A program made the position numbers and the translations under genes. This document shows, piece by piece, positions 1-64,000 of a stretch of DNA of 64,000 nucleotides (position 1 is the first letter of the stretch; every line of letters starts with the position of its first letter). The notes under the pieces were generated by a model. It was not told where the DNA came from. It ran no database searches and saw nothing but the letters and a program-made list of their open reading frames with translations. Origin of the DNA: Candidatus Protochlamydia phocaeensis. Its GTDB lineage: Bacteria; Chlamydiota; Chlamydiia; Chlamydiales; Parachlamydiaceae. The DNA is taken from positions 88,544 to 152,543 of the forward strand of contig NZ_FCNU01000022.1 in assembly GCF_001545115.1 (NCBI RefSeq), read 5' to 3'.

Positions 1-1
1 G

Positions 2-1255
2 ATAGACGTTATCCTTAGTCGGCCTTGCGTCTATGGCGTCTTTTCAGGGCCTGTTGGCGGCTTTGCCCCCCGCGAACATCTATGTGTCGGTTGTTTGCGC
101 TGTACAACGCAATATCCAGAAATGGTGCACATTCTGCCAAACCCTGCTCGCCAAGAATTGGGCGATGGCTATTTTACGCCGGAATTTGTGGATACGGTCG
201 TTTATGAGGCCGAGAGCGGACGAGTGCCTGTTAAAGGAGCGGGATATAGGGGGAAATTCGGAGGTGCGGGTTGGGATGCCATGTGGACGGATATGTCGGA
301 AATTGTCAGGCCGACGCGAGATGGAATCCATGGACGAGAGTTCATTTCTACGGAAATTGATCTTGGCGGCAAAAAACCTTATTTGACCTTTAATCCATCT
401 GGCCTCCCGGTCGATACGCCTCATAAGACAATTAGCCTTCCTGTTCCTTTTCTATTTGATGCTTTACCTGGCAATACACTTGCGCAAGAGTCTGTATGCC
501 GCCTCTTAAGCGACGCGGCGCATCAACTCCAAACCCTGGCCATTTTGCCTTTGATGTCCTTATTGAACTTTTCTTTAAAAGGACGGCATCTCATCCCTCT
601 TATTCATCCTGGCGAAGAATCGGCGATTAAAGAGCTGAAATTTGATCCTTGCATGATTGAGCTTTCTGCCTGGGATGAAACTCTCTATCAAACCATTCAA
701 AAAGAATTTCCGGGGTCTTTGCCTGTCTTGCGAATAAACGGCGAAGGGGAAGATTTGCTGCATTATTTCCAAGCGGGCATACGCAATTTTCATCTAACGG
801 CAGATTATCATGGACGAGGGCGGAAAGGCGGATTTATTAAAGACTTAATTCGGCAAGCTCATTTAACTTTTGTACAGGCCAAATGCAGAGATGAAGTGTC
901 CTTTATTGGAAGCGGCGGAATGATTGCGGCTGAGCATATTCCCAAGGCTATCATTTGCGGTTTAGACGCCATTGCCCTAGACACCCCTATACTAGTAGCC
1001 CTACAAGCGCGCTTTCAGGGGTGTTGCTTAAATCGAGAAGAGAGCAATTTTCAACTTCCCGGCTCTTTGAATGTTGAATGGGGAAAACAGCGCTTGATTA
1101 ACTTAATAGAATCCTGGCGGGACCAGCTTTTGGAAATCCTAGGCGCCATGGGCATTCGCGAGGTTAGGCGCTTACGCGGGGAAATAGGACGAGCGATGTT
1201 TCAAGAGGATTTGGAAAAAGAGGCTTTTTCAGGAATTGCCGGCTATGACAGATAA
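2..1255 (+). CDS. Glutamate-synthase FMN-domain-like protein, divergent paralog. It is 5'-partial: the frame is open to the window start and the reported start at 95 is a TTG.
   Basis: Its C-terminal part (GSGGMIAAEHIPKAIICGLDAIALDTPILVALQ) parallels the ASGGIRTAYDIAKAIALGADGCVLGTAELVALGC motif of the next ORF. It lacks the GEGG and KPGxGG catalytic motifs. I checked frame 2 and found no stop from nt 2. Confidence 0.5.
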   Translation: MDVILSRPCVYGVFSGPVGGFAPREHLCVGCLRCTTQYPEMVHILPNPARQELGDGYFTPEFVDTVVYEAESGRVPVKGAGYRGKFGGAGWDAMWTDMSEIVRPTRDGIHGREFISTEIDLGGKKPYLTFNPSGLPVDTPHKTISLPVPFLFDALPGNTLAQESVCRLLSDAAHQLQTLAILPLMSLLNFSLKGRHLIPLIHPGEESAIKELKFDPCMIELSAWDETLYQTIQKEFPGSLPVLRINGEGEDLLHYFQAGIRNFHLTADYHGRGRKGGFIKDLIRQAHLTFVQAKCRDEVSFIGSGGMIAAEHIPKAIICGLDAIALDTPILVALQARFQGCCLNREESNFQLPGSLNVEWGKQRLINLIESWRDQLLEILGAMGIREVRRLRGEIGRAMFQEDLEKEAFSGIAGYDR

Positions 1256-2573
1256 ACCTTCGAATGAACAGCTTATTATCGATAAGCATACTGTTGCTTT
1301 GCGCCAAGGCTTTCATGCCTGGCCGACTTTGAAATACGGAAAAATGCCGGCTATGGGAGACTTCCGCTGGACAACGGATTTGATTCTGGCAACTTGGAAA
1401 CAGGCGGAGACGGGCTATCCGCCACTGGGAGGGCTGGATTATAAAAAAGGAGCTTCAGGAGGAGGCTTTGATTGTTTAGATTTTCGCTTTCTTGCAAAAG
1501 AGCAATGGCTGCCTTCTTCCTTCAGCCCTTCTCTTTCGCTGGCTTTAAATCGGCGCTCATATGATCAAAAAATGAACATTCCCATTCCTTTTTATGGGGC
1601 CGGCATGTCTTATGGATCAATTAGCGAATATATCATGCTTGCGCGGGCAAAGGCCGCCCAAAAATGGCAAACCTTTACCTGTACAGGCGAAGGGGGATAT
1701 CCGAATAGCTTAGTTCCATATAAGAATCATGTGATTACCCAAGTGGCGACGGGGATGTTTGGTGTACGGGAAGAAACCATTCAATATGCCCCTATCGTGG
1801 AATTTAAATATGCACAAGGTGCGAAGCCTGGCTTAGGCGGACATTTATTGGGAGATAAAGCAACCGTGGCTGTCGCTAAAATGCGAGAGGCTGTCCCCTG
1901 GGTTAGCTTATTTTCCCCTTTTCCTTTTCATAGCGTCTATTCGGTAGAAGATCATAAAAAACATATCGATTGGATCAAAACGGTTAATCCGCAAGCCCTT
2001 ATTGCTGTCAAAGTCTCTACTCCCATTGATGTCGATATGGTGGCGGTCGGAAGCTTTTATGCCAATGCCCATATTTTGCAAATTGACGGAGGGTATGGGG
2101 GAACGGGCGCGGCCCCGCAGATTGCAAAAAAGAATATTGCCATGCCAATTGAATTGGCTATCCCCAAAGTTCATCGCTATCTGGTTGCCGAAGGCATTCG
2201 CGATGAAATTGTCGTAATGGCAAGCGGCGGCATTCGAACAGCTTATGATATAGCCAAGGCCATCGCATTGGGAGCTGATGGATGTGTGCTGGGGACGGCT
2301 GAGCTAGTCGCCCTTGGCTGCACACGATGTGCGAATTGCGAAAGAGGGCGCGGCTGTCCTTTTGGCTTGACGACGACGGATCCCGAACTCATGCAGTTGG
2401 TTGATCCCGACTGGGGGGCCGAACGTATCAGCAACCTTTATGCATCTTTTGCCCATCAACTACAGGACATCCTCAGAAAATTGGGACTGAAGTCCATTCA
2501 AGAGCTGAGGGGAAGAACAGATCTATTGACTTATGCCAAAGAACCAACTCATTATGAACAGCCAGTCCGATAA
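1236..2573 (+). CDS. Glutamate synthase FMN-binding domain protein, archaeal-type GltB domain 2 with a C-terminal Cys cluster.
   Basis: Canonical GOGAT FMN-domain motifs are present: CTGEGGYP, AKPGLGGHLLGDK, SPFPFHSVYSVEDH, DGGYGGTGAAP and ASGGIRT. A CTRCANCERGRGCPFG 4-Cys motif follows. The start overlaps the upstream ORF by 20 nt. Confidence 0.8.
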   Translation: MPAMTDKPSNEQLIIDKHTVALRQGFHAWPTLKYGKMPAMGDFRWTTDLILATWKQAETGYPPLGGLDYKKGASGGGFDCLDFRFLAKEQWLPSSFSPSLSLALNRRSYDQKMNIPIPFYGAGMSYGSISEYIMLARAKAAQKWQTFTCTGEGGYPNSLVPYKNHVITQVATGMFGVREETIQYAPIVEFKYAQGAKPGLGGHLLGDKATVAVAKMREAVPWVSLFSPFPFHSVYSVEDHKKHIDWIKTVNPQALIAVKVSTPIDVDMVAVGSFYANAHILQIDGGYGGTGAAPQIAKKNIAMPIELAIPKVHRYLVAEGIRDEIVVMASGGIRTAYDIAKAIALGADGCVLGTAELVALGCTRCANCERGRGCPFGLTTTDPELMQLVDPDWGAERISNLYASFAHQLQDILRKLGLKSIQELRGRTDLLTYAKEPTHYEQPVR

Positions 2574-5157
2574 AATTCAAAAATTATTAAATTCCAAAGC
2601 GGCTCTTAGTCCCTTCTCTTCTGCGGAGATCCGCAAAGTCGAAGCCGAGGGTGGTTGTGGAGTGATCGGATTGGCTTCAACAGAAAGACTCCCGGGGAGG
2701 CATTTGCTGAGCGCTTTATATCAAATGCGCAACCGAGGAAATGGCAAGGGAGGGGGGATTGCAGCCGTGGGGCTTTCCGCCCAGCATTTAGGCACAACCC
2801 AAGCTATCTTAGATAACAATTACTTATTGGCCATCGCCTATTTAGATAAACAATGCCAAGTGGAAGTCGAACGGGACTACATTCATCCCTTATTTGAAAT
2901 TGATCATATGCATGGGATGCCGCACGTCGAAGACTTTAAAGGCATTCCCGGCATTGATATCCTTCCGCCTGAGGTCTGTCTTTATTTTGTTAGAGTCAAA
3001 TCCAGCGCTTATGAAGTGTTTCGCGATCAGCATAATTTGGCTTCTTTATCTCAATCCGCGATTGAAGATGAGATGGTCTATCAGAACTCTTATCGCTTAA
3101 ATCTGGCCTTTTATGCTTCGATAGGAGAAAAGCGCGCGTTTGTCCTTTCACATGCCAAAAACTTGCTGGTGTTAAAGATGGTTGGTTATGGCGACGACGT
3201 CATCCGCTATTATCAGCTTGAAGAGTTTCCGGCTCATGTTTGGATCGGCCATCACCGTTATCCCACTAAAGGACGGGTTTGGCATCCTGGAGGAGCCCAT
3301 CCTTTTGTCGGATTAAACGAAGCGCTTGTCCATAATGGCGACTTTGCCAATTATTTCTCCATGTGCGAATATTTAGCGCAAAGAAACATTCATCCTCTTT
3401 TCTTAACAGATACGGAAGCCGCCGCGCTTATTTTTGATCTCTTTGCCCGCAATTACAATTATCCCTTAGAATATGTCATTGAAGCATTGGCCCCTACAAC
3501 AGAGCGCGACTTCGCTCTCCTGTCTCAAGAAAAGCAGGTCATTTATGAAATGATCCAAAAAACGCATATTCACGGTTCTCCGGACGGTCCGTGGTTCTTC
3601 TTGATTGCCCAGTCGCTAATCGAGAACGCCACTCCCTTTTACAGGCTTATTGGGATTACAGATACCAGCATGCTTCGTCCGCAGGTGTTCGCCTTGCAGA
3701 AAGGAGAGGTGTCCATTGGACTGGCTGCGTCAGAAAAGCAAGCCATTGATGCGGCATTAAAAAGTTTAGCTGAAGAAGATGGCCGGTTCTGGCCTTGTGC
3801 AGACTATTACTGGAATGCAAGAGGAGGGAGCTATACAGATGGAGGCGCTTTTATTTTTACCGTCCAACCTCAGCCGAATGGCAAGGCGACGCTCACTTGT
3901 ACAGATAAATTTGGACGTGCGATTTATAAGCGTCAGGAAAAACCTTATGCCGATTTTAAAGCCATTTTAGGTTCGCGTTTTCCTACTCAAGCCTTTATAG
4001 ATCTTCCCTCCGATAAGCTTTTTGCTTGGGTCAAGCAAAAGTCTTTTGAATGGACATATGAGCAAATGATGGAATTTCTTGCCGCTTTAAATCAAAATGC
4101 GGTTGACGACTATCATATTCAGCGGGCAATAGAAGTCACTTCAAAGCTTATTGATTATGCGGGCTCAACCCAATACATGCGGCAAAGCTGTCTTCAGGCT
4201 TTGTTTCATCAGAGCTTGTCCGATCTGATTGAGACAATTGCCCGCCAGCCGACTTTTTCTTATGCATATTTAAATTTTAAAAGCGAGCGTCCCTACCCAT
4301 TAATCGATACGCAAACGTTGATTATCGATGCCCGCGGTTTTCCGGCAGAGGGAGAGAACTCGCTTGCCTTGGAAATTGTTAAAATGGTTAAAAGGGGATT
4401 CAAGCGATTTATGATCGTTCATTGCCAAGGGCAGCGCTTCATAGGCAATGGATTAGGAGCCGGTTCGCAAGGAATCAGAATAGATGTGTATGGCTCCTCG
4501 GGAGACTATTTAGCATCCGGCATTGATGGAGCCACCATTTTCGTGCACGGATCTGCTCAAGATCAGCTTGCTCAAATTATGAAGGAAGGAACGCTTGTCG
4601 TGCATGGGGATATCGGGCAGACTTTCATGTATGGGGCAAAAGGAGGTAAGGCGTTCGTGCGAGGCAACGCAGCGGGACGCCCCTTAATAAATGCTGTTGG
4701 AAAACCGCGCGTTGTCATTAATGGCACTTGTTTGGATTATTTGGCCGAGTCTTTCATGGCCGGAGATCCGCTAAAAGGTGGCGGCTTTGTCATTATCAAC
4801 GGAATTTTGCTAAATGAAGAAGGGGGGATTACGGAACTAGACACGCCTTATGCGGGAAGCAATTTATTTTCGCTAGCGTCAGGCGGCGCCATTTATCTGC
4901 GAGATCCGGGCCGCAAAGTGGGCGAAGAACAGCTTAACGGAGGCGAATTCCAGGAGATGACCAACCATGATTGGGAACTTATTTTACTTTATTTGGAAGA
5001 AAATTTCCGTCTTTTTAATATTCCGATTGCGCGTTTGCTCGAATATGAAGGAAAAACATTAGAATTTAAAGACGTCTATCGTAAGATTGGCCCCTTGCAT
5101 GTACGCATTTTACAAGAAGAAGAGGCGTGGGTGCGAGGAAAGGGCCGCTCGCCATAA
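2533..5157 (+). CDS. Fusion protein with an N-terminal class-II (Ntn) glutamine amidotransferase domain and a C-terminal GXGXG domain (GltB domain 3).
   Basis: The N-terminus has GGCGVIGLAS…RGNGKGGGIA (Ntn-GATase) with the catalytic Cys about 41 residues in, implying a propeptide. The C-terminus has GNGLGAGSQGIRIDVYGSSGDYLASG…GKPRVVINGTCLDYLAESFMAG, the GXGXG repeat domain. It overlaps the previous ORF by 41 nt. Confidence 0.75.
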   Translation: MPKNQLIMNSQSDKIQKLLNSKAALSPFSSAEIRKVEAEGGCGVIGLASTERLPGRHLLSALYQMRNRGNGKGGGIAAVGLSAQHLGTTQAILDNNYLLAIAYLDKQCQVEVERDYIHPLFEIDHMHGMPHVEDFKGIPGIDILPPEVCLYFVRVKSSAYEVFRDQHNLASLSQSAIEDEMVYQNSYRLNLAFYASIGEKRAFVLSHAKNLLVLKMVGYGDDVIRYYQLEEFPAHVWIGHHRYPTKGRVWHPGGAHPFVGLNEALVHNGDFANYFSMCEYLAQRNIHPLFLTDTEAAALIFDLFARNYNYPLEYVIEALAPTTERDFALLSQEKQVIYEMIQKTHIHGSPDGPWFFLIAQSLIENATPFYRLIGITDTSMLRPQVFALQKGEVSIGLAASEKQAIDAALKSLAEEDGRFWPCADYYWNARGGSYTDGGAFIFTVQPQPNGKATLTCTDKFGRAIYKRQEKPYADFKAILGSRFPTQAFIDLPSDKLFAWVKQKSFEWTYEQMMEFLAALNQNAVDDYHIQRAIEVTSKLIDYAGSTQYMRQSCLQALFHQSLSDLIETIARQPTFSYAYLNFKSERPYPLIDTQTLIIDARGFPAEGENSLALEIVKMVKRGFKRFMIVHCQGQRFIGNGLGAGSQGIRIDVYGSSGDYLASGIDGATIFVHGSAQDQLAQIMKEGTLVVHGDIGQTFMYGAKGGKAFVRGNAAGRPLINAVGKPRVVINGTCLDYLAESFMAGDPLKGGGFVIINGILLNEEGGITELDTPYAGSNLFSLASGGAIYLRDPGRKVGEEQLNGGEFQEMTNHDWELILLYLEENFRLFNIPIARLLEYEGKTLEFKDVYRKIGPLHVRILQEEEAWVRGKGRSP

Positions 5158-5175
5158 AGCAACAAATGAGACTGT

Positions 5176-5994
5176 ATGCCTAATATCCCTTTGCAAAAGA
5201 AAACAGGAATGCCGCTTATTGGACTCGGAACATGGAAATTAAATGGGAAAGAATGTGAACAGGTTCTGCATACGGCTTTAGAATTGGGTTACCGGCATAT
5301 TGACACGGCCGATACCTATCAGAACCATTTGGCAATTGGGCAAGTGATCAAATCCTGCCCCCAGCGCGAGCAGCTTTTCCTTACGACCAAGCTTTCGATA
5401 GATAGCCTGTTGCCTCATCAGGTCGAGGCTGCGGTACCACGCTTTTTAGAAGACTTACATGTCAATTATCTCGATTTGCTTCTCATTCATTGGCCGAATC
5501 CGAACGTCTCTTTAGACCAAACGCTCCTCGCTATGCAGGCCTTTCAGAAGCAAGGCATTGTGCGAAAAATTGGAGTCAGCAATTTTGTCCGCTCGCATTT
5601 CGAATGCTTGGCTTCTTATCGCTTTCCCATTGCAGTCAACCAAATTGAAATGCACCCTTATCTGCAAAGAAGGCCTTTAGTCCATTATTGCCGCCAACAC
5701 GAAATCTCTCTTACCGCTTATCGCCCTTTAGCAAAAGGAGCGTTCGAACAAAATGAAATTTTAAAGGCAATCGGAGCTAAATATAAAAAGACAGCCTCGC
5801 AGGTTGCTCTAAATTGGCTCGTTCAACAGGATATCGTCGTTATCCCCAAAGCGGCTTCAGCTAAGCATCTTAAAGATAATTTAGCTTTATTTGATTTTGA
5901 GTTGTCCGCAGAGGATCGGCAACAAATCGCTCAATTAGAATCCGGTAGGCGATTTTGCAATCCTGCCGATTTACCTGTCTGTGAAGACGAATAA
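5176..5994 (+). CDS. Aldo/keto reductase of the 2,5-diketo-D-gluconate reductase-like AKR family.
   Basis: GLGTWKL…YRHIDTADTYQNH and IHWPNP motifs are present at the expected 272-aa size. It lies 18 nt downstream of the GATase-GXGXG gene. Confidence 0.8.
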   Translation: MPNIPLQKKTGMPLIGLGTWKLNGKECEQVLHTALELGYRHIDTADTYQNHLAIGQVIKSCPQREQLFLTTKLSIDSLLPHQVEAAVPRFLEDLHVNYLDLLLIHWPNPNVSLDQTLLAMQAFQKQGIVRKIGVSNFVRSHFECLASYRFPIAVNQIEMHPYLQRRPLVHYCRQHEISLTAYRPLAKGAFEQNEILKAIGAKYKKTASQVALNWLVQQDIVVIPKAASAKHLKDNLALFDFELSAEDRQQIAQLESGRRFCNPADLPVCEDE

Positions 5995-6092
5995 CCTGAG
6001 TGAAATTAAAAAATACTGAAAAACACTTTTGATACACTTACTGACCCATGACACTTTCCGTTTTCAGGCTGATGAGATCTTTAAAGATAAAT

Positions 6093-6974
6093 TTAAGCTT
6101 TCTTTCCATTGATAGGCTCAAATCTTTGAACGGCCATTGCTCCTAAACTTTCCGAAGCATGGGGATCAGGGGTCGGTTCTACTATAACTAGATACTTTTT
6201 ATCTGGATGCACATCAAGAATAGACGCTTTAAAATGACGGGATTCTTCGGAGCCAATCCCTCCTACATCACGTACGGTTTCTTCACACCGTGTAAACATT
6301 GAAACACGGGAGAACCCAGGCAGAGAATGCGGAATAGGGGTTAAAAATCGCAAGGCTATCATCTCTATTATTCTTGGCAAAGAACTGTTACGCTCTTTTA
6401 TCAATGCCTTTTGCTGCTCAAAAGATAATTTTTGACTATTTTTCATAGCAAAATGGGGCATAGCGACTACATACGTTTCTTGAATAGGGATATCGCAATA
6501 ACCGACATGGATATGAAGATAAGGACCGGATAAAGAAGCTAAATGCTGTGTAGAGATTTGCTCAATACTTCTCAATGTGTTTATTGTAAGACCTTTAGGA
6601 ATCTTTAAAAATGTTATTCCTTTATTTTCCTCTCCTTGAAATACTTTTTGTAGCACAGCTAAGATTTCATCATCTGAAAGCATTTTTTCACATTCTGAAT
6701 CGAAATCACATCCTTTAAATATCTCTTGTCCTTCTAAAGCTTGTATAAATTTTTTCCATTCTTTTGTATCAAAGAAAGTGGCTTTGGCAGCATTTTTATA
6801 AATCCTAGATTTATTTTTATTGAGTGTCTCATTCCATAACTTACATACCAAACGAATAGAGGATAAATCTTTTATGAAAAATTTTTCAAAAACATTGCTT
6901 AGACAATTTTCGTCCAAGTTAATCGTCATGTTTACCAACTGACTAGAAGCGCCTGTTATAGCCGTCATTATCAA
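6093..6974 (-). CDS. Hypothetical protein with an N-terminal F-box-like motif.
   Basis: The N-terminus reads NCLSNVFEKFFIKDLSSIRLVCKLWNETL, an L-x-x-I/V…L-x-x-V-C/S-K-x-W pattern typical of F-box domains. There is no other recognisable domain. Confidence 0.45.
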   Translation of the reverse strand: MIMTAITGASSQLVNMTINLDENCLSNVFEKFFIKDLSSIRLVCKLWNETLNKNKSRIYKNAAKATFFDTKEWKKFIQALEGQEIFKGCDFDSECEKMLSDDEILAVLQKVFQGEENKGITFLKIPKGLTINTLRSIEQISTQHLASLSGPYLHIHVGYCDIPIQETYVVAMPHFAMKNSQKLSFEQQKALIKERNSSLPRIIEMIALRFLTPIPHSLPGFSRVSMFTRCEETVRDVGGIGSEESRHFKASILDVHPDKKYLVIVEPTPDPHASESLGAMAVQRFEPINGKKA

Positions 6975-7217
6975 TCCTTAAAGATTTAAAGGTCCTTTAA
7001 AATTTCTAGATAGTCTGAGACAGACAGAGTTATCTCCGATTACAGGATAAATAAAAGACTTAATTGTGCAATATAATTTGTTAAGTTTGGGAGTTGCTGT
7101 TCAAACGAGCAGTTAACGTCTTATTTAAGTAATTTTAATATTTTTTTTATTTTAGTTTTATATTATATTTAAATAATAATTATAATAAAAGAGTGTTTTT
7201 TTTTGAATTGAGGTTTT

Positions 7218-8504
7218 ATGGGAATTAGCGTTGGAACATTTAATATCTTGGATCCAAATTTTGCCGTGAGCCATAATCAGGCAGAAGGATTATCAGCACC
7301 GGGGAAAAGTAATTGGGGTAGCCGGAAAGAGGGAATCGTTCGATTAATTCAAAGTTCCCATTTAGATGTCATTTGTCTGCAAGAAATAAGCGCGCGTTCT
7401 TTGAATGATATGAAGGCGGCGATTGAAGCGCAAGGATATGAAATCGTCCATGTTCCGCATTCAGGCAGAATAGATGGCTTGGCCATCCTATATAAGAAAG
7501 GAAAATTAGAGCCCAAGGATTTTCGCGTTTTATCAAAGCATGGATTAGAGTCTTGCTATGTGGATTTAAAAGATCAGACAACGGGAAAGATGATTCGCGT
7601 TGCAAATTGCCATCTTTTGGGAGGGCCAAAGTCGAATCAAGGAACTGAACAGATAGAAGCACTGGTTAAAGAGGTCGATAAAGAGGCTAATCATCCCATT
7701 GATGCTCGCATTATTGTCGGAGATTTTAATGCGGATGAAAAGCAATTGAACCAGACGAACTCAAAATTTCAAGCTTTAAAACAGGCAAATTACGCATTCG
7801 ATGGCAATTTAAGTCCGACTGAACCGGGTAAAAATCGGCATATTGATTGGATTTGGGTTCGCTCTTCCGCTCAGCTGGCTTCGCTTGCCGTTCCTCATCC
7901 GTCTGTTCCTGTCAGTGACCATCAGCTGCTGGCAACGCAATTGAACTTTCAAGCGACAGTCTTGTCGAATAATCCGCTTCCGTCAACGCTTTCTCAGGTC
8001 ATCTCAGCTCCTTTTCAGCATACACAGCCGAATAGATCGTTTAGGGCTAAAATGATGAGCCATTTCTCCGTAACAGGATGGGATGCTGGCTCAAAGAAAA
8101 GCTTTGCCGAAAAATTAGACGGAATCTTAACCCAATGCGCGAATGCAAATCCTTTTTTGCCGACTATCCGGCAAAAGTTTGCAGAATACGTCGATACGTT
8201 ATTGATGACAGCGAGTGAAAGACAAATGTTGAGAGAGGATTTGGAGAGAGCAATCCAAGCGGCCCAAGAAATGGCAACAAGAGAGAGGGTGCGAGCTCGA
8301 GCGATGTCTGCCTTGCAGACAGGCTCTGTGTCCATTCCCGCTTCCGGCATAGGCTCCCTATCTCAGGAAGATAATAGGACGCCTGCTCCTCTTGCTTCGA
8401 GACCTAGCAATCCTTCAACAGCACCTGTCACGCTTTTTCAGCATGTAAAGGCCTTTTTTAGGGGAATTGCCAGCTTTTTTTCAAGACTCTTTGGCTTTCG
8501 CTAA
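7218..8504 (+). CDS. Endonuclease/exonuclease/phosphatase (EEP) family protein with a Ser/Pro-rich C-terminal extension.
   Basis: DVICLQEI (EEP motif I), GDFNAD and the C-terminal catalytic VPVSDHQLL motif are present. The last ~100 aa are low-complexity S/P/A-rich. An AT-rich promoter region lies upstream (7100-7217). Confidence 0.7.
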   Translation: MGISVGTFNILDPNFAVSHNQAEGLSAPGKSNWGSRKEGIVRLIQSSHLDVICLQEISARSLNDMKAAIEAQGYEIVHVPHSGRIDGLAILYKKGKLEPKDFRVLSKHGLESCYVDLKDQTTGKMIRVANCHLLGGPKSNQGTEQIEALVKEVDKEANHPIDARIIVGDFNADEKQLNQTNSKFQALKQANYAFDGNLSPTEPGKNRHIDWIWVRSSAQLASLAVPHPSVPVSDHQLLATQLNFQATVLSNNPLPSTLSQVISAPFQHTQPNRSFRAKMMSHFSVTGWDAGSKKSFAEKLDGILTQCANANPFLPTIRQKFAEYVDTLLMTASERQMLREDLERAIQAAQEMATRERVRARAMSALQTGSVSIPASGIGSLSQEDNRTPAPLASRPSNPSTAPVTLFQHVKAFFRGIASFFSRLFGFR

Positions 8505-8612
8505 GGACGCCCCTTAGCCGAAGCAAAAATAATTGCTGCTTATTACTTCTTTAGGCGTTTCTCTATGCGGTCCGGGTTTCAGTGTTTAATCCCGCGCGCA
8601 AATTTTAGTGAA

Positions 8613-9653
8613 TTAAAGCGCATTAAGGGCCTTTAAAAGAGCGGTTATTTCGCGGAAGCCAATTTTAGGTTCACTAAATAAGACGTAAGATGTTTGAGAG
8701 GAAGGGTGAAATTTCTCCCAAAATTTCTTGCGGCCATCCAAATGAAAAATTCCCCTTACGGCATTATATGTCTGACGCGCAATCCATGCGGCAAAGGGGC
8801 TAAGTCCGACGATTTCGCCGAGATGGCGGGAAGGTACGGCGCCAAAAGTGACATATGAACAATTCTCCTTGCTAAGCGCCTCTAAGACTGTTACGACAAG
8901 CAATTCCGGAGTCCCATGTGAAGCAGTCGGTTTAAACATGAGATGATTAAGGAGCCAGCCATTTTTAGCTTGCAACTGATTGAGGATGGCTACGCCGGTT
9001 ATTTGATCATTTTGCCTAGCATAAAACCAACGCTTTCCTGGACGGTTTTCGAAAAGATGGATGTGTGAAATGTGAAATTGTGGGCCTCTGCGTCCTTTTA
9101 ACCACGCTACTCCTACTTCTTCAATGGCTTTTTCTAATTTCGGATCGGGTGTGGTATATTCTTGCACAGTCATCCCTTCTTTAAGGGCATGTCTGACCTT
9201 TCTTCGCACTAAACTGCCATTTACTCCTTCATGCGATCTAGGGTCTGAATGAGGATCGATGCAGATTTCTTCTCCAAATTCAATTTTTGCCTTGCAAACA
9301 TATTGAAGGGCCCAATCCGCAAAGTTTTTCGATGCAATGATATAAATGACCGGCCAGCCGTTCTGCCGGCAATAAAGATGAAAAGCGGGGACTAGCGTCG
9401 GAAGAGCGGAAGGCGCACAGACCGGTTCCCCAAAGACTATGGCACAGCCAGCTTTGATGCGATAACCGATCAATCCCTGAATAGCGGGCAAGCTAAAGGT
9501 CTGAGTCGCCGGATCGAGAATGGCGTCAGAAGTCGATCCTCCCCATTTTCTAAGATATTCCAATACTTGATTTGGTTGGGAAATGTTAACAGACGAATGG
9601 TTTTCCATATTTAAGCGCGAAGGCTCTTCTGTTTGAATATCCATGCTATTCAT
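8613..9653 (-). CDS. Stand-alone DUF2156-like protein, related to the C-terminal aminoacyl-phosphatidylglycerol synthase domain of MprF.
   Basis: At ~346 aa it is soluble and lacks the MprF N-terminal TM flippase region. The call rests on family-level resemblance only. Confidence 0.35.
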   Translation of the reverse strand: MNSMDIQTEEPSRLNMENHSSVNISQPNQVLEYLRKWGGSTSDAILDPATQTFSLPAIQGLIGYRIKAGCAIVFGEPVCAPSALPTLVPAFHLYCRQNGWPVIYIIASKNFADWALQYVCKAKIEFGEEICIDPHSDPRSHEGVNGSLVRRKVRHALKEGMTVQEYTTPDPKLEKAIEEVGVAWLKGRRGPQFHISHIHLFENRPGKRWFYARQNDQITGVAILNQLQAKNGWLLNHLMFKPTASHGTPELLVVTVLEALSKENCSYVTFGAVPSRHLGEIVGLSPFAAWIARQTYNAVRGIFHLDGRKKFWEKFHPSSQTSYVLFSEPKIGFREITALLKALNAL

Positions 9654-9887
9654 CTATAAAAGTTATGATTTTATACGCATGCATAAGCCTGCCTGAAATA
9701 ACCGGTGTAAGCGTGAAACAAGTGTGGGTGGTGAAAATCAAAGATTTTAGAGGCAAGCCGGCTTGATTTAATTAATAGAAATAAATTTAATTTATAGCAA
9801 GAAAACAAACGAGAGGAGCAAGGCATTTTGTTGACAGCCTTTGTAAAAGTATGTGCAGTCAGAAAATGCCTTAAGAAGCCTATAGGG

Positions 9888-11090
9888 CTAGGCGGCTCTT
9901 AATGCTTTGGCAATTGGCATTTTGGCGACTTTTAAACCGGCTAGCAAGGAGGCGGCGATAGATGCCGTCACGCTTAATAGCATAGTAAAGTATACCATCT
10001 GCCACTCAAATTCGAATGAAATATAAAAAGGAAGCGTATTTCCCGGTGCCGGAGGCATCAGTAATTGATTGTCTAGGAAAAGCTTTAAGATCGAAAAAGT
10101 AAAGGCAATGCCGAACGCGCTTCCTATTATACCTAGAAATAATCCTTCAGCGATAATGAGGATCATGATATCCGCAATTGACTCGCCATTTGCACGGAAA
10201 TTTCCGATCTCTTGCTTTCTCTCTAAAATTGCAGCAGATACGGAATTAAAAATACCAAGTAGAACAATGGAGAGAATGATGGCCTGCACAACTTTATATT
10301 GCGCATGCAGCCAATCGACTGAATGCTGATAATAGACTTTGTCTAAAACCGCAAAAGAAGTGGCCTCCAATTCGGGAAATGCTTTTTCAAAATTCGATGC
10401 AAATGAATCCCAATCCAAATGGCTTCTTAAACCTAAAGCGATCAATTCTATTTGAGAGGTTTGCATCAAGGATTGCGCTTGCTTGAGTTGAATGCGAAAA
10501 AGGCGGTTGTCGGAATCGATAGAGCCTGTATTAAAAATACCGGTTACTTTAAGTTCCGCTTGATTAATCTTTCCTTCGATTGAATTGGCTAATACGGTTA
10601 GGGAATCACCCGGTTGAACGTTCAGGGCCTGCGCCAGTCCGATTCCCAGCAGGATTCCATCTTCTTGAAAGGACAATGTCTCGCCCGAGACAATATTGAG
10701 CTCATAAAAAAAAGTCGCTTCTTGTCCGGCATCGACGCCTTGTCCATAACCGCTGACCGTTTGGCTGTCTTTTTTCAGTAAGGCCGGAAAATTAATGCGG
10801 GGAAATACGTGCTCAACCTCTTCCTGTGCAGATAAATAAGCTTGCAGATCTTCCCAGTTTGCCATCCACTGCATCCATGGTTTTTCTTGAACAGTCTCTC
10901 GGTAATGCTTGGTATTGATCTGGCCATGGCCATAAAGAGAATGAATCGTGCTTTCTCTGTATTGATTGAGCACCCCATTAATGAAGCCCTTGAACGAGAA
11001 CAAGACTCCCGTTCCCAAAGCAATCGTTAGCAAAATAGCCAAGGTGCGGCGGTAATTGCGAAAGAGATTCATAAAAGAGAGAAATAACAT
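9888..11090 (-). CDS. ABC transporter permease of the FtsX/LolE-like family.
   Basis: It has an N-terminal TM, a large periplasmic loop and three C-terminal TMs in a 400-aa protein, and sits adjacent to a LolD-type ATPase. Confidence 0.7.
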   Translation of the reverse strand: MLFLSFMNLFRNYRRTLAILLTIALGTGVLFSFKGFINGVLNQYRESTIHSLYGHGQINTKHYRETVQEKPWMQWMANWEDLQAYLSAQEEVEHVFPRINFPALLKKDSQTVSGYGQGVDAGQEATFFYELNIVSGETLSFQEDGILLGIGLAQALNVQPGDSLTVLANSIEGKINQAELKVTGIFNTGSIDSDNRLFRIQLKQAQSLMQTSQIELIALGLRSHLDWDSFASNFEKAFPELEATSFAVLDKVYYQHSVDWLHAQYKVVQAIILSIVLLGIFNSVSAAILERKQEIGNFRANGESIADIMILIIAEGLFLGIIGSAFGIAFTFSILKLFLDNQLLMPPAPGNTLPFYISFEFEWQMVYFTMLLSVTASIAASLLAGLKVAKMPIAKALRAA

Positions 11091-11159
11091 GTCTGTTTCC
11101 TAATTTGTTGAATAGAAAAGCTATTTTTAGCCTATGAAATGGCATTCAATAGAAATCGT

Positions 11160-11846
11160 TTAAATGGAAGACAACGCTCCATCTTTAATCTGAAAATTGC
11201 AGCTAGCAAATGATTGGACCATGGCATCATGGGTTGTCAAAATGATAGAAGCTTGTTTTTTTTCCACTAAATGATGAAAGATATCCATGATTTCCCGGCC
11301 GGTCTTTTGGTCTAGGTTCGCCGTCGGCTCATCTCCAATGATGACTTCTGGTTTTTTTGCAATAGCCCGGGCGATGGCCACCCGCTGTCTTTGCCCTCCG
11401 CTTAATTCCCCGGGCTTTTTCATGCGGTGTTCCCATAAGCCTACCGCTTCGAGCGCCTCTTGAACTCTTTGCTTAATTTCATTTTTAAAAAGCCCTTGGC
11501 GTGCCAGAAAATAAGCAATATTCTCTTCCGCTGTAAAAACAGGAATTAAATGGAATTGTTGGAAAATAAATCCGATCTGGTATTTGCGAATGTGATTTTT
11601 TTGCTTCTCATTTATTGTAGACAGATCTTCATTCAAAAATAACACCTGTCCGGATTGGCTGTCTTCGATCAGTCCTAAAACATTAAGCAAGGTGGACTTG
11701 CCGGATCCGGAGGGCCCCGAGAGAGTAACTAATTCATACTTTGGAATAGTAAGAGAGATTCCCCGTAACGCCTCCATTTTTACCGAACCGAGTTGGTAAG
11801 AGAAGTAAACGTCTTTTAGTTGGTATAAATAATTATCGCGTTTCAA
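11160..11846 (-). CDS. ABC transporter ATP-binding protein, LolD/MacB-type.
   Basis: Walker A GPSGSGKSTLLN, signature [14 protein letters not shown] and Walker B VIIGDEPT are present. Confidence 0.85.
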   Translation of the reverse strand: MKRDNYLYQLKDVYFSYQLGSVKMEALRGISLTIPKYELVTLSGPSGSGKSTLLNVLGLIEDSQSGQVLFLNEDLSTINEKQKNHIRKYQIGFIFQQFHLIPVFTAEENIAYFLARQGLFKNEIKQRVQEALEAVGLWEHRMKKPGELSGGQRQRVAIARAIAKKPEVIIGDEPTANLDQKTGREIMDIFHHLVEKKQASIILTTHDAMVQSFASCNFQIKDGALSSI

Positions 11847-12164
11847 AAGAATACCTTAATTTGCATTTATTAAAAATTAGTTGGGTTTGATTTATTGAAT
11901 AAGGAACGATTGTTTACTGACTAAATTTCAGTGATAGACTCAAAATTATAATTTTCCGCGTTTTATTTTTTCAACTATTTGCAGGTGATAAATGGAAAAG
12001 AATTTTTAAAAAATAATTGAATGTTTGAAGGATTGACCGTATACAAGAGAGTATCTTTAAAGTGTTAAGGATTTGATTTAAGCGAGTTTTTGAATTTAAA
12101 GCTCTATCTTACCGTCTCTAGTCACAATAAGTGTGTGAAAAAGAATTAAGCGTAATGAAGTCGC

Positions 12165-13742
12165 ATGAATAGCCTTCTTAGTCTTGTCATTATGATGTCA
12201 ATTGCGGCTTTGCTTGTCGATGTGGCGCAGAGGTTTCGCATTCCTTATCCGATTACCTTAGTGTTAGGTGGAACATGCTTAGGATTTCTTCCGGGCTTGA
12301 ATCCCGTTTTTTTAAATCCCAATTCTATCTTAGTCTTGGTTCTTCCTCCTATTCTTTATTATGGGGCTTATTGGATTTCTTTTAGGGAGTTTAAGAAAAA
12401 TCTAAGAGAAATTTTTTCCTTGGCGCTTGGTTTAGTCATTGCTACCACAATTGTCATTGGAATCATCTTTAAAGCGCTTTTTCCTGAGCTTTCCTGGTCG
12501 TTGGCTTTTGCCGTTGGCGCGATTATCTCTCCGCCGGATGCCATGGCTGCCACCGCCATTCTTAGGCATTTTAATATAGGCACGCGCTTGTCTACGATTC
12601 TAGAAGGAGAGAGCTTGGTCAATGATGCTTCGGCTTTAGTTCTGTATCGCTTAGCTGTTAACGCGCTTTTAATCGGTTCTTTTTCTTTTGTAGAAGGGGT
12701 CGAGCAATTTTTTTTCATTGCCAGCGGAGGAATTTTAATAGGCGTAATTACAGGCTTAGCGCTTCAAATATTTTCCAGACAATTTTTAGATCCTGTTGTA
12801 GGGCTTTTATTTTCTTTTATCGTTCCCTATTTGACCTATATTCTTGCCGATTCGCTAGGCGTGTCCGGCGTTCTAGCTGTTGTTGTAAATGGCCTAATGG
12901 GCGCACGCATTATTATTAAGCATGCTTCTTCGCTTAGGCGCGTGCTTGGCTATACAACATGGGATATTTTTATTATCTTCTTAAACTGTTTTGTCTTTAT
13001 TTTGATCGGTTCTCAGCTTAGGGGGTTGACAGCCGGCATGACGGGAAAACAAATCATTCTTTATGCGAGCTATGGAATATTGATCATGGGAGTCCTCACT
13101 GTTCTTCGCCTAGTGTGGGTCTATGCCCGGAAAAGCTATGCTTATTTTAAGGCACGCCAAGATCCTAAAAAGGAAGCACAGTGCCAATACATTTTTCGAG
13201 AGTCCGCTATTATTGGCTGGTCGGGAATGCGGGGAATTGTTTCTTTAGCTGCTGCCCTGGCCTTGCCTATTACTCATGGCGATGGTTCTTTGGTAGAAGG
13301 CCGTGAAATTGCCATATTTATTGTTTTCATTGTCATCTTGCTAAGTCTTTTAATCCCTGGATTGACTTTGCCTTTTCTCATTCGCTGGTTGCACATTCAC
13401 CCTGGCTCTGAAGCAATAATGGTGAAAAAAATTAGAAAAAAACTCTTAGAGGCAGCTTCTAAGCAAATTAATTATTTGCATGAAACTAATCATTTAACTG
13501 AAGAAGAACAAAATTTTTTAATGAACTACTTCATCGCTCATCATCACATTTTTGAGACTCATTCTACGGTCGATGAAAAAAAACAAAAATTGGAGTCTGC
13601 TCGAATTAAGATTATTCAAGCTCAACGCCGTTTTCTCTTACAACTGTGGGAAAGCGGAGAAGTGGGCGACCATCTATTTACTCAGCTTGAACGCGAATTG
13701 GATATCGAAGAAGCGCATGCGACGCGCGCAGAAATTAGCTAA
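12165..13742 (+). CDS. Na+/H+ antiporter, CPA1 family, NhaP-type.
   Basis: It has about 12 TM segments and a hydrophilic C-terminal tail. Polytopic CPA1-like TM segments: ISPPDAMAATAIL, LEGESLVNDASALVLY. Confidence 0.75.
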   Translation: MNSLLSLVIMMSIAALLVDVAQRFRIPYPITLVLGGTCLGFLPGLNPVFLNPNSILVLVLPPILYYGAYWISFREFKKNLREIFSLALGLVIATTIVIGIIFKALFPELSWSLAFAVGAIISPPDAMAATAILRHFNIGTRLSTILEGESLVNDASALVLYRLAVNALLIGSFSFVEGVEQFFFIASGGILIGVITGLALQIFSRQFLDPVVGLLFSFIVPYLTYILADSLGVSGVLAVVVNGLMGARIIIKHASSLRRVLGYTTWDIFIIFLNCFVFILIGSQLRGLTAGMTGKQIILYASYGILIMGVLTVLRLVWVYARKSYAYFKARQDPKKEAQCQYIFRESAIIGWSGMRGIVSLAAALALPITHGDGSLVEGREIAIFIVFIVILLSLLIPGLTLPFLIRWLHIHPGSEAIMVKKIRKKLLEAASKQINYLHETNHLTEEEQNFLMNYFIAHHHIFETHSTVDEKKQKLESARIKIIQAQRRFLLQLWESGEVGDHLFTQLERELDIEEAHATRAEIS

Positions 13743-14250
13743 GTGTTTTTTTTAAGAAAGTTTGCTTATGAACCGACTGATTTTAAAAAAGTAAAAAGCT
13801 AAGCGCTAGAAACCCATCAGAAAGTAATTAAAGCGCTCTTAATTAAGTGTCATCCAGAGAACTGCTATTAGCAGCCACGCCGCTGTATACTTTTCATCAA
13901 GGCTGCATTTTGGCATCTTTTCTATCGTTAGCCTGTTTTCGGGGCAATTGATTCAAAAATTGCAGGGCAAAGGATCTGTCCATAAGTTTAACGGGGGTTG
14001 CAGCTTTAACGCTTGCAGGCTGGATTGGATGGCGCTTGCTTCGTCTTTGACCGCTCTTTTTATGATCTTGTTTGGTGTGGATTGGCCATTTGATCGACTC
14101 TACTTTAATTATCTTTTTGGCGACCCGGCTGAGCGGCTGCCTGGCTTGGGGCATCCTGCGATCCAATAGGGAGGCATTTTCTAAAAAAAAGATTGTCAAA
14201 AAATCCTATAAAAAAAACACTAGGCAAGCAAAACAATTTTTGAGGGGTTT

Positions 14251-16233
14251 TTGATAATGAGAAAATGGTTCCGCTTTCTGACTTGGACTGCAGCGAGTGC
14301 GATTAGCTTAACGGCTGCTTTTGCCGATGGCAAAACAATTGAAGATGATTTAATGGCGAGTGAAATCAAGCATGTTGTTTTCCTTATGCTTGAGAATCGC
14401 TCATTTGATAATGTGCTCGCTTGGCTTTACAACCAAGATAATCCCCCCGCTTATTTCATCCCGAAAGAAAAAAACGAAGCCTACTATGGATTATCAGAAG
14501 ATACGCTGCATCAATACACCAATGTTCTTAAAAGCTCTAATGGCGAAGTTTTATTTAGCTGCCCTCCCATCAAAGGGATTCCTTCTGTCTCTTCCACTCC
14601 TTATCGTAATTCCCCCAAGTTTGATCCACATGAGCCTTTTTTGCATGTCATGAAGCAAATATTTGGCGAAGATCAAAATGGATCGACACCAAATATGACC
14701 GGATTTTTGCAAGATTTTGCTTCCATTTGGTGGGAGCATGAATGGCTCAATCAAAAGGCTAATATTTGTGCGATCATGGAGACGTATACCGATGAGGAAA
14801 TGCCTGTGCTATATAGCTTAGCTAGGCATTATGCTGTTAGCGATCTGTGGTTTTCCTCCGTCCCGACTCAGACAAATCCAAACCGCGCTTTTTCGATTTG
14901 CGGAACATCGGAAGGAGAAGTGATCAACGGACCTTTGGGAAAAAGCTTATTCCGTGCGGATACGATCTGGAATAGGCTCGCAGAAGAATCGCCCGAGACG
15001 ACTTGGATGATTTTCTGGCAATCCGATATCCTTCCAGGCATTATCCGCGGTCCCTATAGTGGAAAAAATACGTTTGCAAGCCTGAGGCGTATTCCCAATT
15101 TAGATCAACATTATCTTAAAATAGACCGCTTTCATGAGATGGCTAGAAACGGCCAGCTGCCTGATTTTAGCTTTATAGAGCCGCAATGGACAGTCTCCAT
15201 TGACTTGGATTCCAAAGTTAAGTTCATGGACGAACTAGGCATTCAATCCCTTCTTATTGGATTGCAGGGGAATGATTTGCATCCGCCGGGAGATGTGCGG
15301 ACAGGAGAAAACCTGCTAGCCAATATTTACACGAGCTTGATTGCCAATCCGGAAGCGTGGAGCAAAACCTTACTGATTATCACTTTTGATGAGCATGGCG
15401 GCCTGTTTGATCACGTTCCGCCTCCTAAAGCGATCCCGCCGGATGAACATGCGCAAAATGGATTTGGCTTTGATCGTTATGGGGTAAGAGTGCCGGCTCT
15501 TTTCATTTCGCCTAAAATCAGCAAAGGAACGGTCATCCGCTCTGAAAATCCAGACGTGCCTTTTGATCATACATCTTTCATTTCAACCCTCTTGCAATGG
15601 AAGGGAATTAATAAAAGAAAATGGAATATGGGCAGACGTGTGGACAATGCGCCCACTTTCGGCAGTGTGATTACCTTAACACAAGCGCGAGAGGATAGCG
15701 CGGTTATCCCCAGTGCGGCTCCGCAGCGCATTGACGATGAGCAACAGGCCATTTCTATGGGAAACAAATTCTATTTGCGCGATAAAGACGGACATTATTT
15801 GATAAAGACGGGAAATGGCTGGCTGAAGCAAGCGCCATTAGGATCAATTGAAGACAGAGTGGCTCTTGAATTTGTTGGCGGAAGCGGCAAGGTGACACAT
15901 GGCTCATTTGTGTTTATTCAGGCCGATGATCCAAAGCTTGGCAATTCAAATCTGCTGGAGGCCTTACTGAGCCATCTCGATTGCGTGTACGATAAAAGAA
16001 AGCAATCAAGCGGGCAATGGTGGACAGTCAAAAGCATGGAGTATCCGTATGTAGGCGCTCCTATTCAGGGCGGCGACCGCATCTATTTGGAGAACCATGT
16101 GTACTTGGATTTATTCCAGTATGTTCCGGCAAGGTTGAGCAAGCGCGCCAATTTTTTTGGAGAATATCTCATGATGAAGCCCCTGTCTGAATCGGACTGG
16201 GATGAGGATTATTGGATTATTGAAAAGGCTTAA
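14251..16233 (+). CDS. Secreted phosphoesterase-family protein (phospholipase C / acid phosphatase, PlcN/AcpA-like) with an extra C-terminal domain.
   Basis: An N-terminal signal peptide is followed by LENRSFDNVL, the phosphoesterase-family motif, and ITFDEHGGLFDHV. The C-terminal ~150 aa is an additional domain with a short internal repeat (DKDGHYLIKTGNGW). Confidence 0.75.
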   Translation: MIMRKWFRFLTWTAASAISLTAAFADGKTIEDDLMASEIKHVVFLMLENRSFDNVLAWLYNQDNPPAYFIPKEKNEAYYGLSEDTLHQYTNVLKSSNGEVLFSCPPIKGIPSVSSTPYRNSPKFDPHEPFLHVMKQIFGEDQNGSTPNMTGFLQDFASIWWEHEWLNQKANICAIMETYTDEEMPVLYSLARHYAVSDLWFSSVPTQTNPNRAFSICGTSEGEVINGPLGKSLFRADTIWNRLAEESPETTWMIFWQSDILPGIIRGPYSGKNTFASLRRIPNLDQHYLKIDRFHEMARNGQLPDFSFIEPQWTVSIDLDSKVKFMDELGIQSLLIGLQGNDLHPPGDVRTGENLLANIYTSLIANPEAWSKTLLIITFDEHGGLFDHVPPPKAIPPDEHAQNGFGFDRYGVRVPALFISPKISKGTVIRSENPDVPFDHTSFISTLLQWKGINKRKWNMGRRVDNAPTFGSVITLTQAREDSAVIPSAAPQRIDDEQQAISMGNKFYLRDKDGHYLIKTGNGWLKQAPLGSIEDRVALEFVGGSGKVTHGSFVFIQADDPKLGNSNLLEALLSHLDCVYDKRKQSSGQWWTVKSMEYPYVGAPIQGGDRIYLENHVYLDLFQYVPARLSKRANFFGEYLMMKPLSESDWDEDYWIIEKA

Positions 16234-16305
16234 TGAGCGATTAAAGAAGAGAGTGGCAGATAATTGGAGGGCAGCTTTCGATGAAAGTGCCCTTATCCGC
16301 TTTGC

Positions 16306-16647
16306 TCAGCCTTTAAAAATGAAGAAAGCGGCCAGCACAATAAAAATAAATCCAATCAGATGATTAAGCTTGATTCCCTCGTTAAGATAAAAATAAGAGA
16401 AAAAGCAAAAGACGATAAGCGTGATAATCTCTTGAATTGTTTTTAACTGGACCGTCGAAAACTGATAACTGCCTATGCGATTGGCTGGCACTTGAAGGCA
16501 ATATTCAAATAAGGCAATTCCCCAACTGGCTAGGATGGTTAGAATAAGGGGAGCTTGGCGGAATTTCAAGTGGCCGTACCAAGCAAATGTCATAAAAATA
16601 TTCGAAAGGGTTAACAAAATAATTGTTTGCATATCTCGCATCCTCAT
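16306..16647 (-). CDS. Small integral membrane protein (4 TM, DMT/EamA-like half-transporter or DUF486-like).
   Basis: It is 113 aa and almost entirely hydrophobic helices. Confidence 0.45.
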   Translation of the reverse strand: MRMRDMQTIILLTLSNIFMTFAWYGHLKFRQAPLILTILASWGIALFEYCLQVPANRIGSYQFSTVQLKTIQEIITLIVFCFFSYFYLNEGIKLNHLIGFIFIVLAAFFIFKG

Positions 16648-17121
16648 TTATTTAAGCAAAAATTTAAGTCCAAAAAGAAAGCAAATCAAGACATTTATGA
16701 ACTGCTGAAAAAGACAGTTGAAAAAATAGAAGGTAATGCAAAGATCCATCCTGTCTACTTGCCTTAAAAAGCCTAGACATTTTTCACAGGCGACAAATTT
16801 TTTTAGATGGATATTCTAGACCATTAACCTTTACACGAAAGGCAACTGGCTTCTTTGGCGAGTTATTCCAAATGTAAGTGACGATACGTTCTAGTAGATA
16901 AAGGAGAAGGTAAAACTTCATTAAAGTGGGATATATTATTTTCTTACTCGAATATAGCAATTCGACGGCGCTTTCTCAAAGCTATTGAATCTCCTCTAGC
17001 CTCTAGTTTCGGATTTCTCCTATTTGAATTCATTAACGCGTTAAATAAGTAATGGACAGGTTTTTAGTCATCTGTCATTTAATGAGAGTTTAAAATGAAT
17101 AATTTTTTTACTAGATAGGCG

Positions 17122-18165
17122 ATGATCATAAAAAGACATCCAATAAAAGAACTGTTTCACAAACACTTAGCAAGGCTAAATCCGGTCAGCTTTGGCTATG
17201 TCATGGCGACAGGAGCGCTCTCCACAGCTCTATATGTCACGGGTTGGTTTGTTCTTTCAGATATCTTTTTGCTCTTTGCTCTTTTGGGCTATCTTTTTTT
17301 AGTTGGATTATTTAGCTGGCGGGGAATTGCGTATTCCCAACTTGTCCTATCCGAAATATCCGCAATTCCTCCTCTTTTCAAATATTTGACTTTTAGCGCC
17401 GGTTCAAATTCTTTAGCGACGCGTCTAGTGATAGACGGCTATGTGAAAAGTGGTTTCATTTTGGCATTTATTGGGATTATTTCTTGTCTTGGACTAATTT
17501 ATGCCATTTTTTGCCGCATGTTTTTCCATAGAAAAGCCTCGATCCAAGAGATTAGTCCTATTTGGCTTCTCATGGCGATTGCCTGTCATTCTTGCGGAAT
17601 AAGCTTAACAGCCCTTTGGATGGACGGGGCTCTCGCTCATCCATTTTTTTTGTTGTTTGTGTTCAGTTTTTGGTCTTTCGGGGTATTTATTTACATTATT
17701 TTTATGGCCTTGAATATCTACCGCATGCTCTTTTTACCTTTTGGAGGGAAGGATCTTCATCCCGCCTACTGGACGTGCATGGGAGCGGCAGCAATTGCTG
17801 TTTTTGATGGGAGCCAATTAATTTTGGTTGAACATATGCCGGTTTTTATCCAAGTGGCAAAGCCCTTCATTGAAGGAATGATTCTCCTTCTATGGGCATG
17901 GGGATCGGCTTGGATTCCCATTTTGTTGATAATGGGAGGCTGGAAATACGGCTATTTTAATATGCCTTTTCGCTATCATCCTTCTCTATGGGCTGCCGTC
18001 TTCCCACTTGGCATCTATACCTTGGCAACGTATGCTCTCTTATCTCATTTTCACATGGATTTTCTATCGCCCTTAGTCTCTTTTGATTTAGCTGTCACCT
18101 TTTTTGCTTGGATCCTCGTCGCTTACAAGAGCCGGTTAGTTCCTTGGACGGGTGATGGAGACTAG
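17122..18165 (+). CDS. Polytopic membrane protein (~10 TM), possibly a TehA/TDT-family transporter.
   Basis: Only the hydrophobicity pattern supports this. I see no firm motif. Confidence 0.4.
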   Translation: MIIKRHPIKELFHKHLARLNPVSFGYVMATGALSTALYVTGWFVLSDIFLLFALLGYLFLVGLFSWRGIAYSQLVLSEISAIPPLFKYLTFSAGSNSLATRLVIDGYVKSGFILAFIGIISCLGLIYAIFCRMFFHRKASIQEISPIWLLMAIACHSCGISLTALWMDGALAHPFFLLFVFSFWSFGVFIYIIFMALNIYRMLFLPFGGKDLHPAYWTCMGAAAIAVFDGSQLILVEHMPVFIQVAKPFIEGMILLLWAWGSAWIPILLIMGGWKYGYFNMPFRYHPSLWAAVFPLGIYTLATYALLSHFHMDFLSPLVSFDLAVTFFAWILVAYKSRLVPWTGDGD

Positions 18166-18344
18166 GGACACACCCAAGGCGTGCCGCCAAACAGAAAAGA
18201 ATTCGCCTATACGTTTATTGCCTAATTGTCAGCACGCCCTGGATACAAAAGCCTTTTTCCTTTATAATGAAGAGCATAAGGGTCAAGTTAATGCGTGGCA
18301 TGGAAATTGGCCCAATAAAAAAAATAGGACGGATAAGGTAATTT

Positions 18345-18614
18345 ATGGATACAAGACGTGCTAAGCTTCAATATCGCGGGTCATTGGTTTGGCTTATTTT
18401 CTGGCTAATCGTATTTTTTCCCATTGCTCTCGTTTTGCTCTTTACGGCAAGTGCTTTTGAACTCAATCAAACGACTTATGATTTTCAATATAATGGCTCG
18501 CGCTTCTGGCTTTGTTTTTGGATTCTAGTCTTTTTCCCGCTGGCCTTTTTATTATTATTTATTAATGGAATCTCTGTCAGAATTATTGATCATCGTCAAA
18601 ATCCTTATTCTTAA
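18345..18614 (+). CDS. Small membrane protein with an internal tandem duplication.
   Basis: Two near-identical halves are present, LVWLIFWLIVFFPIALVLLF…SAFELNQ and FWLCFWILVFFPLAFLLLF…ISVRIID. Confidence 0.4.
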   Translation: MDTRRAKLQYRGSLVWLIFWLIVFFPIALVLLFTASAFELNQTTYDFQYNGSRFWLCFWILVFFPLAFLLLFINGISVRIIDHRQNPYS

Positions 18615-18990
18615 TTAAGAGCGCTTCAGCTGGATGTTGGATTTGCTGCCTGTATTGGCGCATTTTTTCAGATTCTTCGCGGTCATGCCGGTCTTTCTCC
18701 ACCTGAGCGGGCTCTGCGCCTTCTCTTTCATGATAGTCTTGGACTTTTTTCAGCAGATAATCAGGAATAATTTGACGCGTATTCTTTGCAGGCTTGCTAG
18801 TTAGGCCTGCCTGTTCTTTCTCTTCTTTCAAAATGGTGGGCTGATCGGCTGAACAAGGGCATTCCTCATAGTAAAAATAGGACGCGTCTTGGGTTTCTAG
18901 ATCGCAGATGGACTTTTCCATATGGCAAGAGAAATGGTTAGCATGAAAGAATGATAGGTCTGTTGCTTCTATCCAAAAGGCATCGCACAT
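18583..18990 (-). CDS. Hypothetical protein.
   Basis: It is a 135-aa ORF, Cys/His-rich at the N-terminus and acidic/charged at the C-terminus. It is convergent with the previous small ORF and overlaps it by 32 nt. Confidence 0.3.
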   Translation of the reverse strand: MCDAFWIEATDLSFFHANHFSCHMEKSICDLETQDASYFYYEECPCSADQPTILKEEKEQAGLTSKPAKNTRQIIPDYLLKKVQDYHEREGAEPAQVEKDRHDREESEKMRQYRQQIQHPAEALLIKNKDFDDDQ

Positions 18991-19027
18991 ATGGGCTCCT
19001 TAGGGGGTAATACATTCTGTTAAAATT

Positions 19028-20398
19028 TTAGGCCAAGCCAACCGCCTTCCAGGCGTTGATAAGATCATAATGCATTTTATAGTCTGTGGGAAAATGCTTA
19101 AGGGCCGTGCAAAGTGTGGCATAGGCAAATTCAGGCATGGTGCAATTCGGCTTGATCAATCCGTCTGTTTTAAGAGTCAAAAACCATAGAAGGCCGGCTT
19201 TTTGCCACGCATAGCCTCCTTGCGCCTGTGCAAATAAACAAAAAGCTTTATTGGGAATACCCGAATTAATGTGAACGCCGCCCTCATCTTCCGTTCCTAA
19301 ATAGCGCTGACTGTAATGATCAGGCTGAGGGTCTTTTCCTAGGATATGAGAATGATAAGCCGTTCCCGGTGCTTTCATAGAACGCAGGGCATAGCTATTT
19401 CCTCCCAATTGAATGGTCCCTTCTCCGATTAACCAGCTGGCTTGATCGACTGTCTGATTATTTTTGTATTGAATGACTAAAGATCCCCAGACATCCGACA
19501 AATGTTCATTTAATGCTCCGGCCTCTCCCTCGTAGTTCAGCTTATCTCCAGTCACCGCATGTCCAAATTCATGGCCAACGATTGAGAGCTCGGTAAAATT
19601 TTTAAAGATATCGTCACCATCGCCATAGACCATCTGCTCGCCGTTCCAAAAGGCGTTGGCATAAAGTTTATCGAAATGGACGGTCGAACGGATTTCAGTC
19701 CCTTTGCCGTCAAAAGAGTTTAAACCATAGGTTTTCATCCAAAATTGATACACATCTTGAGCGGCTTTTAAGGCTTTGCTTGCTGTCGGGCTCATTGAAG
19801 CAGAATGCGAATTTTGATTGGAAGCGACAAACTTGCCTGGCAGTTTTGCTTTATTCTGAGCATTGTAAACGCTAATAAGCGGTTCTTTATTGGGATTGCC
19901 GGCATAAATAGTAAAGGTCTTGTTACTAAGATCTGATTGCGGACGGATCAAATCCTTGTTTAGGCTATCGCTGCGTATGGCGTCAATTTGATGCACTTTC
20001 TCTTGGATATAGGAAGGAATCACGTAGCAACACGTACAAGGATGCCGGCAATCGTCTAGCTTACGGATCTCATGTCCGCCATAAGAAACTGTTTTCTCAA
20101 TGGCATCAACGACGGCTCGTTGCAAAGATTCAAGCGCTTCGATAGCAGAGGGATTTTCGATTTGATCGGTTGATTCAATTTGCTTTAAATAGGAGGCAAT
20201 CGCAACTTCGCAAGAATGTTTTAAGGTTTCATCGTCAGGATCGGCTATTGCTTGCTTGAGCTTTTCCAAGGCAGGTGCCTCTTCCACTTCTTCTGCACTA
20301 GCCGCTTCTGAAGAATCTGAAATAGAAGTTAAATGAGTCAAAGAGGCGTTGGCATGAATGAGGCGAAGATCTTCTGTTCCAACAAATTTCAATGTCAT
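19028..20398 (-). CDS. M4 (thermolysin/protealysin-like) zinc metalloprotease with an N-terminal propeptide.
   Basis: The HEXXH motif VGHEFGHAVT is present, with the third zinc ligand in GALNEHLSDVWG. GGVHINSGIPNKAF is also present. Confidence 0.85.
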   Translation of the reverse strand: MTLKFVGTEDLRLIHANASLTHLTSISDSSEAASAEEVEEAPALEKLKQAIADPDDETLKHSCEVAIASYLKQIESTDQIENPSAIEALESLQRAVVDAIEKTVSYGGHEIRKLDDCRHPCTCCYVIPSYIQEKVHQIDAIRSDSLNKDLIRPQSDLSNKTFTIYAGNPNKEPLISVYNAQNKAKLPGKFVASNQNSHSASMSPTASKALKAAQDVYQFWMKTYGLNSFDGKGTEIRSTVHFDKLYANAFWNGEQMVYGDGDDIFKNFTELSIVGHEFGHAVTGDKLNYEGEAGALNEHLSDVWGSLVIQYKNNQTVDQASWLIGEGTIQLGGNSYALRSMKAPGTAYHSHILGKDPQPDHYSQRYLGTEDEGGVHINSGIPNKAFCLFAQAQGGYAWQKAGLLWFLTLKTDGLIKPNCTMPEFAYATLCTALKHFPTDYKMHYDLINAWKAVGLA

Positions 20399-20689
20399 TT
20401 TAATTCCTAATAAATAGTTTGTTTTTAATTAATTTATTTTTAGTTTTTTAATTATATATAGGTTTTAATTTTAGTCATGTTAATTTTTGTTAATTTATTT
20501 GTTTTGTTTTTATTTAGTGTTGATGACTACTGTTGAATTACTAATTGTCTGGATTTAAGATTGTTTTTTTGTAGGGGAAAAGAGCTCAAATATAGGCTAT
20601 TATGGGTTTTAAGAACCCTCTAAGGGAAGATTCTAAGCAGGAAATCAAAGGCCTAGCCAATCCGGGAAAGCAGAAAGGATAGGGTTTCC

Positions 20690-22096
20690 TTAATTAATTG
20701 AAGGAGGATTGGAATCTTTTAAGGATGAATTAGAAGACATAAGAAGAGAATGATCTTGGCCGGCCTGGTTAGAAGAAAGTTTTAAAAGGACTAAGTTAGT
20801 TATGCCAAGATTAGTCCACGTAAAAGATTGTTGAGGGGAAATAGCGATAGATTGAAGCGCATATACCATCTGCTTGTCTTGATCCGTGGTTATTAAGGCG
20901 GTGCCTTCCAAAACAATCCAAGTTTCAGGAAATGAATGAGGATTTTCCATCTCTGCTTGTTTGCCGGGAAGGAGGATAAAACGTGTAGCCTCGCAATGTT
21001 CCATATAGCCAAAAGAGAGATCTTGTGGCGCTTTCCATGCCTTTGTCTTATTGTCTTCTAAGTTTGGCTTTAAAGCCTGGACTTGATGAACGAGGTCTTT
21101 GACTTTTTGCGTGCTGTCTAGCTTCGAAATGAGCAAAGCATCGGGCGTGTCCACGATGGCCAAGCCTTCTATATCAATTAGGGAAAGAAGGCGGTCTTTG
21201 CCGATAATTAAATTATTCTTTGAATTAAGCGCACATAATTGATTCGCGTGAATAGCATTTCCATTCTCATCTTTAGGAGAATGGGAAAAAAGAGAGGCGA
21301 AGCTCCCCATATCGCTCCAAGAAAAGCAAGACGGAACGCAATGAATGCGAGGCATCTTCTCAAGGAGCGCATGGTCAATGCTTTCTGCCGGAATAGATAA
21401 CATGTCTTCTAGGAAAATCTGATAGGTCTCCGGATTTTCCATCAGCACTTTAGCTTTTTGATAGGCTAATTGGGAAGGGGCCAGAATATGCGGCGCGTGG
21501 CATTGCATGGCCTCTAAGAAAACCCACGGCTTAACGCAGATCATTCCTGCATTCCAATAATAATTTCCTTTTGTTAAATACTCTTTGGCAGATTCTAAAG
21601 AGGGCTTTTCATGAAAGGATTTGATCTGATAGCAGGAATCGACTTGGATGTAGCCAAATCCTGTCTCTGGAGAAGAGGGAGAAATGCCGAAAAGAGCTAA
21701 GCGGTCTTGAGAAGCATGCTTGTTAGCCTGTTCTAGAGCGTTGGCATAATCCTCTGAGTAGTCGATATAGTGATCGGAAGGCGTGATGAGAACAATTTCT
21801 TCCGGATCGAGGGAGAGCATCGCCAAGCAAACGGCTGCGGCGGTATTTCTTGCAAGCGGCTCCAATAAATAGCTTTTTGGATTAAGAGCGGCTTTTTTCA
21901 ATTGTTTTTTTATAGCTGTGAAATGACTGTTATTACAGACAACAACAAATTCTGAACAGAAAGCCTGATTGTGATGAAGGATTCTTTGCAGTAAAGAAGA
22001 CTGAGAGAAAAATTGAAGAAGTTGTTTGGGATGTTCCTCCCGGCTAAGCGGCCATAAGCGTGTTCCGTTTCCTCCGCAAAGAATGAGTTGGATCAT
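20690..22096 (-). CDS. manC: Mannose-1-phosphate guanylyltransferase / mannose-6-phosphate isomerase (bifunctional ManC/CpsB type).
   Basis: The N-terminus has LCGGNGTRLWPLSR, the nucleotidyltransferase motif. The C-terminus has a cupin-like domain. Total length is 468 aa. Confidence 0.8.
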   Translation of the reverse strand: MIQLILCGGNGTRLWPLSREEHPKQLLQFFSQSSLLQRILHHNQAFCSEFVVVCNNSHFTAIKKQLKKAALNPKSYLLEPLARNTAAAVCLAMLSLDPEEIVLITPSDHYIDYSEDYANALEQANKHASQDRLALFGISPSSPETGFGYIQVDSCYQIKSFHEKPSLESAKEYLTKGNYYWNAGMICVKPWVFLEAMQCHAPHILAPSQLAYQKAKVLMENPETYQIFLEDMLSIPAESIDHALLEKMPRIHCVPSCFSWSDMGSFASLFSHSPKDENGNAIHANQLCALNSKNNLIIGKDRLLSLIDIEGLAIVDTPDALLISKLDSTQKVKDLVHQVQALKPNLEDNKTKAWKAPQDLSFGYMEHCEATRFILLPGKQAEMENPHSFPETWIVLEGTALITTDQDKQMVYALQSIAISPQQSFTWTNLGITNLVLLKLSSNQAGQDHSLLMSSNSSLKDSNPPSIN

Positions 22097-22105
22097 AATT
22101 TTATT

Positions 22106-23383
22106 TTATTTCTTATAGGGTTTTGGGAGAGGAAGCATTTTATTGATTAACGATTTCCAAAAAGATCGGCGCAAGAAAAAAAGGGTGGCATAAGCGGCGT
22201 CTTTCATTTTCTTTTTCATAAAACGCACAGGCATGCGCTTCGAAACAGGATGAGAGTAAATGGCATTCAAACGCGCCTGAATTTGCTGCCCTACTTTTTC
22301 GCAGGAATAATTTTGCAGGATTGTTGCTTTGCCTTGTTGCGCTTTTTGGGAGGCTTCGTGGGGATGGGAAGCCACATAGCGCATCCAATGAGCGGCATGA
22401 TTAATATCGACGTCAGCCCATAAGCCATTTTCTGGGTAGGGAGCGTGGCCTGGGCCGATTTGAGTTAACTGATAAGAACAAAGAAAGCTGTTTTGATCGG
22501 ACATAAATTCTAAGTTACCCGAATACCTCGTTGCAATGACGGGCTTTTCCAACAGCATCGCTTCTGCCATGGTTAATCCAAATCCTTCGGAACGATGAAG
22601 AGAGATGTAACAGTCGCAGGCATTCATGAGGGCATAGCGTTCGTTGGATTCTAAAGAACGGTCGATCCAGATCAAGCGGGGATCGGAGCGGGTCAATTCT
22701 CGCATAGGTTCGAGTTGATGCGGAAACTGATGTCCATTTTGAGATTTAATAACGAGTTGCACATCTTGCTGAGTTGGAAAGGCTTTTTGAAAAGCTTGAA
22801 TCAGCGCTAAAGGATTTTTGCGAGCAAAGACGCTATAGAAGTCAAAAAAGAAAAGAAAAGTGAACTTATTGGGCAGATTAAAGCGTTGTTTATTGGGGAT
22901 ATCTAAAGAAGCAGATCGCTGCAAAGGGTGGCAAAGGCAATGAATGGGAAGAGAGGTATGGGAGGATAAATGCTCTTGAATATAGCGGCTTGTCACCCAC
23001 ATTTCATCTAAGTAACACCAGCCGTCTTTCATGCTTTCGGGAATCAAATTCGTTTCCCAAAACCAGACGGCAATATTGTAGCAATGCTTTACTTTTTTCC
23101 AGGGAAATTTCTCAATAAAAGGAGCGATGTGGTGAGGATCGATGCAAAAGAGATTAACGGGAAAAGCGAAATCTTTTGACAGATCGGCTTGAAAAAAAGC
23201 GGATTGGTGAAAGGGGGCTAAATCATCGGCAGACAATAGGGCAAACGGGATAGAGCGTGCTTGTAAGGCTTTGATAAATAACCGGCTTGTTTCTCCTAAG
23301 CCGAATGCCTTATCAAAATAACCGATGAGATTGATTCCTTTTTCTAACATGCACGCAATATTCCTAAACGCCACTGTTGGCAA
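22106..23383 (-). CDS. Glycosyltransferase, family GT1 / GT4-like.
   Basis: EGFGLTMAEAM (the E-x7-E region of retaining GT-B enzymes) is present. It lies immediately downstream of manC. Confidence 0.7.
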   Translation of the reverse strand: MPTVAFRNIACMLEKGINLIGYFDKAFGLGETSRLFIKALQARSIPFALLSADDLAPFHQSAFFQADLSKDFAFPVNLFCIDPHHIAPFIEKFPWKKVKHCYNIAVWFWETNLIPESMKDGWCYLDEMWVTSRYIQEHLSSHTSLPIHCLCHPLQRSASLDIPNKQRFNLPNKFTFLFFFDFYSVFARKNPLALIQAFQKAFPTQQDVQLVIKSQNGHQFPHQLEPMRELTRSDPRLIWIDRSLESNERYALMNACDCYISLHRSEGFGLTMAEAMLLEKPVIATRYSGNLEFMSDQNSFLCSYQLTQIGPGHAPYPENGLWADVDINHAAHWMRYVASHPHEASQKAQQGKATILQNYSCEKVGQQIQARLNAIYSHPVSKRMPVRFMKKKMKDAAYATLFFLRRSFWKSLINKMLPLPKPYKK

Positions 23384-23474
23384 GCAGCCATTATGAAAAA
23401 GAATTAGTTATAGAGCTTACAGAAAAATTTTAAAATAAAATAATTGTGAAAAGACTTGAGCAAGAGAGTTTTCA

Positions 23475-24410
23475 TTGAACAAAAGAAAGCGGCTGAGGCA
23501 AGATGAAGTTTTAAGAGGAGAGCTGGCCATGCAAAGATATCATGAACTATCCGCCAAAGAAAATGACGTCATTAACTGGAAAGGGACGGAGCGGCCTGGG
23601 ACAGGAGAATATAATATGACAAAGGAGCCGGGAATCTATGCCTGCCGCCGGTGCGATGCGCCTCTTTATTTATCTTCAGATAAGTTCTCTTCTCATTGCG
23701 GCTGGCCAAGCTTCGATGATGAAATGAAGGGAAGCGTCGATCGCAAGCTGGATGAGGACGGCGAGCGGACGGAAATTCTTTGTCACCGTTGCGGCGCGCA
23801 TTTGGGCCATGTCTTTATGGGGGAAGGCTTTACTAAAAAAAACCAGAGGCACTGCGTCAATTCCATCTCTCTCAGATTCATTCCCGCCTTTACCAAAGAG
23901 GGAAATGAGCGGGCCATTTTTGCCGGAGGATGTTTTTGGGGCGTTGAGCATTTAATGAAAAAGCTTCCCGGTGTCCGAGAGGTGACTTCCGGTTATATTG
24001 GCGGCACGGTCGTCAATCCCACTTATAAAGAAGTCTGCACAGGGGAAACGGGACATGCCGAAGCCGTAGAAATAATCTTTGATCCGCATCAAATAAGCTA
24101 TGAAGAATTGGCTAAGTATTTTTATGAATTGCATGATCCTACCCAAGAGCAACGGCAAGGCCCTGATATAGGCAATCAGTATCGCTCCGCCATTTTTTAT
24201 TTAACCAAAGAGCAACAGCAAATAGCCTCAGCTCTCAAGCAAAGGCTGATTGATCTGGGAGTCAAGGCTGTCACGCAAATTGTTCCAGCCAGCGTTTTCT
24301 ATCGGGCAGAAGATTATCACCAAGATTATTATGACAAAACCGGCCACCAGCCCTATTGCCATAAGTGGACGCCGCGCTTCCCGGAAGACAGCAAATCAAG
24401 CGCTTTGTGA
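23475..24410 (+). CDS. msrAB: Bifunctional peptide methionine sulfoxide reductase, MsrB (N-terminal) fused to MsrA (C-terminal).
   Basis: The MsrB zinc motifs CRRCDAPL…HCGWPSF and [12 protein letters not shown] are present. The MsrA active site [12 protein letters not shown] follows. The true start may be the internal Met at ~23529. Confidence 0.85.
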
Positions 24411-24528
24411 TCAGTTCCGGATCTAAAGTTCAGGGGAAGGCAATGCGGTGAAGATAAGCCAAGGCAAGACAGTTTTTGGCTATCGGCCTTGGAAATCTTA
24501 TCCGCATTGTGAATTTGAAGACAAGCTC

Positions 24529-25695
24529 TTAGAGTTCATCTTTTTCTACATCTTCGGCAGTCCAATAATAGCTTGAGCCTGGCTGATACCGGGGATTATA
24601 ATCGGACCCGCATACCTTATTATTCGGATAGCGCTGGCAATAGGCAGGCCGAGCTGTTTTATCCCACTGCTCTCTAAATAAATCGACATGTGGGGAATTT
24701 TTAATAGCTTTCCAAAATGCATTGAATGATTTAAAATCCTTGATCATTTCAGCAAAGATATCAAGTTCAGGATCCCATCCGCTGCTTCCCATGCAGGCAT
24801 TGACAATGCGATGATGAGTGAGTCGATTTTCAAATTCAAGCTGCTCTAGGCGTCTGGCATACGTTTCTCGGTTTAATCTACCCTGATCACTTTGATCGAA
24901 AATATATAAGAGCTCTTCTTGGTTAGAAGCATTTAATGTTTCAAATAGGATGACAGAAATCTTTTGCTTGCAAAGGCTTTGCCTGACGAAAATGGTTCTT
25001 GCCTCCGGCACCCATTTTCCATAGAAATTGTCATAGGGAAAATGCTCTTCACGCAGTTCTCGAACCCTGATCATTCCCTCTCCTCGCTGGTGTATCTCAT
25101 TAAGGACTGCCTGACTGGCGGGACAGTTTTGAATGGCAGCCAGCGCTTCGGTGAGATTCATAATTTTTTCTCCAGGGCGGCAAGTTAATTGACGAGGGGT
25201 GTCGGAAGCATGGAGGCTATGATTAAAATCCGGATGAGGAGAAGAGTCTTCAGAATAGAGATCAAATAAGTCATTAAAGGCAGAAATGAGATTATACGCT
25301 CCATATGTGGCAGACAGTACGCCAAGAGTGAAAACGGCCAAATTTTGTTTGGAAGAGGCTTGAGCCGGCGGAGTGGAAGAGGGGTCAGTTGAGCGGGTGA
25401 AAAAAGAGAAAAGACGGGAAGGGACGTTGCTTTTAACAATGCAATAGACGCCCGTGGCTGTACAAATCGTTCCGCTAATTATTTTGCCTGTTGTAGGATA
25501 CTGCGAACCTAGGTACATGCTTTCAGATACGACAAAATCAGCGGTTTGGGAAAGGGCTTCTTGGCTCGCTGCCTTAATATTGTTTATTAAGGCGGAAGGC
25601 AATGCAGAAAAGAAGTGGGAATAGGACGTTTTAGAAACGTCGGGGAGAATGGGGGCTTGGGCAGGCGATAGGGAAGAATAGGTAGTCTGCATCAT
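24529..25695 (-). CDS. Hypothetical protein with an N-terminal pair of hydrophobic segments; possible Inc-like or secreted effector.
   Basis: There are two ~20-aa hydrophobic stretches (IISGTICTATGVYCIV and LAVFTLGVLSATYGAYNLISAF) in an S/T/P-rich N-terminus. The C-terminal 250 aa has no recognisable domain. Confidence 0.4.
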   Translation of the reverse strand: MMQTTYSSLSPAQAPILPDVSKTSYSHFFSALPSALINNIKAASQEALSQTADFVVSESMYLGSQYPTTGKIISGTICTATGVYCIVKSNVPSRLFSFFTRSTDPSSTPPAQASSKQNLAVFTLGVLSATYGAYNLISAFNDLFDLYSEDSSPHPDFNHSLHASDTPRQLTCRPGEKIMNLTEALAAIQNCPASQAVLNEIHQRGEGMIRVRELREEHFPYDNFYGKWVPEARTIFVRQSLCKQKISVILFETLNASNQEELLYIFDQSDQGRLNRETYARRLEQLEFENRLTHHRIVNACMGSSGWDPELDIFAEMIKDFKSFNAFWKAIKNSPHVDLFREQWDKTARPAYCQRYPNNKVCGSDYNPRYQPGSSYYWTAEDVEKDEL

Positions 25696-25929
25696 TTATT
25701 TATCCTTATTTATTTAGTAAATGATAATTAATTGCATGTAAATCCACTATATTACGTGAGCTCCTAGCTAGGCCATTTACAGTTTTAAGAGACGGCTAGG
25801 CAGATTCCATCCGTGTTTTGTGCTTGAAAAAAGCTCGTCCATTCGCCTAATTTAACAAAAAAATAAAAATATTAACAGGCGGGTAATCAATGCAGCAAAC
25901 AAGGGCCTTGGCTTTTTTCCGAGCTGGGC

Positions 25930-26679
25930 ATGCCGGATAAGCGGGAACTTCCTCCTCATATTCAAATTGGCACATCAGGATGGCACTATGCCCATTGGAA
26001 GGCTGTTTTTTATCCTTCTAATGTGAGATGGCAAGAAAGCCTGCGTTTTTATGCTAACCACTTTAAAACAGTAGAAGTCAATTCTACCTTCTATCGGCTT
26101 CCAGCAGCAACAGCGCTGCAGAATTGGATCGAACAAGTTCCTAACGACTTTATTTTCTCTGTAAAGGCTAGTCAATTTATCACGCATAGCAAAAAGTTAA
26201 AAGATGCGGCAGAAAGTACAGCCCGTTTTTTTGATAGCATTCGACCTTTGCGCAAACAGCTGGGACCTTTGCTCTTTCAGCTTCCCTTTGCTTTTAAAAA
26301 GAACGCGGAGCGGTTAGAAGAATTTGTTCGTTCTTTAGCAGAACCTTTCACCTATGCTTTTGAGTTTCGCCATCCGTCTTGGTTCGCCGATGATATTTAT
26401 GAAATCTTGCATACGCGACGCCTGGCCCTATGCATTTCGGAAATTAACGGTCAGTGTACGCCTAAGGAAGTAACGGTCCCTTTTACCTATATCCGCTTAC
26501 ACGGGCCTCATAAGGCTTATCAAGGCTCTTATAGCGCGCAAGAATTGGAAAAGTGGCAACATCAAATCGCTCAATGGGCTTCGCATTTAACAGTCTATTG
26601 CTATTTTGATAATGATGAAAAAGGCTATGCAATTAAAGACGCCTTGCGTTTAAAAAAAATGTTGCTAAAAGAGCTTTAA
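25930..26679 (+). CDS. DUF72 (UPF0759) family protein.
   Basis: IGTSGWHYAHWKAVFYP matches the DUF72 N-terminal signature. It is 249 aa. Confidence 0.7.
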   Translation: MPDKRELPPHIQIGTSGWHYAHWKAVFYPSNVRWQESLRFYANHFKTVEVNSTFYRLPAATALQNWIEQVPNDFIFSVKASQFITHSKKLKDAAESTARFFDSIRPLRKQLGPLLFQLPFAFKKNAERLEEFVRSLAEPFTYAFEFRHPSWFADDIYEILHTRRLALCISEINGQCTPKEVTVPFTYIRLHGPHKAYQGSYSAQELEKWQHQIAQWASHLTVYCYFDNDEKGYAIKDALRLKKMLLKEL

Positions 26680-26695
26680 AGAAATCTCAAAATCA

Positions 26696-27241
26696 GTGTA
26701 TTTAAGCAATCGTATTTCAGGAGGAAGCATGTACTATTTCTTAAGTTTGTATGGATTGGGAGCGATTGCCTTTATCATCCATTTATTCAAGCTGCCTTCG
26801 CATCAATGGACAAAGGACCGAATAATCGAATTGCTTCTTTTATATGAGCTTGTCTTTTATGTAGGAGTGACAAGCCTTGTGGCTTTTATTGGATTGACCT
26901 TCATGGATGACGTGGCGGCTCAGCTGCTGCAGTGGCCCATGTGTCCTTTCCAACAAGAATTGGGCAATGTCAATTTGGCGTTCGGCGTGCTTGGCATCAT
27001 GTGCATTTGGTTTAGGCGGTCTTTTTGGATAGCGACAGTTGTGGGCTTTTCCATTTGGATTTTTGGAGATGCCATCCATCATTTCTACGATGCATATGCT
27101 CGTCACAATTATAGTGAAGGTAATCTAGGCATTCTTGTTTATACCGATCTTCTTGTTCCCATTCTTCTTTGCATTACCCTCTATTTTTATGTTAAGAGTA
27201 AAAGAAAAGAGCTGGACTTGGAACAGGCTGGCAAAATTTAA
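26696..27241 (+). CDS. Membrane protein (4-5 TM), hypothetical.
   Basis: Only the hydrophobic profile supports this. Confidence 0.4.
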
Positions 27242-27263
27242 ATCTTCAATTAAGGTCATTTCG

Positions 27264-28412
27264 ATGGACAAAAAGGTGTTTCGCTATCTCCTTTATTCTT
27301 TTTGCTTGCTGATGGTGGGCTCTACTATTCAAGCAAATGAAGAGAGGCCGCAGCCCCCAGTAAAGAAAGCTTTAATTTTTGGCGTCACAGGACAAGATGG
27401 GGCTTACTTAACCGAATTTCTTTTAGGCAGAAATTATGAAGTGCATGGAATAAAAAGACGATCCTCTTCCCTTAATACCACTCGTATCGATGCTTTTTAT
27501 CAAGATATTCATAATGCGCAATCCCACTTTATTTTGCATTATGGCGACCTGACGGATACAGCTAACGTCATTAGTTTGATTCAGACTATTCAGCCGGATG
27601 AAATTTATAATTTGGCCGCACAAAGCCATGTTAAAGTCTCCTTTGAGCTTCCGGAGTATACAGCGGAAGTGGATGGGATCGGGTCGTTGCGCATTTTAGA
27701 AGCCATTCGCCTGCTTGGGTTGGAAGAAAAAACGAAATATTATCAGGCTTCTACAAGCGAGCTCTATGGTTTAGTTCAAGAAACGCCTCAAACAGAAAAA
27801 ACGCCGTTTTATCCTCGCTCGCCCTATGGAGTCGCCAAGCTCTATGGCTATTGGATTACAGTCAATTATCGCGAATCCTATGGCATTTTTGCCTGCAATG
27901 GTATCCTGTTTAATCATGAATCTCCCCTAAGAGGAGAGACTTTTGTCACGCGCAAGATTACCCTGGCGGCCTGCCGGCAATATCTCGGTTTGCAAGATGT
28001 CTTGTACTTGGGGAACTTGGATGCCAAGCGCGACTGGGGCTATGCGAAAGATTATGTAGAGGCCATGTGGTTGATGCTGCAGCAGGATAAGCCTGATGAT
28101 TATGTCGTGGCAACAGGAGAAGCGCATTCTGTAAGGGAATTTGTCGAATTGGCTTATAAGGAACTGGGAATCGAGATCGAATGGCATGGAACAGGCGTGG
28201 ATGAATGTGGAATAGATGCCAAAACAGGAAAAATACTTGTCAAAATCGACCCGCGCTATTATCGCCCGGCGGAGGTTGATTTCTTATTGGGTAAGCCCAC
28301 AAAAGCTGAAACAGTGCTCAAATGGAAGCCGAAAACGAGCTTTCAAGAGCTGCTAAAGATCATGGTTGAAGCAGATTTAAAAATTGCGTCCAGAGAGCTA
28401 GCTTTACAATAA
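27264..28412 (+). CDS. gmd: GDP-mannose 4,6-dehydratase.
   Basis: [21 protein letters not shown] (Rossmann GxxGxxG of GMD) and the catalytic region SELYG…Y-x3-K are present. The longest ORF starts at 27135 but overlaps the upstream gene, so the ATG at 27264 or 27312 is the more likely start. Confidence 0.85.
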
Positions 28413-28499
28413 CCTTGCCGATTTATTCCGATTCTGACAAAGATGTGTATGTATTAATTATTTTAAACGAGTGAAGATCTTTATCTTAAAGGAGCATGT

Positions 28500-29519
28500 A
28501 TGGCTAAAATGCGCGCGGTTCAAGTTCCTGGTCCCAATCAGCCTTTCGAACTCGTCCAAAGAGAGATTCCAGAACCGAAAACCGGCACTGTGCGCATCAA
28601 AGTCCAAGCATGCGGAATCTGCCACAGCGATTCTTTTACTAAAGAAGGAACGTTCCCGGGAATTAACTATCCGCGGATACCGGGACATGAAGTGGCCGGC
28701 ATTATCGATGCGGTAGGTCCAGATGTGATCGGCTGGCAGAAGGGGCAAAGAGTAGGGGTGGGCTGGTATGGCGGACATTGCGGACACTGCGAGTCGTGCC
28801 GGCGAGGAGATTTTGTTACCTGCGCAAATGGACAGATCTCGGGGATAACATTTGATGGAGGCTACGCAGATTACATGATCGCTCCTGTTGAGGCGTTGGC
28901 TTTAATTCCCGAAGAGCTATCAGCGGTAGATGCAGGCCCGCTAATGTGTGCCGGCATCACCACTTTCAATGCTTTGAGACATAGCGGGGCTGTGGCCGGC
29001 GATAGAGTCGCTATTCTTGGCATTGGCGGGCTGGGGCACTTAGCCGTGCAGTTTGCAGCTAAAATGGGATTTCAAACCATTGCCATTGCGCGAGGAGAGA
29101 GTAAAGCTGCTTTGGCCAAAAAGCTGGGGGCTCGCGAGTATATTGATTCGGAAAGCCAAAACGTCGCAGAAGAGCTCAAGAAAAGAGGGGGCGCCAAAGT
29201 CATTTTATCGACCGTGACAAGCGGCAAGGCCATCAGTTCTGTGATAGACGGACTGGCGATCGATGGAAAACTTGTGACTGTGGGAGTGGCCTCCGATCCT
29301 TTGCAAGTCTCCGTGCTTAGCTTAATTGGCGCCCGACGCTCAATTGCAGGATGGCCAAGCGGAACAGCGGCGGATTCTCAAGACACCTTGCTCTTCAGCG
29401 CTCTTAACGACATTCGATCCATGAACCATGTCTATCCTCTCGAGAAAGCCGCTGAAGCCTATGAATTCATGATGAGTGGAAAAGCCCGTTTTCGCGTTGT
29501 CTTGGAAACGGGGCAATAG
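28500..29519 (+). CDS. Zinc-dependent alcohol dehydrogenase (MDR family).
   Basis: The catalytic zinc motif GHEVAGII, the structural zinc motif GHCGHCESCRRG and the NAD-binding GIGGLGH are present. Confidence 0.85.
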   Translation: MAKMRAVQVPGPNQPFELVQREIPEPKTGTVRIKVQACGICHSDSFTKEGTFPGINYPRIPGHEVAGIIDAVGPDVIGWQKGQRVGVGWYGGHCGHCESCRRGDFVTCANGQISGITFDGGYADYMIAPVEALALIPEELSAVDAGPLMCAGITTFNALRHSGAVAGDRVAILGIGGLGHLAVQFAAKMGFQTIAIARGESKAALAKKLGAREYIDSESQNVAEELKKRGGAKVILSTVTSGKAISSVIDGLAIDGKLVTVGVASDPLQVSVLSLIGARRSIAGWPSGTAADSQDTLLFSALNDIRSMNHVYPLEKAAEAYEFMMSGKARFRVVLETGQ

Positions 29520-29661
29520 CTTTAACGATTTCTTCTATCTTTAAGGAAGAAAGCGCCATTCTTCAAAGCTCTCTACCCATAAAGGAGAATTGATTTCTCC
29601 TTTTCTTTTTTTCTTCCCTGTCTTAGACTAAAAAAATTTCTAAAAAATTGAGAATAAATTT

Positions 29662-30573
29662 ATGAGAAATTCTTTATCTAAGATCCTGGCGTTTATTCTA
29701 CCTATCATCCTGTTTTTTTTCGTGCCGTTCACTTTAAAAGCCACAGATTTACCAGAAGAATTGTATGTTCGAGAAAGGTGGCTCTCTTGGACGACCACGT
29801 TTGATATCGAAAGCCGCACGCATGTTTTGGGCACAGTTCATCGAAGGTTCTTTTCCTTGATGCCTGAATATCACTTAAAAAATCAGGAAGAGCAATTATT
29901 GGCGAAAGCGAGAATGCGATTTTGGAGCTTTGGTGCTGTATTCGATATAGTCGATCATCAATCGATTCCCATCGGCTCTGTCGAGGAAGAATTTGCTTGG
30001 TTTTTCCCCTCCTTTAAAATTCTTGCGCCTTCCGGATTAAAATTGGCTGAAGCGACCCTCAATTTTTGGAGGACAACTTATATTTTAACAGATCCTTTTG
30101 ATGGTCATACAATCGCCGTTATTTGGCGTTCTTTCTTTCGTTTTAAAAATAATTGGACTGTTAAAATCGTCGATCCCAGCGCGTTTGGCGAAAAGGGAAT
30201 TCATCCACATATGTTTTTAACGCTTATGGCTTTCCAAGTCGATAGGGAATACTGGGAATCGATAAGAAATTCTGCTAGCCAACAGGTGCCCTTATTTAAT
30301 GTGTTTGCGTATTCAAATTATGGAGAATTTAAAGAAAAACTAGAGGACTATCGAGCAGCTCTTGCCGGTATCGAGCCTACTCCTGACGATTTTCTTTTCA
30401 TAGAATCGATCACGGATTTCTCTAGCCTAATAGGAAATAGGGACGATAAGGAAGAAGCCATTTCACTCTATTTGAGTCAGCTATTGGACTTGCTGGAGTC
30501 CGATCAACTGAATCCGCAACAAAAAGCCGCCTTATTTCTTATGCTAGAAGAAAAATTTAAAGAATTGAAATAA
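29662..30573 (+). CDS. Hypothetical secreted protein.
   Basis: An N-terminal signal/TM is present (ILAFILPIILFFFVPFTLKA). Otherwise no confident domain. Confidence 0.4.
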   Translation: MRNSLSKILAFILPIILFFFVPFTLKATDLPEELYVRERWLSWTTTFDIESRTHVLGTVHRRFFSLMPEYHLKNQEEQLLAKARMRFWSFGAVFDIVDHQSIPIGSVEEEFAWFFPSFKILAPSGLKLAEATLNFWRTTYILTDPFDGHTIAVIWRSFFRFKNNWTVKIVDPSAFGEKGIHPHMFLTLMAFQVDREYWESIRNSASQQVPLFNVFAYSNYGEFKEKLEDYRAALAGIEPTPDDFLFIESITDFSSLIGNRDDKEEAISLYLSQLLDLLESDQLNPQQKAALFLMLEEKFKELK

Positions 30574-30661
30574 AGCAAGCTTTAATCCTTGCTAACAAAG
30601 AATCGTTGTTTGTTTATCTGATTTTTAAAAGAAGAGAGTAATTACTGTTAGAGACTGCCGA

Positions 30662-31306
30662 ATGGCTAATTGTCTAGATCCTATGACAGTCTCAAAGAAG
30701 GAAAAAATGATGGATAGTAGCAAAGTCAAGAAACGATGGCTGCTTCTTCTAGTGACCATGTCACTTGTTCTCCCTTTGTTTAATCTGGGAGTGGAAGGCG
30801 CTTTTCTGAGCAATGAGGCGTTTAAGCTTGCATTGATTGAAACAAGCATACAATTATTCGTTGGGCTTATTTGGGCCTTGGTGATGTATTTTTGCGCTTA
30901 CAAAAAGCCGGGAACAGGCTTGCTGACTTTTCAATTAGTGCTTGGCGTAATCGGTTTGATAAAAATGCCCGCGTTCCTAATAGATGATCTTAAGCAGGGA
31001 CATGGACAGATAAGGCTTTATTTGAATTTGATTAACATAGGAATCACCATTGGATATTACGTTCTCAGCTATCAATTGCGAAAAATAAATAAGGCGATTC
31101 AATCGGCAGGGATTCAATTCTCTGATTTGTATACAGAAGCCCTAGCAGATCTACAACAAGCGGCAACAATCAAAGAGCTGGATACCAGATTTGGATCTTT
31201 AATGTGGCAAAAAAATAATGGAGACTTACAGCGAGAAGAAGCCATTATAGCAGCCTATAAAAGCCAAAAGAATGTATTGCTTGGTCAAGCTCCTTCCTCC
31301 TCTTAG
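30662..31306 (+). CDS. Hypothetical membrane protein (3-4 TM).
   Basis: Only the hydrophobic profile supports this. Confidence 0.4.
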   Translation: MANCLDPMTVSKKEKMMDSSKVKKRWLLLLVTMSLVLPLFNLGVEGAFLSNEAFKLALIETSIQLFVGLIWALVMYFCAYKKPGTGLLTFQLVLGVIGLIKMPAFLIDDLKQGHGQIRLYLNLINIGITIGYYVLSYQLRKINKAIQSAGIQFSDLYTEALADLQQAATIKELDTRFGSLMWQKNNGDLQREEAIIAAYKSQKNVLLGQAPSSS

Positions 31307-31570
31307 CGGCTATATTCATCAGCTCGCTTGCCAGTCGCGCACTGAGCGTAGACAAAAATTCTCTTTTCTCCGCATGCTCTGTGGTTACTTTTTAGCTTAT
31401 TCAGGGTACAAAATGATAACGACAGAGTATGCGGAGTGCAATGAAGGCAAGAATCGGCAAACGTCCAAGTCTTTTTCCAATTAACTCAGGTTATTAAATC
31501 TTCTTGCTTACTTCCTTATCAGGCCTTTATACTCATGTCCTTTTGTTTTTAATTTATTGAGAGTTTTAAG

Positions 31571-51106: not shown

Positions 51107-51814
51107 TTAAGAAAACAAATCAGAATGTTTCTCTTTCCAATCTTTAGCTTTTTGTTTAGCCTGATCCAAAATAGCTTGAGGCATGCTATCAAGTGCTTGT
51201 TTCATGGCATTTGCAGCCGGATCATTCATATCAGACGCTATTAAAATCCATTTAATCCCCTCCACCAGATCTTGCTTTGTCATCCCATCAAAACTTTCTC
51301 CGGCTGCCAGCCTCACCCCATAAAAAACCATGCAGTTTGATAAGCCAAGCTCGCATCCTTTTTTCTCCCAGTAAATGGCTTCTTTATCCGATAGTCCAAG
51401 ATTGTGGCATAAATCGCATAGTTTACTAATGGCAGGTTTATAGTCCTGTTTTGCAGCTATTAGGCAAAGCCCTGCTGCAAGGGTCTTTTTGTCTAACCAT
51501 TGCGGGTCATTTATTGCTTTTTCCATATCTAAATCGCCAAAGTGGTCGGCTATCCTATACACGAAAGAGGGACTCGAGTTCGAGTCTGCCAGTTGCATGA
51601 TTAATTTCCTTTGTGCTTTTCTATCACCCATTTTTTCTTCAAATAAAGCGATCCAATCCGCTTCCTTTTTTTCATCAAGTGAAGGAGTTAATTCTTGGGT
51701 ACTTTTTTCAGAATGGTTCATGAGAGACTTGCTATTAGCCATTTCTTCCGACATGGCCAGATTGCAGATTAAAGTAGATGATAATCCAAAAGCAAAGTAG
51801 ATGCTCTTAATCAT
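51107..51814 (-). CDS. Secreted protein with Sel1/TPR-like repeats (tentative).
   Basis: An N-terminal signal peptide is followed by helical A/G/L/W/Y-rich repeats (LAAGLCLIAAKQDY…, GCELGLSNCMVFYGVRLAAG…). Confidence 0.4.
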   Translation of the reverse strand: MIKSIYFAFGLSSTLICNLAMSEEMANSKSLMNHSEKSTQELTPSLDEKKEADWIALFEEKMGDRKAQRKLIMQLADSNSSPSFVYRIADHFGDLDMEKAINDPQWLDKKTLAAGLCLIAAKQDYKPAISKLCDLCHNLGLSDKEAIYWEKKGCELGLSNCMVFYGVRLAAGESFDGMTKQDLVEGIKWILIASDMNDPAANAMKQALDSMPQAILDQAKQKAKDWKEKHSDLFS

Positions 51815-52123
51815 AAATGAATTCCTTAAAAGAATGGATCTTGAATTTAAATTTTAATCTTATAAAAAGACGGAATCCATCTACATTATTAAATAATAAA
51901 TTTAGTTGTAACTAAAATAAATGTTTAACAAATTTAAAAATTTAATGATTACTTGATAGAATAGCGGATTAATATAAGAGGATGAGTTGGATTTAGAAAG
52001 ATTAATCAGTCTTGCAGAGTTAAGACAAAAGAAGCTTCTTATCGCTATTTCAATGAAAACCTGTCCTTATGATACCAATGCTATAAAGAATAATAGCATT
52101 GGTATAAAAAGATAGTAAAAAGC

Positions 52124-52999
52124 TTACAAATAGCTTTGTATTTTTTTGCGGCCTTCGCCTTCTTTTCCTTTCGCTCTCTTTTCAGTGATTTCTTTATTAA
52201 GTTTGCTCAAGAAAATTTCGTAAGTTTCTCTTTGCTTGGACGAAAGCTGATCATTCAGAATGGTCATTGTCACTTCCTGTATGCTAACAAGAAGGTCTGG
52301 ATTGCCTGAAAGCATGCCTGTATTGCGGAGCGAATATATAACCGGAATAGCCTTTTTTGTGTCTTCTGTAAGCGCAAGGCTTTCTTGGAATTGCACATCG
52401 CTTGGATGCTTAGAAGTATATTTAGTAGCACTCTTTCTTTGTTTCAAAGAAACGACAATTAATTTTGTCTTGCTCATATCCAGCTTGATGACGTGCGTCC
52501 GCCCTTTAAACCTGGCTTGAATAGAAAGATTATTAAAGGAAAGATGTTTAATGGAATAAATTTGATTCGGTTTGATAGCCATTGTCAAAGCTTTAAATAA
52601 CGCACGATGGGAGCAAAAGAGACGTTTATCAATAATTTGACGCCATTGACGGCAAACAAGTCTTAGTTGGCAAAGCGATTTTAAGGGAAATGTTTGGAAT
52701 ATATCGGCAAGGACGTCGATGGGCAAATAATGAACGGAACATTCGTCCTGTTTCATGACATGGGCTGTATAGACGTGACAGACTTTATCTTGGACGGTAG
52801 TGCCCTTAAAATCCTCCAGTTCACCATAGTTTATTTCAGTGATCGTAAGATCTTTTTTTTCCTTTACTTCCTTTATTTCTATCTCATTTTTACTGCCAAA
52901 ACAAGAAGACAGGAAACTAGGGAGCCTCATAAATAACCTCTTTATTTTTATACATAATAGAATTAGAGAATTGAATTTTGATTCGACACCAAAAATCAA
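52124..52999 (-). CDS. F-box domain protein.
   Basis: LPIDVLADIFQTFPLKSLCQLRLVCRQWRQIIDKRLF is a textbook F-box (LP-x-[DE]-[IVL]-L-x-x-I-F…L-x-x-V-C-[KR]-x-W). The rest has no known domain. Confidence 0.65.
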   Translation of the reverse strand: MIFGVESKFNSLILLCIKIKRLFMRLPSFLSSCFGSKNEIEIKEVKEKKDLTITEINYGELEDFKGTTVQDKVCHVYTAHVMKQDECSVHYLPIDVLADIFQTFPLKSLCQLRLVCRQWRQIIDKRLFCSHRALFKALTMAIKPNQIYSIKHLSFNNLSIQARFKGRTHVIKLDMSKTKLIVVSLKQRKSATKYTSKHPSDVQFQESLALTEDTKKAIPVIYSLRNTGMLSGNPDLLVSIQEVTMTILNDQLSSKQRETYEIFLSKLNKEITEKRAKGKEGEGRKKIQSYL

Positions 53000-53505
53000 T
53001 TTTTCAACCCTATTGTGGATAAAGTGGAAAAAATCATAATCCTATCGGGCATTAAAGTTAATAAAATTATGGCTAAGAGTTAATTACAGAGCGATTAAAA
53101 TAAAAAAACTGAAAAATAGCCGATAATTTGATTATTAAGAATTCTATGCCCTTCGCTTTATAAGCAGATTTGAACCAATTTAGCAGTTTCTCTCATTTGG
53201 CATATGGCATAGGCGTTTATTTGACAAATTAAAATTTGGACAAGTTGTTTATGCATGAGATCGGCTCATTCATGCTGAAAATTGAAACGAGAAAAAGCGG
53301 AGCATCCTCTATAAAGAACGCAATGATTAACGCAGAGAAAATCATTCTCTTTTTTGTCGTTATTTTTTCACTTTATTGAACTCAAAGCGCGGATTAAAAC
53401 TAAAGGGAACAACTTGGGAAATCAACAGGAAGAAGGGGCGTTTTCGAAGAGAGGTTCTGGTAAGCAACCTCTCTTCATTTCTAAGTTTTGCCGTCTGCTA
53501 TTGCA

Positions 53506-54894
53506 TTACGGAAAAAGTTTTAGAAGGCCAAAAACATCGACATGATGCCATAAGTATTTTTCTATGGGAGAGCGGAGAATATAAGGAAAGCGAATCTCTG
53601 CTTTCTCTTCTCGCTCTATTCCCTTTTCAAAAATCGCCAATTGGTCAATGACTATATCAGTTTTACCGAGCCCATAATTGATTTCTGAATGAAAATGCTT
53701 AGGTCCAATGACCAGATCGTGTTCACCAATTAGTTGAGCCATGATGGAGAAATGGGATTCGGATCGGATTAAACAATTGAATCCTCCATGTGCCATCGAA
53801 AATAAATCTCTAAGCACAGGATTTTCCCCTTCTTTGGGTTCTGTCACTCCAAAAATGATATCTTGCGTATAGCCGGCTTCTCTAATTTTATCCTTCAATT
53901 TTTGCTGGAGAAGAGCGGGTTCTTTATCATCTGTAAAAAGATGAATATAAAGCGGCTGATCTGCATAAATCTGACAAACGTTTAAAAGCTGGGAAATATA
54001 GTACTCATCCGGAGGTACCTTGCAAGGATAGTAGTTTTGAGTGGTGGGGCCATCAAGTCTTGTTGCTCCACGACGCCAATGAACCGCGATAGAGGTGCGA
54101 TCTTTGGGAGGGGTCACTAAGCTTAACGCTTGCTTAGGCTTAATGAGATCTTTGATGAGGTTCTTAAATCCAGCATCCGACCAATCAACTTCCACATAAG
54201 CCCCTCTATAGTTTGGCCCGCGTTCAGAAGGGGACTCTGGGAAGTAGCAAATAGAATGAAGTTCTTTTTCTTCCCGCCTTTCTTCTAGCGATTTCTGGGA
54301 AAGCTGCGTAAAGGGCTCTTCATTGACATGTTTTTCACTCTTTTTAAATTTTGCCACCTCGTATTCTTTTTCTACATCGCTAAGCACAAGCTCATTAGAA
54401 AACTCAAAAGGCTGGAAAGCAAGGGGAATGTTGTATTTATAAGATAACCATTTAGCATGCAGATAAGTAATGAGATTATCTCCAATAAACCCTCCGCTAA
54501 AAGTATAAGAGACCATGCTTTCTGTTGGAGCGGCTTTTTCTACTGAAGAAGGGGTTTCTTCTTTTATTGGAGAAGAGCGTGTTGGAGAAAAAGACGCTAT
54601 TTGCTGGCTAGTTTGTCTGGTTCTCTTGCTTTCCATTGCGCCTCTGACTCTATGGGCTAGATGGCCTATTTCACGGGCTGCGCATTCGATCACAGCAAAC
54701 AACGGGGCAACTACACTTGTTATAGCCAAGCTTAAAAGGATGACTGTTTTTTTAGAAATATTACCGATATGTTTGGCGGTTTTTAATAAAAGATGGTCAC
54801 TGTCCTCAACAATAAATAGTGAATTATCATAGCTGCTTTTTAAATAATCAAAACAAGAAACTGTTGTAGGAATAAATAAACGAAGAGAAATCAT
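53506..54894 (-). CDS. Putative glycosyltransferase (fucosyltransferase GT11/GT23/O-FucT-like fold) with type-II membrane topology.
   Basis: A short cytoplasmic N-terminus and a single TM (VILLSLAITSVVAPLFAVIECAA) precede the catalytic region. FSGGFIGDNLITYLHAKWLSYKY resembles GT11 motif I (FxGGLGNQMFQYA), and a later VHWRRG resembles the nucleotide-sugar-binding H-x-R-R-G-D motif. Confidence 0.4.
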   Translation of the reverse strand: MISLRLFIPTTVSCFDYLKSSYDNSLFIVEDSDHLLLKTAKHIGNISKKTVILLSLAITSVVAPLFAVIECAAREIGHLAHRVRGAMESKRTRQTSQQIASFSPTRSSPIKEETPSSVEKAAPTESMVSYTFSGGFIGDNLITYLHAKWLSYKYNIPLAFQPFEFSNELVLSDVEKEYEVAKFKKSEKHVNEEPFTQLSQKSLEERREEKELHSICYFPESPSERGPNYRGAYVEVDWSDAGFKNLIKDLIKPKQALSLVTPPKDRTSIAVHWRRGATRLDGPTTQNYYPCKVPPDEYYISQLLNVCQIYADQPLYIHLFTDDKEPALLQQKLKDKIREAGYTQDIIFGVTEPKEGENPVLRDLFSMAHGGFNCLIRSESHFSIMAQLIGEHDLVIGPKHFHSEINYGLGKTDIVIDQLAIFEKGIEREEKAEIRFPYILRSPIEKYLWHHVDVFGLLKLFP

Positions 54895-54983
54895 GATTTT
54901 ATGGCCTATTTTATTTATACGGAATGTAGAGTATGCCTGTTAATAATATAATACAATTAAAAATTTATTGTTCTAATTAATGA

Positions 54984-55370
54984 ATGATTGCTTGTTCATT
55001 AATTTATAATTGTTTTCATACTTTATTTTTAAGGACGAGATTTTTTGCAAGGAGAGGTCGTCCATACAGCCTTATCAATAGCTGGACGGGCAAGAAAAGC
55101 GAAATATCTACGATTGAAAAGTTGTCCGAATATAACTATTTAATTGGGGTGAGCAAACAAAATGCTACGCTTGACTCCGAGGAAGCCAGGGTAGAGCAAT
55201 TGACTTTTATGATGGATATCAATAAATGCGTTCAGTTTTTTATTTGGATGGAAGCGGAAGAATGGGCGTTTTCTATTAATAAATTATCTACAGGGATGAA
55301 CGTATCATCTGGCTTCCATATAGCAAAGAGGCGAGAACACAACTTGTACAAGTCGCATTTTTGCGTGTGA
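54984..55370 (+). CDS. Hypothetical small protein (uncertain).
   Basis: It is a 128-aa ORF in a 530-bp gap between two minus-strand genes. I see no motifs. Confidence 0.2.
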   Translation: MIACSLIYNCFHTLFLRTRFFARRGRPYSLINSWTGKKSEISTIEKLSEYNYLIGVSKQNATLDSEEARVEQLTFMMDINKCVQFFIWMEAEEWAFSINKLSTGMNVSSGFHIAKRREHNLYKSHFCV

Positions 55371-55426
55371 GGACAAACCCAAGCAAATTTTTTTACCACG
55401 CGATTAGAAAAGAAAGGCTATGGACT

Positions 55427-56200
55427 CTAATTAGGCGAATATACCGTATTGCCTCGTCCATAACGGAGTAGCTGGACTCCCCATGGCAATTTGAGTCGAA
55501 TCCGTTGGCCATTCTGTCTAATTAGAGTTAATTCCGCAACTCCTCCCTTTTGCCCTTCTACATCAGGGCTATAGGTAAACGAAGGCGCAATGGCTGACAG
55601 TTTAAAAGAATCAGCCACCCCTTCTTCTCCTGAAACGGAACGGAATTTTATTTTTTCACTCTTCTTTAATCCTAAAAGGGTGATTTTGTAACAAGCCGGG
55701 ATGAGGTTGCAAAGCTCAGCTTCAAGAATGACGTTTCCAGCCTCATCTTTGATTTGAATGGGATTGGGAATAAAGGTGATTTCATGTTCAAATGAGCCAT
55801 CCAATATTTCATATCGGCAGTAGATGCGCTCACCCGGTAAAAACCCTCGTGAAGATATGCAAAAGAAGGGACTTCCTTTATCGTCTGGAGGAAGAAAGAT
55901 TCTTCCGTCTTCTTTGATGATAAAGAAGCTTTGCTTGAGGAAATTGTGATTGGGGGGAACTAAGCGCTTTAAAGAAAATTTGATCTTTTTACGAAGAGGA
56001 AAATTTTCAAAATAAAGCAAAGTCTTAGGGTGGAAAGGGTCCAAGCTTGTGCAAGACTGAATAATGGGGTCAGCATGCTGCTTGACCTCCTCGTGTGTTA
56101 AATACACTCTTTGTATGTCTGGTCGGTCCTGTTTCTCCGTGCCGCTTAGTAGATTGTAATAGATAAGCGTCATTAGCACAAAGCGGATAAGCATGCGCAT
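55427..56200 (-). CDS. Hypothetical secreted protein.
   Basis: An N-terminal signal peptide is present (MRMLIRFVLMTLIYYNLLSG). No recognisable domain. Confidence 0.4.
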   Translation of the reverse strand: MRMLIRFVLMTLIYYNLLSGTEKQDRPDIQRVYLTHEEVKQHADPIIQSCTSLDPFHPKTLLYFENFPLRKKIKFSLKRLVPPNHNFLKQSFFIIKEDGRIFLPPDDKGSPFFCISSRGFLPGERIYCRYEILDGSFEHEITFIPNPIQIKDEAGNVILEAELCNLIPACYKITLLGLKKSEKIKFRSVSGEEGVADSFKLSAIAPSFTYSPDVEGQKGGVAELTLIRQNGQRIRLKLPWGVQLLRYGRGNTVYSPN

Positions 56201-56354
56201 TCCCCTGGGTATGTCTCTTTGAAGAAGAAGCGTACCAAGAAGGCTGAATAATTTTCTATTTATTTAGAGATTTCTTGCATAGGTAAGGTTGTAAAAAATA
56301 TTTTATAAAAATCTGTCTTTCTCCATAAAAAGAATTGAGCTCAATCAAAATTAA

Positions 56355-57356
56355 GTGGAGAATCTTATGTCACGTATTGTGCGTTTTCATCAAACCGGCG
56401 GGCCCGAGGTATTAAAAATTGAAGAAGCAGAGGTACCGGCTCCCGGCAAGGGAGAAGTGCGCATTCAAGTGAAAGCACTGGGATTAAATCGGGCGGAAGC
56501 GATGTTCCGATCCGGAAAGTACTTACAGTCGCCAAAATTTCCTGCACGCATTGGGTATGAAGCATCCGGAATCGTTGAATCTATTGGGCCTGATGTCAAA
56601 AATCTTTCCCCCGGAGATGTTGTCAGTGTGGCTCCTCCGCCAGATATGAATAAATACGGGGTTTATGGAGAAATGGCAATCGTGCCTGCCCGTTATGTGA
56701 TCAAGCATCCGCAAGCGCTGAACTTTGTTGAAGCGGCGGCTATTTGGATGCAATACCTGACAGCCTATGGAGCGCTCTTTGATATTGCTAAGCTGACAAA
56801 AGGGGACTATATTGTCATTCCGGCAGCTTCTAGCAGTGTGGGAATCGCAGCCATCCAGCTCGCCAATCTTGTCGGGGCCATCCCCATTGCAACAACACGG
56901 ACTTCTCAAAAGAAAAAAATGATTGAAGAGGCGGGGGCTAAGCATGTGATTGCTACTCAAGAAGAAAACCTGGCGGACAAACTTCATGAAGCGACCAAAG
57001 GGCAAGGTGCACGCATCGTTTTTGATCCTGTAGGCGGAAAAACCGTCTTGGATTTAGCCAAGGGAATGGCTGCAGGCGGCCTGCTCATTGAATATGGAGC
57101 GCTTAGCCCGGAACCGACACCTTTCCCGCTTCTGGATGCTTTAATGAAAGGATTGACCATGCGGGGCTATACGCTTTTCGAATTGCTAAGCAATCAAGAG
57201 CGTATGGAACGTGCGATCAAGTTTATCTCGGAAGGATTAGAGTCTAAAAAGCTAAAGCCCATCATTGCCAAGACATTTAAGTTGGAGGAAATTGTGGATG
57301 CCCATCGCTATTTGGAATCCAATCAGCAATTTGGAAAAATAGTGGTGACGGTCTAG
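56355..57356 (+). CDS. NADPH:quinone oxidoreductase / zinc-binding dehydrogenase, MDR superfamily (Qor-like).
   Basis: It has a GroES-like N-terminus and a Rossmann region AASSSVGIAAIQLA. Length is 333 aa. Confidence 0.75.
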   Translation: MENLMSRIVRFHQTGGPEVLKIEEAEVPAPGKGEVRIQVKALGLNRAEAMFRSGKYLQSPKFPARIGYEASGIVESIGPDVKNLSPGDVVSVAPPPDMNKYGVYGEMAIVPARYVIKHPQALNFVEAAAIWMQYLTAYGALFDIAKLTKGDYIVIPAASSSVGIAAIQLANLVGAIPIATTRTSQKKKMIEEAGAKHVIATQEENLADKLHEATKGQGARIVFDPVGGKTVLDLAKGMAAGGLLIEYGALSPEPTPFPLLDALMKGLTMRGYTLFELLSNQERMERAIKFISEGLESKKLKPIIAKTFKLEEIVDAHRYLESNQQFGKIVVTV

Positions 57357-57436
57357 CCGGCATGCATTAAGACAAAATGATTGCAATCGCTCAGCAGGTT
57401 GGCCTGCTGAGCAAGTCGGATAAAAGGACTCACTAA

Positions 57437-58441
57437 TTAATGTTGGATAAAGGCCGGCTTTTCCAGAGGGGGCGCCATAAATTCGGGACCGATTGGGTCT
57501 TTGATGCACGCCTGTAAAATGCGGTCGATCTCTTCAAAGTCTTCTGGAAACAACTTCCAATTCCAAACTGTCTGCATGTCTTTGAGCTGCTCCGGTTTAC
57601 GTGCGCCCCATAACGCAATGCTAATGCCAGAGTCCAATGCCCATCTGACTGCCAAGGCGAGCAAAGGCTTTTGATATTTATCTTTTACCCATGTCTGTAA
57701 ACGATCGGCGGCTTCAAGATAGTGAGAATAGCGAGGCGCTTTAAATTTGGGGTCAATTTTTCTCAGGTCATCTCCTTCAAATTTAGAATCCTTGCGCAAT
57801 TTGCCGCTCAGTAGTCCTCTGCAAAGCGATCCATAACCTACCGTGGCAATGCCGTTCTTTCTGCAATAGGGAAGCTCGGTCTGCTCAATCTCCCTTTCAA
57901 ATAAGTTGAAGGGAGGTTGAAGAGCGTCTAAAGGGGTATAGTGCCGGAATGCATCCATCTGTTCGGTCGAAAAGTTGCTGACGCCGATTGCCCGGATTTT
58001 GCCTTGCTTTTGCAATTCCTTGAGCGTAGTGGCCAGTTCTTCTATGGAGACAGAGGGATCGGGCCAGTGCACCTGATAAAGGTCGATATAATCTACTTGA
58101 AGGCGCCTTAGTGAATCCTCTACTTCTTTTAATAGAGAGGCTCTGCTCGAGTCGCGGTAAACGGTTTTATCTTTCCAGCGCAGGCCGACTTTGGTGGCAA
58201 TGACTATTTTCTCTCGTTGACCATATTGCTTAAGGGCTTTTCCTACGATTTCTTCCGATGTTCCAAATCCATAGACAGGAGCGGTATCAATAAAGTTCAG
58301 GCCTTGGTCAAGCGCTTGATGAATGGTTGAGATTGCGAGCGTCTCGTCTGATCCTCCCCACATCCATCCGCCGATTGCCCATGTTCCCAATCCAATGCGC
58401 GTTGCTTTTTTTTCTAAATGGGGAATAGCGGTCCATTCCAT
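57437..58441 (-). CDS. Aldo/keto reductase (Tas/YghZ-like AKR).
   Basis: GLGTWAIGG…GLNFIDTAPVYGFGTSEE and VHWPDP are present. The start is set at the internal Met (MEWTAIP…) rather than the extended ORF to 58540. Confidence 0.8.
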   Translation of the reverse strand: MEWTAIPHLEKKATRIGLGTWAIGGWMWGGSDETLAISTIHQALDQGLNFIDTAPVYGFGTSEEIVGKALKQYGQREKIVIATKVGLRWKDKTVYRDSSRASLLKEVEDSLRRLQVDYIDLYQVHWPDPSVSIEELATTLKELQKQGKIRAIGVSNFSTEQMDAFRHYTPLDALQPPFNLFEREIEQTELPYCRKNGIATVGYGSLCRGLLSGKLRKDSKFEGDDLRKIDPKFKAPRYSHYLEAADRLQTWVKDKYQKPLLALAVRWALDSGISIALWGARKPEQLKDMQTVWNWKLFPEDFEEIDRILQACIKDPIGPEFMAPPLEKPAFIQH

Positions 58442-59019
58442 GCTTTTCTCCTTATTTGATCGCTCAATGAGCGCATTAAATGAAGAAATACAAATGACGT
58501 TTGATTGGAGGTCTTCTCTGCAAAAATATTTATATAACATTTTTTGAGCATTAAGGGGAATACAATGAAATTGCAGATGACTGTTTTTTTAGAGCTTTCC
58601 TTTTTCTCGCAAGCTTTTCTTACCGCAGACACCTTCCCTTTCCCTCATGGCAATGAAAAAACGCGCATAAATAGATAAATGCAATCCTCTTAAATTCAAT
58701 GAGGAGGGAGATTCAATACTCCTTGCATTTTCCACCCTTTTGTAAAGAACGTCGACTGTTGATTCGCTTCCTTATCTTTTAAATTTTAGGCTTGTTTTTT
58801 AACTGGCAGATATAGGGGAATCCAGTAAACAGGGTTGTGTAAAATTCTATTTTTAATAATAAGATAAATGGGATACAAATCGAGCTAAGATCCCGTCGCC
58901 TATTTGATCGAGTCGTTCAAAGAGCAGACAACACTGACTCATTTTATTTCATTCACTTCTTGGCGACATGATTTTAATTAATCTTTGAAATTTTGGAATT
59001 TAAATAACAGCGAGAACAT

Positions 59020-61101
59020 ATGCAGCAATCTTCTATGCTTGAAAAAACTGACTTAGATCAACTATGTGTAAATACCATCCGATTTTTATCTGTAGATGCA
59101 GTCGAAAAAGCCAATAGCGGGCATCCGGGCCTGCCTTTAGATGCCGCTCCTATGGCTTATGTTTTATGGACGCGCATCATGCATTATAATCCCCAAAATC
59201 CGGAATGGTATAATCGCGATCGCTTCATCCTTTCTGCCGGGCATGGATCGGCCCTACTCTATAGCATGCTGCATTTAACAGGATATAATCTTCCCCTTGA
59301 TCAAATTAAAAGTTTCCGTCAGTGGGAAAGCTTAACTCCCGGGCATCCGGAAAGAGGCCTTGCTCCGGGCGTAGAGGTTTCGACAGGTCCTCTAGGACAA
59401 GGGTTTGGAAATGGCGTCGGATTGGCGATTGCGGAGGCTTATTTAGCAGCACGCTATAACCGTCCCGGGCATGAAATTATCAATAACTACGTCTATTCGA
59501 TTGTCAGTGATGGCGATCTCATGGAAGGAATTGCTTCGGAAGCGGCGTCTTTAGCGGGACATTTAAAACTCGGCCGTTTGATTTATTTATATGATGACAA
59601 TGAAGTGACTTTATCAGCCAGTACTCAAGTAACGTTTACCGAAGATCGGGCGCAGCGCTTTGAAGCCTATGGCTGGCAAACAATTAAGGTAGAAGACGGC
59701 AATGACTTAGAAGCCATTGAAGATGCTATTCGAGCAGCCCAGCAAGACAAAGAGCGTCCTTCACTTATCCTTGTGCGTACACAAATTGGATTTGGGGCGC
59801 CTAATAAACAAGGAAGCTTTGAGGCGCATGGATCGCCATTGGGAAAGGAAGAGACCAAGCTTGCGAAAGAAAATTTGAAATGGCCGGTTGATCCGCCTTT
59901 TTACATTCCCGAAGAAGCCAAGCAGCATTTTCACAAAGCGATTGAAAAAGGAAAAAAAGCCGAACAAGACTGGAATGAACGGTGGAAGGCTTATGAAAAG
60001 GCATTCCCTGATCTGGCAAAAGAGCTCAAATTTATCATAGATCAAAAACTTCCGCCTAATTGGAATAAAGGCATCCAACCATTTCCTGCAGATGCTAAGG
60101 GAATGGCAACGCGTGTCTCTTCCGGTAAAGTGCTTAACATGATTGCTCCCAATCTTCCCGCACTCATTGGGGGATCGGCCGATCTCAATCCTTCTACGCA
60201 TACTGTCATTAATAAAGGAGGAACATTTGAGAGCCCTCTGACAGATTTTGGAGACCGCCAAGGAGCGATTGAAGGAGGATGGAACTATGCCGGGCGCAAT
60301 ATTCAATTTGGCGTGCGCGAACATGCCATGGGGTCGATTTTAAATGGCATGGCGGCTTATGGAGGGTTAATTCCTTATGGATCGACTTTTTTGACTTTTT
60401 CCGATTACATGCGCCCGCCTATTCGTTTAGCTTCTTTAATGGACTTGCAAGTCTTATTTATTTTTACCCATGATAGCATTGCATTAGGGGAAGATGGTCC
60501 TACACACCAACCTATCGAGCATTTAGCTAGCTTGCGAGCTATTCCGCATTTAATTGTCATTCGCCCAGCCGATGCAAATGAAACGGCGGTGGCTTGGCAA
60601 GTCTCTATTGAGCTGCATAAAAAGCCGATTGCGTTGATTTTAACGCGTCAAAATGTGCCAACATTGGACCGCACGCGCTATGCTTCTGCTGATGGTTTAA
60701 GAAAAGGAGCGTATGTTCTTTCCGAGCCGGAACAAGAAGCAAACTTTATCTTAATTGCTACCGGCTCCGAAGTCGGTTTGATTGTAAACGCCCAGCAAAA
60801 GCTAGCCGAGCAAAAAATTTATGCCCGGCTGGTTTCCATGCCTTCATGGGAGCTATTTGAAGCCCAACCTCAGGAATATAAGGACTCTGTTTTACCTCCC
60901 GCGCTTAAGGCACGCTTGGCGGTTGAAGCAGGCGTTCGCCAAGGATGGGATCGTTATGTGGGCGACAAGGGAGATATGATCGGCATTGATCGATTTGGAG
61001 CCTCTGCTCCTGGGGATGTTGTGATGAAAGAATATGGTTTTTCAGTCGATAACGTTGTGAAAAGGGCCATGGAAGTCATGCATAATCAAAAGGAGGCATG
61101 A
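59020..61101 (+). CDS. tkt: Transketolase.
   Basis: The thiamine-diphosphate motifs [17 protein letters not shown] and [13 protein letters not shown] are present, with a transketolase C-terminal domain. Length is 693 aa. Confidence 0.9.
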
Positions 61102-63110
61102 TGGAATCGTTAAGCTTAACGGCAGATCCATTGAATCACCCTAACAGCTGGAATAACAAGCGTAAGAGGCCATGGAAATTGTCGTTAGGCGCTAACTTTA
61201 CAGCCGAGAAAACCGTATCTTTTAAGGTTTGGGCTCCCAAATGCAAGGCAGTTGAAGTTGTCCTTCAAGGCAATGATAATCGAAAGCAAGCGCTTACCAA
61301 AGACGAATTGGGATACTTCTCGGGGGCAATGGACAACATCGAGCCGGGAACCCTTTATAAATATCAAATAGATGGCAAAGATAGTTTTCCGGATCCCGTT
61401 TCACGCTATCTTCCCGAAGGTCCGCATGGGCCGACGATGATCGTTGATCCGGGGCATTATCAATGGCATGATCAAAACTGGCCTGGCGTCAATTTAAAGG
61501 GCCAGGTCATTTATGAAATGCATATAGGCGCCTTTACTCCGGAAGGAACATTTGATGCGGCAGCTAAAGAGCTGGAAGAGCTGAGCTACTTTGGCATCAC
61601 TCTTATTGAAGTGATGCCTGTAGCTGAATTTCCGGGAAAATGGAACCAAGGATATGATGGCGTGAGCCTTTATGCTCCTTCTCATTTGTATGGAGATTCC
61701 GAAGCCTTTAAGCGTTTTGTGGATAAAGCCCATCAGCTTGGCATAGGCGTGATCTTAGATGTCGTGTATAACCATTTCGGGCCTGATGGGAATTATACAG
61801 GTATGTACAGCGACTATTACTTATCCAATAAATATACGACTCATTGGGGCGACGTCATTAACTTTGATGGAGTCGGCTCTCGAGAAGTCCGCGAATTCTT
61901 CATCAATAATGCCTGCTATTGGATTGGGGAATTCCACTTAGACGGATTTCGGCTAGATTCTACGCAAGATTTTTATGATGACTCATTTCCGCATATTCTA
62001 GCTGAGCTTTCTCAACGGACTAGCGAGATGGCATTGCCAAAATCTATCGTAATCATTGCTGAAAATGAACCGCAGGACATTAAGCTTATTCGGCCGCGCG
62101 CTGAAAATGGCTATGAATTAGATGGGGTATGGAATGATGACTTTCACCATGCAGCCATCGTCTCGCTAAAAGGACGGAGCGAAGCGTATTATACCGATTA
62201 TCGCGGGACCGGACAGGAATTTATCTCTCTGCTTAAAAGAGGATACCTCTATCAAGGGCAAGCCTACTCTTGGCAAAAGAAATCGCGAGGAACAATTGTC
62301 ACGGATGAACCCGCTTGGTCGTTTGTTTTTTATCTGCAAAATCACGATCAAATCTCAAACGAATTAAGAGGGGAACGCATTCATCTCCTGACAGATATGG
62401 CGCGTTTGCGGGCAATGACAGCCCTTTTATTACTCGCTCCTGAAACACCTCTTTTATTTATGGGGCAAGAATTTGCCTCTTCCAAGCCTTTCATGTTTTT
62501 TGCAGACCATACAAGCGAAGAGCTGGTAAAAAACGTATCGGAAGGGAGAAGGAAGTTCCTAGAGCAGTTCCCCAGCCATGCGTCCGCTTATCAGAGCCCG
62601 GAAGCGCAAAAATTTATTCCAGATGTATGCGCCAGCATCAGTTTCGAAAATTCCAAGCTTGACCTATCGGAAAGAGAAAAGCATCGAGAGATCTATCGCT
62701 TGCACTACGATCTTTTAAAAATTAGACGAGAAGATCCCATTATTGCTGCCCAAGACCGATTTAATTTGGATGGCGCTGTGCTTGATACTTACAGTTTCTT
62801 GATCCGCTTTTTCGGTAAAGACGGCAACGACCGCCTTCTGCTCATTAACTTGGGAAGAGATTTAGATTACAGTCCGCTTGCAGAGCCGCTTATCGCTCCA
62901 AGCAAAAAAGGCTTTTGGGAATTGATTTGGTCTAGCGATGACCCTTGCTATGGCGGGCCCGGCGTGCTCAATCCCTTTCAGGAAAAAGGAATGAAACTGC
63001 CGGCCCAAAGCGCCATCCTACTTAAATCTGTATCGGAAGAAGAGAAGCCGCTTATTGAAAAGCATCTAAAGGCGGATGCTGCGCCTCATTTGAATAAGGT
63101 GACCGGTTAA
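61098..63110 (+). CDS. treZ: GH13 alpha-amylase-family enzyme, malto-oligosyltrehalose trehalohydrolase (TreZ)-like.
   Basis: [17 protein letters not shown] is the TreZ-type region II (GlgX/isoamylase instead have VYNHT). GFRLD, IAENE and an N-terminal CBM48-like region ([15 protein letters not shown]) are also present. Its ATG overlaps the tkt stop (ATGA). Confidence 0.6.
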
Positions 63111-64000
63111 CAAAGCTGCTCCTTCATATAAAGCAGACAGGACTAAAGAATCGAACGCAGCGGCTTTAATAGGCATAAATGCAGCTGCCTTAATGCGCGA
63201 CACCATCCAATTGGCCGTGTGCATGATAAGCGCCCAGACCTTGGCAATGGCCCAAATGATAGGAGATAAAAAACCTTTTGCGACCGACCAGGCACGCTGC
63301 AAAATGGAAATCGGCCTTCTGCTTTCTTCCATATTTTGCTGGGCATTTGGAGGAAGGAGAGATTTCTCAGGTTCCTTTGATTCTTCTGCAATGCCTAATT
63401 GCTGGTAAAGCCCTTGCTTTGTTTGTTCAGCAGATTCCAGGTTCTGTTGGATGGCATCTTGATTGCGTTGAATATGCTCCGCTTGCTGATGAATATGTTC
63501 CTTTATCCCATCGGTTCGATCTAAGGTGTCTCGAATATCTTTCTGCTCTGATCGAATGGCATCCGCTTGCAAATGAATGGCTTCTTTTGTGTGTTCGGCC
63601 ATGTTTAGCGCGTCTTGAATGAGAGAGTGGTCAAGATGGATAACGGCCACCTGATGGCCAATATCTTCTTTTGTTTGTTCTGCTAAGCGCAGATGTTCCC
63701 TAATGGCTTCTTGATCGATGGGAATAGCGGAGGCTAAATGGTCAAGATCTGTTTTCTTTTGCGAGACTTGATCAAGCGTTTGGTCGATCGTATGATGGGC
63801 GCCTTGAATATCTTGCACGCGATAACTTATGCCTTCTTTAAGCTGCTCTGTTAAGCCAATATTTTGTCGGATATCTGCTTGGCCGGTAGAAATATGCGAA
63901 GCTAAATCGCTTATCTTATGCTGTTTGGAGAAGGCTTCTTTTAAGGACAGCGCTGCGGTTTCTTGGCTATGAGCAATAAAGTTCGTTTGCTGAGCAAAAG
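63066..64000 (-). CDS. Coiled-coil repeat protein with a C-terminal hydrophobic anchor; 5'-partial, as the ORF continues past the window end.
   Basis: It contains tandem ~30-aa repeats (…EHTKEAIHLQADAIRSEQKDIRDTL…, …EHIHQQAEHIQRNQDAIQQNLESAEQTKQ…). I translated the minus frame from 63819 to 64000 by hand and found no stop. The C-terminal ~60 aa is hydrophobic (PIIWAIAKVWALIMHTANWMV…). Confidence 0.6.
   Translation of the reverse strand, partial: FAQQTNFIAHSQETAALSLKEAFSKQHKISDLASHISTGQADIRQNIGLTEQLKEGISYRVQDIQGAHHTIDQTLDQVSQKKTDLDHLASAIPIDQEAIREHLRLAEQTKEDIGHQVAVIHLDHSLIQDALNMAEHTKEAIHLQADAIRSEQKDIRDTLDRTDGIKEHIHQQAEHIQRNQDAIQQNLESAEQTKQGLYQQLGIAEESKEPEKSLLPPNAQQNMEESRRPISILQRAWSVAKGFLSPIIWAIAKVWALIMHTANWMVSRIKAAAFMPIKAAAFDSLVLSALYEGAALLTGHLIQMRRSIRL

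Follow-up and report, generated by a model that had tools for sequence, protein, structure and literature searches.

This locus raises the question of whether a bacterial gene lying at 52124..52999 on the minus strand encodes a genuine F-box protein, and what such a protein could do. F-boxes bind Skp1, bringing substrates to Skp1-Cul1-Rbx1 ligases. Bacteria, to our knowledge, have no Skp1, so that a bacterial F-box is meaningful only inside a eukaryotic host. The capture of the host ubiquitin machinery by eukaryote-like effectors has its textbook examples in the F-box proteins of amoeba-associated bacteria. The gene belongs to Candidatus Protochlamydia phocaeensis (family Parachlamydiaceae, phylum Chlamydiota), an amoeba parasite that multiplies in Vermamoeba vermiformis and Acanthamoeba (PMC5583166). 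The F-box proteins catalogued in Chlamydiae number over 370, nearly all of them in the Parachlamydiaceae (Domman 2014, PMC4209131).

The gene and its reading frame

The open reading frame at 52124..52999 (-) is confirmed by the ORF list and comprises 291 codons, beginning with a TTG at 52999 and ending with the stop at 52124. The true start is probably the ATG at 52930 and not the listed TTG, because the Shine-Dalgarno-like sequence AAAGAGG lies 6 nt upstream of this ATG, and because translation from there yields the 268-aa RefSeq protein WP_068469377.1 (100% identity, full coverage), named "F-box protein [Candidatus Protochlamydia phocaeensis]". The reading frame is intact and without introns, and its GC content (0.384) is below the gene mean (0.443, sd 0.031). 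The features of the gene and its product are as follows.

52124..52930 (-): coding sequence of the F-box protein, 268 aa (ORF list; ATG with AAAGAGG; identity to WP_068469377.1)
52124-52126 (-): stop codon of the F-box gene (ORF list)
52937..52943 (-): Shine-Dalgarno-like AAAGAGG, 6 nt upstream of the ATG (read from the sequence)
52072..52105 (-): perfect 13-bp stem-loop with an 8-nt loop, beginning 19 nt past the stop codon (RNA fold; inverted repeat I4)
52727..52930 (-): N-terminal leader, residues 1-68 (Pfam at E<=10; hydropathy and composition)
52613..52726 (-): F-box domain, residues 69-106, LPIDVLADIFQTFPLKSLCQLRLVCRQWRQIIDKRLFC, with the conserved Leu69-Pro70 (Pfam, PDB matches, translation)
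52127..52612 (-): C-terminal region, residues 107-268, with a Lys-rich tail (Pfam, NCBIfam, PDB, BLASTP to the homologue P0003)

RNA folding of the 77-nt stretch 52050-52126, which contains the 13-bp stem-loop, gives -21.5 kcal/mol (z = -5.3), and none of 200 shuffled sequences is as stable. The stem-loop is not followed by a U-tract and hence is not a canonical intrinsic terminator; it is possibly a transcript-end or stabilizing hairpin. AT-rich spacers of 309 and 575 nt lie between the gene and its neighbours, and upstream of it there is a terminator-like hairpin at 53321-53302. These spacers, the upstream hairpin and the 3' stem-loop suggest that the F-box gene probably forms a separate transcription unit. 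A promoter scan of the region upstream of the gene found promoter-like sites no more commonly than in shuffled sequences.

A eukaryote-type F-box

The earlier note quoted the peptide LPIDVLADIFQTFPLKSLCQLRLVCRQWRQIID, encoded at 52613..52726 (-), as a clear F-box motif, and named a search against the Pfam F-box and F-box-like models as the way to check it. Both models, which belong to the same Pfam clan (CL0271), match significantly and far above their curated cutoffs, bearing out the motif. The F-box model (PF00646, gathering cutoff 20.5 bits) gives E 2.6e-11 and 43.4 bits over profile positions 4-41 of 43, and the F-box-like model (PF12937, cutoff 24.3 bits) gives E 2.3e-9 and 37.3 bits.

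A search of PDB sequences with a 56-aa segment containing the F-box returned 14 matches, 13 of which are F-box chains. The top match is yeast Dia2 (E 1.7e-4), and the others include FBH1, FBXO44, FBXO6, FBXW11, FBXO22, KDM2A/B, beta-TrCP and the Skp2 F-box (1fs1); several of these chains have been solved in complex with Skp1. The residue alignments follow the canonical pattern LP-[ILV]L-IF-L-L-LVC-WR-I. The core residues present in the protein (L69-P70, I77-F78, L83/L86, L91-V92-C93 and W96, the helix 3 Trp) line up with those in the F-boxes of Dia2, FBH1 and FBXO44. The profile score, the Leu-Pro, the hydrophobic core and the Trp thus all place the segment within the F-box domain, and judged by its sequence the F-box of the 268-aa protein is genuine and of eukaryote type. 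AlphaFold models place helices at residues ~71-80, 83/86-102 and 108-118, although these models are unreliable (mean pLDDT 39 and 35).

A sceptical reading denies that this is a bacterial F-box gene, and ascribes the match to chance or the DNA to a contaminating amoeba. The F-box is short (~40 aa), and the best database matches to it are eukaryotic, as this reading would have it. The E-values against two curated models speak against the chance version, and with no more than 636 segments of 40 aa or longer in the six frames of the window (the whole 64-kb stretch of DNA analysed, which was searched for F-boxes with phmmer against its six-frame translation), the value of 2.6e-11 excludes a chance match. 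The contamination version is contradicted by the position of the gene among typical bacterial genes in a 64-kb window on a 316-kb contig (316,127 bp) of Candidatus Protochlamydia phocaeensis, by its lack of introns, and by its bacterial ribosome-binding site. The results therefore refute this reading, to which we assign practically no weight.

Genomic setting

Apart from the F-box gene and its immediate neighbours, the window has an ordinary bacterial content, including genes for glutamate synthase, ABC transporters, argininosuccinate synthase and lyase, GDP-mannose dehydratase, transketolase, aldo-keto reductases and an SNF2 helicase. It is these ordinary flanking genes, together with the Shine-Dalgarno-like sequence, that exclude host contamination.

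Four minus-strand genes in a row (51107-56200), the second of which is the F-box gene, are below average in GC and match known families weakly or not at all. The four genes of 51107..56200 (-) encode proteins of 235, 268 (the F-box protein), 462 and 257 aa. The 235-aa protein has a sub-threshold match to the Sel1 repeat and a hydrophobic N-terminus. The 462-aa protein is encoded as follows.

53506..54894 (-): 462-aa ORF with a strong hydrophobic segment near the N-terminus (residues ~48-74) and an 'HWRRG' motif

No Pfam or NCBIfam family was found for this protein, and its best PDB match (E = 4) is not meaningful. The 'HWRRG' motif is reminiscent of the HxRRGD motif of fucosyltransferase-like glycosyltransferases, and the product may be a membrane-anchored or inclusion-membrane enzyme. 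Taken together, the four genes could constitute a small islet of lineage-specific host-interaction genes. No direct or inverted repeats suggestive of a mobile element were found flanking the F-box gene.

Immediately upstream of this islet lies a divergent pair of helicase genes, consisting of a 947-aa SNF2-family helicase (43232..46075, -) and a 1496-aa SF1 helicase (46479..50969, +; AAA_11/AAA_12) fused to a C-terminal REase_MTES_1575/DUF559 endonuclease domain. Further away, at 35739..39669 (-), two adjoining argininosuccinate synthase paralogues (420 and 444 aa) precede a Lyase_1 (argininosuccinate lyase-like) gene, and an amino-acid ABC transporter operon adjoins them; tandem duplication of argG is unusual. 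Three other genes encode possible secreted hydrolases: an endonuclease/exonuclease/phosphatase-family protein (7218..8504, +), a phosphoesterase of the phospholipase C / acid phosphatase family (14251..16233, +), and an M4 thermolysin-like metalloprotease (19028..20398, -). These three putative hydrolases may be further candidates for host interaction.

The window also contains a second F-box ORF (6093..6974, -), which matches the Pfam F-box model over residues 19-57 (E 7.5e-5, 22.9 bits, cutoff 20.5). This ORF has Leu-Asp in place of Leu-Pro, and no other gene in the window is as low in GC (0.357; GC3 0.282). The two F-box proteins of the window are alike in the F-box only (35% identity over 31 aa), which indicates that the organism has several unrelated F-box genes.

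The protein outside the F-box

In contrast to the F-box, the remaining regions of the protein have no match in the family databases searched. No Pfam family was found for the isolated N-terminal leader (68 aa) or for the isolated C-terminal region (162 aa), even at E<=10, and no NCBIfam family was found for the whole 268-aa protein, whose matches among PDB sequences are confined to the F-box. LRR, TPR, DUF294, OTU and ankyrin domains are absent according to Pfam, also when the C-terminal region is searched alone at E<=10. The C-terminus (...KIQSYL) has no Cys at position -4, and hence no CaaX motif.

The first 15 residues of the leader, MRLPSFLSSCFGSKN, are rich in Ser (four of them) and devoid of acidic residues, a composition that would suit a type III secretion signal without being diagnostic of one. 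The hydropathy profile of the protein contains no Sec-type signal and no hydrophobic or membrane segment, and the protein is basic overall (44 K+R versus 29 D+E); it is predicted to be soluble. Lacking a hydrophobic segment and a Sec-type signal, it would need a dedicated secretion system for any extracellular role.

AlphaFold2 models from the single sequence (mean pLDDT 39) and from a two-sequence alignment (mean pLDDT 35) are unusable. In these models the C-terminal region has pLDDT <50, and consists of a few beta-strands followed by helices and the Lys-rich tail. This region is presumed to be the substrate-binding part of the protein.

Relatives and distribution

Searched exhaustively with HMMER (E<=1e-3), a set of 1.84 billion representative proteins gave 29 matches, including the F-box protein itself. 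Of these, 26 involve the F-box alone, and the best 10 of the 26 are without exception F-box proteins of eukaryotes, nine of plants (mainly grasses) and one of Caenorhabditis; tandem F-boxes in fused gene models inflate several of the F-box-only scores. A giant protein of 4353 aa (P0013; residues 183-218 in 8 stretches) was rejected as an artefact of weak matches summed over its internal repeat.

The only full-length relative in this search is a 243-aa protein, P0003, which is 31% identical to the F-box protein over 193 aligned columns (residues 66-251, BLASTP E 1e-25). The similarity spans both the F-box and the C-terminal region, the latter being ~30% identical. P0003 scores above the Pfam F-box thresholds, and has Leu-Ile in place of Leu-Pro. 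That it retains the F-box as well as the C-terminal region speaks for selection on the protein as a whole.

P0003 is encoded on metagenome contigs (JGI 3300036768; Logan SRR11727984 and SRR11728137). The ABC-F gene adjoining it is 77% identical to that of a "Parachlamydiaceae bacterium" MAG, 71% to that of P. phocaeensis and 68% to that of P. amoebophila, and on such sequence identities the contigs are assigned to uncultured Parachlamydiaceae. The presence of the homologue on a Parachlamydiaceae contig, beside a gene with this similarity to P. phocaeensis, is a further argument against an amoebal origin of the F-box gene. The two F-box loci are not syntenic. Near the homologue, the contig (L001) also encodes two other eukaryote-like proteins, a Myb/SANT DNA-binding protein and a Sulfotransfer_2 protein (5448..6512 and 14917..15675).

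Other searches added little to this pair. A word-indexed homologue search with the F-box protein recovered only the protein itself, and with the two-sequence alignment P0003 was the sole addition. A scan of genome contigs gave no match for the F-box protein, and none for the neighbouring SNF2 helicase used as a query, and a scan of metagenome contigs with the two-sequence alignment gave no match. Looking up the exact protein sequence among contigs likewise gave nothing. No orthologue is present at detectable similarity in other sequenced Protochlamydia. As far as these searches extend, the two proteins form a two-member F-box protein lineage restricted to the Parachlamydiaceae.

Such a narrow distribution might be expected of a drifting product of gene birth and death with little or no current function, that is, an intact ORF that is unsecreted or unexpressed and has not yet decayed. 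Domman et al. described rapid gain and loss of chlamydial F-box genes by birth-and-death and drift, and suggested non-adaptive processes (PMC4209131), from which it follows that some copies may have little function. The near-orphan status of the present gene and its absence from other sequenced Protochlamydia, its GC content below the gene mean, and the lack of a promoter-like excess upstream would all fit such a history. On the other hand, the ORF is intact, with a length and architecture matching those of P0003, and the occurrence of a 31%-identical homologue in another lineage of Parachlamydiaceae implies that the gene has long been kept. Its Shine-Dalgarno-like sequence is also a good one, and the hairpin at its 3' end is very stable. 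We consider it unlikely that the gene is such a drifting remnant.

Proposed function

Our preferred reading is that the protein acts as an adaptor inside the amoeba. In the first step, the chlamydial type III secretion system would export the F-box protein into the amoebal cytosol. In the second step, the F-box would dock onto host Skp1, and the protein would thereby enter the Skp1-Cul1-Rbx1 (SCF) ubiquitin ligase. In the third step, the lineage-specific C-terminal region of ~160 aa would select the protein to be ubiquitinated, which would belong to the host or possibly to the bacterium or the inclusion. All three steps are inferred, and we regard a type III-translocated adaptor on amoebal Skp1, with a C-terminal domain selecting the target, as a reasonably probable function of the protein. 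The suggestion in the earlier note of an effector candidate in an amoeba-associated bacterium is supported at the level of sequence, the gene being that of a member of the Parachlamydiaceae, where this class of proteins has been described (PMC4209131).

Regarding the first step, representatives of the NEX1, NEX2, PEX1 and PEX2 families have functional type III secretion signals in a heterologous Shigella assay (PMC4209131); having no LRR or TPR repeats, the present protein lies outside these families with tested secretion. Regarding the second step, replacement of the Leu-Pro of Legionella AnkB abolishes both Skp1 binding and function (PMC2790608). The present protein has this Leu-Pro, and the Leu-Ile of P0003 suggests that strict Skp1 docking may not be conserved across the two-member family. 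Regarding the third step, the lack of a recognizable substrate-binding domain counts against the adaptor reading.

The same lack lends itself to another interpretation, in which the translocated protein binds host Skp1 and its short C-terminal region recruits no substrate. Such a protein would be a decoy or inhibitor, dampening SCF activity by titrating Skp1 or by displacing host F-box proteins. The small size of the protein, the absence of LRR, WD40, TPR, ANK or kelch repeats, and a C-terminal region without relatives beyond a single homologue are all in keeping with a decoy. However, many eukaryotic FBXO proteins likewise have unclassified substrate domains. Moreover, the C-terminal 160 aa are ~30% identical to P0003 throughout, while the F-box Leu-Pro is not conserved there, and this conservation of the C-terminal part alongside the loss of Leu-Pro suggests that it is the C-terminal part that carries function. 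A decoy role thus seems rather improbable.

The loss of Leu-Pro in P0003 also makes a Skp1-independent role conceivable. It is doubtful, if conceivable, that the C-terminal ~160 aa constitute a previously unseen substrate-receptor fold for the amoebal SCF, or act independently of Skp1.

The gene is an ordinary one. This class of F-box proteins is already known in the Parachlamydiaceae, and RefSeq already names the present protein as a member; the gene adds one near-orphan example to a large repertoire. Its sole distinctive feature is a C-terminal domain with a single relative, which could point to a new host target once characterized. Alone, the gene changes nothing that is known and makes no open question newly testable.

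Comparison with known systems

The protein would work in the manner of the chlamydial F-box effectors and of AnkB, although its family membership is narrower. The closest known system is the Parachlamydiaceae F-box superfamily (PMC4209131), with which the present protein shares the bacterial family, the amoeba-associated lifestyle, the eukaryote-type F-box (PF00646/PF12937) and the presumed type III secretion and SCF role. It is likewise lineage-specific and patchy in distribution, as birth-and-death predicts. Among the four large gene families described in Parachlamydiaceae, F-boxes are carried by NEX1a and NEX2 (PMC4209131). NEX1a consists of an N-terminal F-box and C-terminal LRRs, and NEX2 of an N-terminal F-box, DUF294/OTU and TPRs, whereas the F-box of the present protein is internal (residues 69-106) and is not accompanied by LRR, TPR, DUF294 or OTU. 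Unlike these expanded families, its C-terminal region has one relative among 1.84 billion representative proteins. By its domain composition, the protein is outside NEX1a and NEX2.

Legionella pneumophila AnkB (Lpg2144/LegAU13), with which the earlier note compared the protein, is translocated by the Dot/Icm system, and its F-box, in particular the Leu-Pro, is required if the vacuole is to be decorated with polyubiquitin and the bacteria are to grow in macrophages and amoebae (PMC2790608). The comparison stands as far as the origin in an amoeba parasite and an F-box with Leu-Pro are concerned, and the likeness ends at the F-box. AnkB combines the F-box with ankyrin repeats and a C-terminal CaaX farnesylation motif, both of which the present protein lacks, and there is no detectable homology beyond the F-box. 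In addition, AnkB is delivered by a type IV system, whereas the present protein would use the chlamydial type III system. From its sequence, the present protein is not of the AnkB type.

Eukaryotic proteins of the FBXO class (yeast Dia2, human FBH1 and FBXO44/FBXO6) provide the best matches of known structure to the F-box sequence. The similarity extends over only ~40 residues, the C-terminal region has no counterpart in these proteins, and the present gene is bacterial. In both cases, however, the F-box is followed by a different, family-specific substrate domain (a presumed one in the present protein), and in eukaryotic terms the protein appears to resemble the heterogeneous FBXO class.
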